Shown: piece by piece, positions 1 to 64,000 of the stretch
Layout: every line of letters begins with the position of its first letter
Position numbering within the stretch: the stretch's first letter is position 1
NCBI GenBank assembly: GCA_033809355.1
Contig: JAPXLV010000001.1
Coordinates: 58,295-122,294, forward strand
Source: Phycisphaerae bacterium
GTDB lineage: Bacteria > Planctomycetota > Phycisphaerae > Sedimentisphaerales > Anaerohalosphaeraceae
Length of the DNA: 64,000 nt
Direction: 5' to 3'
Program-made: the position numbers and the translations under genes
The notes under the pieces: model-generated
Told to the model about the DNA's origin: nothing
The model's database searches: none
What the model saw: the letters and a program-made list of their open reading frames with translations, nothing else

Positions 1-120
1 GCAGCAGACGTTCAGCAGCGTTGTTTTGCCGGCGCCGTTGGGGCCGATTAGATTGATCATTTGCCCGGTGTCTATGCTCAACCGGTCGATGTCGAGGACT
101 CGCCGACCCGATCGCGTCAT
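1..120 (-). CDS. ABC transporter ATP-binding protein, N-terminal fragment (gene continues past window start)
   Basis: My reverse-complement translation from the ATG at 120 gives MTRSGRRVLDIDRLSIDTGQMINLIGPNGAGKTTLLNVCC, with Walker A GPNGAGKT. It starts 35 nt downstream of the binding-protein gene on the same strand. Confidence 0.7.
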   Translation of the reverse strand, partial: MTRSGRRVLDIDRLSIDTGQMINLIGPNGAGKTTLLNVCC

Positions 121-155
121 GCTCACATTCGACAAGCTGATCGAGACCCCCCCGT

Positions 156-998
156 TCATTGGAGCGCCTCAGCCAGTCGGGCCAGATTGTTGCGGACCAG
201 TTCATCAAAGGCCGGTACGGCGTCGGTGAAGGCTGGGCTGTGCGGGAAATTGCTGAACACCGCTGCCGGCGCCTCAAGCCGGTCAGCCAAGGCGTGGGCA
301 AGCCGGGTACCTTCCTGTTGATTGGCAATGATGCAGCGGACATCGCGCCCCTGGGCGGCGCTAAGGGCGGCGTTGATGTTGGCGGCGGTTTCGATGTCCC
401 CGCCGGAAAAGGACGCAACCGAGTTTAGCCCCAGCCATTGGGCAAAGACCGCTTGATGGCGGCTGGTCAGCACGGCCGCTCCGCGAAGGCCACGGCTGTC
501 GATAAAGGCGGCGCATTCGGCCTCAAGGGCCTCCATTCGCTTGGCAATCTGTTCAAGACGTTTTCGAAAAGTCGCCTCGCGGTGGGGGTATTCGGCGATG
601 AGTATTTCGGCGGTTTGCTGTGCCATTGCCAGATAGGTCCGCGGGACACACATCCCGGGCGGGACGACCAGGGTCGCAAGGTGCGGTCCGCGGCCGTTGT
701 CGGGTAAAATCGTACCGATACTCTCCTGAAAATCGAACGCCAGCAGCAGTCGACAATGATGCAGACGACGCATATCGGCCGGAGTGATGTCAAAATGCCC
801 CGGGCACATCCCCGGCGGCACGACACTAAAGACCGCTGTTTCGTCGCCGCACACGTCTTGCACAATCGCAAGCAGATAGGAATTGGTCACGGCAATTTCG
901 ACCGCAGGCGTATCGGGTGCCTGGCCGCAGCCGTTGATAAGCCACCCCAGCACTGCTGCTATCGAGCCTGCCCAAAGCCCTCGTCCACGCAAGCTCAT
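156..998 (-). CDS. Metal ABC transporter substrate-binding protein, TroA/ZnuA-like (cluster A-I), probable lipoprotein
   Basis: 280-aa ORF with a signal-like N-terminus ending INGC. Overall pattern resembles the ZnuA/TroA family (VPPGMCPGHFDITPAD ... IIANQQEG). It sits next to an ABC ATPase gene. Confidence 0.75.
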   Translation of the reverse strand: MSLRGRGLWAGSIAAVLGWLINGCGQAPDTPAVEIAVTNSYLLAIVQDVCGDETAVFSVVPPGMCPGHFDITPADMRRLHHCRLLLAFDFQESIGTILPDNGRGPHLATLVVPPGMCVPRTYLAMAQQTAEILIAEYPHREATFRKRLEQIAKRMEALEAECAAFIDSRGLRGAAVLTSRHQAVFAQWLGLNSVASFSGGDIETAANINAALSAAQGRDVRCIIANQQEGTRLAHALADRLEAPAAVFSNFPHSPAFTDAVPAFDELVRNNLARLAEALQ

Positions 999-1684
999 CG
1001 ATGGCCCTCAAACGATCCGATTTCGTTGCCGTTTTTCAGCCGCATCCGCACAATGAACCCCTGTTTTTGTTCGGGATTGAACCATGTTTGCCGCGGCACC
1101 GGGTAGCGATTGGCAAAGTGCTGTCGAACCTGTTGGGGGTCAAACTTCGGGCCGACACTAAACAGCGTCCACTGAACCGGCGAGGTGTCCGGTTCGCTGT
1201 ACCATTGACCCCGTTCTTCCTCGATGGTGCTGCAGGCCGGGAACCCGTCGGGCACCCAGAGCCGTGAGCGAATGGAGGGATGAATCCTGCCGCGGTCGCG
1301 AATGACCTGGCCGACGCTGCGGTACTTATAGGTGCGACCGGGATGAAAGCGGTCTTCCATCAATGCGGCCATCGGGTCGGTCGGGTCCGTGCCCGGCAGA
1401 TAATGCTCTGCTGTTAGCTCGTCAGGAAGTTGAAACAAATGTTCATCGAGCGAGCCGGTTTGGCAATCTTCCCGCGTGGGCGGACAGGTGTTGTGATCCA
1501 GATGGTAGGCGTTCAGGGCCAGGGCAATCTGCCGCAGATCGGCGTTGACCGCGACAAGGGTCGCCTGCTGACTGGCCCGTCGCAGCGCCGGCGTTACAAT
1601 GGCCAGCAGCGTTGCGACAATCGCAATCACGACCAGTAGTTCTATCAGAGTAAACGCCTTGGTTTTTGGATTTCTCATTCGCAT
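995..1684 (-). CDS. Prepilin-type N-terminal cleavage/methylation domain protein (pseudopilin-like)
   Basis: N-terminus MRMRNPKTKAFTLIELLVVIAIVATLLAIV is the classical prepilin methylation motif plus hydrophobic helix. The stop overlaps the downstream start as ATGA (995..998). Confidence 0.8.
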   Translation of the reverse strand: MRMRNPKTKAFTLIELLVVIAIVATLLAIVTPALRRASQQATLVAVNADLRQIALALNAYHLDHNTCPPTREDCQTGSLDEHLFQLPDELTAEHYLPGTDPTDPMAALMEDRFHPGRTYKYRSVGQVIRDRGRIHPSIRSRLWVPDGFPACSTIEEERGQWYSEPDTSPVQWTLFSVGPKFDPQQVRQHFANRYPVPRQTWFNPEQKQGFIVRMRLKNGNEIGSFEGHR

Positions 1685-2718
1685 TCGTTCGCAACCGGCC
1701 GCTGCGCCAGACCGGCCCTTTCGGCCAGCCAGAAGGACGCCGCCTCGGCCAGATCGACCAGATCGACCCTGTAATCGCCGTTGATATCGCCGGGCAGGTT
1801 GCCGCGCGGCCGTCCGCGGTCGGTTAAGACCTGTCCGTTGCCGTCGTAGTTGACCACCCAGATATGATACCCGTCAATGCAGGGAAAATACAGGGTACTT
1901 TCCTGATTCAGTATGCCGATTACATCTATCGGCCCGTCGGGACAGGCGTAGCGTGAAAAGCCCTGTCCGATGCCCAGTTTTACCGGAAACGTCAGGCCGT
2001 TTTCGTCGGTGACCGTGATTTGGCTGTTCGGGGTCCAGTTTTCCGGATCGGCAATCGTGACATTATTCAGCCGCACACGCCGTCCTTGATAATACTCCGG
2101 CCCGGCCAATCGGTTCGGATCGAAAATAAAACGGTCGGATTCATCTTTTAGCAGGTCAACCGTAATTTCTTCCGGCGCCGGCAGGCCGACAGCCGGTTGA
2201 AGCAGTTCAATGGCAAAGTCGAATTGTGGATCTTTTTCGTGCAGTTCATTGATGTTAATCTTGCCTTTGAAAAATTTATAATAGCCCGTAACTTTTACAC
2301 GATCGCCGGCCTGAAAGACATAGCCGCTGATTGGGTCGCGATTGATGCGGTACAGTTCCTCTGTCAATTGGGCGTCGGTGTAATCGTCGGAACTGGAGAC
2401 GTTGCTGTAATTTTGTCCGAACCAGACGGCGGTGCCGGCAGGGTCGGGTTGGCCGTTGGGGTCGGTTTCGCCCTGGATGAAGATTTGCCACTGGCCGCCC
2501 ATTCCTACGGCTGACGGTGTGGGATCGAGCATCTCTTCGGGATTGTTCAAAAGGATGCCGGTGATAATCACTTTGTCTGTGGCGGTGTAGGTGCCAATGC
2601 CGTTGTGATCGACCGCCTGAAGCTGCCGATGTGTGACCTCGGCAACAGTCGGATTTGCGGCCGCCTGAAGAGAAATAATGGACAAAATAATTCCTGAAAT
2701 AACCGTGATTCTTTTCAT
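1675..2718 (-). CDS. Secreted protein with repeated beta-rich (OB-like) segments and one C-terminal dockerin/EF-hand-like Ca-binding loop; function unknown
   Basis: Signal peptide MKRITVISGIILSIISLQAAA. C-terminal GDINGDYRVDLVDLAEAASFWL matches a DxNxDxxxDxxD loop. GC3-rich codon usage. Overlaps the next gene by 10 nt. Confidence 0.6.
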   Translation of the reverse strand: MKRITVISGIILSIISLQAAANPTVAEVTHRQLQAVDHNGIGTYTATDKVIITGILLNNPEEMLDPTPSAVGMGGQWQIFIQGETDPNGQPDPAGTAVWFGQNYSNVSSSDDYTDAQLTEELYRINRDPISGYVFQAGDRVKVTGYYKFFKGKININELHEKDPQFDFAIELLQPAVGLPAPEEITVDLLKDESDRFIFDPNRLAGPEYYQGRRVRLNNVTIADPENWTPNSQITVTDENGLTFPVKLGIGQGFSRYACPDGPIDVIGILNQESTLYFPCIDGYHIWVVNYDGNGQVLTDRGRPRGNLPGDINGDYRVDLVDLAEAASFWLAERAGLAQRPVANECE

Positions 2719-2919
2719 ACGCCGCCCCGCCTTTCCGATAACAAAAGGGTTGTCTTATCGCGCATACGTTTTTTGATTTTTTGCTACGTTCAACCATAAA
2801 GCCCCAAGCCTGCCTTGTCAAGCCGTTTTGTGTATTATTTATGCATTTTTAATCCCCTACCCTCCTCCCCAGCCCTCATTGTCCTCCCCAGCCCCCAGTG
2901 TCCTCCGCAGCGTCCTCTA

Positions 2920-3056
2920 TCATCCCGACGTCCCACCCTGTCATCCCGACACCCCATCCTATCATCCCGACGTCCCACCCTGTCATCCCGACACCCCATC
3001 CTGTCATCCCGACGCCCCATCCTGTCATCCCGACGTCCCACCCTGTCATCCCGAGC
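2920..3056. repeat. 21-bp tandem repeat, 6 full units plus a partial seventh
   Basis: Counted directly. Units start at 2920, 2941, 2962, 2983, 3004 and 3025, alternating TCATCCCGACGTCCCACCCTG and TCATCCCGACACCCCATCCTR. A partial unit at 3046 runs into GAGCGCAGCGAGGGATCT. Confidence 0.95.
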
Positions 3057-3240
3057 GCAGCGAGGGATCTATCAAAACACCCTCATTTCCATTCATCCCC
3101 AGTCTCTCCCATCATTACCGACACACAGCCGGGAATCTCTCTTTGACCCCGGAAGGGCGTCAAGTCCTATAGCTGTGGTCGTAAGGCCACGGACAGCCAG
3201 CGCAAAACTCAGAATTCGCAATTTTGCTTTCGAAAATCGG

Positions 3241-3269
3241 TTTACAACATGTCCTGCACGCCCCATAAT
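3241..3269 (+). promoter_or_regulatory. Candidate sigma70-type promoter for nikR
   Basis: TTTACA (3241..3246), 17-nt spacer, CATAAT (3264..3269), about 75 nt upstream of the nikR ATG. Found by eye only. Confidence 0.35.
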
Positions 3270-3342
3270 ACTCTCCCAGTGGCTCTAAATGACAGGATCG
3301 GTGTGGGTTGAAAAGGGTTAACCTTCTATTAAACAGGATGTT

Positions 3343-3759
3343 ATGAGTAAAGTGGAACGAGTGGGCGTCTCGCTGGACAAGCCGTTGCTGGCCGAGTTTG
3401 ATCAATTGATACACGCCAAAGGCTACGCGAACCGCTCCGAGGCGATTCGGGATTTAATCCGGCTGGCCCTCAGCGGCGCGGCGTTGGAATCGCCGGGAGC
3501 GTATGGCTTCGGGGGGGTGTTTTTGGTGTATGACCATCACGCCTCGAAGTTGGCCGAGCAGTTGATTCAGCTGCAGCACACACATTTGCTGGAGGTCATC
3601 GCCTCGGTCCACGTTCATTTGGATCATCATCATTGTCTTGAGGTGATTATTCTCAAAGGCCAGGTGCAGGAAATCCGAAAATTGGCGGATAAAATGACCA
3701 GCCTAAAGGGGGTTAAACTGGGCAAATTGACGCTTGTGCCGGTAATGGATGGGCAATGA
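3343..3759 (+). CDS. nikR: Nickel-responsive transcriptional regulator NikR
   Basis: N-terminal ribbon-helix-helix region (VERVGVSLDKPLLAEFDQLIHAKGYANRSEAIRDLIR). C-terminal metal-site signature VHVHLDHHHCLEVIILKG matches the H-x-H-x5-C Ni site of NikR. Confidence 0.85.
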   Translation: MSKVERVGVSLDKPLLAEFDQLIHAKGYANRSEAIRDLIRLALSGAALESPGAYGFGGVFLVYDHHASKLAEQLIQLQHTHLLEVIASVHVHLDHHHCLEVIILKGQVQEIRKLADKMTSLKGVKLGKLTLVPVMDGQ

Positions 3760-3777
3760 CCCAAAACAGGCAGAACG

Positions 3778-5142
3778 ATGAACGACACAACCCGACATTT
3801 GATTGAATTGGACAAACAGTATCTTTGGCATCCATTTACCCAGATGGCCGACTGGTTTGAGGACGAGCCGGTCGTGATCGATCGCGGGGAGGGGTTCTAT
3901 TTGATCGACACCGAAGGCCGACGCTATATCGACGGCGTCAGCAGTCTGTGGTGCAATGTGCACGGCCATCGGGTTGCGGCGATAGACCAGGCCATTCGTG
4001 ACCAACTGAACAGGATTGCCCACAGTACGCTGCTGGGGCTGGCCCAGACGCGAGCGGTCGAACTGGCCGAGCGACTTGTGCAGATCGCCCCGTCGGGGCT
4101 GGGCAAGGTCTTTTACTCCGACAGCGGCGCGACCAGTGTTGAGATTGCCCTGAAAATCGCCTATCAATTTTGGCAGAATATCGGCCACTCAGGACGCACG
4201 CGGTTTGTCGCCGTGCGCGAGGCCTATCACGGCGACACAGTCGGGTCGGTCAGCGTCGGCGGGGTGGACTTGTACCACGGCATTTTCAAATCATTGCTGT
4301 TTGAGACGCACTTTGTGCCCAGCCCGCATCCGTATCGCTTTGACGGCACGCCCGAGCAGTGCACCGCGCACAGTCTCGACATTGCCGAATCTCTGCTCAA
4401 AGCGCATTCGGGCCGGATAGCCGCGATCGTTACCGAGCCGCTGGTACAGGGTGCGGCCGGCATTTTGGTGCATCCAAAGGGATTCTTGAAAGGTCTTGAG
4501 CGTTTGGCACGACAGTATGATGTGCTGTTGATTGTCGATGAGGTGGCGACTGGTTTTGGCCGAACAGGCACAATGTTCGCCTGTGAACAGGAGCAGGTCA
4601 GGCCGGATTTGATGTGCCTGGCCAAGGGTATTACCGGCGGGTATTTGCCGCTGGCGGCGACCTTGGCCACGCAGCGAATTTTTGATGCGTTTGTCGGTAA
4701 GGGCGACATCTACAAGACCTTTTACCACGGCCATACCTATACCGGCAACGCCCTGGGCTGCGCAGCGGCTATTGCGAGTCTGGAGTTGTTTGAGCAACAC
4801 CGCATTCTTGCTTCGCTGCCGGAAAAGAGTGCCCTGATCGCGGCAGCCTTTGAGCGGTTTGCTGCCCTGCCGTATGTCGGCGATGCGCGGCAGTGCGGCC
4901 TGATGTGTGGCATCGAGTTGGTGCAAGACAAGGCGACCAAACAGCCGTTCGACTACCGCCGTAAAGTCGGCGCGAAAGTTTGTGCCGCGATGCGTCCCAA
5001 AGGGGCTATGATGCGGCCGCTGGGCGATGTGGTTGTTCTGATGCCTCCGCCGGCGATGGATGTGCCGACACTCAAGCGATTGCTGGAGATTGTCGAAGAG
5101 ACGTTAACGAATGACCTGCCGAGCTTGGCCCAAGGGTCCTGA
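3778..5142 (+). CDS. bioA: Adenosylmethionine-8-amino-7-oxononanoate aminotransferase
   Basis: 454 aa. Has YLWHPFTQM near the N-terminus and the class-III aminotransferase motif LIVDEVATGFGRTG. Length and pattern are typical of BioA. Confidence 0.85.
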   Translation: MNDTTRHLIELDKQYLWHPFTQMADWFEDEPVVIDRGEGFYLIDTEGRRYIDGVSSLWCNVHGHRVAAIDQAIRDQLNRIAHSTLLGLAQTRAVELAERLVQIAPSGLGKVFYSDSGATSVEIALKIAYQFWQNIGHSGRTRFVAVREAYHGDTVGSVSVGGVDLYHGIFKSLLFETHFVPSPHPYRFDGTPEQCTAHSLDIAESLLKAHSGRIAAIVTEPLVQGAAGILVHPKGFLKGLERLARQYDVLLIVDEVATGFGRTGTMFACEQEQVRPDLMCLAKGITGGYLPLAATLATQRIFDAFVGKGDIYKTFYHGHTYTGNALGCAAAIASLELFEQHRILASLPEKSALIAAAFERFAALPYVGDARQCGLMCGIELVQDKATKQPFDYRRKVGAKVCAAMRPKGAMMRPLGDVVVLMPPPAMDVPTLKRLLEIVEETLTNDLPSLAQGS

Positions 5143-5151
5143 ACGAAACGA

Positions 5152-5179
5152 TTGAGTGTGGCGTCAAATCGGCTATAAT
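5152..5179 (+). promoter_or_regulatory. Candidate sigma70-type promoter for glyQS
   Basis: TTGAGT (5152..5157), 16-nt spacer, TATAAT (5174..5179). Implies a leader of roughly 165 nt. Confidence 0.4.
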
Positions 5180-5349
5180 GGAAGTATGGCCGTGTGGAAA
5201 TGGACTGAAAACGGCCCTCCTCGGCGTTGAATCGCCCTTTTGAAACGGCCTTGCTGGAAGGGGGGCGGCGCAGATGGGCGAGGCGGCCTGAGACAAACGT
5301 TTTTGAACTCTGAGAAAACAGAATGTAATTTGATGACAGGAAAGCGGTT

Positions 5350-6822
5350 ATGGCGAAATTGACCCGGCTGGATGATATTGTGTCGCTGTGCAAGCGGCGG
5401 GGATTTATTTTTCAATCGAGCGAGATTTACGGCGGACTGGCGGCCTGCTATGATTACGGGCCGTTGGGGGTCGAGTTGAAGCGCAACGTGCGGGCCGCAT
5501 GGTGGAAGGCGGTCGTGCAGACGCGCGATGACGTGCTGGGGCTGGATTGTGCGATTTTGATGCACCCGATGGTGTGGAAGGCCTCCGGTCATGCCGACAA
5601 ATTCGCCGATTTGGTGACCGTCTGCACACAGTGCAACACGCGAACCCGCGTCGATCATCTGGCCGACGGCAGCGCGGCTCAAGAACACATCGAACACGTC
5701 GATATTGACATTGAGGCCGGCAAGGAACATAACCTGAGCAATAAAGTCTGTCCGGCTTGCGGCGCGGTGGGGCAGTTTACCAAACCAATGGCGTTTCGGC
5801 TGATGTTCGAAACCCAGATGGGCGCCAATGCCGACGACACGATGAAGGTGTTCCTCAGGCCGGAAACAGCCCAGGGGATTTTTGTAAACTTTCGCAATGT
5901 GCTCGATTCGTCGCGCGTCAAGATTCCCTTCGGCATCGCCCAGATTGGCAAATCTTTCCGCAACGAGGTTACGACCAAGGCGTTTATCTTCCGCACGCGG
6001 GAATTTGAACAGGCCGAGTTGGAGTTTTTCTGCAAGCCCGGCACCGATGAGGAGTGGTATGCCCATTGGAAAGAACAGCGGTTTAACTGGTATCTGAATC
6101 TGGGGATTAAAAAGGAGAACCTGCGATTCCGCGACCACGAACCGGATGAGCTGGCCCACTACGCCAAGGCGTGTGTGGATGTGGAATACAAATTCCCCTT
6201 CGGCTCGGGCGACTGGCAGGAGCTGGAAGGCATTGCCAATCGCACAGATTTCGACCTGCGCCAGCATCAGCGCGGCATACGGACGATGAATGACTGGTAT
6301 GCGCAAAAAGGCGATCTGAGCAAGATTACGCTCCGCGAAGAAGCGGAGGACTACTTCAAAGGCCCGTTGTCGTATTTTGATGAAGAAACACGGCAGCGGT
6401 ATATCCCGTACGTGATTGAGCCCTCGGCCGGTGTAGATCGCAGTACCCTGGCGTTCCTGGTCGATGCCTATGATGAGGATGAGGTCAACGGCGAGACGCG
6501 AAATGTGCTGCGGTTTCATCCGCACCTGGCACCGATCAAGGCGGCGATCTTTCCGCTGGTCAAAAAAGACGGCCTGCCGGAGATCGCGCGGAATCTGTAC
6601 AATGACCTCAAGACGCAATTTCAGTGCTTTTATGATGAAAAGGGTGCCATCGGTCGTCGCTATCGCCGTCAGGACGAGGCAGGGACGCCCTATTGCATGA
6701 CCATTGATGGCCAGACCAAAGAGGACGGCACAGTCACCGTGCGGGATCGCGACAGCTTGCAGCAAACCCGTATGCCGCTGGATCAGGTAAAAAACTTTCT
6801 GCGGGACAAGCTGGAACTGTAA
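5350..6822 (+). CDS. glyQS: Glycine--tRNA ligase (dimeric class II type)
   Basis: 490 aa. N-terminus LCKRRGFIFQSSEIYGGLAACYDYGPLG, a Cys-x2-Cys ... Cys-x2-Cys insertion, and GKSFRNE are all typical of GlyQS. Confidence 0.95.
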   Translation: MAKLTRLDDIVSLCKRRGFIFQSSEIYGGLAACYDYGPLGVELKRNVRAAWWKAVVQTRDDVLGLDCAILMHPMVWKASGHADKFADLVTVCTQCNTRTRVDHLADGSAAQEHIEHVDIDIEAGKEHNLSNKVCPACGAVGQFTKPMAFRLMFETQMGANADDTMKVFLRPETAQGIFVNFRNVLDSSRVKIPFGIAQIGKSFRNEVTTKAFIFRTREFEQAELEFFCKPGTDEEWYAHWKEQRFNWYLNLGIKKENLRFRDHEPDELAHYAKACVDVEYKFPFGSGDWQELEGIANRTDFDLRQHQRGIRTMNDWYAQKGDLSKITLREEAEDYFKGPLSYFDEETRQRYIPYVIEPSAGVDRSTLAFLVDAYDEDEVNGETRNVLRFHPHLAPIKAAIFPLVKKDGLPEIARNLYNDLKTQFQCFYDEKGAIGRRYRRQDEAGTPYCMTIDGQTKEDGTVTVRDRDSLQQTRMPLDQVKNFLRDKLEL

Positions 6823-6857
6823 GCAGAGCCGGCGATTTTGGAAAGCACACCGCTTCG

Positions 6858-7316
6858 ATGATACTGGATCAGATAGACAATGCGGCCAGGTACCACAGGG
6901 TGGGACAATCCCTTGCAGAAGGATTGGCGCTGCTGGCCGATGAGCAGGTTACAACGGCCGGACCGGGGCGGTACAGCGTGCGGGGCGATGAGCTGTTTTA
7001 CGTGATTGAAGAATACCGCACCAAACCTGTCGCCGAGGGGCGATTTGAAGTGCATCGGCGGTATCTGGACATACAGGCGGTTCTGGTCGGGGCCGAATGC
7101 ATCGGTTATACCGCGCCGCTGGGGCTGATTGAGACCGAGCCTTATAACAGCAGTAAGGATATCGCGTTTTATCAGCGGCCGCCGAAGTATAGCCGTCTGA
7201 TAATAACGCCCGGTGTGTTTGCTGTATTTTGGCCTGGCCAGCCGCATATGCCAGCCTTGGCAATCGAGGCTGCCGCCGCGGTAAAGAAAATCGTCGTCAA
7301 GATTCGGATGGAATGA
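6858..7316 (+). CDS. YhcH/YjgK/YiaL (DUF386) family protein
   Basis: 152 aa. Starts MILDQIDNAARY and contains EVHRRYLDIQAVLVGAE, the family-typical pattern. Confidence 0.7.
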   Translation: MILDQIDNAARYHRVGQSLAEGLALLADEQVTTAGPGRYSVRGDELFYVIEEYRTKPVAEGRFEVHRRYLDIQAVLVGAECIGYTAPLGLIETEPYNSSKDIAFYQRPPKYSRLIITPGVFAVFWPGQPHMPALAIEAAAAVKKIVVKIRME

Positions 7317-7335
7317 CGATCGCAATCGGAGCATC

Positions 7336-8970
7336 GTGGATTCAATGAAGGCGCAAACGGCAAAACACATCGCACGCAAGACGTGGGAGGCTTTGAAATG
7401 GCTGTTGTGGGGGCTGCGATGGCTGGCGGTGGCAGTGTTCACAGTGTTGTTTTTGGCGGGACTGTTTTTTTCGCTGCCGTGGAAGATTCTGGTCTGTTTT
7501 GCGACGGTCCCGATGGCGGGAATTTTTGCCCCCCGCCGCGCTCAGCCCTGGTGTTGGGCGGCAATGGCGATGGGAATCATTGCCGCGGCGGTGTGGGTGC
7601 GTTTGCCGCAGCAAGACAAGCAGCGGTGGCGAACGTACCGGTTTGATGCGGATTTTGCCCGTCTGCTCCAGCAACGCCGCATCGATGGAGCCCCCAACGC
7701 GGCGATTTTGTACAGTCGGGTCTTGAATGAGTATGATGAAGGGATTTTCGCCCTGCATGTGTTCAGCGAAGAGGTCGCCGACCAAACGCTGTCTGAGCCG
7801 TGGTCAAGCCAGACGTTTCCTCAGGTCGCCGAGTGGCTCAGCGATTTTGAACCGGGCTTTGAGGTGCTGGCCGAGGCGGCGGCGATGGATCAGTGCCGAT
7901 TCCCGGTGGCCTCGGATATATTGGATGTGCGTACCCAGCTCAAGCGGCTTAACCAACTGAAGGGCTGGCGGAATTTGCTGATCCGCTCGGCCAATCAAGA
8001 CCTTCAAGCCGGCCGAGCCGACCAGGCCCTGCAAAAGATGCTTACCGTAGTCGGAATGGCACGGCACTTATACCAGCAGCAGACGCTGTTTGATCAGGCC
8101 GCGGCCTTTTCCGTGGAGGTGGGCGCTGCACGGTCGCTGAGGCGATATCTTTTGGACCATGCCGAAGACCCAAACGACCTGGACATGGTGCTTGCAGCCA
8201 TAAGGCAGCTTGAGTCGAATTGGCCCGGCGCTTGGGACGGCGTGGTCGAACATGAAAAACTCATCGCCAAAAATGTCGCCGCCTTGCTCTATGAGATTAA
8301 CGAAAACGGCCAAACGCGAATTCATCGTCATGCCATCGTTTCGCTGGGGCAGGGACTGGGCTATCCGATTCCGGCCCGTCTGCATCAGGACATCGTCGGT
8401 CGCTCGACGGCGCTGGTGTTGTGGTTCAGCATCCCCTCGTCGCCGCACAGAGCGGCCCGGCTGATTGAGCGGCGATTTGACCGGTTTTCTGATTTGGCCC
8501 GTCACGGTACGCCGGCACCGGTGCTGCCGATTCAATATGCCTGGCGGCTGGGGCTCAATCCCTGCGGGGCGGTCGATTGGCTGGCCCGACAGCAAATGAG
8601 TTATTATGCCGCACTGGACGGCCAATATAAACGACACATTGCCCTTGAGCGGGTCACTGTTATCAGCGCCGAACTGAAACGATTTTTTCTGCAACACCAC
8701 CGTTGGCCCGAGCGGCTATCTGAGCTGTGGGGGGCACTGGCTGCGCAGACGCTGCAAGATCCGGTTTGCAATGCCGAGTTTGCGTATCGTTTGACCGACA
8801 GGGGCTTTTTGCTGTACAGTATCGGCGAGAACGGTATTGATGACGGCGGCCGTTATATGCCGCGTTGGGGGTTGGATGATGTGGTTTTCTGGCCGCTGGA
8901 GATGATGGAGTCGGACTACGACAGCGAACCGGAAAGACCCCCCTATGTCAAAAACGATTCGGCGTTGTAA
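7336..8970 (+). CDS. Hypothetical membrane-anchored protein, mostly helical
   Basis: 544-aa ORF with N-terminal TM helices and GC3-rich codons. The start could instead be the ATG at 7345. C-terminus FAYRLTDRGFLLYSIGENGIDDGG resembles the GspG-type pseudopilin tail motif. Confidence 0.6.
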   Translation: MDSMKAQTAKHIARKTWEALKWLLWGLRWLAVAVFTVLFLAGLFFSLPWKILVCFATVPMAGIFAPRRAQPWCWAAMAMGIIAAAVWVRLPQQDKQRWRTYRFDADFARLLQQRRIDGAPNAAILYSRVLNEYDEGIFALHVFSEEVADQTLSEPWSSQTFPQVAEWLSDFEPGFEVLAEAAAMDQCRFPVASDILDVRTQLKRLNQLKGWRNLLIRSANQDLQAGRADQALQKMLTVVGMARHLYQQQTLFDQAAAFSVEVGAARSLRRYLLDHAEDPNDLDMVLAAIRQLESNWPGAWDGVVEHEKLIAKNVAALLYEINENGQTRIHRHAIVSLGQGLGYPIPARLHQDIVGRSTALVLWFSIPSSPHRAARLIERRFDRFSDLARHGTPAPVLPIQYAWRLGLNPCGAVDWLARQQMSYYAALDGQYKRHIALERVTVISAELKRFFLQHHRWPERLSELWGALAAQTLQDPVCNAEFAYRLTDRGFLLYSIGENGIDDGGRYMPRWGLDDVVFWPLEMMESDYDSEPERPPYVKNDSAL

Positions 8971-9107
8971 GAGCCCGCGCGGACGGTCTTTGCGTTTCAT
9001 ATTTTGCCTCGGTACAACCGGCCCTGAGTCGGCACCGGGTAACCGCGTATCCTCAATTACAACGTAAAGTCCGACCGCGGTTTTGTACACGCCAAAAGAG
9101 AGAGCTG

Positions 9108-10328
9108 CTATTTTTCCAAAGTGAGTTCCGTCAAGGTCCTGCCGTTGGCGTCCTGTATACGGACATCCAGACGGCTTGCAGTGGCGGTAAGCAGCATGAC
9201 CGTCGCCTCCTCCCTTGCCGGGCCGCCGCCGATAAGGATTGGCCACGGCACGTTAAGTGTATAGGTGGCGGCAGTACCGAGATGTTTCCCGGCGTCGCTT
9301 TCGCTCAGGGTAACCTCGAAACGCTGACCGGCCAAAAGACGCTTCCACTTGTGATCATGAGCGGCCAGGGCGATGTCAATTTGGGCTTTGGCCAAAATCG
9401 GCTCCCACAACGCACGCGAGGCCTCAGAATACCAAATGTTGTCATTGTAAAGCGGCTGATGCGAGACCAAAATCTGCCACGGTGCCGGCTGCTGGTCGCT
9501 CAGGATATGCCGGAGCCATTCAGCCTGGCGTTGGCGCATAGGCTCAAATATTGCCGCACGTTTGTTGAAATCCTCGCCCGTATCCAGTGCAATCAGCCGC
9601 ACCGGTCCGGCTGTCAGGGCAAACTGATGGGCCTGCTCGCCCAGTTTGGCCGTCGGATTCAGCAGCGGCAGATCGAACAGATAAGCCATCGACGCAGCAA
9701 AGTCTCCCCGCGTTTCATGATTGCCGCGGAGGTAAAGCATCGGCTTTTGTCCGGCATCGAGCATGCGAACGCAGGCGTCGAGTACCCTGAACACCGCTTC
9801 AGCTCCGTTGGCGGCTGACGGATCCTGCCAGCAGTCGCCCATCAACACCGACACGTCATACGCCTCGGGGCTGATATGTGCCATCAGTGCCTCAAGGGTG
9901 TCCGTCCGGCTGTGCAGGTCATTGAAGAAGGCGGCCTTAAAGGGCGTTTCAAGGCGGCTGGAAAGGGTGTTGAATCGCAGCAGAACGGTTTGTTGGGTCC
10001 CTTGGCCGCGGCCGTAGGTCAGTTGATAGACATAGGAGCTGTCCGCTTTCAATCCTGTCAAGGCGGCCTTCCAGAGAGTCCAAGGCGTTCCCGCAATCAC
10101 GGTAGGTCGAGGCTGAATCCGCTGTTTCAAAGCGGACTCGGCCGCATGATAATATCCGGCCGCATAGTCGGCCTCTCGCGTCAGAAAACACACTGTCATA
10201 CGGTCGGGGCCGGGGTTTTGCAGATACGGCCCGATTGTCGCGGGCAATGCGGTCTGAGCGGCTGCGATGCTCGCCCAGCTCACCAGTGCCGCTGCTGCCA
10301 GCCGGCAGAATAGGTGCTGAAACTTCAC
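9108..10328 (-). CDS. Secreted metallophosphoesterase (purple acid phosphatase-like)
   Basis: Signal peptide present. Calcineurin-like motifs GDCWQD, GNHETRG, VSHQPLY and AAHDHKW. Confidence 0.75.
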   Translation of the reverse strand: MKFQHLFCRLAAAALVSWASIAAAQTALPATIGPYLQNPGPDRMTVCFLTREADYAAGYYHAAESALKQRIQPRPTVIAGTPWTLWKAALTGLKADSSYVYQLTYGRGQGTQQTVLLRFNTLSSRLETPFKAAFFNDLHSRTDTLEALMAHISPEAYDVSVLMGDCWQDPSAANGAEAVFRVLDACVRMLDAGQKPMLYLRGNHETRGDFAASMAYLFDLPLLNPTAKLGEQAHQFALTAGPVRLIALDTGEDFNKRAAIFEPMRQRQAEWLRHILSDQQPAPWQILVSHQPLYNDNIWYSEASRALWEPILAKAQIDIALAAHDHKWKRLLAGQRFEVTLSESDAGKHLGTAATYTLNVPWPILIGGGPAREEATVMLLTATASRLDVRIQDANGRTLTELTLEK

Positions 10329-10360
10329 TTGGAACCTCCTGATAAAAGCCGGGTTTTGCG

Positions 10361-11023
10361 TTAATCAAAATCGACGGTCAAATCGCCGGTCTTGTATTGT
10401 TCATAGAAGCGGTGAAGCTGCCGTTCGAGCGTACGGCCTTTGGACAACGGCGGGATCTGATCCATCCCGAAAAATTGCACGTCGCTGGTTTCGTTGCTGG
10501 ATTTGGGGGCCCCGCCGGTAATCTCGCACAAAAAGAACAGTTTGTAGATGCTGAACAGATACGGCGGCGTATGGCCCTGATTGTCGCGATCAAAAATCGC
10601 CAGCGGCCGCACGACCCGCACCTCATAGCCGCTTTCTTCCCAAAACTCCCGGGCGACATTCTGAGACGGCGTCAGTCCCTGATCGCACCACCCTCCCGGC
10701 AGCGTCCAGCCGCCGTCTTCGCGTTCCAGCACCAGCAGCACTTTGTCGTCGCGAAAGGCCACGCCGCGACAATCGACCTTCGGCGTCGGGTAGCCGCTGT
10801 CCTGCTGCAAAATCCGCAGAACCTCGCCGACCAGCGTTTCGGTGTGGGCGGCGACGATCTGCGCACAAATCGCCTCGATTTCCTCGTGGCGCTTGCGCTC
10901 ATAGTCGTCCTTGGCAAAAAACTTGCCCGCTTGCGAAATCGTCTTGAGTTCCCTGGCAATCGCAAACCAATCCAGCCTGGGTGCATTGTCGTCTTGCATT
11001 GTCCTGTATTTCTCTGAGGTCAT
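10361..11023 (-). CDS. NUDIX hydrolase with N-terminal Nudix_N_2-like domain
   Basis: Nudix box GGWCDQGLTPSQNVAREFWEESGYEV. The start is uncertain; an alternative ATG lies 24 nt downstream. Confidence 0.85.
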   Translation of the reverse strand: MTSEKYRTMQDDNAPRLDWFAIARELKTISQAGKFFAKDDYERKRHEEIEAICAQIVAAHTETLVGEVLRILQQDSGYPTPKVDCRGVAFRDDKVLLVLEREDGGWTLPGGWCDQGLTPSQNVAREFWEESGYEVRVVRPLAIFDRDNQGHTPPYLFSIYKLFFLCEITGGAPKSSNETSDVQFFGMDQIPPLSKGRTLERQLHRFYEQYKTGDLTVDFD

Positions 11024-11035
11024 TCGAATATCGAG

Positions 11036-11059
11036 TCTATATGCTCATCTATATGCTCA
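11036..11059. repeat. Perfect 12-bp tandem duplication (TCTATATGCTCA x2)
   Basis: Read directly at 11036..11047 and 11048..11059, 12 nt upstream of the NUDIX start codon on the minus strand. Confidence 0.9.
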
Positions 11060-11314
11060 AAGATATCCGGCCGGGGTGAATCTGTAAACAGTTTTTGCCG
11101 TTTCGAGGAGGAAAAACCGGCGCAATGGCTTAACATCAGCCCGAAAACCCCAGCGGCTGAATTTCGATAAATGAATAAAATATAAGAAGTTGCGATCTAT
11201 TCAGAGCAGTTTTTCAGAAAAGTAATTGACGTGACGGTCCATCAGAAGTTCAATTGGAGGTCAAAGTACCACTGCGGACGACCGCATCGAACAGTCTCAA
11301 CGGAAAGGGCGGCT

Positions 11315-12172
11315 ATGATCAAAGGCACAACGCTGTGTTTTTTTGGATTATGGGTGTCGATTTCTTTGTTTCAGGTTCCACTTGGGGCGACCGACAGCAA
11401 ACCTGAGAAAATCGAGATCCCAAAAAAAACGGTAATAGCCCCTCCGGAATCGGTCGTTCAACGCTATCGCCTTGACCCATTTTACAAAAAATATCTGGAC
11501 GCAGACGGCATCGCCGTAACCAGTTCCGAAAACGTTGCCGATGAGGCTCTGTACGAAACGGCCTATCTGATCGGCCATGTACTGCAAAATCGACCGGATA
11601 TTCTGGAACTGATGAGCCGCAGCAACACGCGCGTGATCGTCATCGGCGCCGATGAAGAAGTCTCCGAAATTCCGGAGTATTACAAAGCCGATCCGCAGGA
11701 AGCGGCTCGGCAAAATCGTCGTGTGCGCGGCTACGGCGGACACCGGCTGGTCAGTTGCGGCGAGGAAAATCTGCTCAACCTCAGTGGCGACCGATACCGG
11801 GGCGAAAACATTTTTATCCATGAGTTTGCCCATAGCATCCATTCAAACGTGCGACGGCTTGAGCCTGAGTTTCAGCAGACGCTGGATCGCCTGTACCGCC
11901 AAGCCAGAGCCAAAGGACTGTGGGAAAGAACTTACGCCGGCACGAATGCGGCCGAGTACTGGGCCGAGGGCGTACAGAGCTATTTTGACTGCAACCAAAA
12001 GAGCAGACGACAAGGTCCCGACGGCGTCCACAACCACGTCAACACCCGTGAGAAACTGAGAGAATACGACCCCGACCTCTATGACTTGATCGACCGGACG
12101 CTGGGGTCGATGGACTGGCGCTATACGCGATACATCGATCGCCAAACAAAAACCCAAGAAAAAGATCAATAA
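11315..12172 (+). CDS. Secreted putative zinc-dependent hydrolase (HExxH motif)
   Basis: Signal-like MIKGTTLCFFGLWVSISLF after the ATG at 11315, with AAAGGG upstream. Contains IHEFAHSIH. The family is not confidently recognised. Confidence 0.55.
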   Translation: MIKGTTLCFFGLWVSISLFQVPLGATDSKPEKIEIPKKTVIAPPESVVQRYRLDPFYKKYLDADGIAVTSSENVADEALYETAYLIGHVLQNRPDILELMSRSNTRVIVIGADEEVSEIPEYYKADPQEAARQNRRVRGYGGHRLVSCGEENLLNLSGDRYRGENIFIHEFAHSIHSNVRRLEPEFQQTLDRLYRQARAKGLWERTYAGTNAAEYWAEGVQSYFDCNQKSRRQGPDGVHNHVNTREKLREYDPDLYDLIDRTLGSMDWRYTRYIDRQTKTQEKDQ

Positions 12173-12193
12173 GAACAGGCCGGCGGCGGTCGC

Positions 12194-13432
12194 TCAGGAC
12201 ATCGCCATAAAGAGGATAATCAGCAGCAGAACGCCCACCAGGGCGCCAAGGATAATAACAGCGATGCGGTATTTGGCCACGACGTCCTCGGGATACATCT
12301 TGACGCCGGTTTCGGAAATCTCGATAGGTTCGCCTTCTTCCAGTTCGCGCAGGGCTTCGACATTGAATTTTTGGCGTGCCAGCAACGGCGGTTTACCATT
12401 GCGTACCGCCTCCAGATCGATAATGACCTCTTCCATGGAGCTGTAGCGTTCATTACGATCTTTGGCCATCATCACTTCGACGACCTCGGAAATCCCCGTG
12501 GACAAGGCGGTGTTGATATGATCCGGCGGAATCAGCGGCTCTTTGAGGTGCTTTCGCATGACTTCCGAGGGTGTGCTGCCTTCAAACGGGACACGGCCGG
12601 TAATCATATGATACAACGTTGCGCCCAGCGAGTAGATGTCCGCCCGTCCGTCGATGTCCACTTCGCCGCGGACCTGTTCGGGGGCGATATAATACGGCGT
12701 GCCGAAGGCTTTGCCCTGTTCGTGTTTGGCCGCCTTGATGTCCGACGTTTCGCGGGCCAGCCCCATATCGGCCAGCTTTACGACCCCGTCTTTATTGATC
12801 ATAATATTTTTGGGCTTGACATCGCGGTGAATCAACCCCTGAGCGTGAGCGTGGGCCAGGGCCTTGGCCACCTGAATGACGATGTCGATGGCCTCGGCTT
12901 CGTCAAAGATTTTCCCCTTGGACAAATCATCGTACAAGGTTTTCCCTTCGACATACTCCATCACAAAATAATACAACCCCCCCACCTCGCCGACGTCGAT
13001 GGCCTGGACGATATTGTTATGGTTCAATTTGGCCGCCAGACGCCCTTCCTTATAAAACCGTTCGACATAGTCGGGCTTCTGAACGAATTTCTTGGGCAGC
13101 ACCTTGATGGCCACCGTTCGGTCCAGGGAAAGTTGTTTGGCCTTATAGACCACCGCCATTGCGCCGGAGCCGAGTTTGCCCAAAATCTTGTAGCCGGGAA
13201 TCTGACCGGCGGTGTCACGGCTTTCTTTGATGTTAGCCTTAAGGCGATTGAGCTGATTGGGTGTGATATACCCCTTTTGGAGCAAAACCTGCTCCAGTGT
13301 AACCGGATTTTCGGCGGCTTTTTGTTTGGTTTCTTTGATGCACTGGCGGAGTTCGTCTTCAGTACAAAGCCGTTGCTCAACCGCCATCCGCCCTAAAAGC
13401 GTATCAAAGCTGGTCGTATCGCTGTTGGCCAA
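12194..13432 (-). CDS. Ser/Thr protein kinase, C-terminally membrane-anchored
   Basis: Hanks kinase motifs GSGAMAVVYKA, VAIKVL, HRDVKPKNIMI and GTPYYIAPEQ. A single C-terminal TM helix (IAVIILGALVGVLLLIILFMAMS). Confidence 0.9.
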   Translation of the reverse strand: MANSDTTSFDTLLGRMAVEQRLCTEDELRQCIKETKQKAAENPVTLEQVLLQKGYITPNQLNRLKANIKESRDTAGQIPGYKILGKLGSGAMAVVYKAKQLSLDRTVAIKVLPKKFVQKPDYVERFYKEGRLAAKLNHNNIVQAIDVGEVGGLYYFVMEYVEGKTLYDDLSKGKIFDEAEAIDIVIQVAKALAHAHAQGLIHRDVKPKNIMINKDGVVKLADMGLARETSDIKAAKHEQGKAFGTPYYIAPEQVRGEVDIDGRADIYSLGATLYHMITGRVPFEGSTPSEVMRKHLKEPLIPPDHINTALSTGISEVVEVMMAKDRNERYSSMEEVIIDLEAVRNGKPPLLARQKFNVEALRELEEGEPIEISETGVKMYPEDVVAKYRIAVIILGALVGVLLLIILFMAMS

Positions 13433-13509
13433 AATGTGTTACCTTTGTCATAAATGTAGATGGGGTATCAAAAAAGCGTCTGAAACCCGATGCGTGAAAG
13501 CCGATATGC

Positions 13510-14538
13510 TCAGACGCCCTGCCTGCCGTAACATTCATTAGGACAAATTATCGGTAAATAGTGGCTTTTGTCAAAAAAAAATCGGCGAATGTCGGCACAA
13601 AGATGACATTTTGAGGCATATTGGGCTTGCGGCTCATAGCCAAGGGCGACCGCCTCATCCAGAAAACCGCCGGGGCCGCGGGTGTAAAGGGTGTTCCAAA
13701 AGTCCACCGCTGCGGGGTCAAAGCCCCGCCAAAGCTCATCAAGAACCGCTGTACGGATATTGCCCACCGCCATTCCACTGCATTGACCGTTGAAAACATT
13801 GCCATAAGGGTCGATATGGACGCCTTTAGCGCCAAGAACCGCGTGTTTGCAGTCTTTGCCGATTACCTTTTCAAGCGGCTCCTCGGCACACAACGGGCCC
13901 AGCGTCTCGGCTGCTCGTCCGGTAAACCGCCCGCCTTCCTGTACCATCGCCGTTTTCATCGCTGCCCGTCGTTCGGCAGGCTCCATCGCCGCGACGTTAT
14001 CCAGCCGGTCCAACTCCTGCCGCCAGCGAATCAACACGCGATCCGGGCCGAGTTCTTCTTCAGCCAGCCGAACCAACAGATGCACTTTTTCAGCGGGGAC
14101 AAATTCAGCATGAAAGATATCCCAACTGATTCTAAGTTGTTTAAGCCCCGTCTCATCTAGTGCCCGAAGGCGGTGACGGGCCTCGGTGGAGTCGTCCACC
14201 CAGCCGGCGTTGGTTTCCACGTAATCGGCCCCGCCCAGCCCAAGGCGCTGGGCCTGTCGGCAGATGTCCAGCAGACGCTCAAAGACCAGGAATGGCTCGC
14301 CGCCGGTTAAGTGAACCTTGGCTGTCTGGCCGGCCAGCCGCCGCAGGGCTGCCCACGCCTGAATCGCCATGTCGGTCGGCATAAGCCCTTCGGCTTGCGG
14401 TTTGCAGTAGTAATAACAAAACCGACAAGCTGCAGTGCACCGATACGTCAGCATCAAACCGGCATACCGCCAGAGTTTCAGTTTAGGCGCATCTCGCGGC
14501 TGACGCGCATTGTACAAATTGGCTGTCAGTGTCTGCAT
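13510..14538 (-). CDS. Radical SAM protein with Cys-rich C-terminal region (SPASM/Twitch-like); function unknown
   Basis: CxxxCxxC motif in YRCTAACRFCYY. C-terminal cysteines in GQCSGMAVGN, KCHLCADI and ICPNEC. Confidence 0.75.
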   Translation of the reverse strand: MQTLTANLYNARQPRDAPKLKLWRYAGLMLTYRCTAACRFCYYYCKPQAEGLMPTDMAIQAWAALRRLAGQTAKVHLTGGEPFLVFERLLDICRQAQRLGLGGADYVETNAGWVDDSTEARHRLRALDETGLKQLRISWDIFHAEFVPAEKVHLLVRLAEEELGPDRVLIRWRQELDRLDNVAAMEPAERRAAMKTAMVQEGGRFTGRAAETLGPLCAEEPLEKVIGKDCKHAVLGAKGVHIDPYGNVFNGQCSGMAVGNIRTAVLDELWRGFDPAAVDFWNTLYTRGPGGFLDEAVALGYEPQAQYASKCHLCADIRRFFFDKSHYLPIICPNECYGRQGV

Positions 14539-14575
14539 TCACGCTTAAGCAGCATTGGCCCCGGCGGTCGAGTGC

Positions 14576-15325
14576 TTATTGCGACGGTGTTCGTTGGTGG
14601 CTCAGCAGCCACTGGTACACCTCGGGGTTGTTATAGGTTTCGGTCCAGGAATCGTGCCCGGCATCGGGATAGACGGTGAACTTGACATTGGGATTGCCGG
14701 CCTGACGCAGGGCGTTGACCATCACCTCGGATTTTTGCAGCGGAACGAGCGGGTCTTTGGCACCGTGAAAAACCCAGACCGGCATCGAGCGCAGCCGGAA
14801 GCGCGCCATCACATCGTCGCCGCCGCCGCAGATAGGCACAGCCGCGGCAAACTTATCGGGATATTGCGTAATCAGACTCCACGTGCCAAAGCCGCCCATG
14901 CTCAACCCTGTGACGTACACCCGCGAGGCGTCCACGCGATAGGTTTGAATGAGGAAATCGACCAGTGCCGCCAAATCCTCTGCTTTGGCCGTCCACCACC
15001 CGTCTTGCGGACATTGCGGTGCGGCAAGAATAAACGGAAACTGTTTGCCCTCCGCGATCAGTTTGGGCGGGCCGTGAAGTTTGAGCTTTTCCAGATCACT
15101 GCCGCGCTCGCCGGCCCCGTGCAAAAACAGCACCAGCGGCCAGTCCTGTTCGCTGTCGTTGTACGCCGCCGGCAAATACAGCAAATAATCCAGACTCACC
15201 TCACGACACAACGTTGTATTGAAGGTGGCCGGTGTCAGTTGGGCTGTTTCCGGGGTGTGCATGGTTTTACATCCTGTTACTGTGATGGTCAGAAATACCA
15301 GAGTCCATTGAAATGCCTGTTTCAT
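14576..15325 (-). CDS. Alpha/beta hydrolase (phospholipase/carboxylesterase family), probable lipoprotein
   Basis: Lipobox VTGC. Nucleophile elbow GLSMGGFGTW. LFLHGAGERG and HGAKDPLVP are typical of this esterase family. Confidence 0.8.
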   Translation of the reverse strand: MKQAFQWTLVFLTITVTGCKTMHTPETAQLTPATFNTTLCREVSLDYLLYLPAAYNDSEQDWPLVLFLHGAGERGSDLEKLKLHGPPKLIAEGKQFPFILAAPQCPQDGWWTAKAEDLAALVDFLIQTYRVDASRVYVTGLSMGGFGTWSLITQYPDKFAAAVPICGGGDDVMARFRLRSMPVWVFHGAKDPLVPLQKSEVMVNALRQAGNPNVKFTVYPDAGHDSWTETYNNPEVYQWLLSHQRTPSQ

Positions 15326-15894
15326 TATCGTTCTCTCCGTGTGTGGGCATGCCCCCAGTGGTTATCATACACGTGTTCATTTTTCAAGTGGTCCTGCGGT
15401 ATCGGCTTGGGCTGTTCGGCCGGATAGCCAACGGCGATAATGGATTCGACGTGCCAATTTTCCGGCAGCCCGAGCACGTCGCGGATATACACTTCGCTGG
15501 GTGTGCCATCGGAGCGCTGACGACGGCGGATTTGTATCCAGCAGCTTCCCAGCCCAAGCGACAAAGCGGCACACTGTGCCACGAACGAGGCGATCGAGCA
15601 GTCTTCAATCCAGACATCAGAGACCGATTCATCGCCGCAGACGACAATGCCCAGCGCTGCCTCTTTCAAGAACGTCGCGCCGTGGGGCTTGGCCTCGGAT
15701 AAGGCCGCCAGCACGTTTTTATCATCCACAAACACAAACGCCCACGGGCACAGGTTCCGCGAAGAAGGACTGCGCAGCACGGCTTCTTTGAGGACGGTCA
15801 CTTTGTCCGGCTCTATCGGTCGGGGCTCAAATCGCCGAATGCTTCGCCGCTGCCGCAGCAGCTGCATAAAATCTTTGTGTTCTTCAGCAGCCAT
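15325..15894 (-). CDS. Nitroreductase family protein
   Basis: RRSIRRFEPRPI near the N-terminus and a family-typical length of 189 aa. The stop overlaps the next start by 1 nt (TAATG). Confidence 0.8.
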   Translation of the reverse strand: MAAEEHKDFMQLLRQRRSIRRFEPRPIEPDKVTVLKEAVLRSPSSRNLCPWAFVFVDDKNVLAALSEAKPHGATFLKEAALGIVVCGDESVSDVWIEDCSIASFVAQCAALSLGLGSCWIQIRRRQRSDGTPSEVYIRDVLGLPENWHVESIIAVGYPAEQPKPIPQDHLKNEHVYDNHWGHAHTRRER

Positions 15895-15912
15895 TGTTTT
15901 GTCCCTCTGCCG

Positions 15913-16893
15913 TTAACCGGCCAGATACTCGTCTTTCATCAGGTAGTTTTGGACATAATCGGCCACGGCCTCTTCCAGCGGCATCGTGGGTGCGGTATAG
16001 CCGGCATCCCGAAGTTTGCGAATATCGGCCTGGGTAAAGTATTGATATTTGTCGCGAAGCGCCTCGGGCATATCGATGTACTCAATGGCCGGTTCTTTGC
16101 CCATTGCAGCAAAGACCGCCCCGGCCAGGTCATTCCACGACCGCGCGATGCCCGTGCCAATATTATACAGCCCGCCCAGGTCGGGATGCTCAAGGAAAAA
16201 CAGCGTCATCTCCACGGCGTCTTTGACATAAATAAAATCACGGAGCTGTTGGCCGTGCCCGTAATCGGGACGATGCGACTTGAACAGACGCACCCGGCCC
16301 TCGGCGTTGATCTGTTCGTACGCCTTGAGCACAAAACTTCGCATCGCGCCTTTGTGGTACTCGTTCGGCCCGAAGACATTGAAATACTTCAACCCTACAA
16401 AACGATCCAGCAGCCCCTTGCGCAAACACCACAGATCAAACATCTGTTTGCTGTAGCCGTACATATTCAGCGGGATCAGGTTCTGGATTTGGGATTCCTC
16501 ATCGGCAAAGCCCTGTGAACCGTCGCCGTAGGTCGCGGCGCTGGAGGCATAGATAAAGCGGGCCTCCAGTTCCATCGCCCATCCGGCCAGCAGTTTGGAA
16601 AATTCAAAATTGTTTTTCACCAGATACGAGCAGTCCGTTTCGGTGGTATCCGAGCAAGCCCCCATGTGGATAATCGCCTCAATGTCCCATTCGAGCGAGG
16701 CATCGGCGACCATGTCCGAAAAATCATCGGCCTCCATGTAATCGACATACCGCAGCCGCCGCAGGTTCTTCCAGCGCTGATCGCTGCCGAGGATATCCAC
16801 GATAAAAATCTCATCGATGCCGTGGGCGTTTAATCCCGCCACGAGTGCTGAGCCGATAAACCCCGCTCCGCCGGTTACGACGATCATCTGCAT
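15913..16893 (-). CDS. hldD: ADP-L-glycero-D-manno-heptose 6-epimerase
   Basis: 326 aa. Rossmann motif VTGGAGFIGSALV. Overall HldD/RfaD-like pattern, including YGYSK. Confidence 0.85.
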   Translation of the reverse strand: MQMIVVTGGAGFIGSALVAGLNAHGIDEIFIVDILGSDQRWKNLRRLRYVDYMEADDFSDMVADASLEWDIEAIIHMGACSDTTETDCSYLVKNNFEFSKLLAGWAMELEARFIYASSAATYGDGSQGFADEESQIQNLIPLNMYGYSKQMFDLWCLRKGLLDRFVGLKYFNVFGPNEYHKGAMRSFVLKAYEQINAEGRVRLFKSHRPDYGHGQQLRDFIYVKDAVEMTLFFLEHPDLGGLYNIGTGIARSWNDLAGAVFAAMGKEPAIEYIDMPEALRDKYQYFTQADIRKLRDAGYTAPTMPLEEAVADYVQNYLMKDEYLAG

Positions 16894-17199
16894 TCTCCGG
16901 TGTTTTGCATCATACGTGACTCAATTTTATCCAACCCCAAGGGGGCCGATGGCTGATACCATAGCCGAAACGCCGAAATTTGTCAAAAACAATTTGCCGG
17001 CCGTCGGACATTGCCGAACAAAATCACCGATTTTATCGGCCAATAGGGAAATTTACCCACTGTCTGACAAGATATTTGTTACATTTACTTATAGAGAGGC
17101 TGTCTATCGTCGAAATAACCTTTACATAGAAGGCAGAGCAGTTGTGCAGGTCCTTTGTGCAAGAACAACCAAGGAGGTATTCAGACAGGGCTCGTGATA

Positions 17200-18192
17200 A
17201 TGAGGCACCATAGCGAACAGTATGAAGATGACCTGATCAACGGTCGCGTTCAAAACAAACGACGGATCAAAAGCCGCTGGTTGTTTGGCTTGCTGCTGCT
17301 CACGACGGCCGCGCAGGTGCTGACGGTCTGTTTGGCAGGGGAATTCTTCCCGGCCTGTGTCAATGCGTGGATCATTTTGCTGCTGACGGCCTTGCTGGTC
17401 CGCGACCGGCTGATGATGAACCGGGCCCTCAGACAGGTCGAACAGGCCTGCCGCATGCGAACGGATTTTCTGGCGACAATCAGCCATGAAATTCGCACGC
17501 CGCTCAATTCCATTATCGGCTTTAGCGAGCTGTTGGCGGAAACGGATCTCGACGACGAACAAGCCGAATATCTTGACCCCATTCTTTTGAACAGCCAAAA
17601 TCTGCTGGTGATGGTCAACGACATTCTGGATTTTACCCACCTGAGCACCGGCAAACTGCGTGCCCATAGTGAGCCCACGTCGTTGACGAGCCTGCTGGAA
17701 CACCTCGAAAAAACGTATTATTCCATCGCCGCTCGAAAAGGGATTACCTTTGCAATAATCCCCCGCCATTTGCATGCGGAGACGGTCGCTGTTGATGCGA
17801 TGCGACTGACGCAGTGTTTGGCCAATCTGCTCAGCAATGCGCTGAAGTTTACCTCGCAAGGGCATGTGTATATGTGGGTCGAATCTTTTCAGGAACAGGG
17901 CCGAGCGGGCTTGCGGTTTGACATAGAGGATACCGGCATCGGTATTTCACCGGCACAGCAGGTGCGGATTTTTGAGGCCTTCACACAAGGCGACAGCAGC
18001 CCAACGCGCCGCTACGGCGGTATTGGATTGGGGTTGACGCTTGCCTATCGGCTGGCCGATTTGCTCGGTGGGCGACTGACTTTCACAAGCGAACCGGCAT
18101 GCGGATCCACGTTTACGTTGTGTGTGCCTTGTCGGGTGTGCGGCTCGCTGCATGCCGACGGTGCGGAGTCCACCCTTCAGTGCGCCGTTTGA
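17200..18192 (+). CDS. Sensor histidine kinase (HisKA + HATPase_c), two N-terminal TM helices
   Basis: H-box ISHEIRTPLNSIIG and G2 box GGIGLGLTLAYRLADLLGG. The start is uncertain: the ORF is open from 17155, and I chose the ATG at 17200. Confidence 0.8.
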   Translation: MRHHSEQYEDDLINGRVQNKRRIKSRWLFGLLLLTTAAQVLTVCLAGEFFPACVNAWIILLLTALLVRDRLMMNRALRQVEQACRMRTDFLATISHEIRTPLNSIIGFSELLAETDLDDEQAEYLDPILLNSQNLLVMVNDILDFTHLSTGKLRAHSEPTSLTSLLEHLEKTYYSIAARKGITFAIIPRHLHAETVAVDAMRLTQCLANLLSNALKFTSQGHVYMWVESFQEQGRAGLRFDIEDTGIGISPAQQVRIFEAFTQGDSSPTRRYGGIGLGLTLAYRLADLLGGRLTFTSEPACGSTFTLCVPCRVCGSLHADGAESTLQCAV

Positions 18193-18230
18193 CGCGCCGA
18201 AGTGTGGACTCCAGACGACCGTGCCCGGTT

Positions 18231-20639
18231 TTATTTCAACGCTGCCTTAAAGACAGTGATGCTGACCGGTTGAATGTGTAGTGTATCGGTTAGATCTGCC
18301 GGTTCCAGCGATTCAATTTGAATCACCGGCTCCTGTCCCGGATCGTTGTACGCCATGGGGTTGTCATGCTGAATCATCCAGCCGTCCGCCTTGCCGTTCG
18401 GCTGCAGTCCGCCCAGATTCAGCGTCACGTTGTACGTATCCCACGTGGCATTGACAAAACCGACGGTCAGGGTCTTGCCGTCCGCGCTCAATGCCGCCGC
18501 GACATCCAGTTGCTCATCCCAGCCGGTTACCGCCAGCGGCCGGGTGCCGAATTCGCGACGATAAAGAATCAGCGGATAGGCCGTGGCGTCAAACTCAGCG
18601 GCGGTTTTGGTGGTTTTGATGCAGCCGATGACGTTGACCGTCTGGGCATAAAAGGCGCTGTGAATCATATCGGATTGCCGGAAGTATTCGTGCAGCCCGG
18701 CGGCGATACCGAGGGCGTCTTTCATATAGTACCGCGTCCCCAGTTCTCCGAAGACGTGCGGGCCGTACCAATAATTCCATTCGGTCATGGCGATCCGAAT
18801 GTCTTTGCCCTGAAGCATCGGCAGTTCCTGACGCAACCGGCGATGTCCCTCAGCCTTTTCCCGGATGCGGTCGGGCACCTGGCGCACATGGGCTGTCAGC
18901 CCCGGGCGGCTCTGGCAGTAAAAGTGCTCGGCAATATGATTCATATGGTCATAGCAATGGCGAAGCAGCCCTTCCGACCAGCCGCTGCCCAAATCACCGG
19001 AGGCAATCGTGATAATATCCGGGTCCACTTTTCGCATCATCTCTTCGACCCAGTTATGCTTGAGCACATAATGCTCCTGCCGCATATAGCCCAATTGCCA
19101 ACTGCCCCACATCTCATTGCCGACACACCAGTATTTGACATTGAACGGCTCACGGTGTCCGTTTTCAGCCCGTTTTTTACCCATCAGCGTATCCGGCCCC
19201 CCGTTGGCGTATTCCACCTCAGCGGCCGCCGAGTACGCATCGCCAAAGCCCGTATTGACCGTGATCAGCGGCTCGGCCTCCAGCAGTCGGCACAGTTCAA
19301 CAAATTCATGCATTCCCACGTCGTTGGTTTCGATGCCCGTCCAGGCCGGATTGGTTCGGGTCGGTCGCCGATCGCGATCGCCCAGCCCGTCGCGCCAGTC
19401 GTAACCGCTGACAAAATTGCCGCCCGGCCAGCGATAAATAGGGCTGTTCAGTTCTTTCATCAGAGCCAGCGTGTCGTGCCGGAACCCCTTGATGTTGTCG
19501 GCCGGCATCAGCGAAACCGCCCCGACGATGAAGGACCCCCTGCCGGTGCCGACGATCTCCAGACGTGCGTTATCGCTGTCGGCGGAGGCGGTGTACTTCA
19601 AATCATAGGTGCTGAAATTTCGACCCACACGGCGAATGGTTACCGTTTGCCGGTCCGTTTCGCCCTCGCCCCAGACCAGACTCACGCGAATCGGTCCGGC
19701 TGACCTGTCGCCGCGAAGCACAATCCGACCCACGTAGTCTTTGCCCGCCAGCACAGCCAACTCATCCTGATAAATACCTGTCGGCTCTCCAGAAACGGTA
19801 ATCTTAGGCTCATGTTCGCCGGACAAGGGATTTTCGGTGTTCATCTCGATCGCCTCGGCCGAACCGATAACCTTCCACGGCGAGGCGCGAAGGACACGAG
19901 CACCAGCGCCCGTACGTCCCCAAATCGCCCCAGGGGCCGGAACGGGATAATAAAACTTGCGGTCTTCGAGCATCTCAGCCCAGATGCCGCCATAAATGCA
20001 CCGCCCCAGATGCTCAATAAACTGCCCGTAAACCAGTTCGGAGATGGGTTCTTTCTTTGCGGACGGATCGAGGGTGATGGTTTTGGCTACGGTTTTGCTT
20101 TCGGGGCGGACCTCTTCGAGCACTTCCAGCACAATATCATCAAACCATGCTGTGCCGGCGGCCTGACCCCAGCCGCCAAACAGACAGTTGATTTGGATGC
20201 TGTCCTGCCCGGCCACCTGAAACTCGGTTTCGAGCCGGACCCAGTCATTGGAGCCGACCGTCAATGCCGAGGTTACCGCGCCGTCCATCTCATGCACATT
20301 CAATTGAACGCCGCGACCGGTCGTGGTTCGCAGATTCTCCGTCTTGACCCACCCCGACAAACGCAGCCGAGCAAATGGCGGGATCGTGACCGTTTGCGAC
20401 CAGGCGGCATCGGCGCCGTTTTCCGAACTGATTCTGACGCAGCGGCCTGTACGCCCATTGTCATCCACCGAAAACTCCGCCTGCCCGTTCCAGGTGGTGG
20501 GCGTCCAGCCCATCGGCCGGCCGTCACGCACACGCTCAAACGATGGATTGCGCAACAGATTTTCTGACTGCGCAAAAGAAACGCAGCCAAGGAGGGTGAA
20601 AATCAGAAGGGTTGTGATGGGGATTCGTCCTGTGCTCAT
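18231..20639 (-). CDS. Alpha-L-arabinofuranosidase (GH51) with N-terminal carbohydrate-binding-like domain
   Basis: YRWPGGNFVSGYDWRDG and CVGNEMWGSWQLG are GH51 hallmarks. Start set at the ATG at 20639 (MSTGRIPITTLLIF signal peptide), preceded by AGGAGA. The ORF-track start at 20795 is an upstream extension. Confidence 0.85.
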   Translation of the reverse strand: MSTGRIPITTLLIFTLLGCVSFAQSENLLRNPSFERVRDGRPMGWTPTTWNGQAEFSVDDNGRTGRCVRISSENGADAAWSQTVTIPPFARLRLSGWVKTENLRTTTGRGVQLNVHEMDGAVTSALTVGSNDWVRLETEFQVAGQDSIQINCLFGGWGQAAGTAWFDDIVLEVLEEVRPESKTVAKTITLDPSAKKEPISELVYGQFIEHLGRCIYGGIWAEMLEDRKFYYPVPAPGAIWGRTGAGARVLRASPWKVIGSAEAIEMNTENPLSGEHEPKITVSGEPTGIYQDELAVLAGKDYVGRIVLRGDRSAGPIRVSLVWGEGETDRQTVTIRRVGRNFSTYDLKYTASADSDNARLEIVGTGRGSFIVGAVSLMPADNIKGFRHDTLALMKELNSPIYRWPGGNFVSGYDWRDGLGDRDRRPTRTNPAWTGIETNDVGMHEFVELCRLLEAEPLITVNTGFGDAYSAAAEVEYANGGPDTLMGKKRAENGHREPFNVKYWCVGNEMWGSWQLGYMRQEHYVLKHNWVEEMMRKVDPDIITIASGDLGSGWSEGLLRHCYDHMNHIAEHFYCQSRPGLTAHVRQVPDRIREKAEGHRRLRQELPMLQGKDIRIAMTEWNYWYGPHVFGELGTRYYMKDALGIAAGLHEYFRQSDMIHSAFYAQTVNVIGCIKTTKTAAEFDATAYPLILYRREFGTRPLAVTGWDEQLDVAAALSADGKTLTVGFVNATWDTYNVTLNLGGLQPNGKADGWMIQHDNPMAYNDPGQEPVIQIESLEPADLTDTLHIQPVSITVFKAALK

Positions 20640-20698
20640 GACTTTCTCCTGTGCAAAATGGTTTTCGTTTTTCCTATACAGAACGTAATATGATAAAC

Positions 20699-20727
20699 AA
20701 TTTATCAAATCATACGTCCTTTGACAA
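20699..20727 (-). promoter_or_regulatory. Candidate sigma70-type promoter for the GH51 gene
   Basis: Minus strand TTGTCA (20727..20722), 17-nt spacer, TAAATT (20704..20699). Confidence 0.3.
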
Positions 20728-20740
20728 GTGGAATATTTCA

Positions 20741-20785
20741 AAAAATTGGGGAACCTGCGGGTTTTAGGATTCGAGTTTCCCCGCC
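20741..20785 (-). terminator. Candidate intrinsic terminator (hairpin plus T-run on the minus strand)
   Basis: Minus strand reads GGCGGGGAAACTCGAATCCTAAAACCCGCAGGTTCCCCAATTTTT. Alternative stems are GGGGAA/TTCCCC or GCGGG/CCCGC. Confidence 0.3.
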
Positions 20786-21052
20786 ATATGGCCATATTAC
20801 CTATTGAGTGTGTTTGTCAGGTTTGAGGGAACCCTCTCTTGTTCAAACAAAGCGGCTCCAGGCTCTTTTGCGAGTCTATAAGGCGGTTGCATCATAGGTC
20901 TTGAGTCCTTATGGTAGGCGGGACTGGTAAGCGTTCCGTAAGACCCAAAGCCCGGCCGAGCCGGTGGCACCGGCGTATCGCGGCTACCCCTGCGGTATTT
21001 TTGCCGGTCAACGCGATACGGGCAAGAGTGTTTCAAGCACTTGTCCGCGGCT

Positions 21053-21097
21053 CAAAAAACATCACGGGGCAGGCTCATTCGGCCCGCCCCGTGTTTT
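21053..21097. terminator. Bidirectional intrinsic terminator downstream of leuB
   Basis: Stem CACGGGGC(A)GG pairs with CCCGCCCCGTG (21063..21093). Flanked by a T-run on the plus strand (21094..21097) and TTTTTT on the minus strand (complement of 21053..21058). Confidence 0.6.
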
Positions 21098-21127
21098 ATC
21101 TCATGTCGTCTGTCCTAACTGTTGTCC

Positions 21128-22213
21128 CTACTCGGCGACCTTTTGGGCAACCATATCGCCGACCTCGCTGGTGGAGTAGCCCATTTTGCCGGCGGCCAGA
21201 GATTTGAGTTTGTTGGCGGTGACCCAGCGGACGGCCTGTTCGACCTTCTCGGCCGCGGCCTCTTGGCCGAGGGTCTGAAGCATCATCCCCATCGCGCAGA
21301 TAGCCGCCAGCGGATTGATCACGCCTTGGCCGGTGTACTTCGGCGCGCTGCCGCCGATAGGTTCGAACATAGAGACACCTTCGGGGTTGATGTTGCCCCC
21401 GGCGGCGATGCCCATGCCGCCCTGGGTAATCGCGCCCAAATCGGTGATGATATCGCCGAACAGATTGCCCGTGACCAAGACGTCGAACCATTCGGGGCTT
21501 TTAATCATCCACATACAGGTGGCATCAACATGGTAATAGTCGCGCCGGATGTCAGGGTAGTATTTTTCGCCTATCTCGTGGAACGCCCGCTCCCACAGGT
21601 CATAGATATAGGTCAGCACGTTGGTCTTGCCGACCAGTCCAAGGGTGTTTTCCTTGCCCACGCCGCGAGACTTTTTACCGTATTTGCGGGCATACTCGAA
21701 GGCGTACTTCAAACAGCGATCCACCTGAAAGCGGCTATAAAGGGCGCTTTGCTCAGCCACTTCCTGAGGCGTGCCTTTCATCATAAAGCCCCCGGCCCCG
21801 CAATAGGCATCGCCGGTGTTTTCACGCACGACAACATAGTCAATCTCGGCCGGGCCTTTGTCTTTGATCGGGGTTTCGACGCCCGGAAACAGCCGCACCG
21901 GACGCAGGTTGATGTACTGGTCCAACTCAAACCGCATCCGCAGCAGCAGGCCTTTTTCGAGAATGCCGGGCTTGACGTCGGGATGACCAATGGCCCCCAG
22001 CAAAATCGCATCATGCTGTTTGAGCTCGTCAATCGCACCATCCGGCAAAATCTCACCGGTGCGCTTGTATCGCTCTCCGCCGAAGTCAAAATAGGTCTTT
22101 TCGACCTTGAACCCAAACTTAGGCGCGACTGCATCCATCACCTTGACCGCTTCGGCCGTGACTTCCGGCCCCGTCCCGTCACCGCCGATAATCGCAATCT
22201 TATACGATTTCAT
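21128..22213 (-). CDS. leuB: 3-isopropylmalate dehydrogenase (isocitrate/isopropylmalate DH family, TtuC-like subclass)
   Basis: IAIIGGDGTGPEV and NLFGDIITDLG motifs. It is the last gene of a leuA-leuC-leuD-leuB string. Confidence 0.85.
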   Translation of the reverse strand: MKSYKIAIIGGDGTGPEVTAEAVKVMDAVAPKFGFKVEKTYFDFGGERYKRTGEILPDGAIDELKQHDAILLGAIGHPDVKPGILEKGLLLRMRFELDQYINLRPVRLFPGVETPIKDKGPAEIDYVVVRENTGDAYCGAGGFMMKGTPQEVAEQSALYSRFQVDRCLKYAFEYARKYGKKSRGVGKENTLGLVGKTNVLTYIYDLWERAFHEIGEKYYPDIRRDYYHVDATCMWMIKSPEWFDVLVTGNLFGDIITDLGAITQGGMGIAAGGNINPEGVSMFEPIGGSAPKYTGQGVINPLAAICAMGMMLQTLGQEAAAEKVEQAVRWVTANKLKSLAAGKMGYSTSEVGDMVAQKVAE

Positions 22214-22384
22214 CTCTGGCTTATCCTTTCAAAAGTAAGTTTCCGTTGATACAGAATCCCATTGCCTCAGTAAAACGGTAAAGGACAAACGGTAAACGTA
22301 AAAAAGAACATCAACGTTTGCCTTTACAGCATCAAATATTCGAAACCGACCGTTTGAGAATTCATCCAATACACTCAAGGCCTG

Positions 22385-22867
22385 CTATTTTTGCTTTTTT
22401 ATATGTTGCAGCAATCCCCCGTCGTTAACAATCTCCAGGGCAAAATCCGGCAGCGGTGTAAAGGGAATAGTCGTCCCCTGGGTTTTGTTGAAAATGGTGC
22501 CGGCTTTGTAATCGATCTCCAGTTCGTCGCCGTCGTTGATTTTCTGCAGGGCATCCGGCAGTTCTATCGGATAAAAACCGCAGTTGATGCAGTTGCGGTA
22601 AAAGATGCGCGCAAACGATTGGGCGATGACCGCGCCGACCTTGGCGCCCTGAATCGCCCAGACGGCGTGTTCCCGACTGGAGCCGCAGCCGAAATCATCC
22701 CCGCAGACAATCACATCGCCGGGGCGAACCTTCTGGACGAAATCGGGATCCAGATCTTCCAGACAATGGGCGGCCAGCTCGGCCGCATCGTCAGTATTCA
22801 AATACCGCGCCGGAATAATCTCATCGGTATTCACATGATCCCGTTGATACACATGTGCTTTTGCCAT
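22385..22867 (-). CDS. leuD: 3-isopropylmalate dehydratase small subunit
   Basis: Start set at the ATG at 22867 (MAKAHVYQRDHVNTDEIIPARYL), preceded by GGGAG. The ORF-track start at 22927 is an extension. Confidence 0.9.
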   Translation of the reverse strand: MAKAHVYQRDHVNTDEIIPARYLNTDDAAELAAHCLEDLDPDFVQKVRPGDVIVCGDDFGCGSSREHAVWAIQGAKVGAVIAQSFARIFYRNCINCGFYPIELPDALQKINDGDELEIDYKAGTIFNKTQGTTIPFTPLPDFALEIVNDGGLLQHIKKQK

Positions 22868-22951
22868 AAAAACTCCCATTTGACGTAAAATACGAAATCC
22901 GAATTTCGAAACACAACACAAATTCAAATTTCAAACTGCAATTTTCAAATC

Positions 22952-23246
22952 TTATTCACTTTTACGCAGCATGACGCCGAAAATAGCTGTCAGTTCCATT
23001 GCTTCGTTTGTCCAAACACGACCTTCGTGAATTGCTGCATTCTCAATGACAAGCAGCAATCGGAGCCGGTATCTTGCGGCTTTGGTTTTTTCAGCTGATC
23101 GTAATTCTCATCACAAAATCTCGAACGCTTTTTGCAACGTGATATGCCCGTTCTTGCCCGTCATCGTGTTTTATTTTTTTGGGAATCGAACATTGGAATT
23201 TGTTTCGGATTTCCCAGATTCGAGTTTCGCAGTCCCCTGTAAGTCC
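22952..23246 (-). pseudogene. Decayed remnant of a four-helix-bundle (23S rRNA intervening-sequence protein family) gene
   Basis: My minus-strand translation gives ...GQERAYHVAKSVRDFVMRITIS, then a frameshift near 23086..23093, then AEKTKAARYRLRLLLVIENAAIHEGRVWTNEAMELTAIFGVMLRKSE*. From memory this parallels the family pattern ...KS.ADF..KI....E.ET.YWL.LL......L..EA.EL.AI......KS. There is no start codon, and the N-terminal half is shortened. Confidence 0.4.
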
Positions 23247-24515
23247 CTATAAGTAGTTTCTGCAATCTGCCAATTTCCCTTCCACCGCGGAGGCCGCAGC
23301 GGTGGCGGGACTGGCCAGGTACACCTCACTTTTGGGGCTGCCCATTCGGCCGACAAAGTTCCGATTGGTCGTGCTGATGCACTTTTCACCGGCGGCCAGA
23401 ATGCCCATAAAACCGCCCAGACACGCCCCGCAGGTCGGGGCGCTGATCACACAGCCGGCATCGTAGAAAATCTCGGCCAGGCCTTCGTCCACCATCTGTT
23501 TCCAAACCTCCGGCGTGGCCGGCACGACAATGGTGCGAATCTTGACCTGTTTGCCCTTCAGAATCGACGCGGCCACCCGCAAATCCTCGATGCGTCCGTT
23601 GGTGCAGCTTCCGATATAGCACTGATCCATCGCCAGCCCCGCGCACAGACTGATGGGCTGGCCGTTGCTGGGCAGATGCGGCAGCGCCACCATTGGCTCA
23701 AGGGCTGAACAATCGATGGTGTCTTTGTACACATACGCCGCCTCGGGGTCGGATTCAAAGACGGTATAGTCGGTCTTGCCTTTGAGCCGACCGGCCAGAT
23801 AGGTCCGGGTCGTGTCATCGACGCCGATAATGCCGCTCTTGCCGCCGGCTTCAATAGCCATATTGGTCATGGTCATCCGCGCCTCCATCGACATACTCTT
23901 CAGCGCCGGCCCGACAAACTCCATGGCCTTATACAAGGCTCCGTCGGTGCCGATACGGCGAATCACCTCAAGAATCACATCTTTACTGTAGACGCCCAAC
24001 AGCAGCGAGCCGGTTAATGTAAACTTCATCGAGGCCGGAACCTTGAACCACAAAATCCCCGTCGCAATGGCCGCGGCCAGGTCAGTCGAGCCGATCCCTG
24101 TCGAGAAGGCACCGAACGCGCCATACGTGCAGGTGTGGCTGTCGCCGCCGACAATCACCTCGCCGGGACGGATATGCCCCTGCTCGGGCAGCAGTGCATG
24201 GCAGACGCCCGCCCGGCCGAGTTTGTAGTAATACGTAATGCCTTTTTCGCGTGCCCACATGTCCAGCCGCTTGTGCAGTTCGGCACTTTTGATGTCTTTG
24301 GCCGGCTGAAAGTGATCCGGCGTCACGACGATTTTGTCCGGGTCGAACACGCGATCGATGCCGTGTTCCTTAAGCATCGAAATCGCCGGCGGCGTCGTTA
24401 CATCATGGCACATCACCACGTCTATCTTCGCATTGACCAAATCGCCCGCTTTGACCGATGTCTTACCGGCCGCACGAGCAAAAATCTTTTCCGTGATCGT
24501 CATCTTCATTGACAA
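23247..24515 (-). CDS. leuC: 3-isopropylmalate dehydratase large subunit
   Basis: [26 protein letters not shown] and IGSCTNGR are aconitase-family Fe-S ligand motifs. Sits in the leu operon. Confidence 0.9.
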
Positions 24516-24680
24516 AGACCTTCCAAAAATGAAATAAACATCGCTTCAAATATCAAAAAGTAAACAGCAAAATGACCTGTACAATTCAAAAAGATTCCGT
24601 TGCCGCAGAACGTGCTGAGCCGAAGACCGCTTTGACTTTAATCGGTCATTTTGTTTTTTTATGGCTGATATTTGCTTTTT

Positions 24681-26234
24681 CTACAGGGCTGCTTTTTCTC
24701 CTTTACAAGCGCCGGCACAGGCTGTCATCCGGTTGATCGCGTCCAGATAGGCCTTGGCGCTGGCTTCGACAATGTCGGTGGACACCCCTCGGCCGATATA
24801 GGTACGTCTGTTGGCGTCTTTGATCCGCACGGTCGCTTCGCCCATCGCCTCTTTGCCGCCGGTGATGGCTCGCATCGAGTAATTCTCCAGCTCGGGGGTT
24901 TGCCCCGTAGCCAGACGAATCGCCTCATAGGCCGCATCAACCGGCCCATCACCGCAGGCAGCGGCTTGCTTTACCTGTCCATCCCGTATACGGATGCGTA
25001 CCGTGGCGGTCGGAATTGTCCCCGTGCCGCTGGTAACGTTCATATACTCCAGCACATATCTCTGATCTACGGTACGCACCTCGTCGTTGATGATGGCGGC
25101 AATGTCCTCATCGAACACCTCTTTCTTCTTGTCGGCAATCTCAAGAAACTTTTCGTAAGCCGCCTGAATTTCTGGCTCGGACAGATTATACCCCAACTGG
25201 CGACAGCGCTCGACAAAGCCATGACGACCCGAATGCCGTCCAAGTACCATACGCGAACCGCTCAGGCCGATCATCTCCGGCGTCATAATCTCATAGGTCT
25301 CGCGGTGCTTGAGGATGCCGTCCACGTGAATGCCCGACTCGTGGGCAAAGGCGTTCTTGCCGACAATCGCCTTGTTCGGCTGAATCACAAAGCCGGTCAA
25401 CTGTGAGACGAGTTGACTGGTGCGGAAAATTTCCCGCGTATTGATGTTGGTCGTGACTTTGTCCTCAAAGAAGTCGTGGCGCGTATGAATCGCCATCACC
25501 ACCTCTTCCATCGCCGCATTGCCGGCTCGCTCACCGATGCCGTTGATGGTGCACTCGACTTGCCGAGCACCGCTGCGGACGCCGGCCAGCGAGTTGGCCG
25601 TGGCCATCCCCAAATCATTATGGCAATGCGTACTGAGCACGGCCTTTTCGATGCCCTTGACGTTTTGCCGAAGTTTGGCGATGAGCTGTCCGTACTCCAT
25701 CGGCATAAGGTACCCGACCGTATCGGGAATATTCAGTGTCGCAGCACCAGCCTCGATGACCGCCGACAAAATCTCATACAAAAAATTCAAGTCGCTGCGG
25801 CTGGCATCTTCCGGCGAAAATTCCACATCCTCGGTGTGCTGCCGGGCCATCTGAACCGCCTCGACCGCCATTTTCAGGACGTGGTCGGGGCTCTTTCGCA
25901 ATTTGTATTCCATATGGATGGGACTTGTCGCGATAAAGGTATGGATACGCCGTTTCGACGCCGCGGCCAGCGCCTTGCCGGCCGCATCGATATCTTTCTG
26001 GTTGGCCCGCGCCAGGCCGCAGATGACCGGCCCGTCCACCTGCTCGGCACACAACCGCGTTGCCTCAAATTGGGCCGGCGAGGAGATGGGAAACCCTGCC
26101 TCAATCACGTCCACACCCATCTTGGCCAATTGATGGGCAATTTCGAGTTTTTCGCTGACCGACAACGCTGCCCCGGGCGATTGTTCACCGTCACGCAGCG
26201 TCGTATCAAAAATAAGCACTTTTTCCGCTGACAT
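24681..26234 (-). CDS. leuA: 2-isopropylmalate synthase
   Basis: IFDTTLRDGEQSPG and HCHNDLGMATANSLAG motifs. 517 aa with a LeuA dimerisation/regulatory C-terminus. Confidence 0.95.
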   Translation of the reverse strand: MSAEKVLIFDTTLRDGEQSPGAALSVSEKLEIAHQLAKMGVDVIEAGFPISSPAQFEATRLCAEQVDGPVICGLARANQKDIDAAGKALAAASKRRIHTFIATSPIHMEYKLRKSPDHVLKMAVEAVQMARQHTEDVEFSPEDASRSDLNFLYEILSAVIEAGAATLNIPDTVGYLMPMEYGQLIAKLRQNVKGIEKAVLSTHCHNDLGMATANSLAGVRSGARQVECTINGIGERAGNAAMEEVVMAIHTRHDFFEDKVTTNINTREIFRTSQLVSQLTGFVIQPNKAIVGKNAFAHESGIHVDGILKHRETYEIMTPEMIGLSGSRMVLGRHSGRHGFVERCRQLGYNLSEPEIQAAYEKFLEIADKKKEVFDEDIAAIINDEVRTVDQRYVLEYMNVTSGTGTIPTATVRIRIRDGQVKQAAACGDGPVDAAYEAIRLATGQTPELENYSMRAITGGKEAMGEATVRIKDANRRTYIGRGVSTDIVEASAKAYLDAINRMTACAGACKGEKAAL

Positions 26235-26509
26235 AGTATTTCTCCGATAGGTTCAAAAGAAGTTGCTATTATGCCCAAAAAGGGCGCATATTTCCACTGG
26301 AAACTAAAAAAACAAGAGGGTACTGAGGGGATTTTGAGAGATTTATGCGCCGCAGGGGCGCAGAATAAACAGATCGACCAAGTCGATTTTAGCAATTACA
26401 CACTGTGACTGCATTAACTTCATAACTCAGACGATACCGACAAACCCCTCTCATTGCAAGCGAAAACTCTGTGTTTTGTCCCGTTTTTTCAAACCGTCCT
26501 GTGTTGGTC

Positions 26510-26538
26510 TTGCCCAGCCTTGCCGTAACGGCTATAAT
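26510..26538 (+). promoter_or_regulatory. Candidate sigma70-type promoter for the GH29 gene
   Basis: TTGCCC (26510..26515), 17-nt spacer, TATAAT (26533..26538). An AAGAGGAAG SD precedes the ATG at 26595. Confidence 0.45.
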
Positions 26539-26594
26539 CCGACCGTTATCCCGCGTTAAACACAAGTGTAAAAAAACCAAAAAGAGGAAGAAAA

Positions 26595-28820
26595 ATGAGC
26601 ATTCGATTTAATCAACAGTCTTTGAGGATGGTTTTTTTGACTATTCTGGTGGGTGTTCCCTGTCGGGCTGCTGATCAGCAAACGTATTATGTGCAGACCG
26701 TGAAAATCCCCGACGGATATACGCATTCACAGAAGGTCGAACTTTCCGCTCGCGTCTTGCCCCATCCCCGACAACGGATATGGTTCGATGATGAATTCTT
26801 TGGGTTTATCCATTTTGGGGTCAATACCTTTACTGGCCGAGAGTGGGGCACAGGTAAGGAAGAGCCGGCTCTGTTTAATCCCGGCAATCTGGACACCGAT
26901 TCGTGGTGCGAACTGCTCAAGGCAGCCAGGATGCAAAGAGTGGTGATGGTGGCCAAGCATCACGATGGATTTTGCCTTTGGCAGACCCGCTACACGTCGC
27001 ATTCTGTGGCCGATTCGCCCTGGCGTCATGGGCAGGGGGACGTGCTTAAGGAGGTGGCAGAATCGTGTAAAAAATATGGCTTAAAGCTGGGCATCTATCT
27101 TTCCCCGGCCGATTTGTATCAAATTGAGCGGCCGGGCGGTTATTACGGCAACGGTAGCGCGTTTACCGAGCGTGTCATTCCCCGACCCGTGCCCGGGCGT
27201 CCTTTCACGGATAAACGCACCTTTACGTATGTGTTGGATGATTACAATGAGTATTTTATGAATCAACTGTTTGAGTTGTTGACCGAGTATGGCCCGATTT
27301 ATGAGGTCTGGTTTGACGGGGCCAACCCCAAGCCGGGAACCGGCCAGACCTATACTTATAAGGAATGGTTTGACTTGATTCGCCAATTGGCTCCCGATGC
27401 GGTGATTTTTGGAAAAGGGCCCGATGCGCGATGGTGCGGCAATGAAGCCGGTCGAACACGTCAAGCGGAATACAATGTCATCCCGCTGTCTGTTTCGCCG
27501 GATACCTATGATTGGCCGGACAGAACCGAGCCAACTATTGCCGGTCGCGATAAAATTGACCATAACACACGCTATTTCCATTATTATCCCGCTGAGACCA
27601 ACACCTCTATTCGGAACGGATGGTTTTGGCGCAACGACCATGAGCAGCAGGTTCGCAGCGTGGACGATGTGTTTGATATCTATGAGCGTTCTGTCGGCGG
27701 CAACAGTATTTTTCTGTTGAATGTTCCCCCCAATACCGACGGACAAATCTCGACCCGCGATGCCGAGGTGCTTCGGGCCGTCGGCCGGAGAATCTCTGCC
27801 GTCTATAGCGAGTCCCTGCTCAAAGACGCGCGTGCCTCGGTGGAGAATGTGCTGGACGGTGATCCGGACACGTGGTGGCAGGCACCGGTCCCAGAGGCCT
27901 CATTTGAAGTATTTTTGCCTGAAAAAAGGACGGTCAATCGGTTTGTCATCCGGGAGGCCATTGCCCATCGAGGAGAACGCGCCGAGGCGCATTATCTCGA
28001 AGCACGGGTGGCCGGCGACTGGGTTCGCGTTGCCGAGGGCAAGACCATCGGCCATAAACGGATTCTTCGTTTCGCTCCGGTGCAGGCCGACGCATTCAGG
28101 CTGACGGTGACCCAGTCGCGTCTGGAGCCGTGCATTGCGGAGGTGTCAGCACATTTATATGACGAATCCTTCAAGCCAATCGCTATTCAGCACGACGCCG
28201 AGGGGATTGTCACCATTCAGGTTGTCGATTCGCCGATTGGCAGCAGGCAAGCCCTCTCGGAGTATGTCCCGCCTATTTTCTATACACTTGACGGGACAAC
28301 ACCAACGTCCGGGTCTATCCGTTATGAAGGGCCGTTCGCGCTGCCGCTGGGCGGGCATGTTCAGGCACGGCTGATTGTGGACGGCAAAGAAGGACCCGTC
28401 TGTTCGGTTCGACTGGGTATGGCCCCGAGCGGCTGGACGGCGAGGGATTCACAAGGACGCCCCGATGCGATGCGGGCGCTGGATGGCAACCCACAAACCC
28501 ACTGGGTTGCTGACGCGACCGAGACGCAGAGCCTGACGATCGATATGGGGCGGGATTATCCCATCGGCGGATTGACTTATCTTCCCCATCCGGACGGCGG
28601 CCGCATTGAGTCCTATGAGGTGCATATCAGCCGCGACGGGCAGACTTGGCGCCTCATTCATCGCGGGACATTCGGCAATATCGTCAACGATCCGAGCCTG
28701 CGAACGGAGCTGTTTGAGGCCCGATATACCGCGCGGTTTGTAAAGCTGGCAAATCTGCGTCCTCCGTCCTCCGAGACGCGCATTGGGGCGGCGGAAATCG
28801 AAATCCTGGCCGCAAAATGA
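26595..28820 (+). CDS. Alpha-L-fucosidase (GH29) with C-terminal F5/8 type C (discoidin-like) domains
   Basis: Signal peptide present. GH29 core motifs FGFIHFGVNTF and HHDGFCLWQT. The C-terminal repeats resemble discoidin/CBM32 (LDGDPDTWW, LDGNPQTHW). Confidence 0.85.
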   Translation: MSIRFNQQSLRMVFLTILVGVPCRAADQQTYYVQTVKIPDGYTHSQKVELSARVLPHPRQRIWFDDEFFGFIHFGVNTFTGREWGTGKEEPALFNPGNLDTDSWCELLKAARMQRVVMVAKHHDGFCLWQTRYTSHSVADSPWRHGQGDVLKEVAESCKKYGLKLGIYLSPADLYQIERPGGYYGNGSAFTERVIPRPVPGRPFTDKRTFTYVLDDYNEYFMNQLFELLTEYGPIYEVWFDGANPKPGTGQTYTYKEWFDLIRQLAPDAVIFGKGPDARWCGNEAGRTRQAEYNVIPLSVSPDTYDWPDRTEPTIAGRDKIDHNTRYFHYYPAETNTSIRNGWFWRNDHEQQVRSVDDVFDIYERSVGGNSIFLLNVPPNTDGQISTRDAEVLRAVGRRISAVYSESLLKDARASVENVLDGDPDTWWQAPVPEASFEVFLPEKRTVNRFVIREAIAHRGERAEAHYLEARVAGDWVRVAEGKTIGHKRILRFAPVQADAFRLTVTQSRLEPCIAEVSAHLYDESFKPIAIQHDAEGIVTIQVVDSPIGSRQALSEYVPPIFYTLDGTTPTSGSIRYEGPFALPLGGHVQARLIVDGKEGPVCSVRLGMAPSGWTARDSQGRPDAMRALDGNPQTHWVADATETQSLTIDMGRDYPIGGLTYLPHPDGGRIESYEVHISRDGQTWRLIHRGTFGNIVNDPSLRTELFEARYTARFVKLANLRPPSSETRIGAAEIEILAAK

Positions 28821-28881
28821 GGCCCTCCAAAGCCTGCGGTAAAGTTACGTCGGGGCTGGATAGACGCCTCAGGTCAATACT

Positions 28882-28906
28882 CCGGCCAATCCTTGGGATT
28901 GGCCGG
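28882..28906 (+). terminator. Strong hairpin downstream of the GH29 gene (11-bp perfect stem)
   Basis: CCGGCCAATCC ttg GGATTGGCCGG, read directly. The trailing T-tract is weak (tgccccactcttgttgtgtt). Confidence 0.5.
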
Positions 28907-29208
28907 TGCCCCACTCTTGTTGTGTTCGGTCCGGGCATCCCATAGACCTCTGCAAAAAAAATAAAAATTTTTTGGATTTTTTGATTTTTCATCTGTGGCC
29001 GCACGTCGGGGTTTTTATTGGACGTAACATCGGCTCGTCAAGGTGCTTGTCTGTATATAGTGCATGCTCTGTGTACGATGGCTATATCTTGTAGGGCGGT
29101 CGGCCTTGCCGATAAAATAGGCGATTCAAGATTTTCGCGTCGGTTTTCCGATATGCTTAGCATTAAACATGGATGTTGAAACAAACGCCGACAGGAGTGA
29201 AAATTGGT

Positions 29209-29358
29209 ATGAGCAAGCAGGAAATCATCGAGTGCATTATTGAGATTAACCGAACCGCCAAGCCGGAGTTTTTGGATCAGTTTACCATCGAGGACCTCGA
29301 TCTGTATCTCGAACATTTGATGGAAGTGGACCTCGAAGAGGTCTGCGTCTGTGCCTGA
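29209..29358 (+). CDS. Small acidic hypothetical protein (49 aa) ending in CVCA
   Basis: AGGAG (29193..29197) lies 11 nt before the ATG. GC3-rich, gene-like codon usage (AGC AAG CAG ATC GAG ACC GCC CTC CTG). A terminator hairpin lies about 150 nt downstream. Sequence: MSKQEIIECIIEINRTAKPEFLDQFTIEDLDLYLEHLMEVDLEEVCVCA. Confidence 0.45.
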   Translation: MSKQEIIECIIEINRTAKPEFLDQFTIEDLDLYLEHLMEVDLEEVCVCA

Positions 29359-29505
29359 AGGGGGTCGGTAAAGAAACGTCTCCCGTCATGTTCGGTGTCA
29401 GTGTCGGCGTCTAAACGGCCTGTACCCCAACGACGGGGCAAGGCGCCTCTAAACGAATCACATCGAGCCGTCTGGGCGGCATGCCGCACCACAAAAATCC
29501 TTTTT

Positions 29506-29529
29506 AGGGGCCTTCTATGGCCTCTTTTT
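29506..29529 (+). terminator. Intrinsic terminator
   Basis: AGGGGCC ttctat GGCCTCT followed by TTTT (29526..29529). Confidence 0.55.
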
Positions 29530-29552
29530 CATTTATCCGGCGGCGTTTTGGC

Positions 29553-29580
29553 TTGACAGGGCAGGGCAAGTTGATATTGT
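29553..29580 (+). promoter_or_regulatory. Candidate sigma70-type promoter for the TPR lipoprotein gene
   Basis: TTGACA (29553..29558), 16-nt spacer, TATTGT (29575..29580). An AAGGAG SD precedes the ATG at 29628. Confidence 0.4.
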
Positions 29581-29627
29581 AACACATAAAAGAGCAGATT
29601 TCGATTTTCTTTCGAAAGGAGTTTCGA

Positions 29628-30410
29628 ATGGCCAGAATGAGTTTGATTGCCGTTGTCACCGCGATGCTTTTTGCGGCAGGGTGCCAGGATATTCGACGTC
29701 AGCATGCCCATTTATTGGTGGAGCCGGCCCCGATTGAAGCGGCTCAGCAAGGCTTTTTGATGCCGGGCGCTCGGGAGGCGGACTATGTGGAACGGGTTGC
29801 CGCAGCTCGACAGGCTTATCGCGAGGCCTTAGAGTCGCTGATTGCCTATTACAAGTCGGTCGGCAATTACACCAAAGGCCAATGGGCCCAAAACGAACTG
29901 CGTACCTTTAATCAAATGGTTCACTACACCTATCTGGCGCCGGCCGAGACCGCTCCGGCGAATCTGCAGGCACGCGACGTCATCGATGAAGCCGAGCAGC
30001 TTTACGCCAAGGCCATGGAACTGTTTCGCGAAGGCGGCGGCGGATTGCTGATTGTTGATGAAGCCAAACTTCGTGAGTCTCTGAAATACTTTAACCAGCT
30101 GATTGCTGAGTATCTGACCAGCACACGGATTGACGATGCCGCTTATCGGGCCGGCCAGATTTATGAGTATCTGAAAAACTACGAACTGGCGGCGGTCTAT
30201 TATCAGCGGGCGTTCCAGTGGGATCCGAACACGCCCTATCCTGCGCGCTATCGTGCGGCGACGATTTTGGACCAGAAGCTCAAAATGCGCCCCGAGGCAC
30301 TGGCGCTCTATCAATTGGCCATTGAACACGAGAGCCGCTATACGGATTATGTGGAAAACGCCAAACGCCGAATTGCGGAGTTGACAGGGGCCGAAGAAGA
30401 CGTCCAGTAA
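29628..30410 (+). CDS. Tetratricopeptide-repeat lipoprotein
   Basis: Lipobox LFAAGC. TPR-like helical repeats (AAYRAGQIYEYLKNYELAAVYYQRAFQWDPN). Confidence 0.7.
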   Translation: MARMSLIAVVTAMLFAAGCQDIRRQHAHLLVEPAPIEAAQQGFLMPGAREADYVERVAAARQAYREALESLIAYYKSVGNYTKGQWAQNELRTFNQMVHYTYLAPAETAPANLQARDVIDEAEQLYAKAMELFREGGGGLLIVDEAKLRESLKYFNQLIAEYLTSTRIDDAAYRAGQIYEYLKNYELAAVYYQRAFQWDPNTPYPARYRAATILDQKLKMRPEALALYQLAIEHESRYTDYVENAKRRIAELTGAEEDVQ

Positions 30411-30464
30411 GCGTGTCGGTCATTGCCTCTGTTGGCAATGCCGTTGTCGAGAGGGCCTGTCGTG

Positions 30465-30740
30465 ATGGAACAGACGGCCAGACATATCATTTTTCACGGG
30501 CGGGTGCAGGGTGTCGGCTTTCGCTATATCGCCTGCCGGGTGGCGGCCAAATACGGCGTAACCGGCTTTGTGCGGAATCTGCCTGATGGAACGGTAGAAG
30601 CCCTGATGCAGGGTTCACCCAATGCCATCGATTTGTGCCTGAAAGAGATCAAAGAGCACTTTGAGCATTACGTCCGTGAGGTTACCGTCAATGAAGTGCC
30701 CGTCAATCCGCGTTATACCGAGTTTCGGATTGCCTATTGA
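30465..30740 (+). CDS. acyP: Acylphosphatase
   Basis: HGRVQGVGFRY signature. About 91 aa from the ATG at 30465. Confidence 0.85.
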   Translation: MEQTARHIIFHGRVQGVGFRYIACRVAAKYGVTGFVRNLPDGTVEALMQGSPNAIDLCLKEIKEHFEHYVREVTVNEVPVNPRYTEFRIAY

Positions 30741-31246
30741 TCGGCGGTGGATGACTTGTCTTGCCGAACCCCACGGGGAGAGCCGAAGAAGATAAAGGTC
30801 AGCATCGCCAGGGCCGCCCCGGCCAGAAACAAAGCCCGCCGAATGTTCGGTTGGCTGCAACGCTGAAGCCAGGCCGGCATCGGTGTCCCGGCGTTGTTTT
30901 TGGCCTCGAGCATCTCAAACAGGGCCTGGGTTTTTTGACGCAAGTGCTGATTGTCTCCGCGGGGAAAGACGGTGTCCTCTCGTTCCAGCGGCTGATTGAA
31001 GGCCAACACCCGAATCCGATCGAGGACCGCCGGTTCCTGCTCAATCAGTTGAATGCGGGCGATGTACTGATCGGTCATCTCCTTGATTTGTTCATTCTGG
31101 GCGTAGATGTCCTGAAGGGCGCGTCGGCTCATATAATAATTCATCAGTTCCGGCTCGATGAGGATCGCCAGCGTCATCGCCCCGGCCCCCACGGTAAAGA
31201 ACAGACAAAACCACAAAAAACGGATTGTCAACGCCAACCTCGTCAA
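30734..31246 (-). CDS. Membrane protein, possible FtsB/DivIC-like septum formation initiator
   Basis: N-terminal TM helix followed by a coiled-coil-like segment (QDIYAQNEQIKEMTDQYIARIQLIEQEP). It lies immediately downstream of eno, a position ftsB-like genes occupy in several phyla. This is a weak call. Confidence 0.4.
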   Translation of the reverse strand: MTRLALTIRFLWFCLFFTVGAGAMTLAILIEPELMNYYMSRRALQDIYAQNEQIKEMTDQYIARIQLIEQEPAVLDRIRVLAFNQPLEREDTVFPRGDNQHLRQKTQALFEMLEAKNNAGTPMPAWLQRCSQPNIRRALFLAGAALAMLTFIFFGSPRGVRQDKSSTADQ

Positions 31247-31397
31247 CGGAAAATCAATGCTAAACGTTCAAAAAGCAAAATAAGGCAAGTCCGGCCCGCA
31301 GGACTGTACGTCATTTTCAGTTTGATGTTTGGTTTTTGGTTGTTAAAAAAGGCACAGACGCCCCGGTGACGTCTGTGCCTTAAATCTATCGGAATGT

Positions 31398-32714
<1,317 letters not shown>

Positions 32715-32891
32715 TCAGTGTCCGCAATACCGCCTCCGCGGCCGCGCACAATCTCCCTGATTCATCGCTACAAACAACCGCATAAGCGTACTCCATACGG
32801 CCGATTCCGTCAAGAAGGGTTTTTGGGAATTTTCTGCCCACAACCGATCTGCCGGCACTGCCCTGCCTGTTTCCCTGGGATAATCGCAGCA

Positions 32892-32919
32892 TTGCAAGAT
32901 AAACGGCAATCATTATAAT
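32892..32919 (+). promoter_or_regulatory. Candidate sigma70-type promoter for the flavoprotein gene
   Basis: TTGCAA (32892..32897), 16-nt spacer, TATAAT (32914..32919). Confidence 0.45.
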
Positions 32920-33002
32920 CTCAGCATCCTTCGGCCTGCTGTAGAGGGATAGCTTTGGCCGTGGGTACCGATGTTTTACCTCTTATTTGGCGGATAAAGC
33001 GG

Positions 33003-34256
33003 ATGGATGATTGTGCAATTGCAGGCGGAGGGGCGGCCGGCTTGATGGCCGCTGTGGCCGCCGCACAGGCCGGTGCCAAGGTGTGCGTGCTTGAGCGAAA
33101 CAGCGCCTTGGGACGAAAACTGCTGCTAACCGGCGGCGGGCGATGCAACCTGACCCACGGCGGTACTGTCGAGGGGCTGGTGCAGGCGTACGGCCATTGC
33201 GGCCGCTTCCTCAGACATGCGCTGCATATATTCGGTCCCGACGCGGTGATGCGGTTTTTTGCCGAACGGCAGGTGCCCTGTACCATCGAACAAGATGGAT
33301 GCGTCTTTCCTGCTGTCCATCGGGCGACGGACGTTTGCCGCACGCTGTACGAGACCGGCCGCGACCTCGGGGTGCAATATCTTTACAGTCGGCGCGTTGA
33401 GGCCATCACCCGAATCGAGAGCGGCTTTGAGTTGCATACCACCGGGCAAACCGTCCAGGCCCGCACTGTGATCATTGCCGCAGGCGGAGCCTCTTGGCCG
33501 CAAACCGGCAGCGATGGCGACGGCTGGCGCCTGGCAAAAGAGTTTGGTCATACCCTCATTCCCCCCCGCGCGGCAGTCTGTCCGGTGGTTGCCGCGGAGT
33601 CATGGGTTGGGCAATTGCAGGGGGTGGCGCTGGAAGATGCCGCCCTGAAGAGCACCATTGGCGGCAAAAAAATCGCCGCCCGCGGCGCGCTGGTCTTTAC
33701 CGCCAACGGCTTGGGCGGTCCGGCGGTTTTTGATCTGAGCCGTGAGGTGACCGATACGTTGTTTGCCGGGCGGGGGCCGGTGGCGATTGTGACGGATCTG
33801 GTCCCAACATTAACCATCGAGCAGCTCGATGCCGAATTGGTGGCCCAATCCGCCGCTCATGCCAAACGCCGCGCGTTTACCGTTCTGGCCGGCCGGATGC
33901 CGCGGGCCCTGGCGATGCTGCTGCTTTCACAGATAGAGCCGTCCCCGTCGCTCTTGGCCGGACAGATCACCCGGCAACAGCGTCGGAAATTGACCGAACT
34001 GGTCAAATCCCTGCCCCTGACGATTACTGCCACCGCCCCGTTGGCGCAGGCGACGGTAACTCGCGGGGGTGTGGCACTGGACGAAATAGACCCCAAAACT
34101 ATGCAATCACACAAGTGTCCGGGCCTGTTTTTCGCCGGTGAGACCCTCAATGCCGATGGCCCCTGCGGCGGCTACAACCTCCAGATCGCTTGGGCCACCG
34201 GGGTGCTGGCCGGACGTTCTGCTGCCCAGTTGGCCGCTTCGCTATCAACCGCCTAA
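33003..34256 (+). CDS. HI0933/BaiN-family NAD(P)/FAD-dependent oxidoreductase
   Basis: Dinucleotide-binding motif IAGGGAAGLMAA directly after the ATG at 33003. GRCNLTH and the C-terminal FAGETLNADGPCGGYNLQ are family-typical. Confidence 0.8.
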   Translation: MDDCAIAGGGAAGLMAAVAAAQAGAKVCVLERNSALGRKLLLTGGGRCNLTHGGTVEGLVQAYGHCGRFLRHALHIFGPDAVMRFFAERQVPCTIEQDGCVFPAVHRATDVCRTLYETGRDLGVQYLYSRRVEAITRIESGFELHTTGQTVQARTVIIAAGGASWPQTGSDGDGWRLAKEFGHTLIPPRAAVCPVVAAESWVGQLQGVALEDAALKSTIGGKKIAARGALVFTANGLGGPAVFDLSREVTDTLFAGRGPVAIVTDLVPTLTIEQLDAELVAQSAAHAKRRAFTVLAGRMPRALAMLLLSQIEPSPSLLAGQITRQQRRKLTELVKSLPLTITATAPLAQATVTRGGVALDEIDPKTMQSHKCPGLFFAGETLNADGPCGGYNLQIAWATGVLAGRSAAQLAASLSTA

Positions 34257-34348
34257 CGCGGCGGCCTTTTGAGACAGAAAAAAGCCTTCATGTTGCCTGC
34301 CCGTTCGAGCGACCAAGTCTCAATCAGGTCGGGCCTTCCTCTCGGCGC

Positions 34349-34377
34349 TTGAGTTTGTCGGTGGGGTTTGCTATGAT
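34349..34377 (+). promoter_or_regulatory. Candidate sigma70-type promoter for cmk, positioned for a leaderless transcript
   Basis: TTGAGT (34349..34354), 17-nt spacer, TATGAT (34372..34377). Only 9 nt separate the -10 box from the cmk ATG at 34387, and there is no SD. Confidence 0.4.
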
Positions 34378-34386
34378 ACCTGCCTG

Positions 34387-35082
34387 ATGACAGAAAATGC
34401 GATAAAACCCATTGTAATCACCATAGACGGCCCGGCCGGTGTGGGCAAAAGTACCGCCGCACGCGGCCTGGCGCAACGCCTGAATGCCACGTTTCTGGAT
34501 ACGGGCGCGATGTATCGAGCGGTAACGCTGGCGGCGACGGAACGCGGCATTGACCTGACCGATGTCGAGGCAATTGAAACGATGATGGACCGATGCCGGT
34601 TTGAATTTCAACCGGAGGGCGACACAATGCGCGTCCTGATCGACGGTGCCGATAAAACCGCCGACATTCGCACCCCTGAGGTAACCGAGCAGGTTCGCCA
34701 TATTGCCTCCTCCTCCGCCCTGCGCGAACGGCTGGTCGCTATGCAGCGTCGCTTTGCAGAGGGTCTTGCGAGGGTTGTTACCGAAGGCCGCGATCAGGGA
34801 ACAGTGGCTTTTCCCAACGCAGCGGTCAAGTTCTTTCTGACGGCCGACCCGACCGAACGCGCTCGCCGCCGACATAGCGAGTTGATCGCCGCCGGAAAGA
34901 ACCTCAGCCTCCAGACCGTTCTGGCACAGCAGCAGCAGCGCGATGCCGGCGATGAGGGGCGGCTCGTCGGTCCACTCAAACCCGCCGACGATGCGATTTT
35001 CATCGACACCACCACGCTGAATGCCGAAGAAGTAATCGACACCCTTGAAAAACACGTACGGGAGCGGCTTAATGAGCGGTAA
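34387..35082 (+). CDS. cmk: Cytidylate kinase
   Basis: P-loop ITIDGPAGVGKST and LDTGAMYRAVT. Confidence 0.9.
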   Translation: MTENAIKPIVITIDGPAGVGKSTAARGLAQRLNATFLDTGAMYRAVTLAATERGIDLTDVEAIETMMDRCRFEFQPEGDTMRVLIDGADKTADIRTPEVTEQVRHIASSSALRERLVAMQRRFAEGLARVVTEGRDQGTVAFPNAAVKFFLTADPTERARRRHSELIAAGKNLSLQTVLAQQQQRDAGDEGRLVGPLKPADDAIFIDTTTLNAEEVIDTLEKHVRERLNER

Positions 35083-35758
35083 CCCCCCAAAAGAAAGCCG
35101 ACTGCGTCGCCTATGGTATCATCTCAGCCAGTCTGTTGTGGTTGCTCTGGCTTTCTTGTTCTATCGAGTGCGGATTTTCGGCAAAGAAAACGTCCCCCAA
35201 GACGGCCCCCTGCTGGTGGTCAGTAATCATCAAAGTTTTTTAGACCCCATTCTTTGCCAGACGTGGATTTGGCGGCCGTTTCATTTTGTGCCGCGAGATA
35301 CCCTGCTGAAAAACGCTTTCTGGGGGACACTGATTAAGTCATACTACCTTATTCCCATTCGCAGGGGACAAGCCGATGTGGCGGCCATGAAGACCATTAT
35401 TGAGTTTCTGCGACAGGGCAAGGTTGTCTGTCTGTATCCCGAAGGCACCCGCACCCCCGACGGCCGTATCGGACAGATTAAACCGGGCTTTAGCCTGATG
35501 AGCCGACGCAGCGGTGCGGCGGTGCTGCCGATGGTCATTGACGGGATGTTCGAGGCCTGGCCGCGGACTCAAAAATACCCCAAACCCGGACGAGTCGGCG
35601 TGATGTACGGCAAGCCCTTTTCTGCAGACTATATCAAATCGCTCGGCGATGAGGCTTTTGCCGAAGAATTGACCGCCGCGCTTCGCCGAATGCAGACGGA
35701 ACTGCGCCGCAAAATGGGACGCGAGCCGATTGACTATACGGATAAAAAAACCGAGTGA
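35072..35758 (+). CDS. plsC: 1-acyl-sn-glycerol-3-phosphate acyltransferase
   Basis: Acyltransferase motifs NHQSFLDP (HX4D) and YPEGTRT. Start taken at the ATG at 35072, overlapping the end of cmk. Confidence 0.8.
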   Translation: MSGNPPKESRLRRLWYHLSQSVVVALAFLFYRVRIFGKENVPQDGPLLVVSNHQSFLDPILCQTWIWRPFHFVPRDTLLKNAFWGTLIKSYYLIPIRRGQADVAAMKTIIEFLRQGKVVCLYPEGTRTPDGRIGQIKPGFSLMSRRSGAAVLPMVIDGMFEAWPRTQKYPKPGRVGVMYGKPFSADYIKSLGDEAFAEELTAALRRMQTELRRKMGREPIDYTDKKTE

Positions 35759-35838
35759 TGAGCGGCTCTGTTCTTTTGATATAAAACGGACGACTTCAAA
35801 AACCAAAAGGTCTATCGGAGAGATATGACCAAGGCCCT

Positions 35839-36600
35839 ATGACACGTTTTTTTTACCAATTGGGCAAGACCGCTGGTCCCGCGTTGCGAAAGGCCAAATG
35901 GCTGTGGTCGGCAACGACCGCACCGGAGGCGGAGTCCATCGCCGCCGAGCAGGCCGCCGGCGCCGATTTGGCGCAGGTCGTGCGGCAACAGCGGCGGCTG
36001 TGCGCCGATTCGGATGTCCTTGAACTGCTGAACGCCACTGGAAAGACGCTGCTGCGGCGTGTGCGGGACAAGCGGAGAACCTTTGAGTTTATCTGCCTGG
36101 CCGGGGACAAGCCGGAGGCATTTTGTTTGCCGGGCGGTTTTGTGTTCGTCAGCCGGGCGATGATCGACCTGTGCGACCGCAATGCCGACCAACTGGCCTT
36201 TGTGCTGAGCCATGAGATTGCCCATATTCTGCAGGGCCACGCGATGCAGCGGATGATTAGCGGCGCCGTGCTTAGCGGCGTCGGACGTGCCGGAGCAGTC
36301 CGGTACACCGCCGCTGCCGGGGTGCTGCGGACGCTGGGCATTGAGTTTCTTACCAAGGCCTACTCCCGCCAGCAGGAATGCGATGCCGACGAAATGGGAC
36401 TGCGGCTGGCGATGGCCGCCGGCTTTAGCGGTCAGGCCGCCATTGGCGTCTTCGAAAAATTGGCCGCCCTGGAACGCCCCAACGGCACATTGAAATACTT
36501 CGCCACCCACCCCGAAGCCCAAGAGCGCATCACAGCCCTTCGCCGCCTTCTCGACCAGCGTCAAAAACGCCTGCAATCCGGTCACGGCACGTCAACATAG
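35839..36600 (+). CDS. M48-family zinc metallopeptidase
   Basis: HExxH in SHEIAHILQGH, plus a downstream EcDADEmG-like segment (QECDADEMG). Confidence 0.8.
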   Translation: MTRFFYQLGKTAGPALRKAKWLWSATTAPEAESIAAEQAAGADLAQVVRQQRRLCADSDVLELLNATGKTLLRRVRDKRRTFEFICLAGDKPEAFCLPGGFVFVSRAMIDLCDRNADQLAFVLSHEIAHILQGHAMQRMISGAVLSGVGRAGAVRYTAAAGVLRTLGIEFLTKAYSRQQECDADEMGLRLAMAAGFSGQAAIGVFEKLAALERPNGTLKYFATHPEAQERITALRRLLDQRQKRLQSGHGTST

Positions 36601-36649
36601 AATTAGTGTAATGAAAAATCCCCTTACCACTGGGAGGCATCTGGATGGC

Positions 36650-37516
36650 TTATGTCGCGCTTGCAGAAGCAGTGGACTTTGGCTGACGCGGAGGAGGGGC
36701 GGTCTTGCCGCGATAAACAATCACGCCGGTCGGGCATTTGTCCATCGCCCTTTGCGTTGCCTCGGACGGGGTATACGCCGCATAATCCAGCGTCGCCAGA
36801 TTGTCGGACACGGTAAACAGCTCGCTTTGCTTGCTGCAAATGCCGCAGCCGATACAGCCGACCTGGCAGAAACTGCGGGTGGTCTTGCCGTTTTCGCGGC
36901 TGCTGCATGCGACAGTCATCATATTTTCGTGCGTAAACGGCACCATCCGGATAAGATTCCGCGGGCAGGCCTTGGCACACGCACCGCAGCCGGTGCAGCG
37001 GTGATAATCGACTGTCGAAAGTCCGTCCACAATATGCAGCGCGTCAAATTTGCACGCCCGTACGCAATCTCCGAATCCCAGACAGCCGAAATGACACGCC
37101 TGCACGTCCGGCTGAGCGTTGGCGCTGGTGCAGCTTTCGATGCCGCTGTACTCGGCGTAAAACAATTTGTCCTCCCGGCGGGCACGGCAATGCACGATCG
37201 GCCGTTGCGGCGCGCCGCCGCTGGAAATCTGGAGGTTGAGAATCTGTCCGATCGCGGCACTGACATCCGCCCCGCCCGGCGTGCAACGGCCGATCAGTTC
37301 CGGATTAGCCACCACCGCCTTGGCATAGGAGGCGCAACCGGCAAACCCGCACGCTCCGCAATCAATCCCCGGAAGAGCCTTGTGAACTTGTTCCACTTTA
37401 GAGTCCACCTGCACGTGCAGCTTGATGCTGGCGATCAGCAAAATCAACGCAAACAGCGACGCCAGCCCCACCGCCAGCAGCGCCGCCGGCCAGATCTGTT
37501 GTATCCATTCCATCAT
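36650..37516 (-). CDS. rnfB: Rnf electron transport complex subunit B
   Basis: N-terminal TM helix, LPGIDCGACGFAGC, and several CxxCxxCxxxC ferredoxin motifs. It is the last gene of a C-D-G-E-A-B string. Confidence 0.9.
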   Translation of the reverse strand: MMEWIQQIWPAALLAVGLASLFALILLIASIKLHVQVDSKVEQVHKALPGIDCGACGFAGCASYAKAVVANPELIGRCTPGGADVSAAIGQILNLQISSGGAPQRPIVHCRARREDKLFYAEYSGIESCTSANAQPDVQACHFGCLGFGDCVRACKFDALHIVDGLSTVDYHRCTGCGACAKACPRNLIRMVPFTHENMMTVACSSRENGKTTRSFCQVGCIGCGICSKQSELFTVSDNLATLDYAAYTPSEATQRAMDKCPTGVIVYRGKTAPPPRQPKSTASASAT

Positions 37517-37587
37517 TTTTGGCTATCCTGTTTCGGGTGCTTAGTTGTATGGTATTTAATCGGTCCAAAGACCAGCCTTAGCAGTGT

Positions 37588-38190
37588 TCAAATCATCCCC
37601 GCAAAGCCCATAAACGCCAGCGACAGCAAGCCGGCCGTCACCAGCGTAATCGGTGCGCCTTGCATCGCCTCGGGGACATCGGCCAGCTCCAGATTCTCGC
37701 GAATGCCGGCCATAATGCAAATCGCCAGCGTAAAGCCCACGCCCGCGCCGATGCTCAGCACCACTGCATGAACCAGGCTGTCGATGCTCCACAGGTTCAA
37801 AAACAAACACAGCCCAAGAATGGCACAGTTGGTCGTGATCAGCGGCAAAAAGATGCCGAAACTTTCGTACAGCGTCGGAAAAAACTTGCGCATATACATT
37901 TCCACAAGCTGCACCGCCCCGGCGATGACCATAATAAAGCACAGATACCGCATGACCTCCAGCGAGTACGGAATCAAAAACAGATGGTCAATGAGCCACG
38001 TCAGCGTCCCGGCCAGCGTAACGACAAACGTCACCGCACAGCCCATCCCGAAGGCCATATCGATCCGCCCGGAAACCCCCAGATACGGGCAAGTGCCCAG
38101 GAACTTGGTCAGCACCAGGTTGTTGACAATGACAATCCCGATAAACGCCAGCAGCAGGGTTTGTAACGTATCCATAATTGTCTCTTTCAA
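37588..38190 (-). CDS. rnfA: Rnf complex subunit A
   Basis: Polytopic 200-aa protein with VNNLVLTKFLGTCPYLGVS and LPLITTNCAILG, typical of RnfA. Confidence 0.9.
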   Translation of the reverse strand: MKETIMDTLQTLLLAFIGIVIVNNLVLTKFLGTCPYLGVSGRIDMAFGMGCAVTFVVTLAGTLTWLIDHLFLIPYSLEVMRYLCFIMVIAGAVQLVEMYMRKFFPTLYESFGIFLPLITTNCAILGLCLFLNLWSIDSLVHAVVLSIGAGVGFTLAICIMAGIRENLELADVPEAMQGAPITLVTAGLLSLAFMGFAGMI

Positions 38191-38232
38191 ACTTCCTTCA
38201 AAAATCGGCCAGTTGCCATTTAAGCTACAATT

Positions 38233-38835
38233 TTATCGCGTTTTCCGTGTTATCAGATTGACACCCGCCAGGATCAGCCCCAGCGTAATAAACGCCCCGA
38301 CGGGCATGCCCATGGCCGCCCACGGCATAAACCACGAAGGTGTCGCCGGAATTTCGAACACCTTGCCCGTGGACAACACCTCACGTATCGTGGCCAGCAC
38401 ACACAGGGCCAAGGTAAATCCGATGCCCATACCCAAGGCATCAGCAAGGCTGACCAGCACAGGACTTTTACTGGCGCAGGCCTCGGCCCGTCCGATGATG
38501 ATGCAGTTTACGATAATCAGCGCGATATACGGCCCCAACGCCGCACTCATATCCGGGTAAAACGCCTTGAGATACAAATCCGCGATTGTGACAAATGTCG
38601 AAATCGTCAGCGTAAACATCAAAATTCGCAGGTGCGGCTTGAGCAGATGCTTCATCAGGCTTACGACAACATTGGAACAGGTCAGCACAAAGATCACACT
38701 GAGCCCCATTGTCAGCGCCGGCTTGAGTGCGGTGGTTACCGCCAGCACCGGACACATCCCCAGCAGCAGCCGCAGTACCGGGTTATTCTGCCACAGTCCC
38801 GCCACAAATGTCTTTCGCAAACTTTGCTCGGCCAT
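38233..38835 (-). CDS. rnfE: Rnf complex subunit E
   Basis: NNPVLRLLLGMCPVLAVTT motif and 200 aa, typical of RnfE. Confidence 0.9.
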   Translation of the reverse strand: MAEQSLRKTFVAGLWQNNPVLRLLLGMCPVLAVTTALKPALTMGLSVIFVLTCSNVVVSLMKHLLKPHLRILMFTLTISTFVTIADLYLKAFYPDMSAALGPYIALIIVNCIIIGRAEACASKSPVLVSLADALGMGIGFTLALCVLATIREVLSTGKVFEIPATPSWFMPWAAMGMPVGAFITLGLILAGVNLITRKTR

Positions 38836-38892
38836 GTTATGCGATTCCTCTCAGATCAATGACGTCATTATGGATTAGTCCGTCAAAACCGA

Positions 38893-39540
38893 TTAGGGGG
38901 ACGTCTTTAGCAGCCCCTCGGCTATCAGTTTTTGCTTAATCGGCACCAAATAGGAATTGAAAATGTCCACCACCGCCTGACTGGAGACGGTCGCTCCGCT
39001 GATGGCGACGATTTGGTCGTTGATCTCGGCCGGATCCCCGGACTTGACCAGCGTCAGCGTCCCGACCGGCGCGCCGATAAACTGCGGCTGAAAAAAGCCG
39101 CCCTGGTCGGGGGGGATGTTGATTTTATCGCCAAAGCCCGGCGTCTCGTTACTGCTGAGCACGCGAAATCCGGCGATGGTTTCGAACGCCGCGTCTGTGG
39201 CCACGACCAACTGAATCTTATCGGCAAACCCCGACCCTTCGCAGACAAATGCCCACCCGACGGTCCGGCCGGACGCATCAAGGCCGCGTTTGACATCCAC
39301 CGGGACGGTCTTGCCGTCGATCTCAATCCACACCGGTTCGGCGGCAGCCGATTCAAACTGCACCGCCTCGGGCAGCAGCAGGCCGGCCAGTCGGTTAAAC
39401 TGGTTGATGGTATTTTGCTCAATGCGGGGCCTCCAGGCGGCCTCGGTAATCGCCAGCAGTGCGCCAAATACCAGCGCCGCCATCATCAGAACCCAGCTCT
39501 GTTCGAAATAGTATTTGATCTTAGCAAACATCAGGGACAC
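38893..39540 (-). CDS. rnfG: Rnf complex subunit G (FMN-binding)
   Basis: N-terminal TM helix and the FMN attachment-type motif ISGATVSS. Confidence 0.85.
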   Translation of the reverse strand: MSLMFAKIKYYFEQSWVLMMAALVFGALLAITEAAWRPRIEQNTINQFNRLAGLLLPEAVQFESAAAEPVWIEIDGKTVPVDVKRGLDASGRTVGWAFVCEGSGFADKIQLVVATDAAFETIAGFRVLSSNETPGFGDKINIPPDQGGFFQPQFIGAPVGTLTLVKSGDPAEINDQIVAISGATVSSQAVVDIFNSYLVPIKQKLIAEGLLKTSP

Positions 39541-40531
39541 CTCCTGCGGGTGTTAACTTGCAAAATCGATCAATCAGCGGCGTAAGGGCATTCATTATCA
39601 ACACCGCGTACATGACTCCTTCCGGATACTCCCCCACGATACGAATCAGCATAATCAGCGCCCCGACTCCCAGCCCGAAAATCCACATCCCTTTGACAGT
39701 CAGTGGCGCAGTAACCGGATCAGTGGCGATAAAAAACGCACAAATCAGCAACCCGCCGCCGAACAGATGCAGCAGCGGATTGACATAAGCCTGCGGGTTC
39801 ATCAGCCAGGTCGCCAGCGCGATGCCGCCGGATGACAGCAGCACCGCTGCGGGAATATGCCAGGTAATCGTCCGGCGGAACAGCAAATACGCCCCCCCGA
39901 TCAGCAGTGCCAATGCACTGGTCTCACCCAGACAGCCGCCCACTTCGCCCCAAAACGCATTGGAAATTTGGGCATTGATGTATTGGGGCTCGACCTGTCC
40001 TTTCTGCACCGCCTTGCTCCAGGCCAGCGGCGTGGCTTGCGTGGTGGCACTGGTGTTGGCGGCGGTGATTATCGGCAGCTCCGCTTCGAGCGTGGCCGGT
40101 ACTGTCCACGTCGTCATCGCCGCGCCGAACGAAGCGGTCATAAACGCCCGCGCCGCCATGGCCGGATTAAAGATATTGGACCCCAGCCCCCCGAAAACCA
40201 TCTTGGCAATCACAATTGCAAACACACTGCCGACGATGGCTGCCGAAAACGGCACCTGCGGCGGCAGCGACAGCGCCAAAATCACTCCCGTGACTACTGC
40301 GCTCAAATCACCGAGAGAGGCTGCCCGTTTGCGAATCACAGTACACAGCCATTCACTGATGACACACGTAATGACACAGACGGCAATGACCAGCAGTGCC
40401 CGCAGGCGAAAAAACAGGCCCGCTGCAATCACCGCCGGCAGCAATCCGATCAAGACATCGCCCATCACCCGGCGTGTAGAAAGTGCCTGGCGGATGTGCG
40501 GCGCCGGGGATACGGTTATCTTACTCAGCAT
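39521..40531 (-). CDS. rnfD: Rnf complex subunit D
   Basis: 336-aa polytopic NqrB/RnfD-like protein. Position between rnfC and rnfG, overlapping rnfG by 20 nt. Confidence 0.85.
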   Translation of the reverse strand: MLSKITVSPAPHIRQALSTRRVMGDVLIGLLPAVIAAGLFFRLRALLVIAVCVITCVISEWLCTVIRKRAASLGDLSAVVTGVILALSLPPQVPFSAAIVGSVFAIVIAKMVFGGLGSNIFNPAMAARAFMTASFGAAMTTWTVPATLEAELPIITAANTSATTQATPLAWSKAVQKGQVEPQYINAQISNAFWGEVGGCLGETSALALLIGGAYLLFRRTITWHIPAAVLLSSGGIALATWLMNPQAYVNPLLHLFGGGLLICAFFIATDPVTAPLTVKGMWIFGLGVGALIMLIRIVGEYPEGVMYAVLIMNALTPLIDRFCKLTPAGGVPDVC

Positions 40532-40633
40532 TGAACTATCCTTATTTTCATCTTAATTTTCAGCATGAAAGTACGTTTAGAACTCAGCATTCATAATTTA
40601 ACATTGACGATTTATGTTTAGAATTTTTCCCTC

Positions 40634-42007
40634 TTAGGCTTGCATTCGTTTTTTGGCGCGTGCGACCAATATTTTGCCGGTCTTGATGTAGCCGGTCACC
40701 TCGATATTGGCCGGACAGACATAACTGCAGCAGCCGCACTCGATGCACGCGGACATATAATACTGCTCGGCAATATCCATCCGATTATGTTTGACCGCAT
40801 GAGCGATTTTGGTGGGGTTCAATCCTTCCGGGCAAGCCAAGACACAGCGACCGCAGCGGAGACACGGCGTTTGCAGTTTTTGGGATTGAGCTCGGGCGAC
40901 ATCCTCCCGTGTCAGCACGGTAATCGCCCCGGCGGTCTTGGTCAGCGGCGTGTTCAAATCGGCGATTGCAAAGCCCATCATCGGCCCCCCGATCACGACC
41001 TTGGCCGCCTGTTCGGTCAACCCTCCGCAATGCTCCAGCAGGTCACTGATGGTCATCCCGATGGGCACGTAATAATTGCCGGGGCGGGCAACCGCCTGCC
41101 CCGTAACGGTCGTTATCCGATGGGTCAGCGGTTTGTTCAGCACCACCGCCTCGGCAATAGCCGCACAGGTCGCGACATTCAGCACACACACACCGATAGT
41201 CGGCGGAATCTTGCCGGTCGGGACGGTTTTGCCCAGCAGCGACCGAATCAGCTGCCGTTCGCCGCCCTGGGGGTATTTGGTCTTTACCGCCGTGACTTGA
41301 ATATCCAGGTCCTCAACGGTCGAAGCTGCCTCGGTCATTACACCGATCGCCAAGGGTTTGTTGTCCTCAATGCCGATTCGCACCTTTTCGACGCCGCAGG
41401 CCTTGGCGGCCAGCCGTATCCCCGCCAGCACCTGCCAGGTTCCTTCCAGCATCAGCCGATAATCGCAGGTAATAAACGGCTCGCACTCACAGCCGTTAAT
41501 CAGCAGAATCTCTTTGAGCATTGCCGGATTCGGCTCAATCTTGACGCGTGTCGGAAAGCCCGCCCCCCCCATACCGACCAGCCCGCCGTTGCCGACCGCC
41601 TGGCAAATGTGTTCTACCGAATACGGCTCGGCGCTGAAGCCGGCGTCAAACCGCTCAAACGGCGGCGTTTGGGCGGCTGGGCTGTCTGCAGCCGTTTCAA
41701 TCAGCACCGCCATTGTCCGTCCGACTACCGGATGCGACTGCAGCGCAATGTCCTTGACCGTTCCGTTCACCGGCGAATGGACGGGCGCCGAGACAAAGGC
41801 GTCGCTTTTGCCGATCATCTGCCCGGCCTGGACGGTGTCGCGCTTGGCCACCAGCGGTTGGCACGGTGCGCCCAGATGCTGACTGAGCAGGATGGCCACC
41901 TGTTTGGGCGGTACCACCGGCTCTATGTCACAGTTTTCGCTGATATGCTTGTTTTCAGGCGGATGCACACCGCCCGGAAAGGTCGCTTTTTTGCTTAGTA
42001 TTACCAT
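40634..42007 (-). CDS. rnfC: Rnf complex subunit C
   Basis: Start taken at the ATG at 42007 (MVILSKKATFPGGVHPP). Two 4Fe-4S motifs: CLRCGRCVLACP and CIECGCCSYVCP. Confidence 0.9.
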   Translation of the reverse strand: MVILSKKATFPGGVHPPENKHISENCDIEPVVPPKQVAILLSQHLGAPCQPLVAKRDTVQAGQMIGKSDAFVSAPVHSPVNGTVKDIALQSHPVVGRTMAVLIETAADSPAAQTPPFERFDAGFSAEPYSVEHICQAVGNGGLVGMGGAGFPTRVKIEPNPAMLKEILLINGCECEPFITCDYRLMLEGTWQVLAGIRLAAKACGVEKVRIGIEDNKPLAIGVMTEAASTVEDLDIQVTAVKTKYPQGGERQLIRSLLGKTVPTGKIPPTIGVCVLNVATCAAIAEAVVLNKPLTHRITTVTGQAVARPGNYYVPIGMTISDLLEHCGGLTEQAAKVVIGGPMMGFAIADLNTPLTKTAGAITVLTREDVARAQSQKLQTPCLRCGRCVLACPEGLNPTKIAHAVKHNRMDIAEQYYMSACIECGCCSYVCPANIEVTGYIKTGKILVARAKKRMQA

Positions 42008-42064
42008 ATGTCGTCCCGTCTCAATTTGGTATTGGTCCCCGATTGTCACAAGCGGCCGGAAGAT

Positions 42065-42394
42065 TTATTCTGGACACGCCAAATCTGTTTCGTCTTTCCG
42101 TTCCGGAGTCGAGCGGCGATGGCAAACGACCTTGCCAAGCCACACCGCCCCGACAGTAGCGGCCGCACTGCCTCCGAACACCACCGCAATGCGAAGATTC
42201 TCAGCCCACGTCTTAGGCAGCCACCGGTCAAACCCGATAACCAACACCGCAAAAAGACCGATTGGCACCACAAACGCCCAAAACACCTTGCCCGCCACCG
42301 GCGGCGCGTCGCTGTGTCCAAGACGCCGATAAACCTCCCTGCAACTGTCTTTTTGCGGACATTGCGAACAATAATCGTTGTTTTTTATTCCCAT
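42065..42394 (-). CDS. Small membrane protein, possibly RseC/MucC family
   Basis: 109 aa with N-terminal Cys motifs (CSQCPQKDSC) followed by two predicted TM helices. It lies directly upstream of rnfC, where RseC-like genes sit in some rnf loci. Confidence 0.4.
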   Translation of the reverse strand: MGIKNNDYCSQCPQKDSCREVYRRLGHSDAPPVAGKVFWAFVVPIGLFAVLVIGFDRWLPKTWAENLRIAVVFGGSAAATVGAVWLGKVVCHRRSTPERKDETDLACPE

Positions 42395-42503
42395 CCGTGC
42401 ATTAAAAAATTTTCCTTATAGTCAACAAAAACAGACTTTTCAAGCAAAAATCCTACTGGTTTGTTGCTGTGGTCTATCCTCTTTTATCGCCGCTTGTCTT
42501 GTT

Positions 42504-43565
42504 TTACAGCAAGGCGGACGCCTCGGCTCCTGCCAGACGTAAAATCCGCGCCGGCTCCTCGGCCATCCCAGTACGAGCCGACAAATACGCCGCCTCGATA
42601 ACCGCCATAGTATTTAGGTCCATCCCATGCTCAGGATGCAGCGGATTGGCTTTCGGGTCGCTCAGGTGGTCAACCAAATTCTTGAGCAAACGCTCCATAG
42701 AAGGCCGTCGGCCCTCTTTATAGATGATGCGTTCCAGTTCCTCGCCGCTGTTCTCGCAGATGACAACCTCATCCTGCGTGGCCGTCAAATGCCGATCCTT
42801 GCCGTGAATTCGCAAATGCTGTCGGGCCGGGCCGAGCGTTCGACTGGCACACATCTGAGCGATCAGCGTATCAGAAAACTGCATCGCCACGATCGCCGTG
42901 TCCTCGGTCAGACTAAGCCGTTGCTGACGATCGGGCGCCTGACTTTGGGTCAGGGCATAGACCCGCTGCGGCAACCCAAAACATAATACCATCTCATCAA
43001 TAAGGTTATAGCAATTTTGCAGAAGCACCCCTCCGCCGGTCAACTGGGGATCCAGCCGCCATCGTTCGGACGGTGCAAGCGATTCGGCCGGAAGATGACA
43101 GGCCAGAGTAACCAAGTGGACCGTGTTGGATTGTTCCACACTCGAATGTAAAAACTTCAATATATGCTCAAACGGACGGCCAAAACGTCCATTTTGTGCC
43201 ACTGTGAACAACACGCCTTCCCGTTTAGCAGTATTGATAAATTCGGCGCCCTGCTCAAAATTCAACGTCCACGGCCACGCCGAGAGGATGTTCATTTTTT
43301 TTTGAAGGGCTTGTCGGATGTGGTCGATGGTTTGGTGAGGCGGTGCCCCGATAAACAATAAGTCCGCTTTATTCTGGACAATCAACTGCCGATAATCAGT
43401 GTAATGCGCGCACTCGTATTTGCGGCCCGCCACCTCGGCGCTGGTCGGGTCGGTATCACCGACGGCCACAATCCTGAGCGTTGGCATTTCCCAGGCGATC
43501 TCCAAAAGGTCCTCGACGCAGCCCGTCAAGCCGATGGCCGCTACAGTCAGTTGCTGTTCATCCAT
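42504..43565 (-). CDS. Gfo/Idh/MocA family oxidoreductase
   Basis: N-terminal Rossmann-like segment (VAAIGLTGCVE ... RIVAVGDTD) and a typical length of 353 aa. Confidence 0.7.
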   Translation of the reverse strand: MDEQQLTVAAIGLTGCVEDLLEIAWEMPTLRIVAVGDTDPTSAEVAGRKYECAHYTDYRQLIVQNKADLLFIGAPPHQTIDHIRQALQKKMNILSAWPWTLNFEQGAEFINTAKREGVLFTVAQNGRFGRPFEHILKFLHSSVEQSNTVHLVTLACHLPAESLAPSERWRLDPQLTGGGVLLQNCYNLIDEMVLCFGLPQRVYALTQSQAPDRQQRLSLTEDTAIVAMQFSDTLIAQMCASRTLGPARQHLRIHGKDRHLTATQDEVVICENSGEELERIIYKEGRRPSMERLLKNLVDHLSDPKANPLHPEHGMDLNTMAVIEAAYLSARTGMAEEPARILRLAGAEASALL

Positions 43566-43781
43566 AAACCCGGCCCATCCCCTCAGCGGAGAATTCAGAA
43601 TATTTCTGGTTGCTTGGCGTCATGCTTATGCGGCTATTATACCCTGACCAAGCCCACTGTCCAGACGAACTTATCCACGATTTTGCCGGCAAACTTTGAC
43701 CACTGCGGGCTTTTCTTTTCACGGTGAATTGTTATACTGCGTATGTGCATGTGCAACTTTTATTATTGGATGAGACAGATT

Positions 43782-45713
43782 ATGGACGCATTGAATGACC
43801 TGATTCGGATTTCCGCCGCCGTTGGTGCCGACCCGTCTCTCGTTTTGGGCAATTTTGGCAATACCTCCGTCAAGACCGACGACAACAAGTGGATGTATAT
43901 CAAAACCAGCGGCACCGCCTTGACCGAGGTCAGCGACGAACAAGGCTGGCGACGGGTGCGGGTGGCCGATGTCCTGAACCTGCTCTCGGATAAGCAATTG
44001 CCCCGAATGGATGAAGCGCGACGCGCCGTCCATCTCGATGCGGCCTTGCTGCTGGCCTGCGACGACGACCAGCCGGCAGACTGCAAGCCCTCGGTCGAAA
44101 CATTCTTTCATGCCCTGCTCGATAAGGTGGTCGTCCATCTGCACCCAGAGGCGGTGCTGTCAGCGGCCTGCTCCAAAGACGGTCCCCAACTCACGGCCAC
44201 TCTGTTTGCCAGGGGAAAATATCCCCCGCTGTGGCTTCCCTACAAGGGGTTGGGCTATCCGTGCGCTCGTACGATTCGAACCCTTGCCGCACGGTATGAA
44301 TCCGAGCACGGCCGCCGTCCAGAGGTGCTGATAATGCAAAATCACGGCCTGATTGTCAGCGCCGGCTCGACCGAAGCAGCCCTGCGGCTTGTCAAAAAAA
44401 CCGTTGCTGCTTTTGCCAATTGTCAAAAACCCATCACACCTCTTGCTTCCCAAACCCCCGATCCAAAAACGCTCAACGCCGCTCGCTCGGCCATTCGTCA
44501 GGCCGTTTTTAACGCCGCCGGCAGGTATGTGGCGGTCCACGGCTGGCTCGATGGGCAGATGCGCGCGTTGCTGGCCGACCCCAACGCCAAAGCCTTCTGC
44601 CGCGGCGGAGCGATTACCCCCGACGAGGCGGTCATACTGCACGGCGGCCCGCTGTGGCTCGAAACACTCGACCCTGCGCGGCTGACCCGACAGCTTGTAA
44701 AACGCAAGCAGGCCGGTGCCCCTTTGCCGGTGGGGTTTGCCGTCAAGGGGATGGGGCTGTTTACGGCCGTCTCGGCGACTCAAATCCCCTTTGTCGGCGA
44801 CTTTGCCCGCTCCTATTTACGCGTACGTCGCGACGTCCTGCACGGCGGCCTGCGATGCATTCCCCGCGTGCTGGCTGAACGCTATGCCGAAACCAAGGCG
44901 CAGCCTGCCCCGGCCGGTGTGCTCAGCGGTCGGCTGGCGGTGGTCACCGGTGCCGGCAGCGGACTGGGGCGCAGCATCGCCGTCGGCCTGGCACGCGCCG
45001 GAGCCAACGTAGGGTTGGCTGACATTGACGCCGCGGCCATCGATCAGACAGCACAATTCATCGCCGCCGAGCGTCCCGATGTCGCCACGCTGCCGCTGCC
45101 GTGCAATGTAACCGATGAGAAGGCCGTGGATGCCGCCTTTCAAACATTAATGGACATATGGGGCGGGGTGGATATTCTGGTCAATGCCGCCGGCGTAGCC
45201 CCGGCCTATTCGCTGGTGGAGCTGCCGGTGGATAAATGGCGATTTGCGCTTGAGGTCAATCTGACCGGTTACTTTCTGATGGCCCGTGCAGCGGCGCGGA
45301 TTATGATCGCCCAAGCCATCGGCGGAGCGATTATCAACATCAGTTCCAAGTCCGGTCTGGAGCCGAGCAAAAACAACACCCCCTACAACGCCACCAAAGC
45401 CGGTGAAATTCATATGGCCCGCGGCTGGGCGCTGGAGCTGGGCCCGCACAACATCCGCGTCAACAGCGTCTGTCCCGGAAATGTGTTCGAAGGCTCCAAA
45501 ATCTGGAACCCCGAATACATCAAAGTCTGCGCGAAAAAATATGGCATCAAGCTGGAAGAAGTGATTCCCTATTACATTAGCAAAACCGCCCTGAATCGAG
45601 AAATCAAAGGGCAGGACATCGCCGATTCGGTGGTCTTTCTGGCCTCCGATCAGGCACGACGCATGACCGGCCAGACGCTCGTGGTCGATGCCGGCCAAGT
45701 GTTTGTGCGCTGA
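43782..45713 (+). CDS. Bifunctional class II aldolase/short-chain dehydrogenase (rhamnulose-1-phosphate aldolase/alcohol dehydrogenase-like)
   Basis: N-terminal aldolase/adducin-like region (GNFGNTSVK) fused to an SDR domain (VVTGAGSGLGRSIA, YNATKAG). The start is uncertain (43743, 43770 or 43782). Confidence 0.8.
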   Translation: MDALNDLIRISAAVGADPSLVLGNFGNTSVKTDDNKWMYIKTSGTALTEVSDEQGWRRVRVADVLNLLSDKQLPRMDEARRAVHLDAALLLACDDDQPADCKPSVETFFHALLDKVVVHLHPEAVLSAACSKDGPQLTATLFARGKYPPLWLPYKGLGYPCARTIRTLAARYESEHGRRPEVLIMQNHGLIVSAGSTEAALRLVKKTVAAFANCQKPITPLASQTPDPKTLNAARSAIRQAVFNAAGRYVAVHGWLDGQMRALLADPNAKAFCRGGAITPDEAVILHGGPLWLETLDPARLTRQLVKRKQAGAPLPVGFAVKGMGLFTAVSATQIPFVGDFARSYLRVRRDVLHGGLRCIPRVLAERYAETKAQPAPAGVLSGRLAVVTGAGSGLGRSIAVGLARAGANVGLADIDAAAIDQTAQFIAAERPDVATLPLPCNVTDEKAVDAAFQTLMDIWGGVDILVNAAGVAPAYSLVELPVDKWRFALEVNLTGYFLMARAAARIMIAQAIGGAIINISSKSGLEPSKNNTPYNATKAGEIHMARGWALELGPHNIRVNSVCPGNVFEGSKIWNPEYIKVCAKKYGIKLEEVIPYYISKTALNREIKGQDIADSVVFLASDQARRMTGQTLVVDAGQVFVR

Positions 45714-45721
45714 TGACATAC

Positions 45722-45741
45722 CACGGGCTTTCCGGCCCGTG
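45722..45741 (+). terminator. Hairpin downstream of the aldolase/SDR gene
   Basis: CACGGGC tttccg GCCCGTG, a 7-bp perfect stem. There is no clear T-tract. Confidence 0.35.
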
Positions 45742-45837
45742 TTAGAATCGGCGTCTTATAAAAAGTGGGCAGGATGAGCCTGTGGCCGAGACGGCTGTGC
45801 CGCAAAAGACAAATAAATTTTGAGTAAGGGGATTGCA

Positions 45838-47745
45838 ATGAACCATCGAACACTCATCGCAGCAGTAAGTACTTTCGGGATGGGTTTGGTCTGTACGGCC
45901 TCTGCCGCTGCGGCGGAAGTTTCGCTCGAGCAAGTCGCCGCCGCCATTCAGCGAGCCGACCAGCCGCCTCCGACGCTCTTGATCAATGCCCGGCAGGAAC
46001 AAATCGTTCAAACCCACCTTCAATCCGATCCTTTCTTCAATGCCCTGGCCGATGCGATTATTCAAAGGGCCGATCGCTACGTCGGCGGAAAACCCGTTCA
46101 GCGGGTCATGACCGGTCGGCGTTTGCTGTCGGTCTCAAGGGAGTGTCTAACGCGGCTCAGTGTACTGGCGGCGGCCTTTGGCCTGACCGAAGATTTTCGC
46201 TATCGCGACCAGGCCCAGGCCGAAATGCTCGCGGCGGCGGCCTTTTCGGATTGGAACCCCAGCCATTTTCTGGATACCGCCGAGATGACCGCTGCGTTGG
46301 GCATTGGCTATGACCGTTTTTACAACGTCCTGTCCGATGAAGCCCGCCTGCAGATTCGCACTGCCATCATCGAAAAAGGCCTGAACCCTTCCTTTACGCC
46401 AAACCAGTGGTGGATTACAGCGGAAAACAACTGGAACCAGGTTTGCCATGGCGGCCTGACCATCGGGGCATTGGCGATCCGTCGTGAGGCCCCCGAGCTG
46501 GCGGCCCGCGTAATCCATCGTGCCATCAGCAACATCCCCCGAGCAATGAACGAATATGAACCGGATGGCGCCTACCCCGAAGGACCGGGCTACTGGTCAT
46601 ACGGCACCTCATACAATGTTGCCATGATCGCGGCCCTCGAGTCGGTGCTTGGCACGGATTTTGGCCTATCTGAGCGAAAAGGCTTTGCCGCCGCCGGTGA
46701 CTATTATTTGCATGTCAGCGGTCCAAGCGGTTTGTATTTTAACTATGCCGACTGCGGGCGCGGCGGCTCGGTGGATCCCACAATGTTCTGGTTCGCATAT
46801 CGGTATGACAAGCCGTACCTGCTGTTTCATCAATTGCCAATGCTCTGGCCCAAAGACGCCGAAAAGATCACCCACATCTCCTGGCTCTCTCCGATGCTGC
46901 TGCTGTGGGGACAAACTGAAACTCAGATTCCCCCCCGGCGGCACTGGCTTGGACGCGGCCAAACACCGGTGGCCAACTTTCGCAGTTCCTGGACCGAACC
47001 TGATGCGGCCTATCTGGCCGTCAAGGGCGGCTGCGCCTTTTCCAACCACGCCCATATGGACGCCGGCTCATTCGTCTATGAGGCCGATGGTGTCCGCTGG
47101 GCGTTGGATTTGGGAATGCAGGATTACACGCGGATGGAAAGCCGCGGGCTGGATATCTGGAATCGAGGCCAGAATTCCGACCGCTGGAAGATTTTCCGCT
47201 ACAGCAACTTTGCTCACAACACCCTGACCGTTAACAGCCAATTGCACAACGTCCGCGGCGTGGCTCGTATTATTCGTTTTTCCGATGCCGATCCCAGGCC
47301 TTTTGCCGTTATCGAAATGAGCGAAGTCTTCGAAAATCAACTGGCCAAAGTCGACCGCGGCGTGGCGTTGCTGGATACCCGACAGGCCCTGATTCAGGAT
47401 GAATGGGCCGCCGGCGAAAAACCCGCCGCCGTGCGCTGGGCGATGGTTGCTCCCGGCAAGGCCGACATACTCAGCCCTACCGTCGCCCGACTCAGCGAAA
47501 AAGGGAAAACCCTGTTGTTTGAACTTCACTGTCCCGAACCAACGCACCTGAAACTCTATTCCACCGAGCCGCCCAACGAATGGGACGAACCCAACCCCAA
47601 CACCTATTTAATCGGCTTTGAGATAACTCTTAAACCCCGCCAGGCGATTCGACTGGCGGTAACGCTGACTCCGGGAAGTGTGGACAAAAAACGTGACATT
47701 TTACCCTTAAAACCCTTGTCCCAGTGGACAAACCAGAGCCCGTAA
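45838..47745 (+). CDS. Heparinase II/III-family protein (polysaccharide lyase-like)
   Basis: Signal peptide after the ATG at 45838. NWNQVCHGG and NHAHMDAGSF motifs are typical of heparinase II/III-like proteins. Confidence 0.75.
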   Translation: MNHRTLIAAVSTFGMGLVCTASAAAAEVSLEQVAAAIQRADQPPPTLLINARQEQIVQTHLQSDPFFNALADAIIQRADRYVGGKPVQRVMTGRRLLSVSRECLTRLSVLAAAFGLTEDFRYRDQAQAEMLAAAAFSDWNPSHFLDTAEMTAALGIGYDRFYNVLSDEARLQIRTAIIEKGLNPSFTPNQWWITAENNWNQVCHGGLTIGALAIRREAPELAARVIHRAISNIPRAMNEYEPDGAYPEGPGYWSYGTSYNVAMIAALESVLGTDFGLSERKGFAAAGDYYLHVSGPSGLYFNYADCGRGGSVDPTMFWFAYRYDKPYLLFHQLPMLWPKDAEKITHISWLSPMLLLWGQTETQIPPRRHWLGRGQTPVANFRSSWTEPDAAYLAVKGGCAFSNHAHMDAGSFVYEADGVRWALDLGMQDYTRMESRGLDIWNRGQNSDRWKIFRYSNFAHNTLTVNSQLHNVRGVARIIRFSDADPRPFAVIEMSEVFENQLAKVDRGVALLDTRQALIQDEWAAGEKPAAVRWAMVAPGKADILSPTVARLSEKGKTLLFELHCPEPTHLKLYSTEPPNEWDEPNPNTYLIGFEITLKPRQAIRLAVTLTPGSVDKKRDILPLKPLSQWTNQSP

Positions 47746-47763
47746 ACCCGCCGCTGCCAACGC

Positions 47764-49650
47764 TCATGGGGCAGAAGGCAATGAGTTCAGGATCTGGGTG
47801 ATCTGATCGGCGTAAATACTGTTGCGGTAGGATTCGAGAAAATCGGTCAACGTCGCGCGGAGATCCTCCAGCAGCGACCGACGCGTGTCCGCATCCAGCC
47901 GCGAATCCTTCCACATCGACAGCAGGGTCAGGGCTTTCTCATAGAGCGCGCGAATTCCTCCGTCCCGACCGGGGTAGGTCTGGGCCAATTCGCTCAGCAC
48001 CGCTGTCCGCTCGTGCGCATCGAAAATAAGCAGCGCCTTGGCCAGCATAATATTGTCCTGCAGCGGATCGTCCTTGGCGATCTCCCCCTGCAAGACATTC
48101 AATTGCGTTTCGTAATCCAGCGCGTAGGGGTTTAGTTCCACAAACCTGGCCAAGCGACGACGCGACACGGCGTCGGGCCCCTGATTTTCACGGTCAATAA
48201 GGCTGAGCAATTTCCGCAGTCGCAAGTCCAGCTCCGTCAGCTTCCGCTGTGTCATCACCGTCGAAGATGGCGGCTCAAAGGCGGCGAAGATGGATTCCTT
48301 GGCCGGACGTTGGGCGCGCGACTGAGACCGTTCGATCTGTTCGCGAATCATCGTTCGGGACACCTGCGACAGTTCAATGGCGCGTTCAAACCGCCCTTCA
48401 GCCGCGTCTCGCCAGGCCAAACGCCACCGCGCTTCCAGCGATTCGGGGCTTTGCGGAAAGCGATCAAACAACTCCTGCCAAATCAGAATGTTGCTTTTGA
48501 AGGGATAATCGTTATAAAAACGCAGTATCTCGGTCTGAAGAAAATAACGAATATCGGGATGATACTCATTGAGCAATGCGCTGAAGTACAGCGCAATCGG
48601 CATCCGCTTGCTTTCCGGCCAGCGATCCATAAATGTCTGATACCCTGTGCGAAGATCGGCTCGTCGTTTGCGATAGTTTAGGCGGTCGGGCATCTTCTTT
48701 TCAAACCACGGCGGCCACTGCATCGTCGTCATCGAGTGGGTGATCTCCTCTTTCAGGCGTTGACGAAGTGCTGTCGCGTCGGTCGGATAATACCGCCCAG
48801 TCAGATAACTGCGCAGCGCATCGTCGGCAATCACCGCGTCAATCACTTGCGAGAGGGAATAATTGTGAAACTCCACCACTTCTTCGGGGTTGTTTCCGGC
48901 CACATAAAGCTGATAATACAACTCTGAAAAACCGATTTGCTTTTGAAAAATCCCATACGTGACCGCCAGCAGCAGCACCGATACCACAAAAATCAGGCCA
49001 GGCCGATACCGCGTATAGTGTCCTATTCCCAGCACCACCCCGGCCATAAAAAGCCCCGTCAGCCATGCATAAATCCACGGCGAATAGGAAAACCCCCACC
49101 GCAACGGGTCGGCTGTGGGATAGCCGCCCCATACCGCCCAGTAAATCACCTGTGGGGCCATGCACAACGCGATGGCGATAAACCGTGAGCGAAACCGTAA
49201 AGGCCGACACGCCGCCGCCAAACAACTGAGTGCCACAAATACCCCAAAAAAGTACAGTTTTGCGATAAACATCACCGATAAAACAAAGGGAATGCTATAG
49301 CGAAAACAGTACAATTGGGACACCAGCACCGGCGTCGTTGCCAATATCCCCATCAGCGTCCCCAGCACGACAATCTGCCAGGGATACTCATAAATGCTCA
49401 GCGGAAAGGCCGCCAATCGCCCCAGATTCCACAGCCCCGGGTCGATAACATCCGCGGCCACCAGCGAAATCATTTCTCCGGAAACAATCGTATTCCAAAA
49501 AAGGCACGCCGTGATATACACCACCACCAGCAGCCCCCAAAACAGATGAATATATGGATGGCTGTAATGGAGCGTCGGACCGACGGCCATAAACGACTTT
49601 GACGGCGCCGGAGCGGATTTCACCGCGGTTGATGTTGTTTTCTTGCTCAT
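47764..49650 (-). CDS. Hypothetical polytopic membrane protein with a long helical (TPR-like) C-terminal domain
   Basis: 628-aa ORF with about 8-9 hydrophobic segments in the first 230 aa and GC3-rich codons. No family recognised. Confidence 0.6.
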   Translation of the reverse strand: MSKKTTSTAVKSAPAPSKSFMAVGPTLHYSHPYIHLFWGLLVVVYITACLFWNTIVSGEMISLVAADVIDPGLWNLGRLAAFPLSIYEYPWQIVVLGTLMGILATTPVLVSQLYCFRYSIPFVLSVMFIAKLYFFGVFVALSCLAAACRPLRFRSRFIAIALCMAPQVIYWAVWGGYPTADPLRWGFSYSPWIYAWLTGLFMAGVVLGIGHYTRYRPGLIFVVSVLLLAVTYGIFQKQIGFSELYYQLYVAGNNPEEVVEFHNYSLSQVIDAVIADDALRSYLTGRYYPTDATALRQRLKEEITHSMTTMQWPPWFEKKMPDRLNYRKRRADLRTGYQTFMDRWPESKRMPIALYFSALLNEYHPDIRYFLQTEILRFYNDYPFKSNILIWQELFDRFPQSPESLEARWRLAWRDAAEGRFERAIELSQVSRTMIREQIERSQSRAQRPAKESIFAAFEPPSSTVMTQRKLTELDLRLRKLLSLIDRENQGPDAVSRRRLARFVELNPYALDYETQLNVLQGEIAKDDPLQDNIMLAKALLIFDAHERTAVLSELAQTYPGRDGGIRALYEKALTLLSMWKDSRLDADTRRSLLEDLRATLTDFLESYRNSIYADQITQILNSLPSAP

Positions 49651-49753
49651 TTTGGATACCGACGGAAATCCAAATGTGTTTTCAATGACCCATAAAAGAC
49701 ACTGTTAAGGTTTAATCCTAACGTTCCGTGTCCGAAAGGTCAAAGAAAAACCC

Positions 49754-52201
49754 TTACTCCACGACCCATTCCTGGATGCCGCCGGAAAAGTTCTCTTGAA
49801 ACGTCATCTCCAAACGCAGCGCGTCGGTCGTTACCGGTTTGAAATGAACGCGATCAAACGCATCCAGTGTAATGGTATAGTCGGTGGTATTTTCGACAGG
49901 TTTCCATACGTCGCCGTCGCGATAAAGCACACGCCAGAATTTGGGCAGGCGGCATTCCCCTCGACCGGTGTCGTCAAACCAATAAACCGCAACCGATCGC
50001 ACGGTTTTTGGCTCTGGAAACTCGTATTGAATCCATTCGGTGGTGCCTTTTCGGGGCCACCAGTGATAAAAGCCCTGTTCCTGATCGCTCGAGGACTTCG
50101 GCACGAGTTGGTCCTGGACAAACTCAAGCCGAGCATTGCCGACGGTGGTGTAATAGGACGCACTGACTTTGCTTTGTGACGCAATGGTTGGCGCCGGCAG
50201 CGGCACGGCGGCTTGTTCCGTCCGTGCCAGCCACACCGCCATCGGTGTTCGGCCGCGATGGGCCCACGCATAGTACGGAATCGCCGAAAACGCCCGTTCG
50301 GTGCGTTCCAGTCCGCCGTCCAGCGTCCGTTGCAACTCCAAAGCCTTCCCCTCAATCACCGTTACCCCGCCAAGCAGGTCGGGCTTGAACGAACTGGTCA
50401 GCGTTGCCTCATCGGGCAGCATCAGGTTCAATACCCGTCCGCCTTCCACATCGAGGCCTTCCAGACAATATACCAGCGGCCCCCCCTGCAGGGCGACCTT
50501 GCCGACATTCTCCCGCACCCGTTCATCGCAAACCACCCGTCGAACCGCCATAGGCAATTCAAGTGTGATCCGGTCCCCAGCTTTCCACGTCCGCTCAAGC
50601 ACCGCGTAGCCGTTGATAAGATGCACCGGGACCGCCTGGCCGTTGACCGCCAAATGAATAGGCCGCTCGGCCGGTTGCAACTCTGAATACAGCGTGCTGG
50701 GCACAGGCTTGTTCCGCGCCCAGCCGGGTATTCGCAGTTTTAACGCGAAGGACTGCGCCGCGGCCGGTTCGACCGTCAGTTCAACGGTGCCCTCGAAGGG
50801 GTATTGGGTCGATTGGGTCAGTTTGACAGGCTGCTCGCCGATGGCAACCTCGCTGCGCCCATGAACATACAGGTTGACATACACCGCCTCGTCCCGCACT
50901 GCATAAACATAGCCCGGCACCGAAGCCATAAACCGGCAAATGTTGCTCGGACAGCACGCACAGCCAAACCACGGCTGACGTTCATGGCCGGCAGGGCTTT
51001 CTAGCGGATTGGGGTAGAAAAAGTGCATCCCATCCAGTGCCACGCCGCTTAGGACGTTGTTATACAGCGACAATTCCATCACATCGATATAATCGGCCTT
51101 GCCGTGCAGCAGAAACATCCGATGATTCCAGAACACATTGGCAATCGCCGCGCACGTCTCGCAATAGGCGGTGCGGTTGGGCAGTTCATAATTATCCCCG
51201 AACGCCTCGCCTGCATGGCGGGCCCCGATGCCGCCGGTAATATAGAGTTTTTTCGAGACCACGTTGTCCCAAATCGCGTCAATGGCCTTCAGATACGCCG
51301 CATCGCCGGTCAATCCTGCCACATCCGCCATGGCCGCATACATATATGCCGCACGCACCGCATGGCCAACCGCCTCGGTCTGTTCAATCACCGGTTTGTG
51401 ATCCTGACTGTAAGGACCGTAAAGCCGACGTTTATCGGCGTTGCGACCCCGCATATCGAGGAAAAATTTGGCTTGGTTAAGGTATTTTTCATTTCCGGTT
51501 ACCCGATACAGTTTCACCAGGCCAATTTCAATTTCCTGATGGCCCGGCGGGTCGATCCGACCGCTCGGATTGAACACCGAACAGACCAAATCCGCATTTT
51601 TGACGGCAATATCCAGAAAACTTCGTTTGCCCGTGGCCAAATAGTGCGCCACCGCCGCTTCGTACATATGCCCGACATTATACAGCTCGTGGGAGTCGCG
51701 AATGTTGTCCCATCGCTGCTTGTCGTAGCAGCAAGCGATGTTGCGTCCGCCTTTGCGGGCCTGCGCCGTCCAGGCCGTATACAGATAGCCGTCCGGTTCC
51801 TGGGCCGCACCGATCCACCCAATCAGCTGATCCAGATACGCATCCAATTCCGCATCGGGATGCACCATCAAACTGTACGACGCCCCCTCAATAATCTTGT
51901 ACACATCGCTGTCGTTGAAGCCAAAATCCCCCTCCCAGGGTTTGTCCGACAGCTTGGCGGCCACCTTGAAGTTTTCGATCCGCCCGGTCTGCTCGGACTG
52001 CTTGAACGCGAACGGGATCGTGGCTGTGCGGTTGGTCTCTATCCGCGGCAGCCAGAACTCATCGCCCACATGGACCTGCGTAAACGCCACTGGCTGATAG
52101 GGGTAATCCTTGAAAAGGGGGACAGGCTCAGCCCCAACAGTCCAAACGCACGCTAACGAAAACAGTGAAATAACCAAGATAGATACTTTCTTTTTGTACA
52201 T
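49754..52201 (-). CDS. Glycoside hydrolase family 127 (beta-L-arabinofuranosidase-like, DUF1680) with extra C-terminal beta-rich domain
   Basis: Signal peptide present. GH127-type Cys cluster motifs YCETCA and GCACCPSN. 815 aa. Confidence 0.8.
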   Translation of the reverse strand: MYKKKVSILVISLFSLACVWTVGAEPVPLFKDYPYQPVAFTQVHVGDEFWLPRIETNRTATIPFAFKQSEQTGRIENFKVAAKLSDKPWEGDFGFNDSDVYKIIEGASYSLMVHPDAELDAYLDQLIGWIGAAQEPDGYLYTAWTAQARKGGRNIACCYDKQRWDNIRDSHELYNVGHMYEAAVAHYLATGKRSFLDIAVKNADLVCSVFNPSGRIDPPGHQEIEIGLVKLYRVTGNEKYLNQAKFFLDMRGRNADKRRLYGPYSQDHKPVIEQTEAVGHAVRAAYMYAAMADVAGLTGDAAYLKAIDAIWDNVVSKKLYITGGIGARHAGEAFGDNYELPNRTAYCETCAAIANVFWNHRMFLLHGKADYIDVMELSLYNNVLSGVALDGMHFFYPNPLESPAGHERQPWFGCACCPSNICRFMASVPGYVYAVRDEAVYVNLYVHGRSEVAIGEQPVKLTQSTQYPFEGTVELTVEPAAAQSFALKLRIPGWARNKPVPSTLYSELQPAERPIHLAVNGQAVPVHLINGYAVLERTWKAGDRITLELPMAVRRVVCDERVRENVGKVALQGGPLVYCLEGLDVEGGRVLNLMLPDEATLTSSFKPDLLGGVTVIEGKALELQRTLDGGLERTERAFSAIPYYAWAHRGRTPMAVWLARTEQAAVPLPAPTIASQSKVSASYYTTVGNARLEFVQDQLVPKSSSDQEQGFYHWWPRKGTTEWIQYEFPEPKTVRSVAVYWFDDTGRGECRLPKFWRVLYRDGDVWKPVENTTDYTITLDAFDRVHFKPVTTDALRLEMTFQENFSGGIQEWVVE

Positions 52202-52243
52202 TGTTTGTGTCCTTTCAAATTGTTCAGGCAGGATATGCCGCTC

Positions 52244-52274
52244 ATTATAAAAGACAAACGATGCAAAATGTCAA
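52244..52274 (-). promoter_or_regulatory. Candidate sigma70-type promoter with upstream A/T tract for the GH127 gene
   Basis: Minus strand TTGACA (52274..52269). Then either TTTATA after a 17-nt spacer or TATAAT after a 19-nt spacer (52251..52244). An A/T-rich tract lies upstream at 52275..52330. Confidence 0.4.
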
Positions 52275-52445
52275 ATCTTTTTAGATTTTGCGAATTTTTG
52301 GGCGATTTTTTCAAATTTTCTGAACTTTATCAGAACAATGTACGTCATATCCGGAGAGTTGCTGTCGAAAAATAATTGTTCGTGGTGTTCTTTATCCAAT
52401 GCACCTGAAATTAGGATGAAACCGCAAATGATACACGGAGTCAAA

Positions 52446-53334
52446 ATGAACACAACGGTCCCTACAAAGACGTTCTGTACTGTTATTTTCTCGTTTCTCG
52501 TGGGCCTGTCTGCGGGCGCAGCGGCGAATTGGCCGACATGGCGCGGGCCAAATAGGATGGGAATTGCCGAGGGGAATCCTCCTTTGACTTGGAGTGAAGA
52601 GCACAACATCCAGTGGAAAATGCCCCTTGAAGGCGACGGCTCCAATTCGACGCCGGCCGTCTGGGGGGAAAAACTGTTTTTCCAGATTGCCGTAGAAACC
52701 GATAAAACCCCCCCAGCCTCTGCCGAACAGGCCGGCCCGATAGCCGGCCGCGGACGTACCCCAAGCAGCCTGTATCAATTCAAAGTGGTCTGCTTGGATC
52801 GCACAACCGGCAAAACACTCTGGACTACCCAAGTCCGCGAAACCGTTCCTCATGAAGGCCACCATGGCGACCATGGCTTGGCTTCCTATTCGCCCGTGAC
52901 CGACGGAACTGCCGTCTGGGCCAATTTCGGGTCGCGCGGCCTGCACTGTCTGACGCTGGACGGGCAGATCAAATGGCAAAAAGACCTGCCCTTAATGCGA
53001 ATTCGCGGCACCTTCGGCGAGGGCAACTCACCGCTGCTGGTAGAGAACAAGCTGATAGTCGTCGGCGATCACGAAGACCAATCCTATATCATCCGCCTTT
53101 GACAAAGACACAGGCAAGATTCTCTGGCGCCAGGACCGCGACGAACCGACCGCCTGGACATCGCCGATTGCCGTAGTAGAAGAGGATGGAAAGATTCAAA
53201 TCATCGTCAGCGGAACCAACCGCATTCGCGCCTATGATGCCCAAACCGGCCAGGTCATCTGGCAATGCGGGGGACAAACGCAAAACGTCATTCCCACTCC
53301 AGTATGCGGACACGGCATAGTCTATTGCACCAGC
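52446..53334 (+). pseudogene. PQQ-like beta-propeller repeat protein, frameshifted and 3'-truncated
   Basis: Frame 1 (from the ATG at 52446, ACGGAG SD) reads ...NWPTWRGPN...VVGDHEDQSYIIRL* and stops at 53102. The +1 frame continues the same propeller: AFDKDTGKILWRQDRDEPTAWTSPIAVVEEDGKIQIIVSGTNRIRAYDAQTGQVIWQCGG...GHGIVYCTS. Removing one C near 53094 restores ...SYIIAFDKDTG.... Similarity ends near 53334, although such proteins are usually 100+ aa longer. Confidence 0.65.
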
Positions 53335-53410
53335 GTCTGCCGATCGGGCGGTAAGTGCCGCCCCTTAAAACCGTGCATAATTCAACCTTATCAATCTCGC
53401 TTTGCCCAAA

Positions 53411-53983
53411 TTAACAGGAGCTAAGGCGCCGTTGTTTTTTTGCCTGTTTTCGTTGTCGGTAGTAGGAAATAAGCCGCAGGGATACAGAGTGGGCCAAACC
53501 CGCTGCGATAAACCCAAGAATGACCCCCCCCACGAGCATTTCAAGCCCGATATTCATTGCTGTGGAAGTAACGTCTTTCCAGAACGCCTGCGTGTGAAAC
53601 TCGGTCAGTAACCGATACAATGACAGCGTTTCATCGAATAAATGGTCCATCTGTTCCGGGTTGAGTTCCGGTTTGGAGGGGCGCATCTTCAATATCAACC
53701 GGCCGAGCCGATAGGCCGGATAATAAACAAAGACGGCCGTTGCCGCATTACTGACCCATACTCCCAACACCGCTACCATTCGGTTGGCTTTGAGCAATGA
53801 GGCCGTTATCCATGCCAGCATCATCTGCAATCCCATCACCGGCAGATACGCGATAAACACCCCGATCGCCAGCCCCTTTGCGATGCGTTCAGGGGAATCA
53901 TTAACGTGGAGAATGCGCGTCTTTACAAACCGCAGCATCGGCCGCAATCGCAAGAGGAGTTTCGTCCGCAGCGAAATTTTCAT
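53411..53983 (-). CDS. DUF2062 domain-containing membrane protein
   Basis: SPERIAKGLAIGVFIAYLPVMGLQMMLAW pattern is typical of DUF2062. The start overlaps the upstream stop as ATGA. Confidence 0.7.
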   Translation of the reverse strand: MKISLRTKLLLRLRPMLRFVKTRILHVNDSPERIAKGLAIGVFIAYLPVMGLQMMLAWITASLLKANRMVAVLGVWVSNAATAVFVYYPAYRLGRLILKMRPSKPELNPEQMDHLFDETLSLYRLLTEFHTQAFWKDVTSTAMNIGLEMLVGGVILGFIAAGLAHSVSLRLISYYRQRKQAKKQRRLSSC

Positions 53984-55032
53984 TTCGGCTCGTCTGCTAT
54001 CTGTGCTGCCATCTGACGGTCAATTGCGTTGAGAACCGCCTGGACGCTGACTTGTTCAATGCGATGAGCCGGCTTTCGGCTGCGAATGGCGGTGCCGCGT
54101 TGTTCCGGCTCGACGGCCACGACGGCGTCGGGCTGCTTGTATGGCCCGACCCACGCCGGGTTGGTCGGCCCAAAGATCAGCACCGTCGGGCGCCGCAGCG
54201 CCACGGCGATCTGCCCAGGGCCGGTATCATTGGACACCACCAGCCCAGCCTGAGCCAGCAGCGCAACCAACTGAGGAATGGTGGTTTTTCCGCATAAATC
54301 GGCTATCGGCACGGTGGCGGCATGCTGAAGCGCCGCGACAATCTTTTTTTCGCCGGGCGAACCGACCGCTGCGATGGCCAGGCCGTATTTTTTGGCGACA
54401 AACTCGGCCACCGCGGCAAACCGTTCAACCGGCCAGCGTTTGCTCTCGTGAGCGGCCCCGGCAATCAGCACCGCAAATCGCCCCGCCTCAAGCCCTGCAT
54501 CCTTCCTCAGTGCCCCCACGGACTGCACCACCCCTGAAGGCGGCTCAAACCGAATATACGGCTCAAACTCCTCGACCCCCACCGCCTTTAACATCGCGCG
54601 ATACAAGTCCACCATATGCAGCGACCCTTCCGGCCGGCGGACCCGATGCGTATAAAACAGCGGCGCCCCCTCGCGAGCCGAGGCTGCCCCCACGCGCATC
54701 GGGCAGCCTGACAGCCACCCCAGCAAAGCCGTACGTAAAAGCCCCTGCAAATCCAGCACCAAATCGAAGCGCTCCCCACGAAGCCGGCCAATCAGCTCGC
54801 GCATCGCACAAAAACCGGCCGAGGTGTACCACCGCCCCAGCAAGCGCCGCTCAAACAGCAGCGTCTCGTCCACTCCTCGAACACACGTCAACAGCGGCGC
54901 AAATTCACGACGTATCATCCACGTTATGCGGGACTCCGGAAATGCCTTTCGCAGCGCCTCCAGCACCGGAAGGGCATGCACCACATCGCCCAGCGACGAC
55001 GGCTTGATGATCAAAATATTCTGATAGCCCAT
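53980..55032 (-). CDS. Glycosyltransferase family 9 (LPS heptosyltransferase)
   Basis: N-terminus ILIIKPSSLGDVVHALPVLEAL and C-terminal NDTGPGQIA are typical of GT9 heptosyltransferases. Confidence 0.85.
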   Translation of the reverse strand: MGYQNILIIKPSSLGDVVHALPVLEALRKAFPESRITWMIRREFAPLLTCVRGVDETLLFERRLLGRWYTSAGFCAMRELIGRLRGERFDLVLDLQGLLRTALLGWLSGCPMRVGAASAREGAPLFYTHRVRRPEGSLHMVDLYRAMLKAVGVEEFEPYIRFEPPSGVVQSVGALRKDAGLEAGRFAVLIAGAAHESKRWPVERFAAVAEFVAKKYGLAIAAVGSPGEKKIVAALQHAATVPIADLCGKTTIPQLVALLAQAGLVVSNDTGPGQIAVALRRPTVLIFGPTNPAWVGPYKQPDAVVAVEPEQRGTAIRSRKPAHRIEQVSVQAVLNAIDRQMAAQIADEPK

Positions 55033-55172
55033 AGCAAGGGTCGATTGTTACGTTTGGAACAAAAAGACACAACACAGATCCTATGGGGAATTGTACGCGC
55101 AAAACCACCCGCATGCAAGACCTGTATTCTGACTGACAGCAATCAAACGCGATTGAGCGTAACCCTGCACCC

Positions 55173-55649
55173 TTATTTAATCAGACGGATACTGACCGGG
55201 TATCGGAAAGCGCGACCCTGACCAGCAGCCACACAACCCATAATGCAGAATACAAGCTCCGCAATCATTATCAGCGGCAAAAGAAAAATCCCAATGAACA
55301 CAAAAACCAACACACAGGCTATCGCATACCCTATAACAACGGTGATTTGGAAATTCAGCGCTTCTTTGCCCTGGTCGTTGACAAAGGCACTCTGGTCCTT
55401 TTTGATCAGCCAGATAATCAGCGGCCCCAGGAAACTGGAAAAAAAGCCCAGCAGATGGCACAACAGCCCCAGATTCTTGTCATCTTGGCTGACCGTGCCG
55501 CTCGGCGGCGGAGGCGGAGAAGTTAATGGACTTTCCGGAGGGGTTTGGGTATTTTGCGACGAAGATGGACTCTCTTGAGGCGACCTTTGCGGTTCCTGTG
55601 ACGGCGGGATGTTCTCATCTGGGTTGTTGCTCGGTGCGTTCTGATCCAT
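55173..55649 (-). CDS. DUF4870 domain-containing membrane protein with P/S/Q-rich N-terminus
   Basis: Start at the ATG at 55649, preceded by GGAGG 9 nt upstream. Core WLIKKDQSAFVNDQGKEALNFQIT is typical of DUF4870. Confidence 0.75.
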   Translation of the reverse strand: MDQNAPSNNPDENIPPSQEPQRSPQESPSSSQNTQTPPESPLTSPPPPPSGTVSQDDKNLGLLCHLLGFFSSFLGPLIIWLIKKDQSAFVNDQGKEALNFQITVVIGYAIACVLVFVFIGIFLLPLIMIAELVFCIMGCVAAGQGRAFRYPVSIRLIK

Positions 55650-55788
55650 AGCGTAATCCTCCCTAAACAAAGGTTTCCGATAATTCAACATTGTACATCC
55701 GTTTGCCCCATTAAAAGTCAGACATTCGCATCTGTCAAGTCAATTGTTGCGCCGCGGCTTCATTGATGGCTGCGGATGCGGATTTTCT

Positions 55789-55817
55789 TTGACGCAAAGG
55801 CGTTTGCTCAATATACT
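55789..55817 (+). promoter_or_regulatory. Candidate sigma70-type promoter for guaB
   Basis: TTGACG (55789..55794), 17-nt spacer, TATACT (55812..55817). Confidence 0.45.
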
Positions 55818-55860
55818 TCGAATTTTACTGGATTTGACGACGGTTTGCTGGAGATGCTCT

Positions 55861-57333
55861 ATGCTCAATAATTCCAAAATTATCGGCGAAGGAATTACTT
55901 TTGATGATGTGCTGTTGCTACCGGCCCGCAGTGATTTTGTGCCGGCGCAGGCCGATACCCGAACTCGGCTGACCCGGCACGTAACGATCAATATTCCCCT
56001 GGTCTCGGCGGCGATGGACACCGTAACCGAGTCGGCCCTGGCCATTGCGCTGGCCCAGGAAGGCGGTATCGGCATTATCCACAAGAATCTGACCATTGAG
56101 GCGCAGCAGCGTGAGGTGACCAAGGTCAAACGCTCCGAAAATGGCGTGATTTTAGATCCGATTACGCTCACTCCTGAATTGCCGGTCTCCACGGCCCTGC
56201 AATTGATGAATGAGCAGAATGTCTCGGGCATTCCGATTGTCGAAGGCACCAAACTGGTCGGCATCCTGACACGACGGGATTTGAAGTTTCTGACGGACAA
56301 ATCCGTACGGATTCGCGATGTGATGACCAAGACCAATCTCGTTACCGGTCCGGCAGGCACTACGCTTGAACAGGCCAAGGACATCCTGCGAAAACACCGC
56401 GTCGAAAAACTGCTGCTGGTCAACGACAAAGGCGAACTGGCCGGACTGATTACCATGCGGGATATTGACCGCGTGCAGCAGTTTCCGAATGCGGTGCGCG
56501 ACCCTCGCGGCCGATTGCGGGTCGGCGCGGCCGTCGGCGTCAAGGATCGCGACCGTGTCAAGGCCCTGATCAAGGCAGAAGTGGATGTTATCGTGGTGGA
56601 TACCGCCCACGGTCACTCAAAAAACGTCCTGGAGATGGCCGCGTGGGTTAAGGAGAATTTCAATATCGATGTGATTGCCGGCAACATTGCCACCGCCCAA
56701 GCCGCCGAGGACCTTATTGCCGCCGGTGTGGATGCGGTCAAGGTCGGCATAGGCCCCGGCGCGATTTGCACTACCCGGGTGATTTCGGGCGTGGGTGTGC
56801 CGCAGATTTCCGCGATTATGGAGTGTGCGGCCGCAGCCGATAAACACGATGTGCCGGTCATTGCCGACGGCGGGGTGCGGATGAGCGGCGATATCACCAA
56901 GGCCATTGCCGCCGGCGCATCGTCGGTGATGCTTGGGTCCCTGTTTGCCGGACTGGCCGAAAGCCCCGGCCAACTGGTCATCTTCCGCGGCCGTCAGTTC
57001 AAAGAATACCGCGGCATGGGCTCGATCGGGGCGATGATACAAGGCTCGGCTGACCGCTACGGGCAAGACGCGGCCGACAATCGCGACAAACTCGTCCCCG
57101 AAGGTGTCGAAGGACGCGTGCCCTATCGCGGCACACTCAGCCAGTACGTCTATCAACTGGTCGGCGGCCTTCGCGCGGGAATGGGATACTGCGGCACACG
57201 CACCATCGACGAACTGCGAAAAAATACCCGATTCGTCCGCATCAGCTCCGCCGGGGTCAGCGAATCCCACCCCCACGATATCCTCATCACAAAAGAATCG
57301 CCCAACTACACCGGACCCGAAACGATTGAGTAA
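55861..57333 (+). CDS. guaB: IMP dehydrogenase
   Basis: Start at the ATG at 55861 ([21 protein letters not shown]) with a GGAGA SD. Active-site loop [15 protein letters not shown] pair is present. Confidence 0.95.
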
Positions 57334-57404
57334 AATTATGATATGGCCTCGAAACGGCTCGAGATAAGTGCCGGCGGTGACGGACGGCTGAAAGTATCTG
57401 GATA

Positions 57405-58742
57405 ATGGACAGAGACGACTTAAAACGATATTCGGCGGTGGAGGTGGTGCTGCTGGCGATTTTTGCGCTGGGGTTGGGGTTGTCGCTGATCGTGGTGCGT
57501 GTGCGCGGGCATGTGGAACCGGGCGAGCCGGTGGCATTGCCGGGCTCCGGCCTGGCGGCAGCGATTCCCAAGGGCGACAAATGGCAGTCTGCCGGAGGGT
57601 GGCACTATGAAACCGACAATGCCTATGTCCTGTTGGGACAGATGCATGTGGCTGGTCGGCCGGAGATGCGGGTGCGATGGCGGTATGCCCTCTGCGAAGA
57701 TGCGGGCGACCCGGAGCAGGTCCTTCAGACGCTGGCCGATACTGCCGGGGGCAAACTGGTTCTGTTGGGCATGGCCGAAGGGCCGGTGCCGCTGGTGTTT
57801 GGACGCATTTATGTGCCTGCGCAGGGGGGCCAGGATTTCTTGATGGGGGTCGCGTCGCTGGATTTTGGAAGACGACTGGAGTTGCAGATCTCTTATCGCA
57901 GCGACGGCTGGTTTGCCGAAAACGTCTTTCGTACCCTCGCGGCCAATATCCGCTATGAACGCCCCGCGGCGTTACAGGCCGGTGCTGAACGGGTGCATAC
58001 CTTTTTTGAGGATATTGAAACGACCGCCGGCGGGCTGTTTATTCCCAATGCAGCGCGTCAGTTGCACTATCTGGTCAAAGATGTCGCCGACAGGCCGCTG
58101 GGTTTTGTCGAACAGCGGTTTTTTGCCCATAACGACCCCTTGGGGAAGGGGTACTACCGCATCACAATGCGGCAGCTGGAACAGGGTGGGCTTTATAGCG
58201 AGTCGGATCTGTGGCTGGACGCCGAAGAGGATGCCTTTACGTGGACAACCCGGTCGAGGCTGTCGCGTTCACGTCAGCCTCGAGTGGTCGAGGTGCGAGC
58301 CGATGCCCAACGGCGAATCGTACTGACGAGCAAGACCGAACCAGAAGGGTCATTTCGACGAACCGAAATGATGCTGCCTGAGCCGCTTTTGCCGGTTTTT
58401 GCGGCGGGTTTGGCCGATGCCGGCGACCAGATATTCGTTGTGGATGTGCTGACCGGCAGCGGGAATGTCGTTCCGACGCAATTGGCAGTAATTGATGCCA
58501 ACCAAAGCCATGTCCGCGCGTCCGACCCCGTTTGGGTGGTGCGGGCCGACTACCTGCACACCCAAGGGGCGTTTGATGAGTTGGTGTTTGACCGGCAGGG
58601 CCAGTGTCTGGGGCGCTTTGAACAGCAGCCCCAGCGACCGGTTCGACTGTGGGAACAAGCCGACACTGAGGCCTTGCAACGGATTTTTGGGGAACGTTAC
58701 GAGGGGTTCTCGCAGGGCGATTTTCAGGAAGCCAGATCTTAA
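57405..58742 (+). CDS. Hypothetical membrane-anchored protein
   Basis: 445-aa ORF with one N-terminal TM helix (VVLLAIFALGLGLSLIVV) and GC3-rich codons. No family recognised. Confidence 0.55.
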   Translation: MDRDDLKRYSAVEVVLLAIFALGLGLSLIVVRVRGHVEPGEPVALPGSGLAAAIPKGDKWQSAGGWHYETDNAYVLLGQMHVAGRPEMRVRWRYALCEDAGDPEQVLQTLADTAGGKLVLLGMAEGPVPLVFGRIYVPAQGGQDFLMGVASLDFGRRLELQISYRSDGWFAENVFRTLAANIRYERPAALQAGAERVHTFFEDIETTAGGLFIPNAARQLHYLVKDVADRPLGFVEQRFFAHNDPLGKGYYRITMRQLEQGGLYSESDLWLDAEEDAFTWTTRSRLSRSRQPRVVEVRADAQRRIVLTSKTEPEGSFRRTEMMLPEPLLPVFAAGLADAGDQIFVVDVLTGSGNVVPTQLAVIDANQSHVRASDPVWVVRADYLHTQGAFDELVFDRQGQCLGRFEQQPQRPVRLWEQADTEALQRIFGERYEGFSQGDFQEARS

Positions 58743-58773
58743 ACCCTTGACCGAACATGCGAAAGGAAGAGCC

Positions 58774-59772
58774 ATGACGCACCAGGAATATGACTGCATT
58801 ATTGTCGGGGCCGGCCCGGCCGGGCTGGGCGCCGGATTGTATGCCGCCCGCGATCGGGCCAAAACCATTTTGCTGGAGAAATTTTACCCCGGCGGGCAGA
58901 TCAATACGACCGACCGCATTGAAAATTATCCCGGCTATGCCCAGATCAGCGGGCCGGATTTGGTGATGAAAATGCTGGAGCAGGTGCAAACCTTCGGTGG
59001 CGAGGTCAAAACCAGCACCGAGGTGGCCGGCTTGTCTCGTCGGCAGGACGGGCGCATCGAGGTCCGTACTGACGAGGATGTCTATCTGGGCCGGGTGGTG
59101 ATTTTGTCGCCGGGCAGTTCCTATCGCCATTTAGGTGTTCCAGGAGAAGAGGAATTCCGTCAGGTAGGAGCGGGTGTCAGTTACTGCGGCACCTGTGATG
59201 CGCCGTTTTTTAAGGACAAAGTGGTCGTCTCGGTTGGCGGCGGGAACACGGCCGTGGAAGATACCCTGCACTTGGCCAAATACGCCAAAAAGGTTATTAT
59301 GGTGCATCGACGTCAACAATTCCGAGCCACCCCGGTGCTGGTTGAAGAATTGATGCAAAAAGTCAACGCCCCTGATTCTAACATTGAATTGAAGCTGGAC
59401 GCGACGGTGACGGCTATCGAGGGCAAAGATCGGGTCGAGCGGGTCATCATTCAGAACGTCAAAACCGGTCAAACCGAGACTGTCCCCTGCGATGGGGTGT
59501 TTATTTTTGTAGGGATGGTTCCCAATACCGGTTTTTTGGCTGGTTTCGTGGAATTGACCGAAGCCGGTTTCATCAAGTGCGATACCGCCTACCTGCGCAC
59601 CAGCGTGCCGGGGGTGTTCGCGGCTGGCGATTGTCGCATCGGTGCGGCTATGCAGCTGATTACGGCGGTGGCCGATGGGGTCAATGCGGCAATGTGGATG
59701 AAGCACTATCTGCGGGACCCGCAGTGGTGGAACGCTCCGCTGTCGGACAGTCTCTCACCGGGCCAGTGGTAG
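58774..59772 (+). CDS. trxB: Thioredoxin-disulfide reductase
   Basis: Start at the ATG at 58774 with an AAGGAAG SD. FAD motif IIVGAGPAGLGAG and redox CxxC in CGTCDAPFF. Confidence 0.9.
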   Translation: MTHQEYDCIIVGAGPAGLGAGLYAARDRAKTILLEKFYPGGQINTTDRIENYPGYAQISGPDLVMKMLEQVQTFGGEVKTSTEVAGLSRRQDGRIEVRTDEDVYLGRVVILSPGSSYRHLGVPGEEEFRQVGAGVSYCGTCDAPFFKDKVVVSVGGGNTAVEDTLHLAKYAKKVIMVHRRQQFRATPVLVEELMQKVNAPDSNIELKLDATVTAIEGKDRVERVIIQNVKTGQTETVPCDGVFIFVGMVPNTGFLAGFVELTEAGFIKCDTAYLRTSVPGVFAAGDCRIGAAMQLITAVADGVNAAMWMKHYLRDPQWWNAPLSDSLSPGQW

Positions 59773-59854
59773 GCTGCGTCGGAACACAAATCTCAAAATA
59801 GTGAAAAATTTGCAAATTTTTGTGAACTTTTGCGGGAATTTGCCGAAAAATATG

Positions 59855-59887
59855 TTGACTACTTGGTCATAAGTGACTAAATAGTCA
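59855..59887 (+). promoter_or_regulatory. Candidate promoter with two overlapping palindromic operator-like sites for the TetR-family gene
   Basis: TTGACT (59855..59860), 17-nt spacer, TAAATA (59878..59883). Perfect palindrome TGACTA-AA-TAGTCA (59874..59887) covers the -10 box. The related TGACTA-CT-TGGTCA (59856..59869) covers the -35 box. The ATG at 59891 is 7 nt after the -10 box. Confidence 0.45.
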
Positions 59888-59890
59888 TTT

Positions 59891-60568
59891 ATGGATTTGC
59901 CTGTTCAAAAGCGAATTGAAAGTCTTGATACGCTGGTGCAAACGCCGGAACCTGCCCCCAGCCGTACTGAAAAGCGGGCCGCAAAGACCCGCAACAAGTT
60001 GCTTAAGGCCGCCTTGGACATCTTCAGTGAGTGGGGTGTCGATGCTGCGACGATCGATATGATTACCGAGCGGGCGGATTTGGGAAAAGGAACATTTTAC
60101 CGACATTTTACCGATAAATACGACATTGCCGGGGTGCTGGTTGAACAGGCAATTGACCATTTGCTTGGTTTGCTGCGCCAAGGTGAGCCGCAGCCAAGTC
60201 GGTCGCTGGAGGACGTACTGGAGCATTTTTTAAATGCCCATTACGCCTTTTTTCGCCACCATCAGGATGAATTTATTCTGTTGTTTCAGGGGCGTTTGCT
60301 GTTGAAACTGGAGCGTCAGGCAACCGACCGGCTCGAGGCACCGTTTGCCCGGTATCTGGAAGAGATAGAAATACAGTTGGTGCCCTATTTGGGGCAGAAA
60401 AAGGTCGATTTGGTGCGGATTCGGCGATTGGCATGTGCCGTGGCGGGTTTTGTGTTTGGGTTCTTTTCCTTCGCGATGATTGGGATGGAGCCGCAGGATA
60501 TCGCCGACAGTATAAAGCCGTTGCGGCAAAGTTTTGTCAAGAGTCTGACACTGTTTTTGACCCAATGA
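59891..60568 (+). CDS. TetR/AcrR family transcriptional regulator
   Basis: N-terminal HTH ALDIFSEWGVDAATIDMITERADLGKGTFYRHF. Confidence 0.85.
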   Translation: MDLPVQKRIESLDTLVQTPEPAPSRTEKRAAKTRNKLLKAALDIFSEWGVDAATIDMITERADLGKGTFYRHFTDKYDIAGVLVEQAIDHLLGLLRQGEPQPSRSLEDVLEHFLNAHYAFFRHHQDEFILLFQGRLLLKLERQATDRLEAPFARYLEEIEIQLVPYLGQKKVDLVRIRRLACAVAGFVFGFFSFAMIGMEPQDIADSIKPLRQSFVKSLTLFLTQ

Positions 60569-60656
60569 GTTAGAAGATAGATAATGAAGGGCGATTGGGC
60601 GCCCCGAGAAAAAACCATAGAGAACAGCGTTTTTTACAGTGAAAGGAATGCTGACA

Positions 60657-62051
60657 ATGCAGCAATGTGAACGGGTTGAGATCGGCGTTGCCGAAGAACA
60701 GGCTTCCGAGCCTCCAAGTCCGTTGAGGGCCGCCGAAGATGCGCCCTCTGCTTTATCAACCCGCCGCGGGGACAAAACCGCCCTGCCGGAGGAGAAACAA
60801 CACCCCCTAAATGCCGCCCAATGGAGCGATTGGCGCTGGCAAATACGCAATCGCATCCGCACACTGGAGCAATTGTTGCCGTATGTTCCGTCGCTGGGTG
60901 CCTCGTCTGAACTGCCCAAGGTCATCGCCCGCTATCCGATGGCGATTACGCCGTATTACGCGACCCTGATCGAGCGGGCGGATATGTCCGATCCTGTTTT
61001 TCGGATGAGCGTGCCGAATGTGCAGGAATTGTACGACCCGCCATCCCTGAGCGATGACCCGCTGGAAGAGCACGAAGATATGCCCGTGCCGGGGCTGGTG
61101 CATCGCTATCGCGATCGAGCGCTGCTGATTGTAACGACGATGTGTTCGATGTATTGTCGCCACTGCACGCGTAAACGCATTGCCGGCACACGTGAAAGCT
61201 CGATTTCGCCGCATCGGCTTCGCCAGGTGGTTGAGTATCTGACCGCTCATCCGGAAATTTCCGATGTGATTATTTCCGGCGGCGATCCGCTGACGATGTC
61301 CGATGCCCATCTGGAAACTGTCCTTAGTGCCGTTCGGTCGGTGCCGTCGGTGCAGATCATTCGCATCGGGACGCGGGTGCCTGTGGTGCTGCCGATGCGG
61401 ATCACCGCCGACCTGACGGCCATGCTGAAAAAATATCACCCGTTGTGGATCAATACGCATTTTAATCACCCCAACGAGTTAAGCACTCAAGCCAAGGCCG
61501 CCTGTGCGGCGCTAGCGGATGCCGGCATTCCGCTGGGCAACCAGACGGTATTGTTGCGCGGCGTCAACGACAGCCCGCAGATCATCGAACGGCTGTGTCG
61601 CGGCTTGATTCAAATGCGTGTGCGGCCGTATTATTTGTACCAATGCGATCTGGTTCGCGGCGTGGAGCATTTTCGCACGTCCATTCGCACAGGCCTTGAG
61701 ATTATGGAATATCTCCGCGGGCGGGTCAGCGGTATTGCGATTCCTCTGTTTGTGGTGGATGCTCCCCACGGCGGGGGCAAGATTCCGGTACTGCCCACCT
61801 ATGTGGTTTCGTCCAGTTGTACGCATACTGTACTGCGAAATTATGAGGGCTTGCTGGTCAATTATCCCGAACCGGGCGCCGAAGCCGATCCATCTATGAC
61901 GGCACCGGCCAATGAGCCGGGGGTGTGGGAACTGGCCGTCGGTCAGGCCTCGGTGATTTTGCCGGCGCGGAATACCCGAATCAAACGGCGCGAAAAAATC
62001 GCTCCGCAAAACCGTACCAAAGGTGATGCGCAGTCGCTGCTGGACAGGTAA
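60657..62051 (+). CDS. kamA: Lysine 2,3-aminomutase (KamA/AblA family radical SAM enzyme)
   Basis: CSMYCRHCTRKR (CxxxCxxC) matches clostridial KamA almost exactly. Also DWRWQIRNRI and a full-length core of about 410 aa. The start is uncertain (GTG 60639, ATG 60648 or 60657; AAGGA precedes 60657). There is a low-complexity N-terminal extension. Confidence 0.85.
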   Translation: MQQCERVEIGVAEEQASEPPSPLRAAEDAPSALSTRRGDKTALPEEKQHPLNAAQWSDWRWQIRNRIRTLEQLLPYVPSLGASSELPKVIARYPMAITPYYATLIERADMSDPVFRMSVPNVQELYDPPSLSDDPLEEHEDMPVPGLVHRYRDRALLIVTTMCSMYCRHCTRKRIAGTRESSISPHRLRQVVEYLTAHPEISDVIISGGDPLTMSDAHLETVLSAVRSVPSVQIIRIGTRVPVVLPMRITADLTAMLKKYHPLWINTHFNHPNELSTQAKAACAALADAGIPLGNQTVLLRGVNDSPQIIERLCRGLIQMRVRPYYLYQCDLVRGVEHFRTSIRTGLEIMEYLRGRVSGIAIPLFVVDAPHGGGKIPVLPTYVVSSSCTHTVLRNYEGLLVNYPEPGAEADPSMTAPANEPGVWELAVGQASVILPARNTRIKRREKIAPQNRTKGDAQSLLDR

Positions 62052-62091
62052 CTGCTGACCTCTGCGGGCCATAGCGCCATACGAGGGCATT

Positions 62092-63891
62092 ATGATTCGA
62101 ATTGTTCGCATCTATCACCATTTGCTGCCGATTGAGCAGGATCGCATTGCGCAGGTGCAGGAGATTTTTCGTCAGAATTTTTCGGCGGTGGCCGACTATG
62201 CCGACAAGATTCCAAGCCTGTTGGACAATCCGATTCAGTACGGCTATACAACGGGGTTGCTGGTCTCGGAAACATCGTTGGGGCATGTGACCGGATTTTC
62301 TTTGGTTCTGTATTTTCCGACGATCCGAAGCGCATTGCTGGATTTTATGGCGGTCCGACGGGGCATCCGCGGCGGCGGCACGGGCAGCGCCTTGTACGAG
62401 GCGACCCGGGAATATTCCAAGCAGGCCGGGGCACTGGGGTTATATCTGGAGGCGCTGCCGGACGACCCGACAGTTGTAACCGACCCGGCGGAGTTAAAAG
62501 AAAACCAGCGGCGGCTGCGCTTTTATGAAAATTACGACGTTCGTCCGATTATCGGCACCGAATACGAAACACCCATTGACGACTCGCCGGCGCCGTACCT
62601 GCTGTATGACGGGCTGGATCGCGATGAGCCGTTGAGTCGGTCTCAGTGTCGCGCGGCCATCCGGACGATTCTGACCAAAAAGTACAGCCATCTGGTCCGG
62701 CCCGATTATATTGAGCGTGTGGTCGAGTCGGTAGTGGATGACCCGGTGCGGCTGCGACCGCCGAAATATGTCAAAGCCGAAACGCCCCCCGTTTACAGCC
62801 TGGCCGACCGACGACTGGAAAAGCCGTTTGTGATGGTCAGCTGCGAGGCGCACCAGGTGCATCACGTCCACGAGCGGGGCTATGTCGAACGGCCGGCACG
62901 GGTCGGCGTGATCCGCCAGTCGCTGGAGGCGATGGGCCTGTTTGAAGTGAGCGGCGTTAAACACTTCGGCCAGGAATATATCACCGCGGTCCACGATGCC
63001 GACTTTGTCAATTATCTCAAAGCGGTCTGTCTGAAGCTGCACGGCAAACGGCCGGTCTATCCGTATGTGTTTCCCATTCGCCGTCCGGAACGTCGTCCCA
63101 AAGACCTGGCGGTACGAGCGGGCTATTACTGCATTGACACCTTTACGCCTCTGGACCGCAATGCGTATGACGCGGCCAAGGCGGCGGTGGATGTGGCATT
63201 GACCGCAGCCGAGCAGGTGCTGCACGGGTGTCAGTTGGCCTATGCGTTGTGCCGACCGCCGGGCCATCACGCCGAGCGGCGAGTCTTTGGCGGGTTTTGC
63301 TATTTCAACAACGCCGCGATCGCCGCCCAGTTCCTGAGCAAACACGGCAGCGTGGCAATGCTGGATATCGACTTTCATCACGGCAACGGCGCGCAGGATA
63401 TTTTTTACACCCGCCGCGATGTGCTGACGGTCTCAATCCACGGCCACCCGAACTTTGCCTATCCGTATTTTTCGGGGTTTGCCGATGAAACGGGCCAGGG
63501 CGACGGCAAGGGGTTCAATCATAACTATCCGCTGGCGGAAAACGCCGGAGCTACCGAGTACGTCACGGCTCTGGACAAGGCGCTGGGCAATGTGCGGAAA
63601 TTTTCGCCGATGTTTTTGGTGGTGTGTGTGGGCTTTGACATTATGAAAGGCGACCCGACCGGTTCGTTTGGTCTGAACGGCCGGATGGTAAAACAGATCG
63701 GTCAGGCCATCGGGGCGTTGAATCTGCCGACATTGGTCGTGCAGGAAGGCGGCTACAGCCTGCGGAATCTGCGGATGGGTGCAACGGCGCTGTTTCAGGG
63801 TTTTGCAGAGCCCTTAAAGCCCTCGGCGGAAAACGCTTCGGGCCTTCCGAGAGGCGAAAAAAAACGCCCTCCCAACGGCAGGCAAACGTAA
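62092..63891 (+). CDS. Fusion protein: N-terminal GNAT-type acetyltransferase domain plus C-terminal histone deacetylase/acetylpolyamine amidohydrolase-family domain
   Basis: Residues about 1-170 carry GNAT motif A (VRRGIRGGGTGSALYEATREY) and RRLRFYENYDVRPI. Residues about 260-590 carry HDAC-fold signatures RPPGHHAE, FCYFNNAAIA and LDIDFHHGNG. Confidence 0.75.
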   Translation: MIRIVRIYHHLLPIEQDRIAQVQEIFRQNFSAVADYADKIPSLLDNPIQYGYTTGLLVSETSLGHVTGFSLVLYFPTIRSALLDFMAVRRGIRGGGTGSALYEATREYSKQAGALGLYLEALPDDPTVVTDPAELKENQRRLRFYENYDVRPIIGTEYETPIDDSPAPYLLYDGLDRDEPLSRSQCRAAIRTILTKKYSHLVRPDYIERVVESVVDDPVRLRPPKYVKAETPPVYSLADRRLEKPFVMVSCEAHQVHHVHERGYVERPARVGVIRQSLEAMGLFEVSGVKHFGQEYITAVHDADFVNYLKAVCLKLHGKRPVYPYVFPIRRPERRPKDLAVRAGYYCIDTFTPLDRNAYDAAKAAVDVALTAAEQVLHGCQLAYALCRPPGHHAERRVFGGFCYFNNAAIAAQFLSKHGSVAMLDIDFHHGNGAQDIFYTRRDVLTVSIHGHPNFAYPYFSGFADETGQGDGKGFNHNYPLAENAGATEYVTALDKALGNVRKFSPMFLVVCVGFDIMKGDPTGSFGLNGRMVKQIGQAIGALNLPTLVVQEGGYSLRNLRMGATALFQGFAEPLKPSAENASGLPRGEKKRPPNGRQT

Positions 63892-63974
63892 AGCACGCGG
63901 TTGGATGTGCTGAATCATAAACTCAAACAATGAAAGAAAACAGGTTGAAACGGATTGATAAGGACAGCTTAAAC

Positions 63975-64000
63975 ATGCAACGAATCGGGTTGGTTTACGA
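63975..64000 (+). CDS. Start of a further ORF (MQRIGLVY...), cut by the window end
   Basis: ATG at 63975, same strand as the kamA cluster. Only 8 codons are visible, so no functional call is possible. Confidence 0.25.

Follow-up and report, generated by a model that had tools for sequence, protein, structure and literature searches.

The AblA/AblB pathway to N-epsilon-acetyl-beta-lysine is known from methanogens and has been predicted in Pelobacter carbinolicus (PMC3543383). Bacillus subtilis likewise carries kamA beside the beta-lysine acetyltransferase gene yodP and the deacylase-like gene yodQ. A GNAT is paired with an ATP-grasp ligase in N-acetylglutaminylglutamine amide synthesis (Ngg/AsnO), where Ngg is bifunctional. 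In pyrrolysine synthesis the radical SAM lysine mutase PylB acts first, after which the Ddl-like ATP-grasp enzyme PylC joins the product to an amine. Removal of acetyl groups from polyamines is represented by the acetylpolyamine amidohydrolases of cluster 4, Mycoplana ramosa ApaH and the Pseudomonas enzymes PA1409 and PsApaH (PMC11532494).

Layout and probable regulation of the operon

The stretch of planctomycete DNA analysed here (the window, 64,000 nt) closes with genes that the first-pass annotation had described as a TetR-controlled cluster of KamA and a GNAT-HDAC protein. Every ORF of this cluster was confirmed on the plus strand (Table 1), with intergenic gaps of 88, 40 and 83 nt along the operon. 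The ORF cut by the window edge, beyond which further components had been anticipated, is real. On the public contig L001, which is identical to the window (0 mismatches across a 9-kb overlap), it runs on as a complete 342-aa ATP-grasp ligase gene, ddl1 (L001 11884-12912; its end would fall near 65003 on the window scale). Beyond ddl1, which is the last gene of the operon and the one component found past 64000, come a helicase gene in convergent orientation and a hairpin resembling a terminator. The four genes, tetR-kamA-(GNAT-deacetylase)-ddl1, probably form a single operon repressed by its own TetR. Gene callers placed the kamA start at ATG 60657 rather than the alternative GTG 60639, and an AAAGGAA motif is positioned 8-9 nt 5' of this ATG.

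Table 1. Features of the operon in window coordinates.
Feature	Position	Strand	Basis or remark
Two operator-like palindromes, TGACTACTTGGTCA and TGACTAAATAGTCA	59856..59887	.	Inverted-repeat search
TetR/AcrR-family regulator, 225 aa	59891..60568	+	PF00440, E=9e-12
Sigma-70-like promoter match (TTGACC, 17 nt, GATAAT; 10/12)	60557..60585	+	Consensus scan, L001 8466-8494
KamA/LAM-type lysine 2,3-aminomutase (predicted), 464 aa	60657..62051	+	Radical_SAM and LAM_C (Pfam)
GNAT-deacetylase fusion, 599 aa	62092-63891	+	Start 40 nt past KamA stop
Predicted GNAT-fold N-acetyltransferase domain, aa 1-230	62092..62781	+	AlphaFold2, Foldseek, conserved residues
Low-confidence linker, aa 231-264	62782..62883	+	pLDDT <50 over aa 231 to 258
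Predicted Zn-dependent deacetylase, acetylpolyamine amidohydrolase type, aa 265-569	62884..63798	+	PF00850, E=3e-72
Ddl1 (Ddl-like ATP-grasp ligase), first 26 nt in window	63975..64000	+	342-aa gene on L001

The two palindromes, which stop 4 nt 5' of the tetR ATG, overlap a hexamer resembling a -35 element (TTGACT). They are the only matches to TGAC-N6-GTCA in the window, which holds exactly two. The twin layout is also found 5' of tetR in loci L006 and L084, four copies are present in L005, and the palindromes, putative binding sites of TetR, are kept in four lineages. The proposed local repressor stands to this extent; however, TetR control is restricted to the planctomycete clade of the window, as only there does tetR precede kamA in the same orientation (L004-L006, L084, L085, L090, L092 and L111). 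The sigma-70-like match, a consensus match only, is located in the region from the end of tetR to kamA and has no operator palindrome beside it.

KamA is predicted to be a lysine 2,3-aminomutase

KamA carries CSMYCRHCTRKR and aligns with the solved lysine 2,3-aminomutase 2A5H (E=3e-134), exceeding the cut-off of the KamA-family model (314.6 bits against 199.2). The CxxxCxxC motif, the Asp pair that binds the lysine epsilon-ammonium (QCD, VVDAP) and the PLP lysine (GGGK) are all kept; in related loci these Asp residues and the PLP lysine are retained in 75-76 of 76 KamAs. Judged by these features, KamA is predicted to be a true lysine 2,3-aminomutase, as first annotated. Its top-scoring model is AblA, at 498.6 bits just under the cut-off of 525.4, and the KamAs of the wider module described below, at 451-516 bits, all fall under the same cut-off. 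Grouping with EpmB was ruled out by the presence of LAM_C and a score of 254 bits against the EpmB cut-off of 369. Assignment as a glutamate mutase was rejected on the 2A5H match and the lysine-binding Asp residues.

The occurrence of KamA together with acetyl handling, and of local repressors typical for catabolic operons, would also suit lysine catabolism through acetyl-beta-lysine, as in B. subtilis yodP-kamA or lysine fermentation. This is extremely unlikely: the beta-lysine 5,6-aminomutase, aminotransferase, CoA-transferase and thiolase families are not conserved among 160 loci, and the ATP-consuming ligases suggest biosynthesis.

Both halves of the fusion retain the expected motifs

The N-terminal half of the fusion is predicted to adopt a GNAT fold with an intact CoA loop. 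It lies under the Pfam cut-off of 20.7 bits, scoring 16.7 bits within the whole protein and 18.0 bits as the half alone. Despite this, its identity as a GNAT was upheld because many homologues at 60-74% identity contain PF00583 or PF13508, because the AlphaFold2 model (pLDDT 84, pTM 0.81) matched GCN5, PCAF, PaiA and EctA at the top of the Foldseek results (probability 1.0, target TM-score ~0.75), and because the acetyl-CoA loop R-G-G-G-T-G is conserved. Within this loop G96 and G98 are invariant on alignment, L101, E103, E120, Y145 and E146 are invariant as well, and the weak PDB profile matches of this half are nearly all GNATs aligned on motif A. HMM search with the AblB model, the acetyltransferase type first suggested, returned no match from the fusion GNAT or from the small GNAT of the wider module.

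The C-terminal half is predicted from sequence to be an HDAC-fold deacetylase nearest to the acetylpolyamine amidohydrolases, which are its best solved relatives (9gkz, 6phr, 3men and 3q9b, E=1e-75 to 1e-63), with HDAC6 behind. The catalytic residues are invariant (H392/H393, D425, D427, H429, D516 and Y555, with the RPPGHH and EGGY motifs), so that catalytic or cofactor-binding motifs appear to be retained in both halves. In agreement with the initial reading, this domain is unrelated to the M20-family YodQ. The alignment of 9gkz to the fusion begins at chain residue 39, and the linker between the halves, modelled up to aa 258 where the modelled piece ends, takes the position of the N-terminal L1 lid in free-standing acetylpolyamine amidohydrolases, for which the role of the L1 loop has been described (PMC11532494).

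The architecture had been put forward as undescribed. No published description was found, although the fusion itself is not rare: it is carried by at least 590 species, and a JGI annotation as deacetylase/GNAT was already in place.

A Ddl-like ligase links KamA to a widespread module

The fourth gene is predicted to encode an ATP-grasp amide ligase related to D-Ala-D-Ala ligase (Dala_Dala_lig_C, E=3e-28). Both NCBI and JGI label its product D-alanine--D-alanine ligase, and every solved relative is a Ddl or Van ligase, as would be expected of a housekeeping peptidoglycan enzyme beside what would then be merely KamA and the fusion. The probability of this is very slight. Ddl1 reaches 156.6 bits on the best Ddl model, whose cut-off is 243, and its N-terminal 60 residues, the counterpart of the part of Ddl where the first D-Ala is bound, cannot be aligned with Ddl and carry an invariant motif of their own. 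Furthermore, a 25-32% identical paralogue (ligase 2) usually adjoins it, and its orthologues are accompanied by KamA without exception. Among 25 metagenome loci found via ligase 1 with flanks of at least 4.5 kb, KamA was present in 25, ligase 2 in 24, a small GNAT scoring best on RimI in 21 and the fusion in 10.

The core of the module is KamA, two Ddl-like ligases and the small RimI-like GNAT. When the search began from the fusion, in 36 loci of species genomes with flanks of at least 5 kb, KamA was present in 23, two ligases in 24 and the small GNAT in 23. The fusion is a frequent accessory and not obligatory, since it stands alone in 13 of these 36 loci and is missing near 15 of the 25 core modules. 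The KamA-fusion pair, whose conservation had been in question, recurs across many phyla. Further support comes from a neighbour-joining tree in which module-linked fusions intermix with unlinked ones. Ligase 2 and the small GNAT form one polypeptide in seven loci. Comparison of the neighbourhoods revealed no further family conserved near the module, be it a transporter, a carrier protein or any other, and no description of a KamA-ligase-GNAT module was found in the searchable literature. The window holds a unique reduced form of this widespread module, with neither ligase 2 nor the small GNAT present across its 64 kb plus 10 kb downstream.

The fusions found alone raise the question of whether the fusion is a general enzyme acetylating and deacetylating putrescine, cadaverine and spermidine, in a pathway separate from the beta-lysine genes. 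The solved relatives of its deacetylase half and the presence of PaiA, a polyamine acetyltransferase, among the structural neighbours of its GNAT half are consistent with this. It is nonetheless improbable, given that the linkage of the fusion to the KamA-ligase module recurs in ten gene orders (among 57 linked loci) and many phyla, that the fusion is covalently joined to the small GNAT of the module in four loci, and that polyamine biosynthesis genes are not recurrent near the loci.

Other bacteria modify EF-P with beta-lysine, and together with RimK tailing this offers a parallel for protein modification, in which the ligases would place beta-lysine on a protein side chain or terminus while the GNAT and deacetylase target protein lysines. 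The RimI score of the small GNAT and a weak local match of ligase 2 to the tubulin-tyrosine ligase family point the same way. Such a role is considered very improbable, as KamA is excluded from EpmB, the ligases are Ddl-type small-molecule enzymes and not EpmA-like, the deacetylase sits in the polyamine clade outside the protein-lysine clades, and the neighbourhood contains no conserved gene for a target protein.

Proposed function

The module probably makes a beta-lysine-derived compound. For the window, the balance of the evidence tips towards a reduced beta-lysine-amide module in a four-gene operon with acetylation handled by the fusion. KamA would convert L-lysine to beta-lysine, a step well supported by sequence, and the Ddl-like ligase may then form an ATP-driven amide bond at the beta-lysine carboxylate or at either of its two amines. 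The fusion GNAT would N-acetylate beta-lysine or the ligation product at an amino group, and the deacetylase would strip N-acetyl off a terminal alkylamine, for instance at the epsilon-N of the beta-lysine moiety. Since both activities on the same nitrogen would burn acetyl-CoA, each domain most likely has its own nitrogen or its own step in the pathway; the pair could protect before ligation and deprotect afterwards, or could serve synthesis and mobilisation respectively. The pathway would yield a small, cytoplasmic, N-acetylated amide or peptide that contains beta-lysine. Without ligase 2 and the small GNAT, the window may give a product other than the one made by the full module, or its pathway may be decaying. 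A role in salt protection alone sits uneasily with the presence of the module in peat, soil and freshwater organisms, for example Singulisphaera.

The first-pass annotation had proposed synthesis and turnover of acetyl-beta-lysine itself, with the epsilon-amine acetylated by the GNAT half and hydrolysis by the deacetylase half. On this reading the ATP-grasp gene would be unrelated or peripheral. A lysine-type KamA scoring highest on AblA and a fusion with intact motifs agree with this. N-epsilon-acetyl-beta-lysine, as an N-acetylated terminal alkylamine, also belongs to the type of compound that acetylpolyamine amidohydrolases accept, and the fusion GNAT is the sole acetyltransferase of the window operon, which has neither ligase 2 nor the small GNAT. 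However, the proposal holds only in part, because neither GNAT matches AblB and KamA stays under the AblA cut-off. Moreover, this pathway needs no ligase, yet Ddl1 shares the operon and accompanies KamA in all 25 ligase-derived loci, and a polypeptide that both acetylated and deacetylated the same nitrogen would run a futile cycle. The plain cycle is thus unlikely, and a beta-lysine-containing amide whose acetylation state is set by the fusion is the more likely product.

Comparison with known systems

The operon resembles AblA/AblB in that an aminomutase from the same lysine 2,3-aminomutase subfamily adjoins an acetyl-CoA-dependent N-acetyltransferase, and in its likely product, a small cytoplasmic beta-lysine derivative. 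It differs in having no AblB-type GNAT and a KamA just short of AblA, in the one or two ATP-grasp ligases that are obligatory partners, and in the deacetylase domain joined to the GNAT. B. subtilis shares the combination of KamA, beta-lysine acetyltransferase and deacylase-like gene; there the domains are separate rather than fused, YodQ is an M20 enzyme, and the cluster includes an aminotransferase gene along with CoA-transferase genes and lacks an ATP-grasp ligase.

With Ngg the module has in common a GNAT and an ATP-grasp peptide ligase that would yield an N-acetylated small peptide, a likeness strengthened by the loci joining ligase 2 to the small GNAT. The ligases here are Ddl-type, whereas that of Ngg is RimK-type, the domain order is unlike, and the Ngg model is matched only at a non-significant E=0.08. 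The proposed substrate is beta-lysine rather than glutamine, and no amidotransferase is present. The parallel with PylB and PylC is an analogy of logic, in which an unusual amino acid would be made and then joined by an ATP-grasp enzyme. PylB is outside the KamA family, pyrrolysine synthesis has no acetyl handling, and PylC was not found among the solved relatives of the ligase at E<=1e-5.

The deacetylase half shares with the ApaH-type enzymes the same predicted fold, Zn ligands, His-His pair and both sequence motifs, and these enzymes are its top sequence matches. In the fusion, however, an N-terminal GNAT replaces the L1 lid of the free enzymes, their PIS motif has become an invariant PTG, and the protein is genomically linked to beta-lysine synthesis.

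Organization and control of the operon

All four ORFs proposed in the first-pass annotation were recovered at their positions on the forward strand, including a TetR-family gene upstream of kamA. That annotation also suspected the cluster to be incomplete at position 64000, which proved correct. The fusion, a 599-aa protein pairing an N-terminal GNAT half with a C-terminal HDAC-fold deacetylase half, is present on 55 public contigs. L001, a public contig with 0 mismatches to the window across a 9-kb overlap, allowed the truncated ORF to be read to its end as a 342-aa Ddl-family ATP-grasp enzyme (Ddl-like ligase 1, Ddl1). A helicase gene in convergent orientation and a terminator-like hairpin lie 3’ of ddl1, and the operon was therefore defined as tetR-kamA-fusion-ddl1. 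The start of kamA was placed at the ATG rather than at GTG 60639, as gene callers do on identical public contigs; an AAAGGAA motif precedes this ATG.

Two further genes recur in related loci, encoding a second Ddl-like ligase (Ddl2) and a separate RimI-like acetyltransferase (small GNAT). Both were absent from the 10 kb downstream of the window, and tblastn searches of the rest of the 64 kb returned chance-level matches only (E ≥ 0.097). Because these two genes are missing and the related loci are fuller, the window operon is a trimmed form of a larger module (KamA, Ddl1, Ddl2 and small GNAT, with or without the fusion), in which the GNAT half of the fusion is the sole acetyltransferase.

Features of the operon (window coordinates unless a contig is named)
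Feature	Position	Strand	Evidence
Twin operator-like palindromes TGACTACTTGGTCA and TGACTAAATAGTCA	59856-59887		Overlap a -35-like TTGACT
TetR	59891-60568	+	PF00440, E=9e-12, 45 bits against a cut-off of 24, N-terminal helix-turn-helix domain
KamA	start ATG 60657 (464 aa)	+	Radical_SAM, LAM_C, CSMYCRHCTRKR
Fusion	62092-63891 (599 aa)	+	HDAC domain (PF00850), aa 265-569, E=3e-72
Ddl1	63975-64000 + L001:11884-12912 (342 aa)	+	Dala_Dala_lig_C (PF07478), E=3e-28

The palindromes preceding tetR are the only matches to TGAC-N6-GTCA in the window. Twin copies also precede tetR in two related loci (L006:5836-5868 and L084:5680-5716) and four copies are present in a third (L005:1813-1880); the TetR orthologues over which the palindromes are conserved show 46-76% identity. 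The last palindrome ends a few nucleotides before the tetR ATG, suggesting that the tetR leader would be very short or absent. This layout is compatible with an autoregulated TetR promoter reading into the operon, with TetR as the putative local repressor, and a second promoter-like site is found before kamA. A tetR gene 5’ of kamA was seen in the planctomycete clade of the window only; several Dehalococcoidia loci carry in its place a small, divergent MarR-like wHTH gene upstream of kamA. No riboswitch or other RNA element was detected by Rfam between 59500 and 64000 at E ≤ 1.

Two other genes in the window were recorded. A 445-aa ORF (57405-58742), with no Pfam hit in the record, has guaB (IMP dehydrogenase) on one side and a thioredoxin-reductase-like gene on the other, and it is retained on each of the three identical contigs. 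On the reverse strand, 55173-55691 encodes a small membrane protein of the MamF/MmsF family that has a long, Pro/Ser/Gln-rich N-terminal tail.

KamA is a predicted lysine 2,3-aminomutase

The assignment of KamA as a lysine 2,3-aminomutase is upheld by its score against the KamA family model TIGR00238 (314.6 bits, cut-off 199.2) and by its match to the solved Clostridium lysine 2,3-aminomutase 2A5H (E=3e-134). The CxxxCxxC cluster motif (CSMYCRHC) and the PLP lysine (GGGK) are conserved, and the Asp residues of its QCD and VVDAP motifs align with the binders of the lysine ε-ammonium group in 2A5H, Asp293 and Asp330 in the Clostridium numbering. Across the KamAs of the module, the Fe-S cysteines and PLP lysine are retained in 76 of 76 sequences and both lysine-binding Asp residues in 75 of 76.

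The highest-scoring model for the window KamA is the AblA equivalog TIGR03820, where it reaches 498.6 bits, under the cut-off of 525.4. Seven sampled module orthologues all fall below this cut-off as well (451-516 bits), suggesting that the module KamAs form a group related to, and distinct from, the AblA equivalog. Scores on the glutamate and arginine mutase models were far below the AblA score. The first-pass annotation had named a grouping with the EF-P-modifying EpmB as evidence against its proposal. Assignment to EpmB would call for at least 369.3 bits on its model and for the lack of LAM_C; the window KamA scores 253.8 bits and contains LAM_C (E=3e-25). From these comparisons KamA is predicted to be a genuine lysine-to-β-lysine enzyme, to the exclusion of an EF-P modifier.

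A role of the module in modifying protein is disfavoured more generally, given that the enzyme subfamilies are the wrong ones and no target gene linked to the module was found. Lysine catabolism, in which KamA would feed a degradative pathway, is likewise disfavoured by the missing downstream enzymes.

The fusion joins a GNAT to an acetylpolyamine-type deacetylase

The GNAT half of the fusion falls below the Pfam thresholds, with 16.7 bits for the whole protein and 18.0 for the half alone on PF00583 (threshold 20.7), and 16.8 and 18.2 bits, respectively, on PF13508 (threshold 27). Its identity as a GNAT is confirmed despite this by three lines of evidence. Many fusion homologues, 60-74% identical, do carry PF00583 or PF13508. 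A profile of the half searched against the PDB returned almost exclusively GNATs, aligned on motif A. An AlphaFold2 model of the half (pLDDT 84, pTM 0.81) matched GCN5, PCAF, PaiA and EctA in Foldseek at probability 1.0. The acetyl-CoA pyrophosphate loop (R/Q-x-x-G-x-G/A) is present as R93-G-G-G96-T-G98, in which neither G96 nor G98 varies among 20 sequences, and the loss of acetyl-CoA-binding residues that was foreseen as a possible objection is thus not observed. Of the models suggested for the fusion in the first-pass annotation, PF00850 gave a clear match, PF00583 remained below threshold and AblB did not match. No AblB model hit the N-terminal half at E ≤ 1 or the small GNAT at E ≤ 0.1. 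Searches of 1.84 billion proteins returned 446 representatives of the fusion-type GNAT domain, and many of these are gene fragments or complete fusions; this GNAT is a small dedicated family.

The HDAC-fold domain was also borne out. The top solved relatives of the deacetylase half are bacterial acetylpolyamine amidohydrolases (E=1e-75 to 1e-63), with HDAC6 behind, and the catalytic set H392/H393, D427, H429, D516 and Y555 is invariant among 20 homologues. Of the hallmarks of the acetylpolyamine amidohydrolase clade, the PF00850 match, the His-His pair, the Asp/His/Asp zinc ligands and the catalytic Tyr are present, as are two sequence motifs, RPPGHH and EGGY. These two mark robust deacetylases, the polyamine-deacetylase cluster included (PMC11532494). 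The half carries DPTG at the DPIS position of 9gkz, with PTG instead of PIS, and where the free enzymes have an N-terminal L1 lid, this protein has the GNAT domain followed by a disordered linker. Acetylpolyamine amidohydrolases take as substrates small molecules with an N-acetylated terminal alkylamine, a class that includes Nε-acetyl-β-lysine. These relatives could also point to the fusion being a stand-alone polyamine enzyme. That reading is contradicted by its repeated linkage to the module and by its covalent fusion, in some loci, to the small GNAT of the module.

Ddl1 and Ddl2 are divergent ATP-grasp ligases

Ddl1 contains the ATP-grasp C-terminal domain, with K148, E188, R271, D273, E286 and N288 invariant; by alignment with Ddl these would be the Mg/ATP catalytic residues. 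Its public entry, NLK41326.1, is annotated D-alanine--D-alanine ligase. A housekeeping Ddl is disfavoured as the identity of Ddl1 by low model scores (no curated Ddl cut-off is reached, and the best score is 156.6 bits where 243 are required), a divergent N-terminal substrate region and strict linkage to KamA. The scores and this linkage suggest that the public label is a mis-annotation, which hundreds of genomes probably now carry. Ddl1 orthologues are 37-74% identical to the window ligase and Ddl2 proteins 25-32%; Ddl2 reaches 96.4 bits on Ddl models.

The module recurs across phyla

When one genome was scanned for each species, at least 590 species proved to encode a full-length relative of the fusion; they belong to Planctomycetota, Desulfobacterota, Dehalococcoidia, Myxococcota, Woeseiaceae, Bacteroidales, Spirochaetes, Krumholzibacteria and others, and include cultured Singulisphaera. 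Relatives of Ddl1 were detected on more than 580 metagenome stretches. From the species scan, 80 fusion loci were kept. The pairing of KamA with the fusion is preserved in many phyla, with KamA within 8 kb in 43 of the 80, and beside it stand two Ddl-like paralogues and a RimI-like GNAT of ~160 aa. Where the fusion had at least 5 kb on both flanks, KamA was present in 23/36 loci, both ligases in 24/36 and the small GNAT in 23/36. Approached from Ddl1 in well-flanked metagenome loci, KamA was directly upstream in 25/25, with Ddl2 in 24/25, the small GNAT in 21/25 and the fusion in 10/25. Taken together, these counts define KamA-Ddl1-Ddl2-GNAT as the core and the fusion as a frequent accessory.

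Ten gene orders occur among the 57 loci holding both KamA and the fusion, and the window order TetR-KamA-fusion-Ddl1 is seen once. Three relatives 63-80% identical (L004-L006) show TetR-KamA-fusion-Ddl1-Ddl2-GNAT, and two at 72% identity (L084, L085) show TetR-KamA-Ddl1-Ddl2-GNAT with the fusion absent. KamA-linked and unlinked fusions are intermixed in a neighbour-joining tree. Ddl2 and the small GNAT form one polypeptide in seven loci (L005:6675-8351, L112:8978-10516, L086, L088, L109, L111 and L134), and GNAT-deacetylase-small GNAT proteins of ~730-855 aa occur in four (L132:7071-9323, L082, L115 and L136). An apparent triple Ddl1-Ddl2-GNAT fusion in L086 was rejected, having one Ddl domain by Pfam and an ORF lengthened by an upstream extension artefact. 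A small-GNAT-then-fusion protein in L079 was left uncounted, as two thirds of the GNAT only is present and a frameshift is possible. Several over-long ‘Ddl’ or ‘fusion’ ORFs in GC-rich loci (L043, L059, L082) were regarded as artefacts of simple ORF calling.

No conserved transporter, carrier protein, peptidase, precursor peptide or catabolic enzyme was found around the loci. The remaining recurrent neighbours are antisense ORFs or clade-specific genes (TetR, MarR-like wHTH, and MarC in some Dehalococcoidia). The MarC-family membrane protein gene lies immediately upstream of the fusion in L025, L027 and L042, and on the longer contigs, L027 and L042, between the ligase genes and the fusion. 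In Enhygromyxa salina SWB007 (L070), the neighbours of the fusion include a small-GNAT-like match and a single divergent Ddl-like gene, encoded on the other strand, and no KamA was found within 8 kb; this locus may be a variant module using another amino acid.

Proposed pathway and comparison with known systems

Judged from sequence, one operon encodes a lysine-specific aminomutase together with an ATP-grasp ligase, a GNAT and an acetylpolyamine-type deacetylase that are each intact, and these parts are co-inherited across phyla. In the proposed pathway, KamA would supply β-lysine, Ddl1 would spend ATP to form an amide on it, and acetyl groups would be added by the GNAT half of the fusion and removed by the deacetylase half. 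The two halves more likely act on different nitrogens or at different pathway steps, as both activities on one nitrogen would waste acetyl-CoA. Protection before ligation with deprotection after it, or synthesis versus mobilization, could each provide such a separation.

The first-pass annotation proposed, as a possibility, a cluster for synthesis or turnover of acetyl-β-lysine. This simpler pathway leaves the ever-present ligase without a place, and an AblA/AblB-type system was not found, given that an AblB-type GNAT next to the aminomutase is lacking and KamA is under the AblA cut-off. The habitats of the module (marine sediment, peat, soil and reactors) do not single out osmoprotection. A tentative and on balance doubtful elaboration of the ligase-containing pathway is that the module makes a hitherto undescribed family of β-lysine-containing acetylated amides or peptides, cytoplasmic metabolites in many phyla. 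The fusion GNAT would then add a transient protecting acetyl to one β-lysine amine and the deacetylase would remove it after ATP-grasp ligation, so that in the window a single polypeptide would act at both ends, in the opening and in the final tailoring step, with one ligase between them.

In free-living microbes, three uses of β-lysine are mainly known: it is the precursor of a single osmolyte, it modifies EF-P and it serves as a building block of antibiotics. In the self-contained module of four to five genes, β-lysine formation is tied to a pair of dedicated ATP-grasp ligases and to as many as three domains that handle acetyl groups. If a new metabolite is indeed made, anoxic sediments, soils and reactors would commonly contain it, yet present annotation hides it. 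Public records name the genes ‘lysine 2,3-aminomutase’, ‘histone deacetylase family protein’ and ‘D-alanine--D-alanine ligase’. The pairing of opposing acetyltransferase and deacetylase domains in one natural protein is enzymologically unusual as well, and the three-enzyme version in the window is the smallest form and the easiest for reconstitution. A search of the literature, in full text and with few subscription journals, returned no description of the module or of a GNAT-deacetylase fusion, although prior work is possible, and GNAT fusions go unmentioned in a survey of bacterial deacylases.

The module would be placed, as a variant, within the synthesis of β-lysine-derived metabolites. 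Its logic appears to parallel that of Nε-acetyl-β-lysine synthesis (AblAB), of N-acetylglutaminylglutamine amide synthesis, which combines a GNAT with an ATP-grasp enzyme, and of the PylB/PylC pair; the Ddl2-small GNAT polypeptide matches the NAGGN synthetase Ngg in domain content. The module proteins fall outside AblB, the AblA cut-off, Ddl and Ngg, and the module therefore seems to work like these systems without being a member of them.
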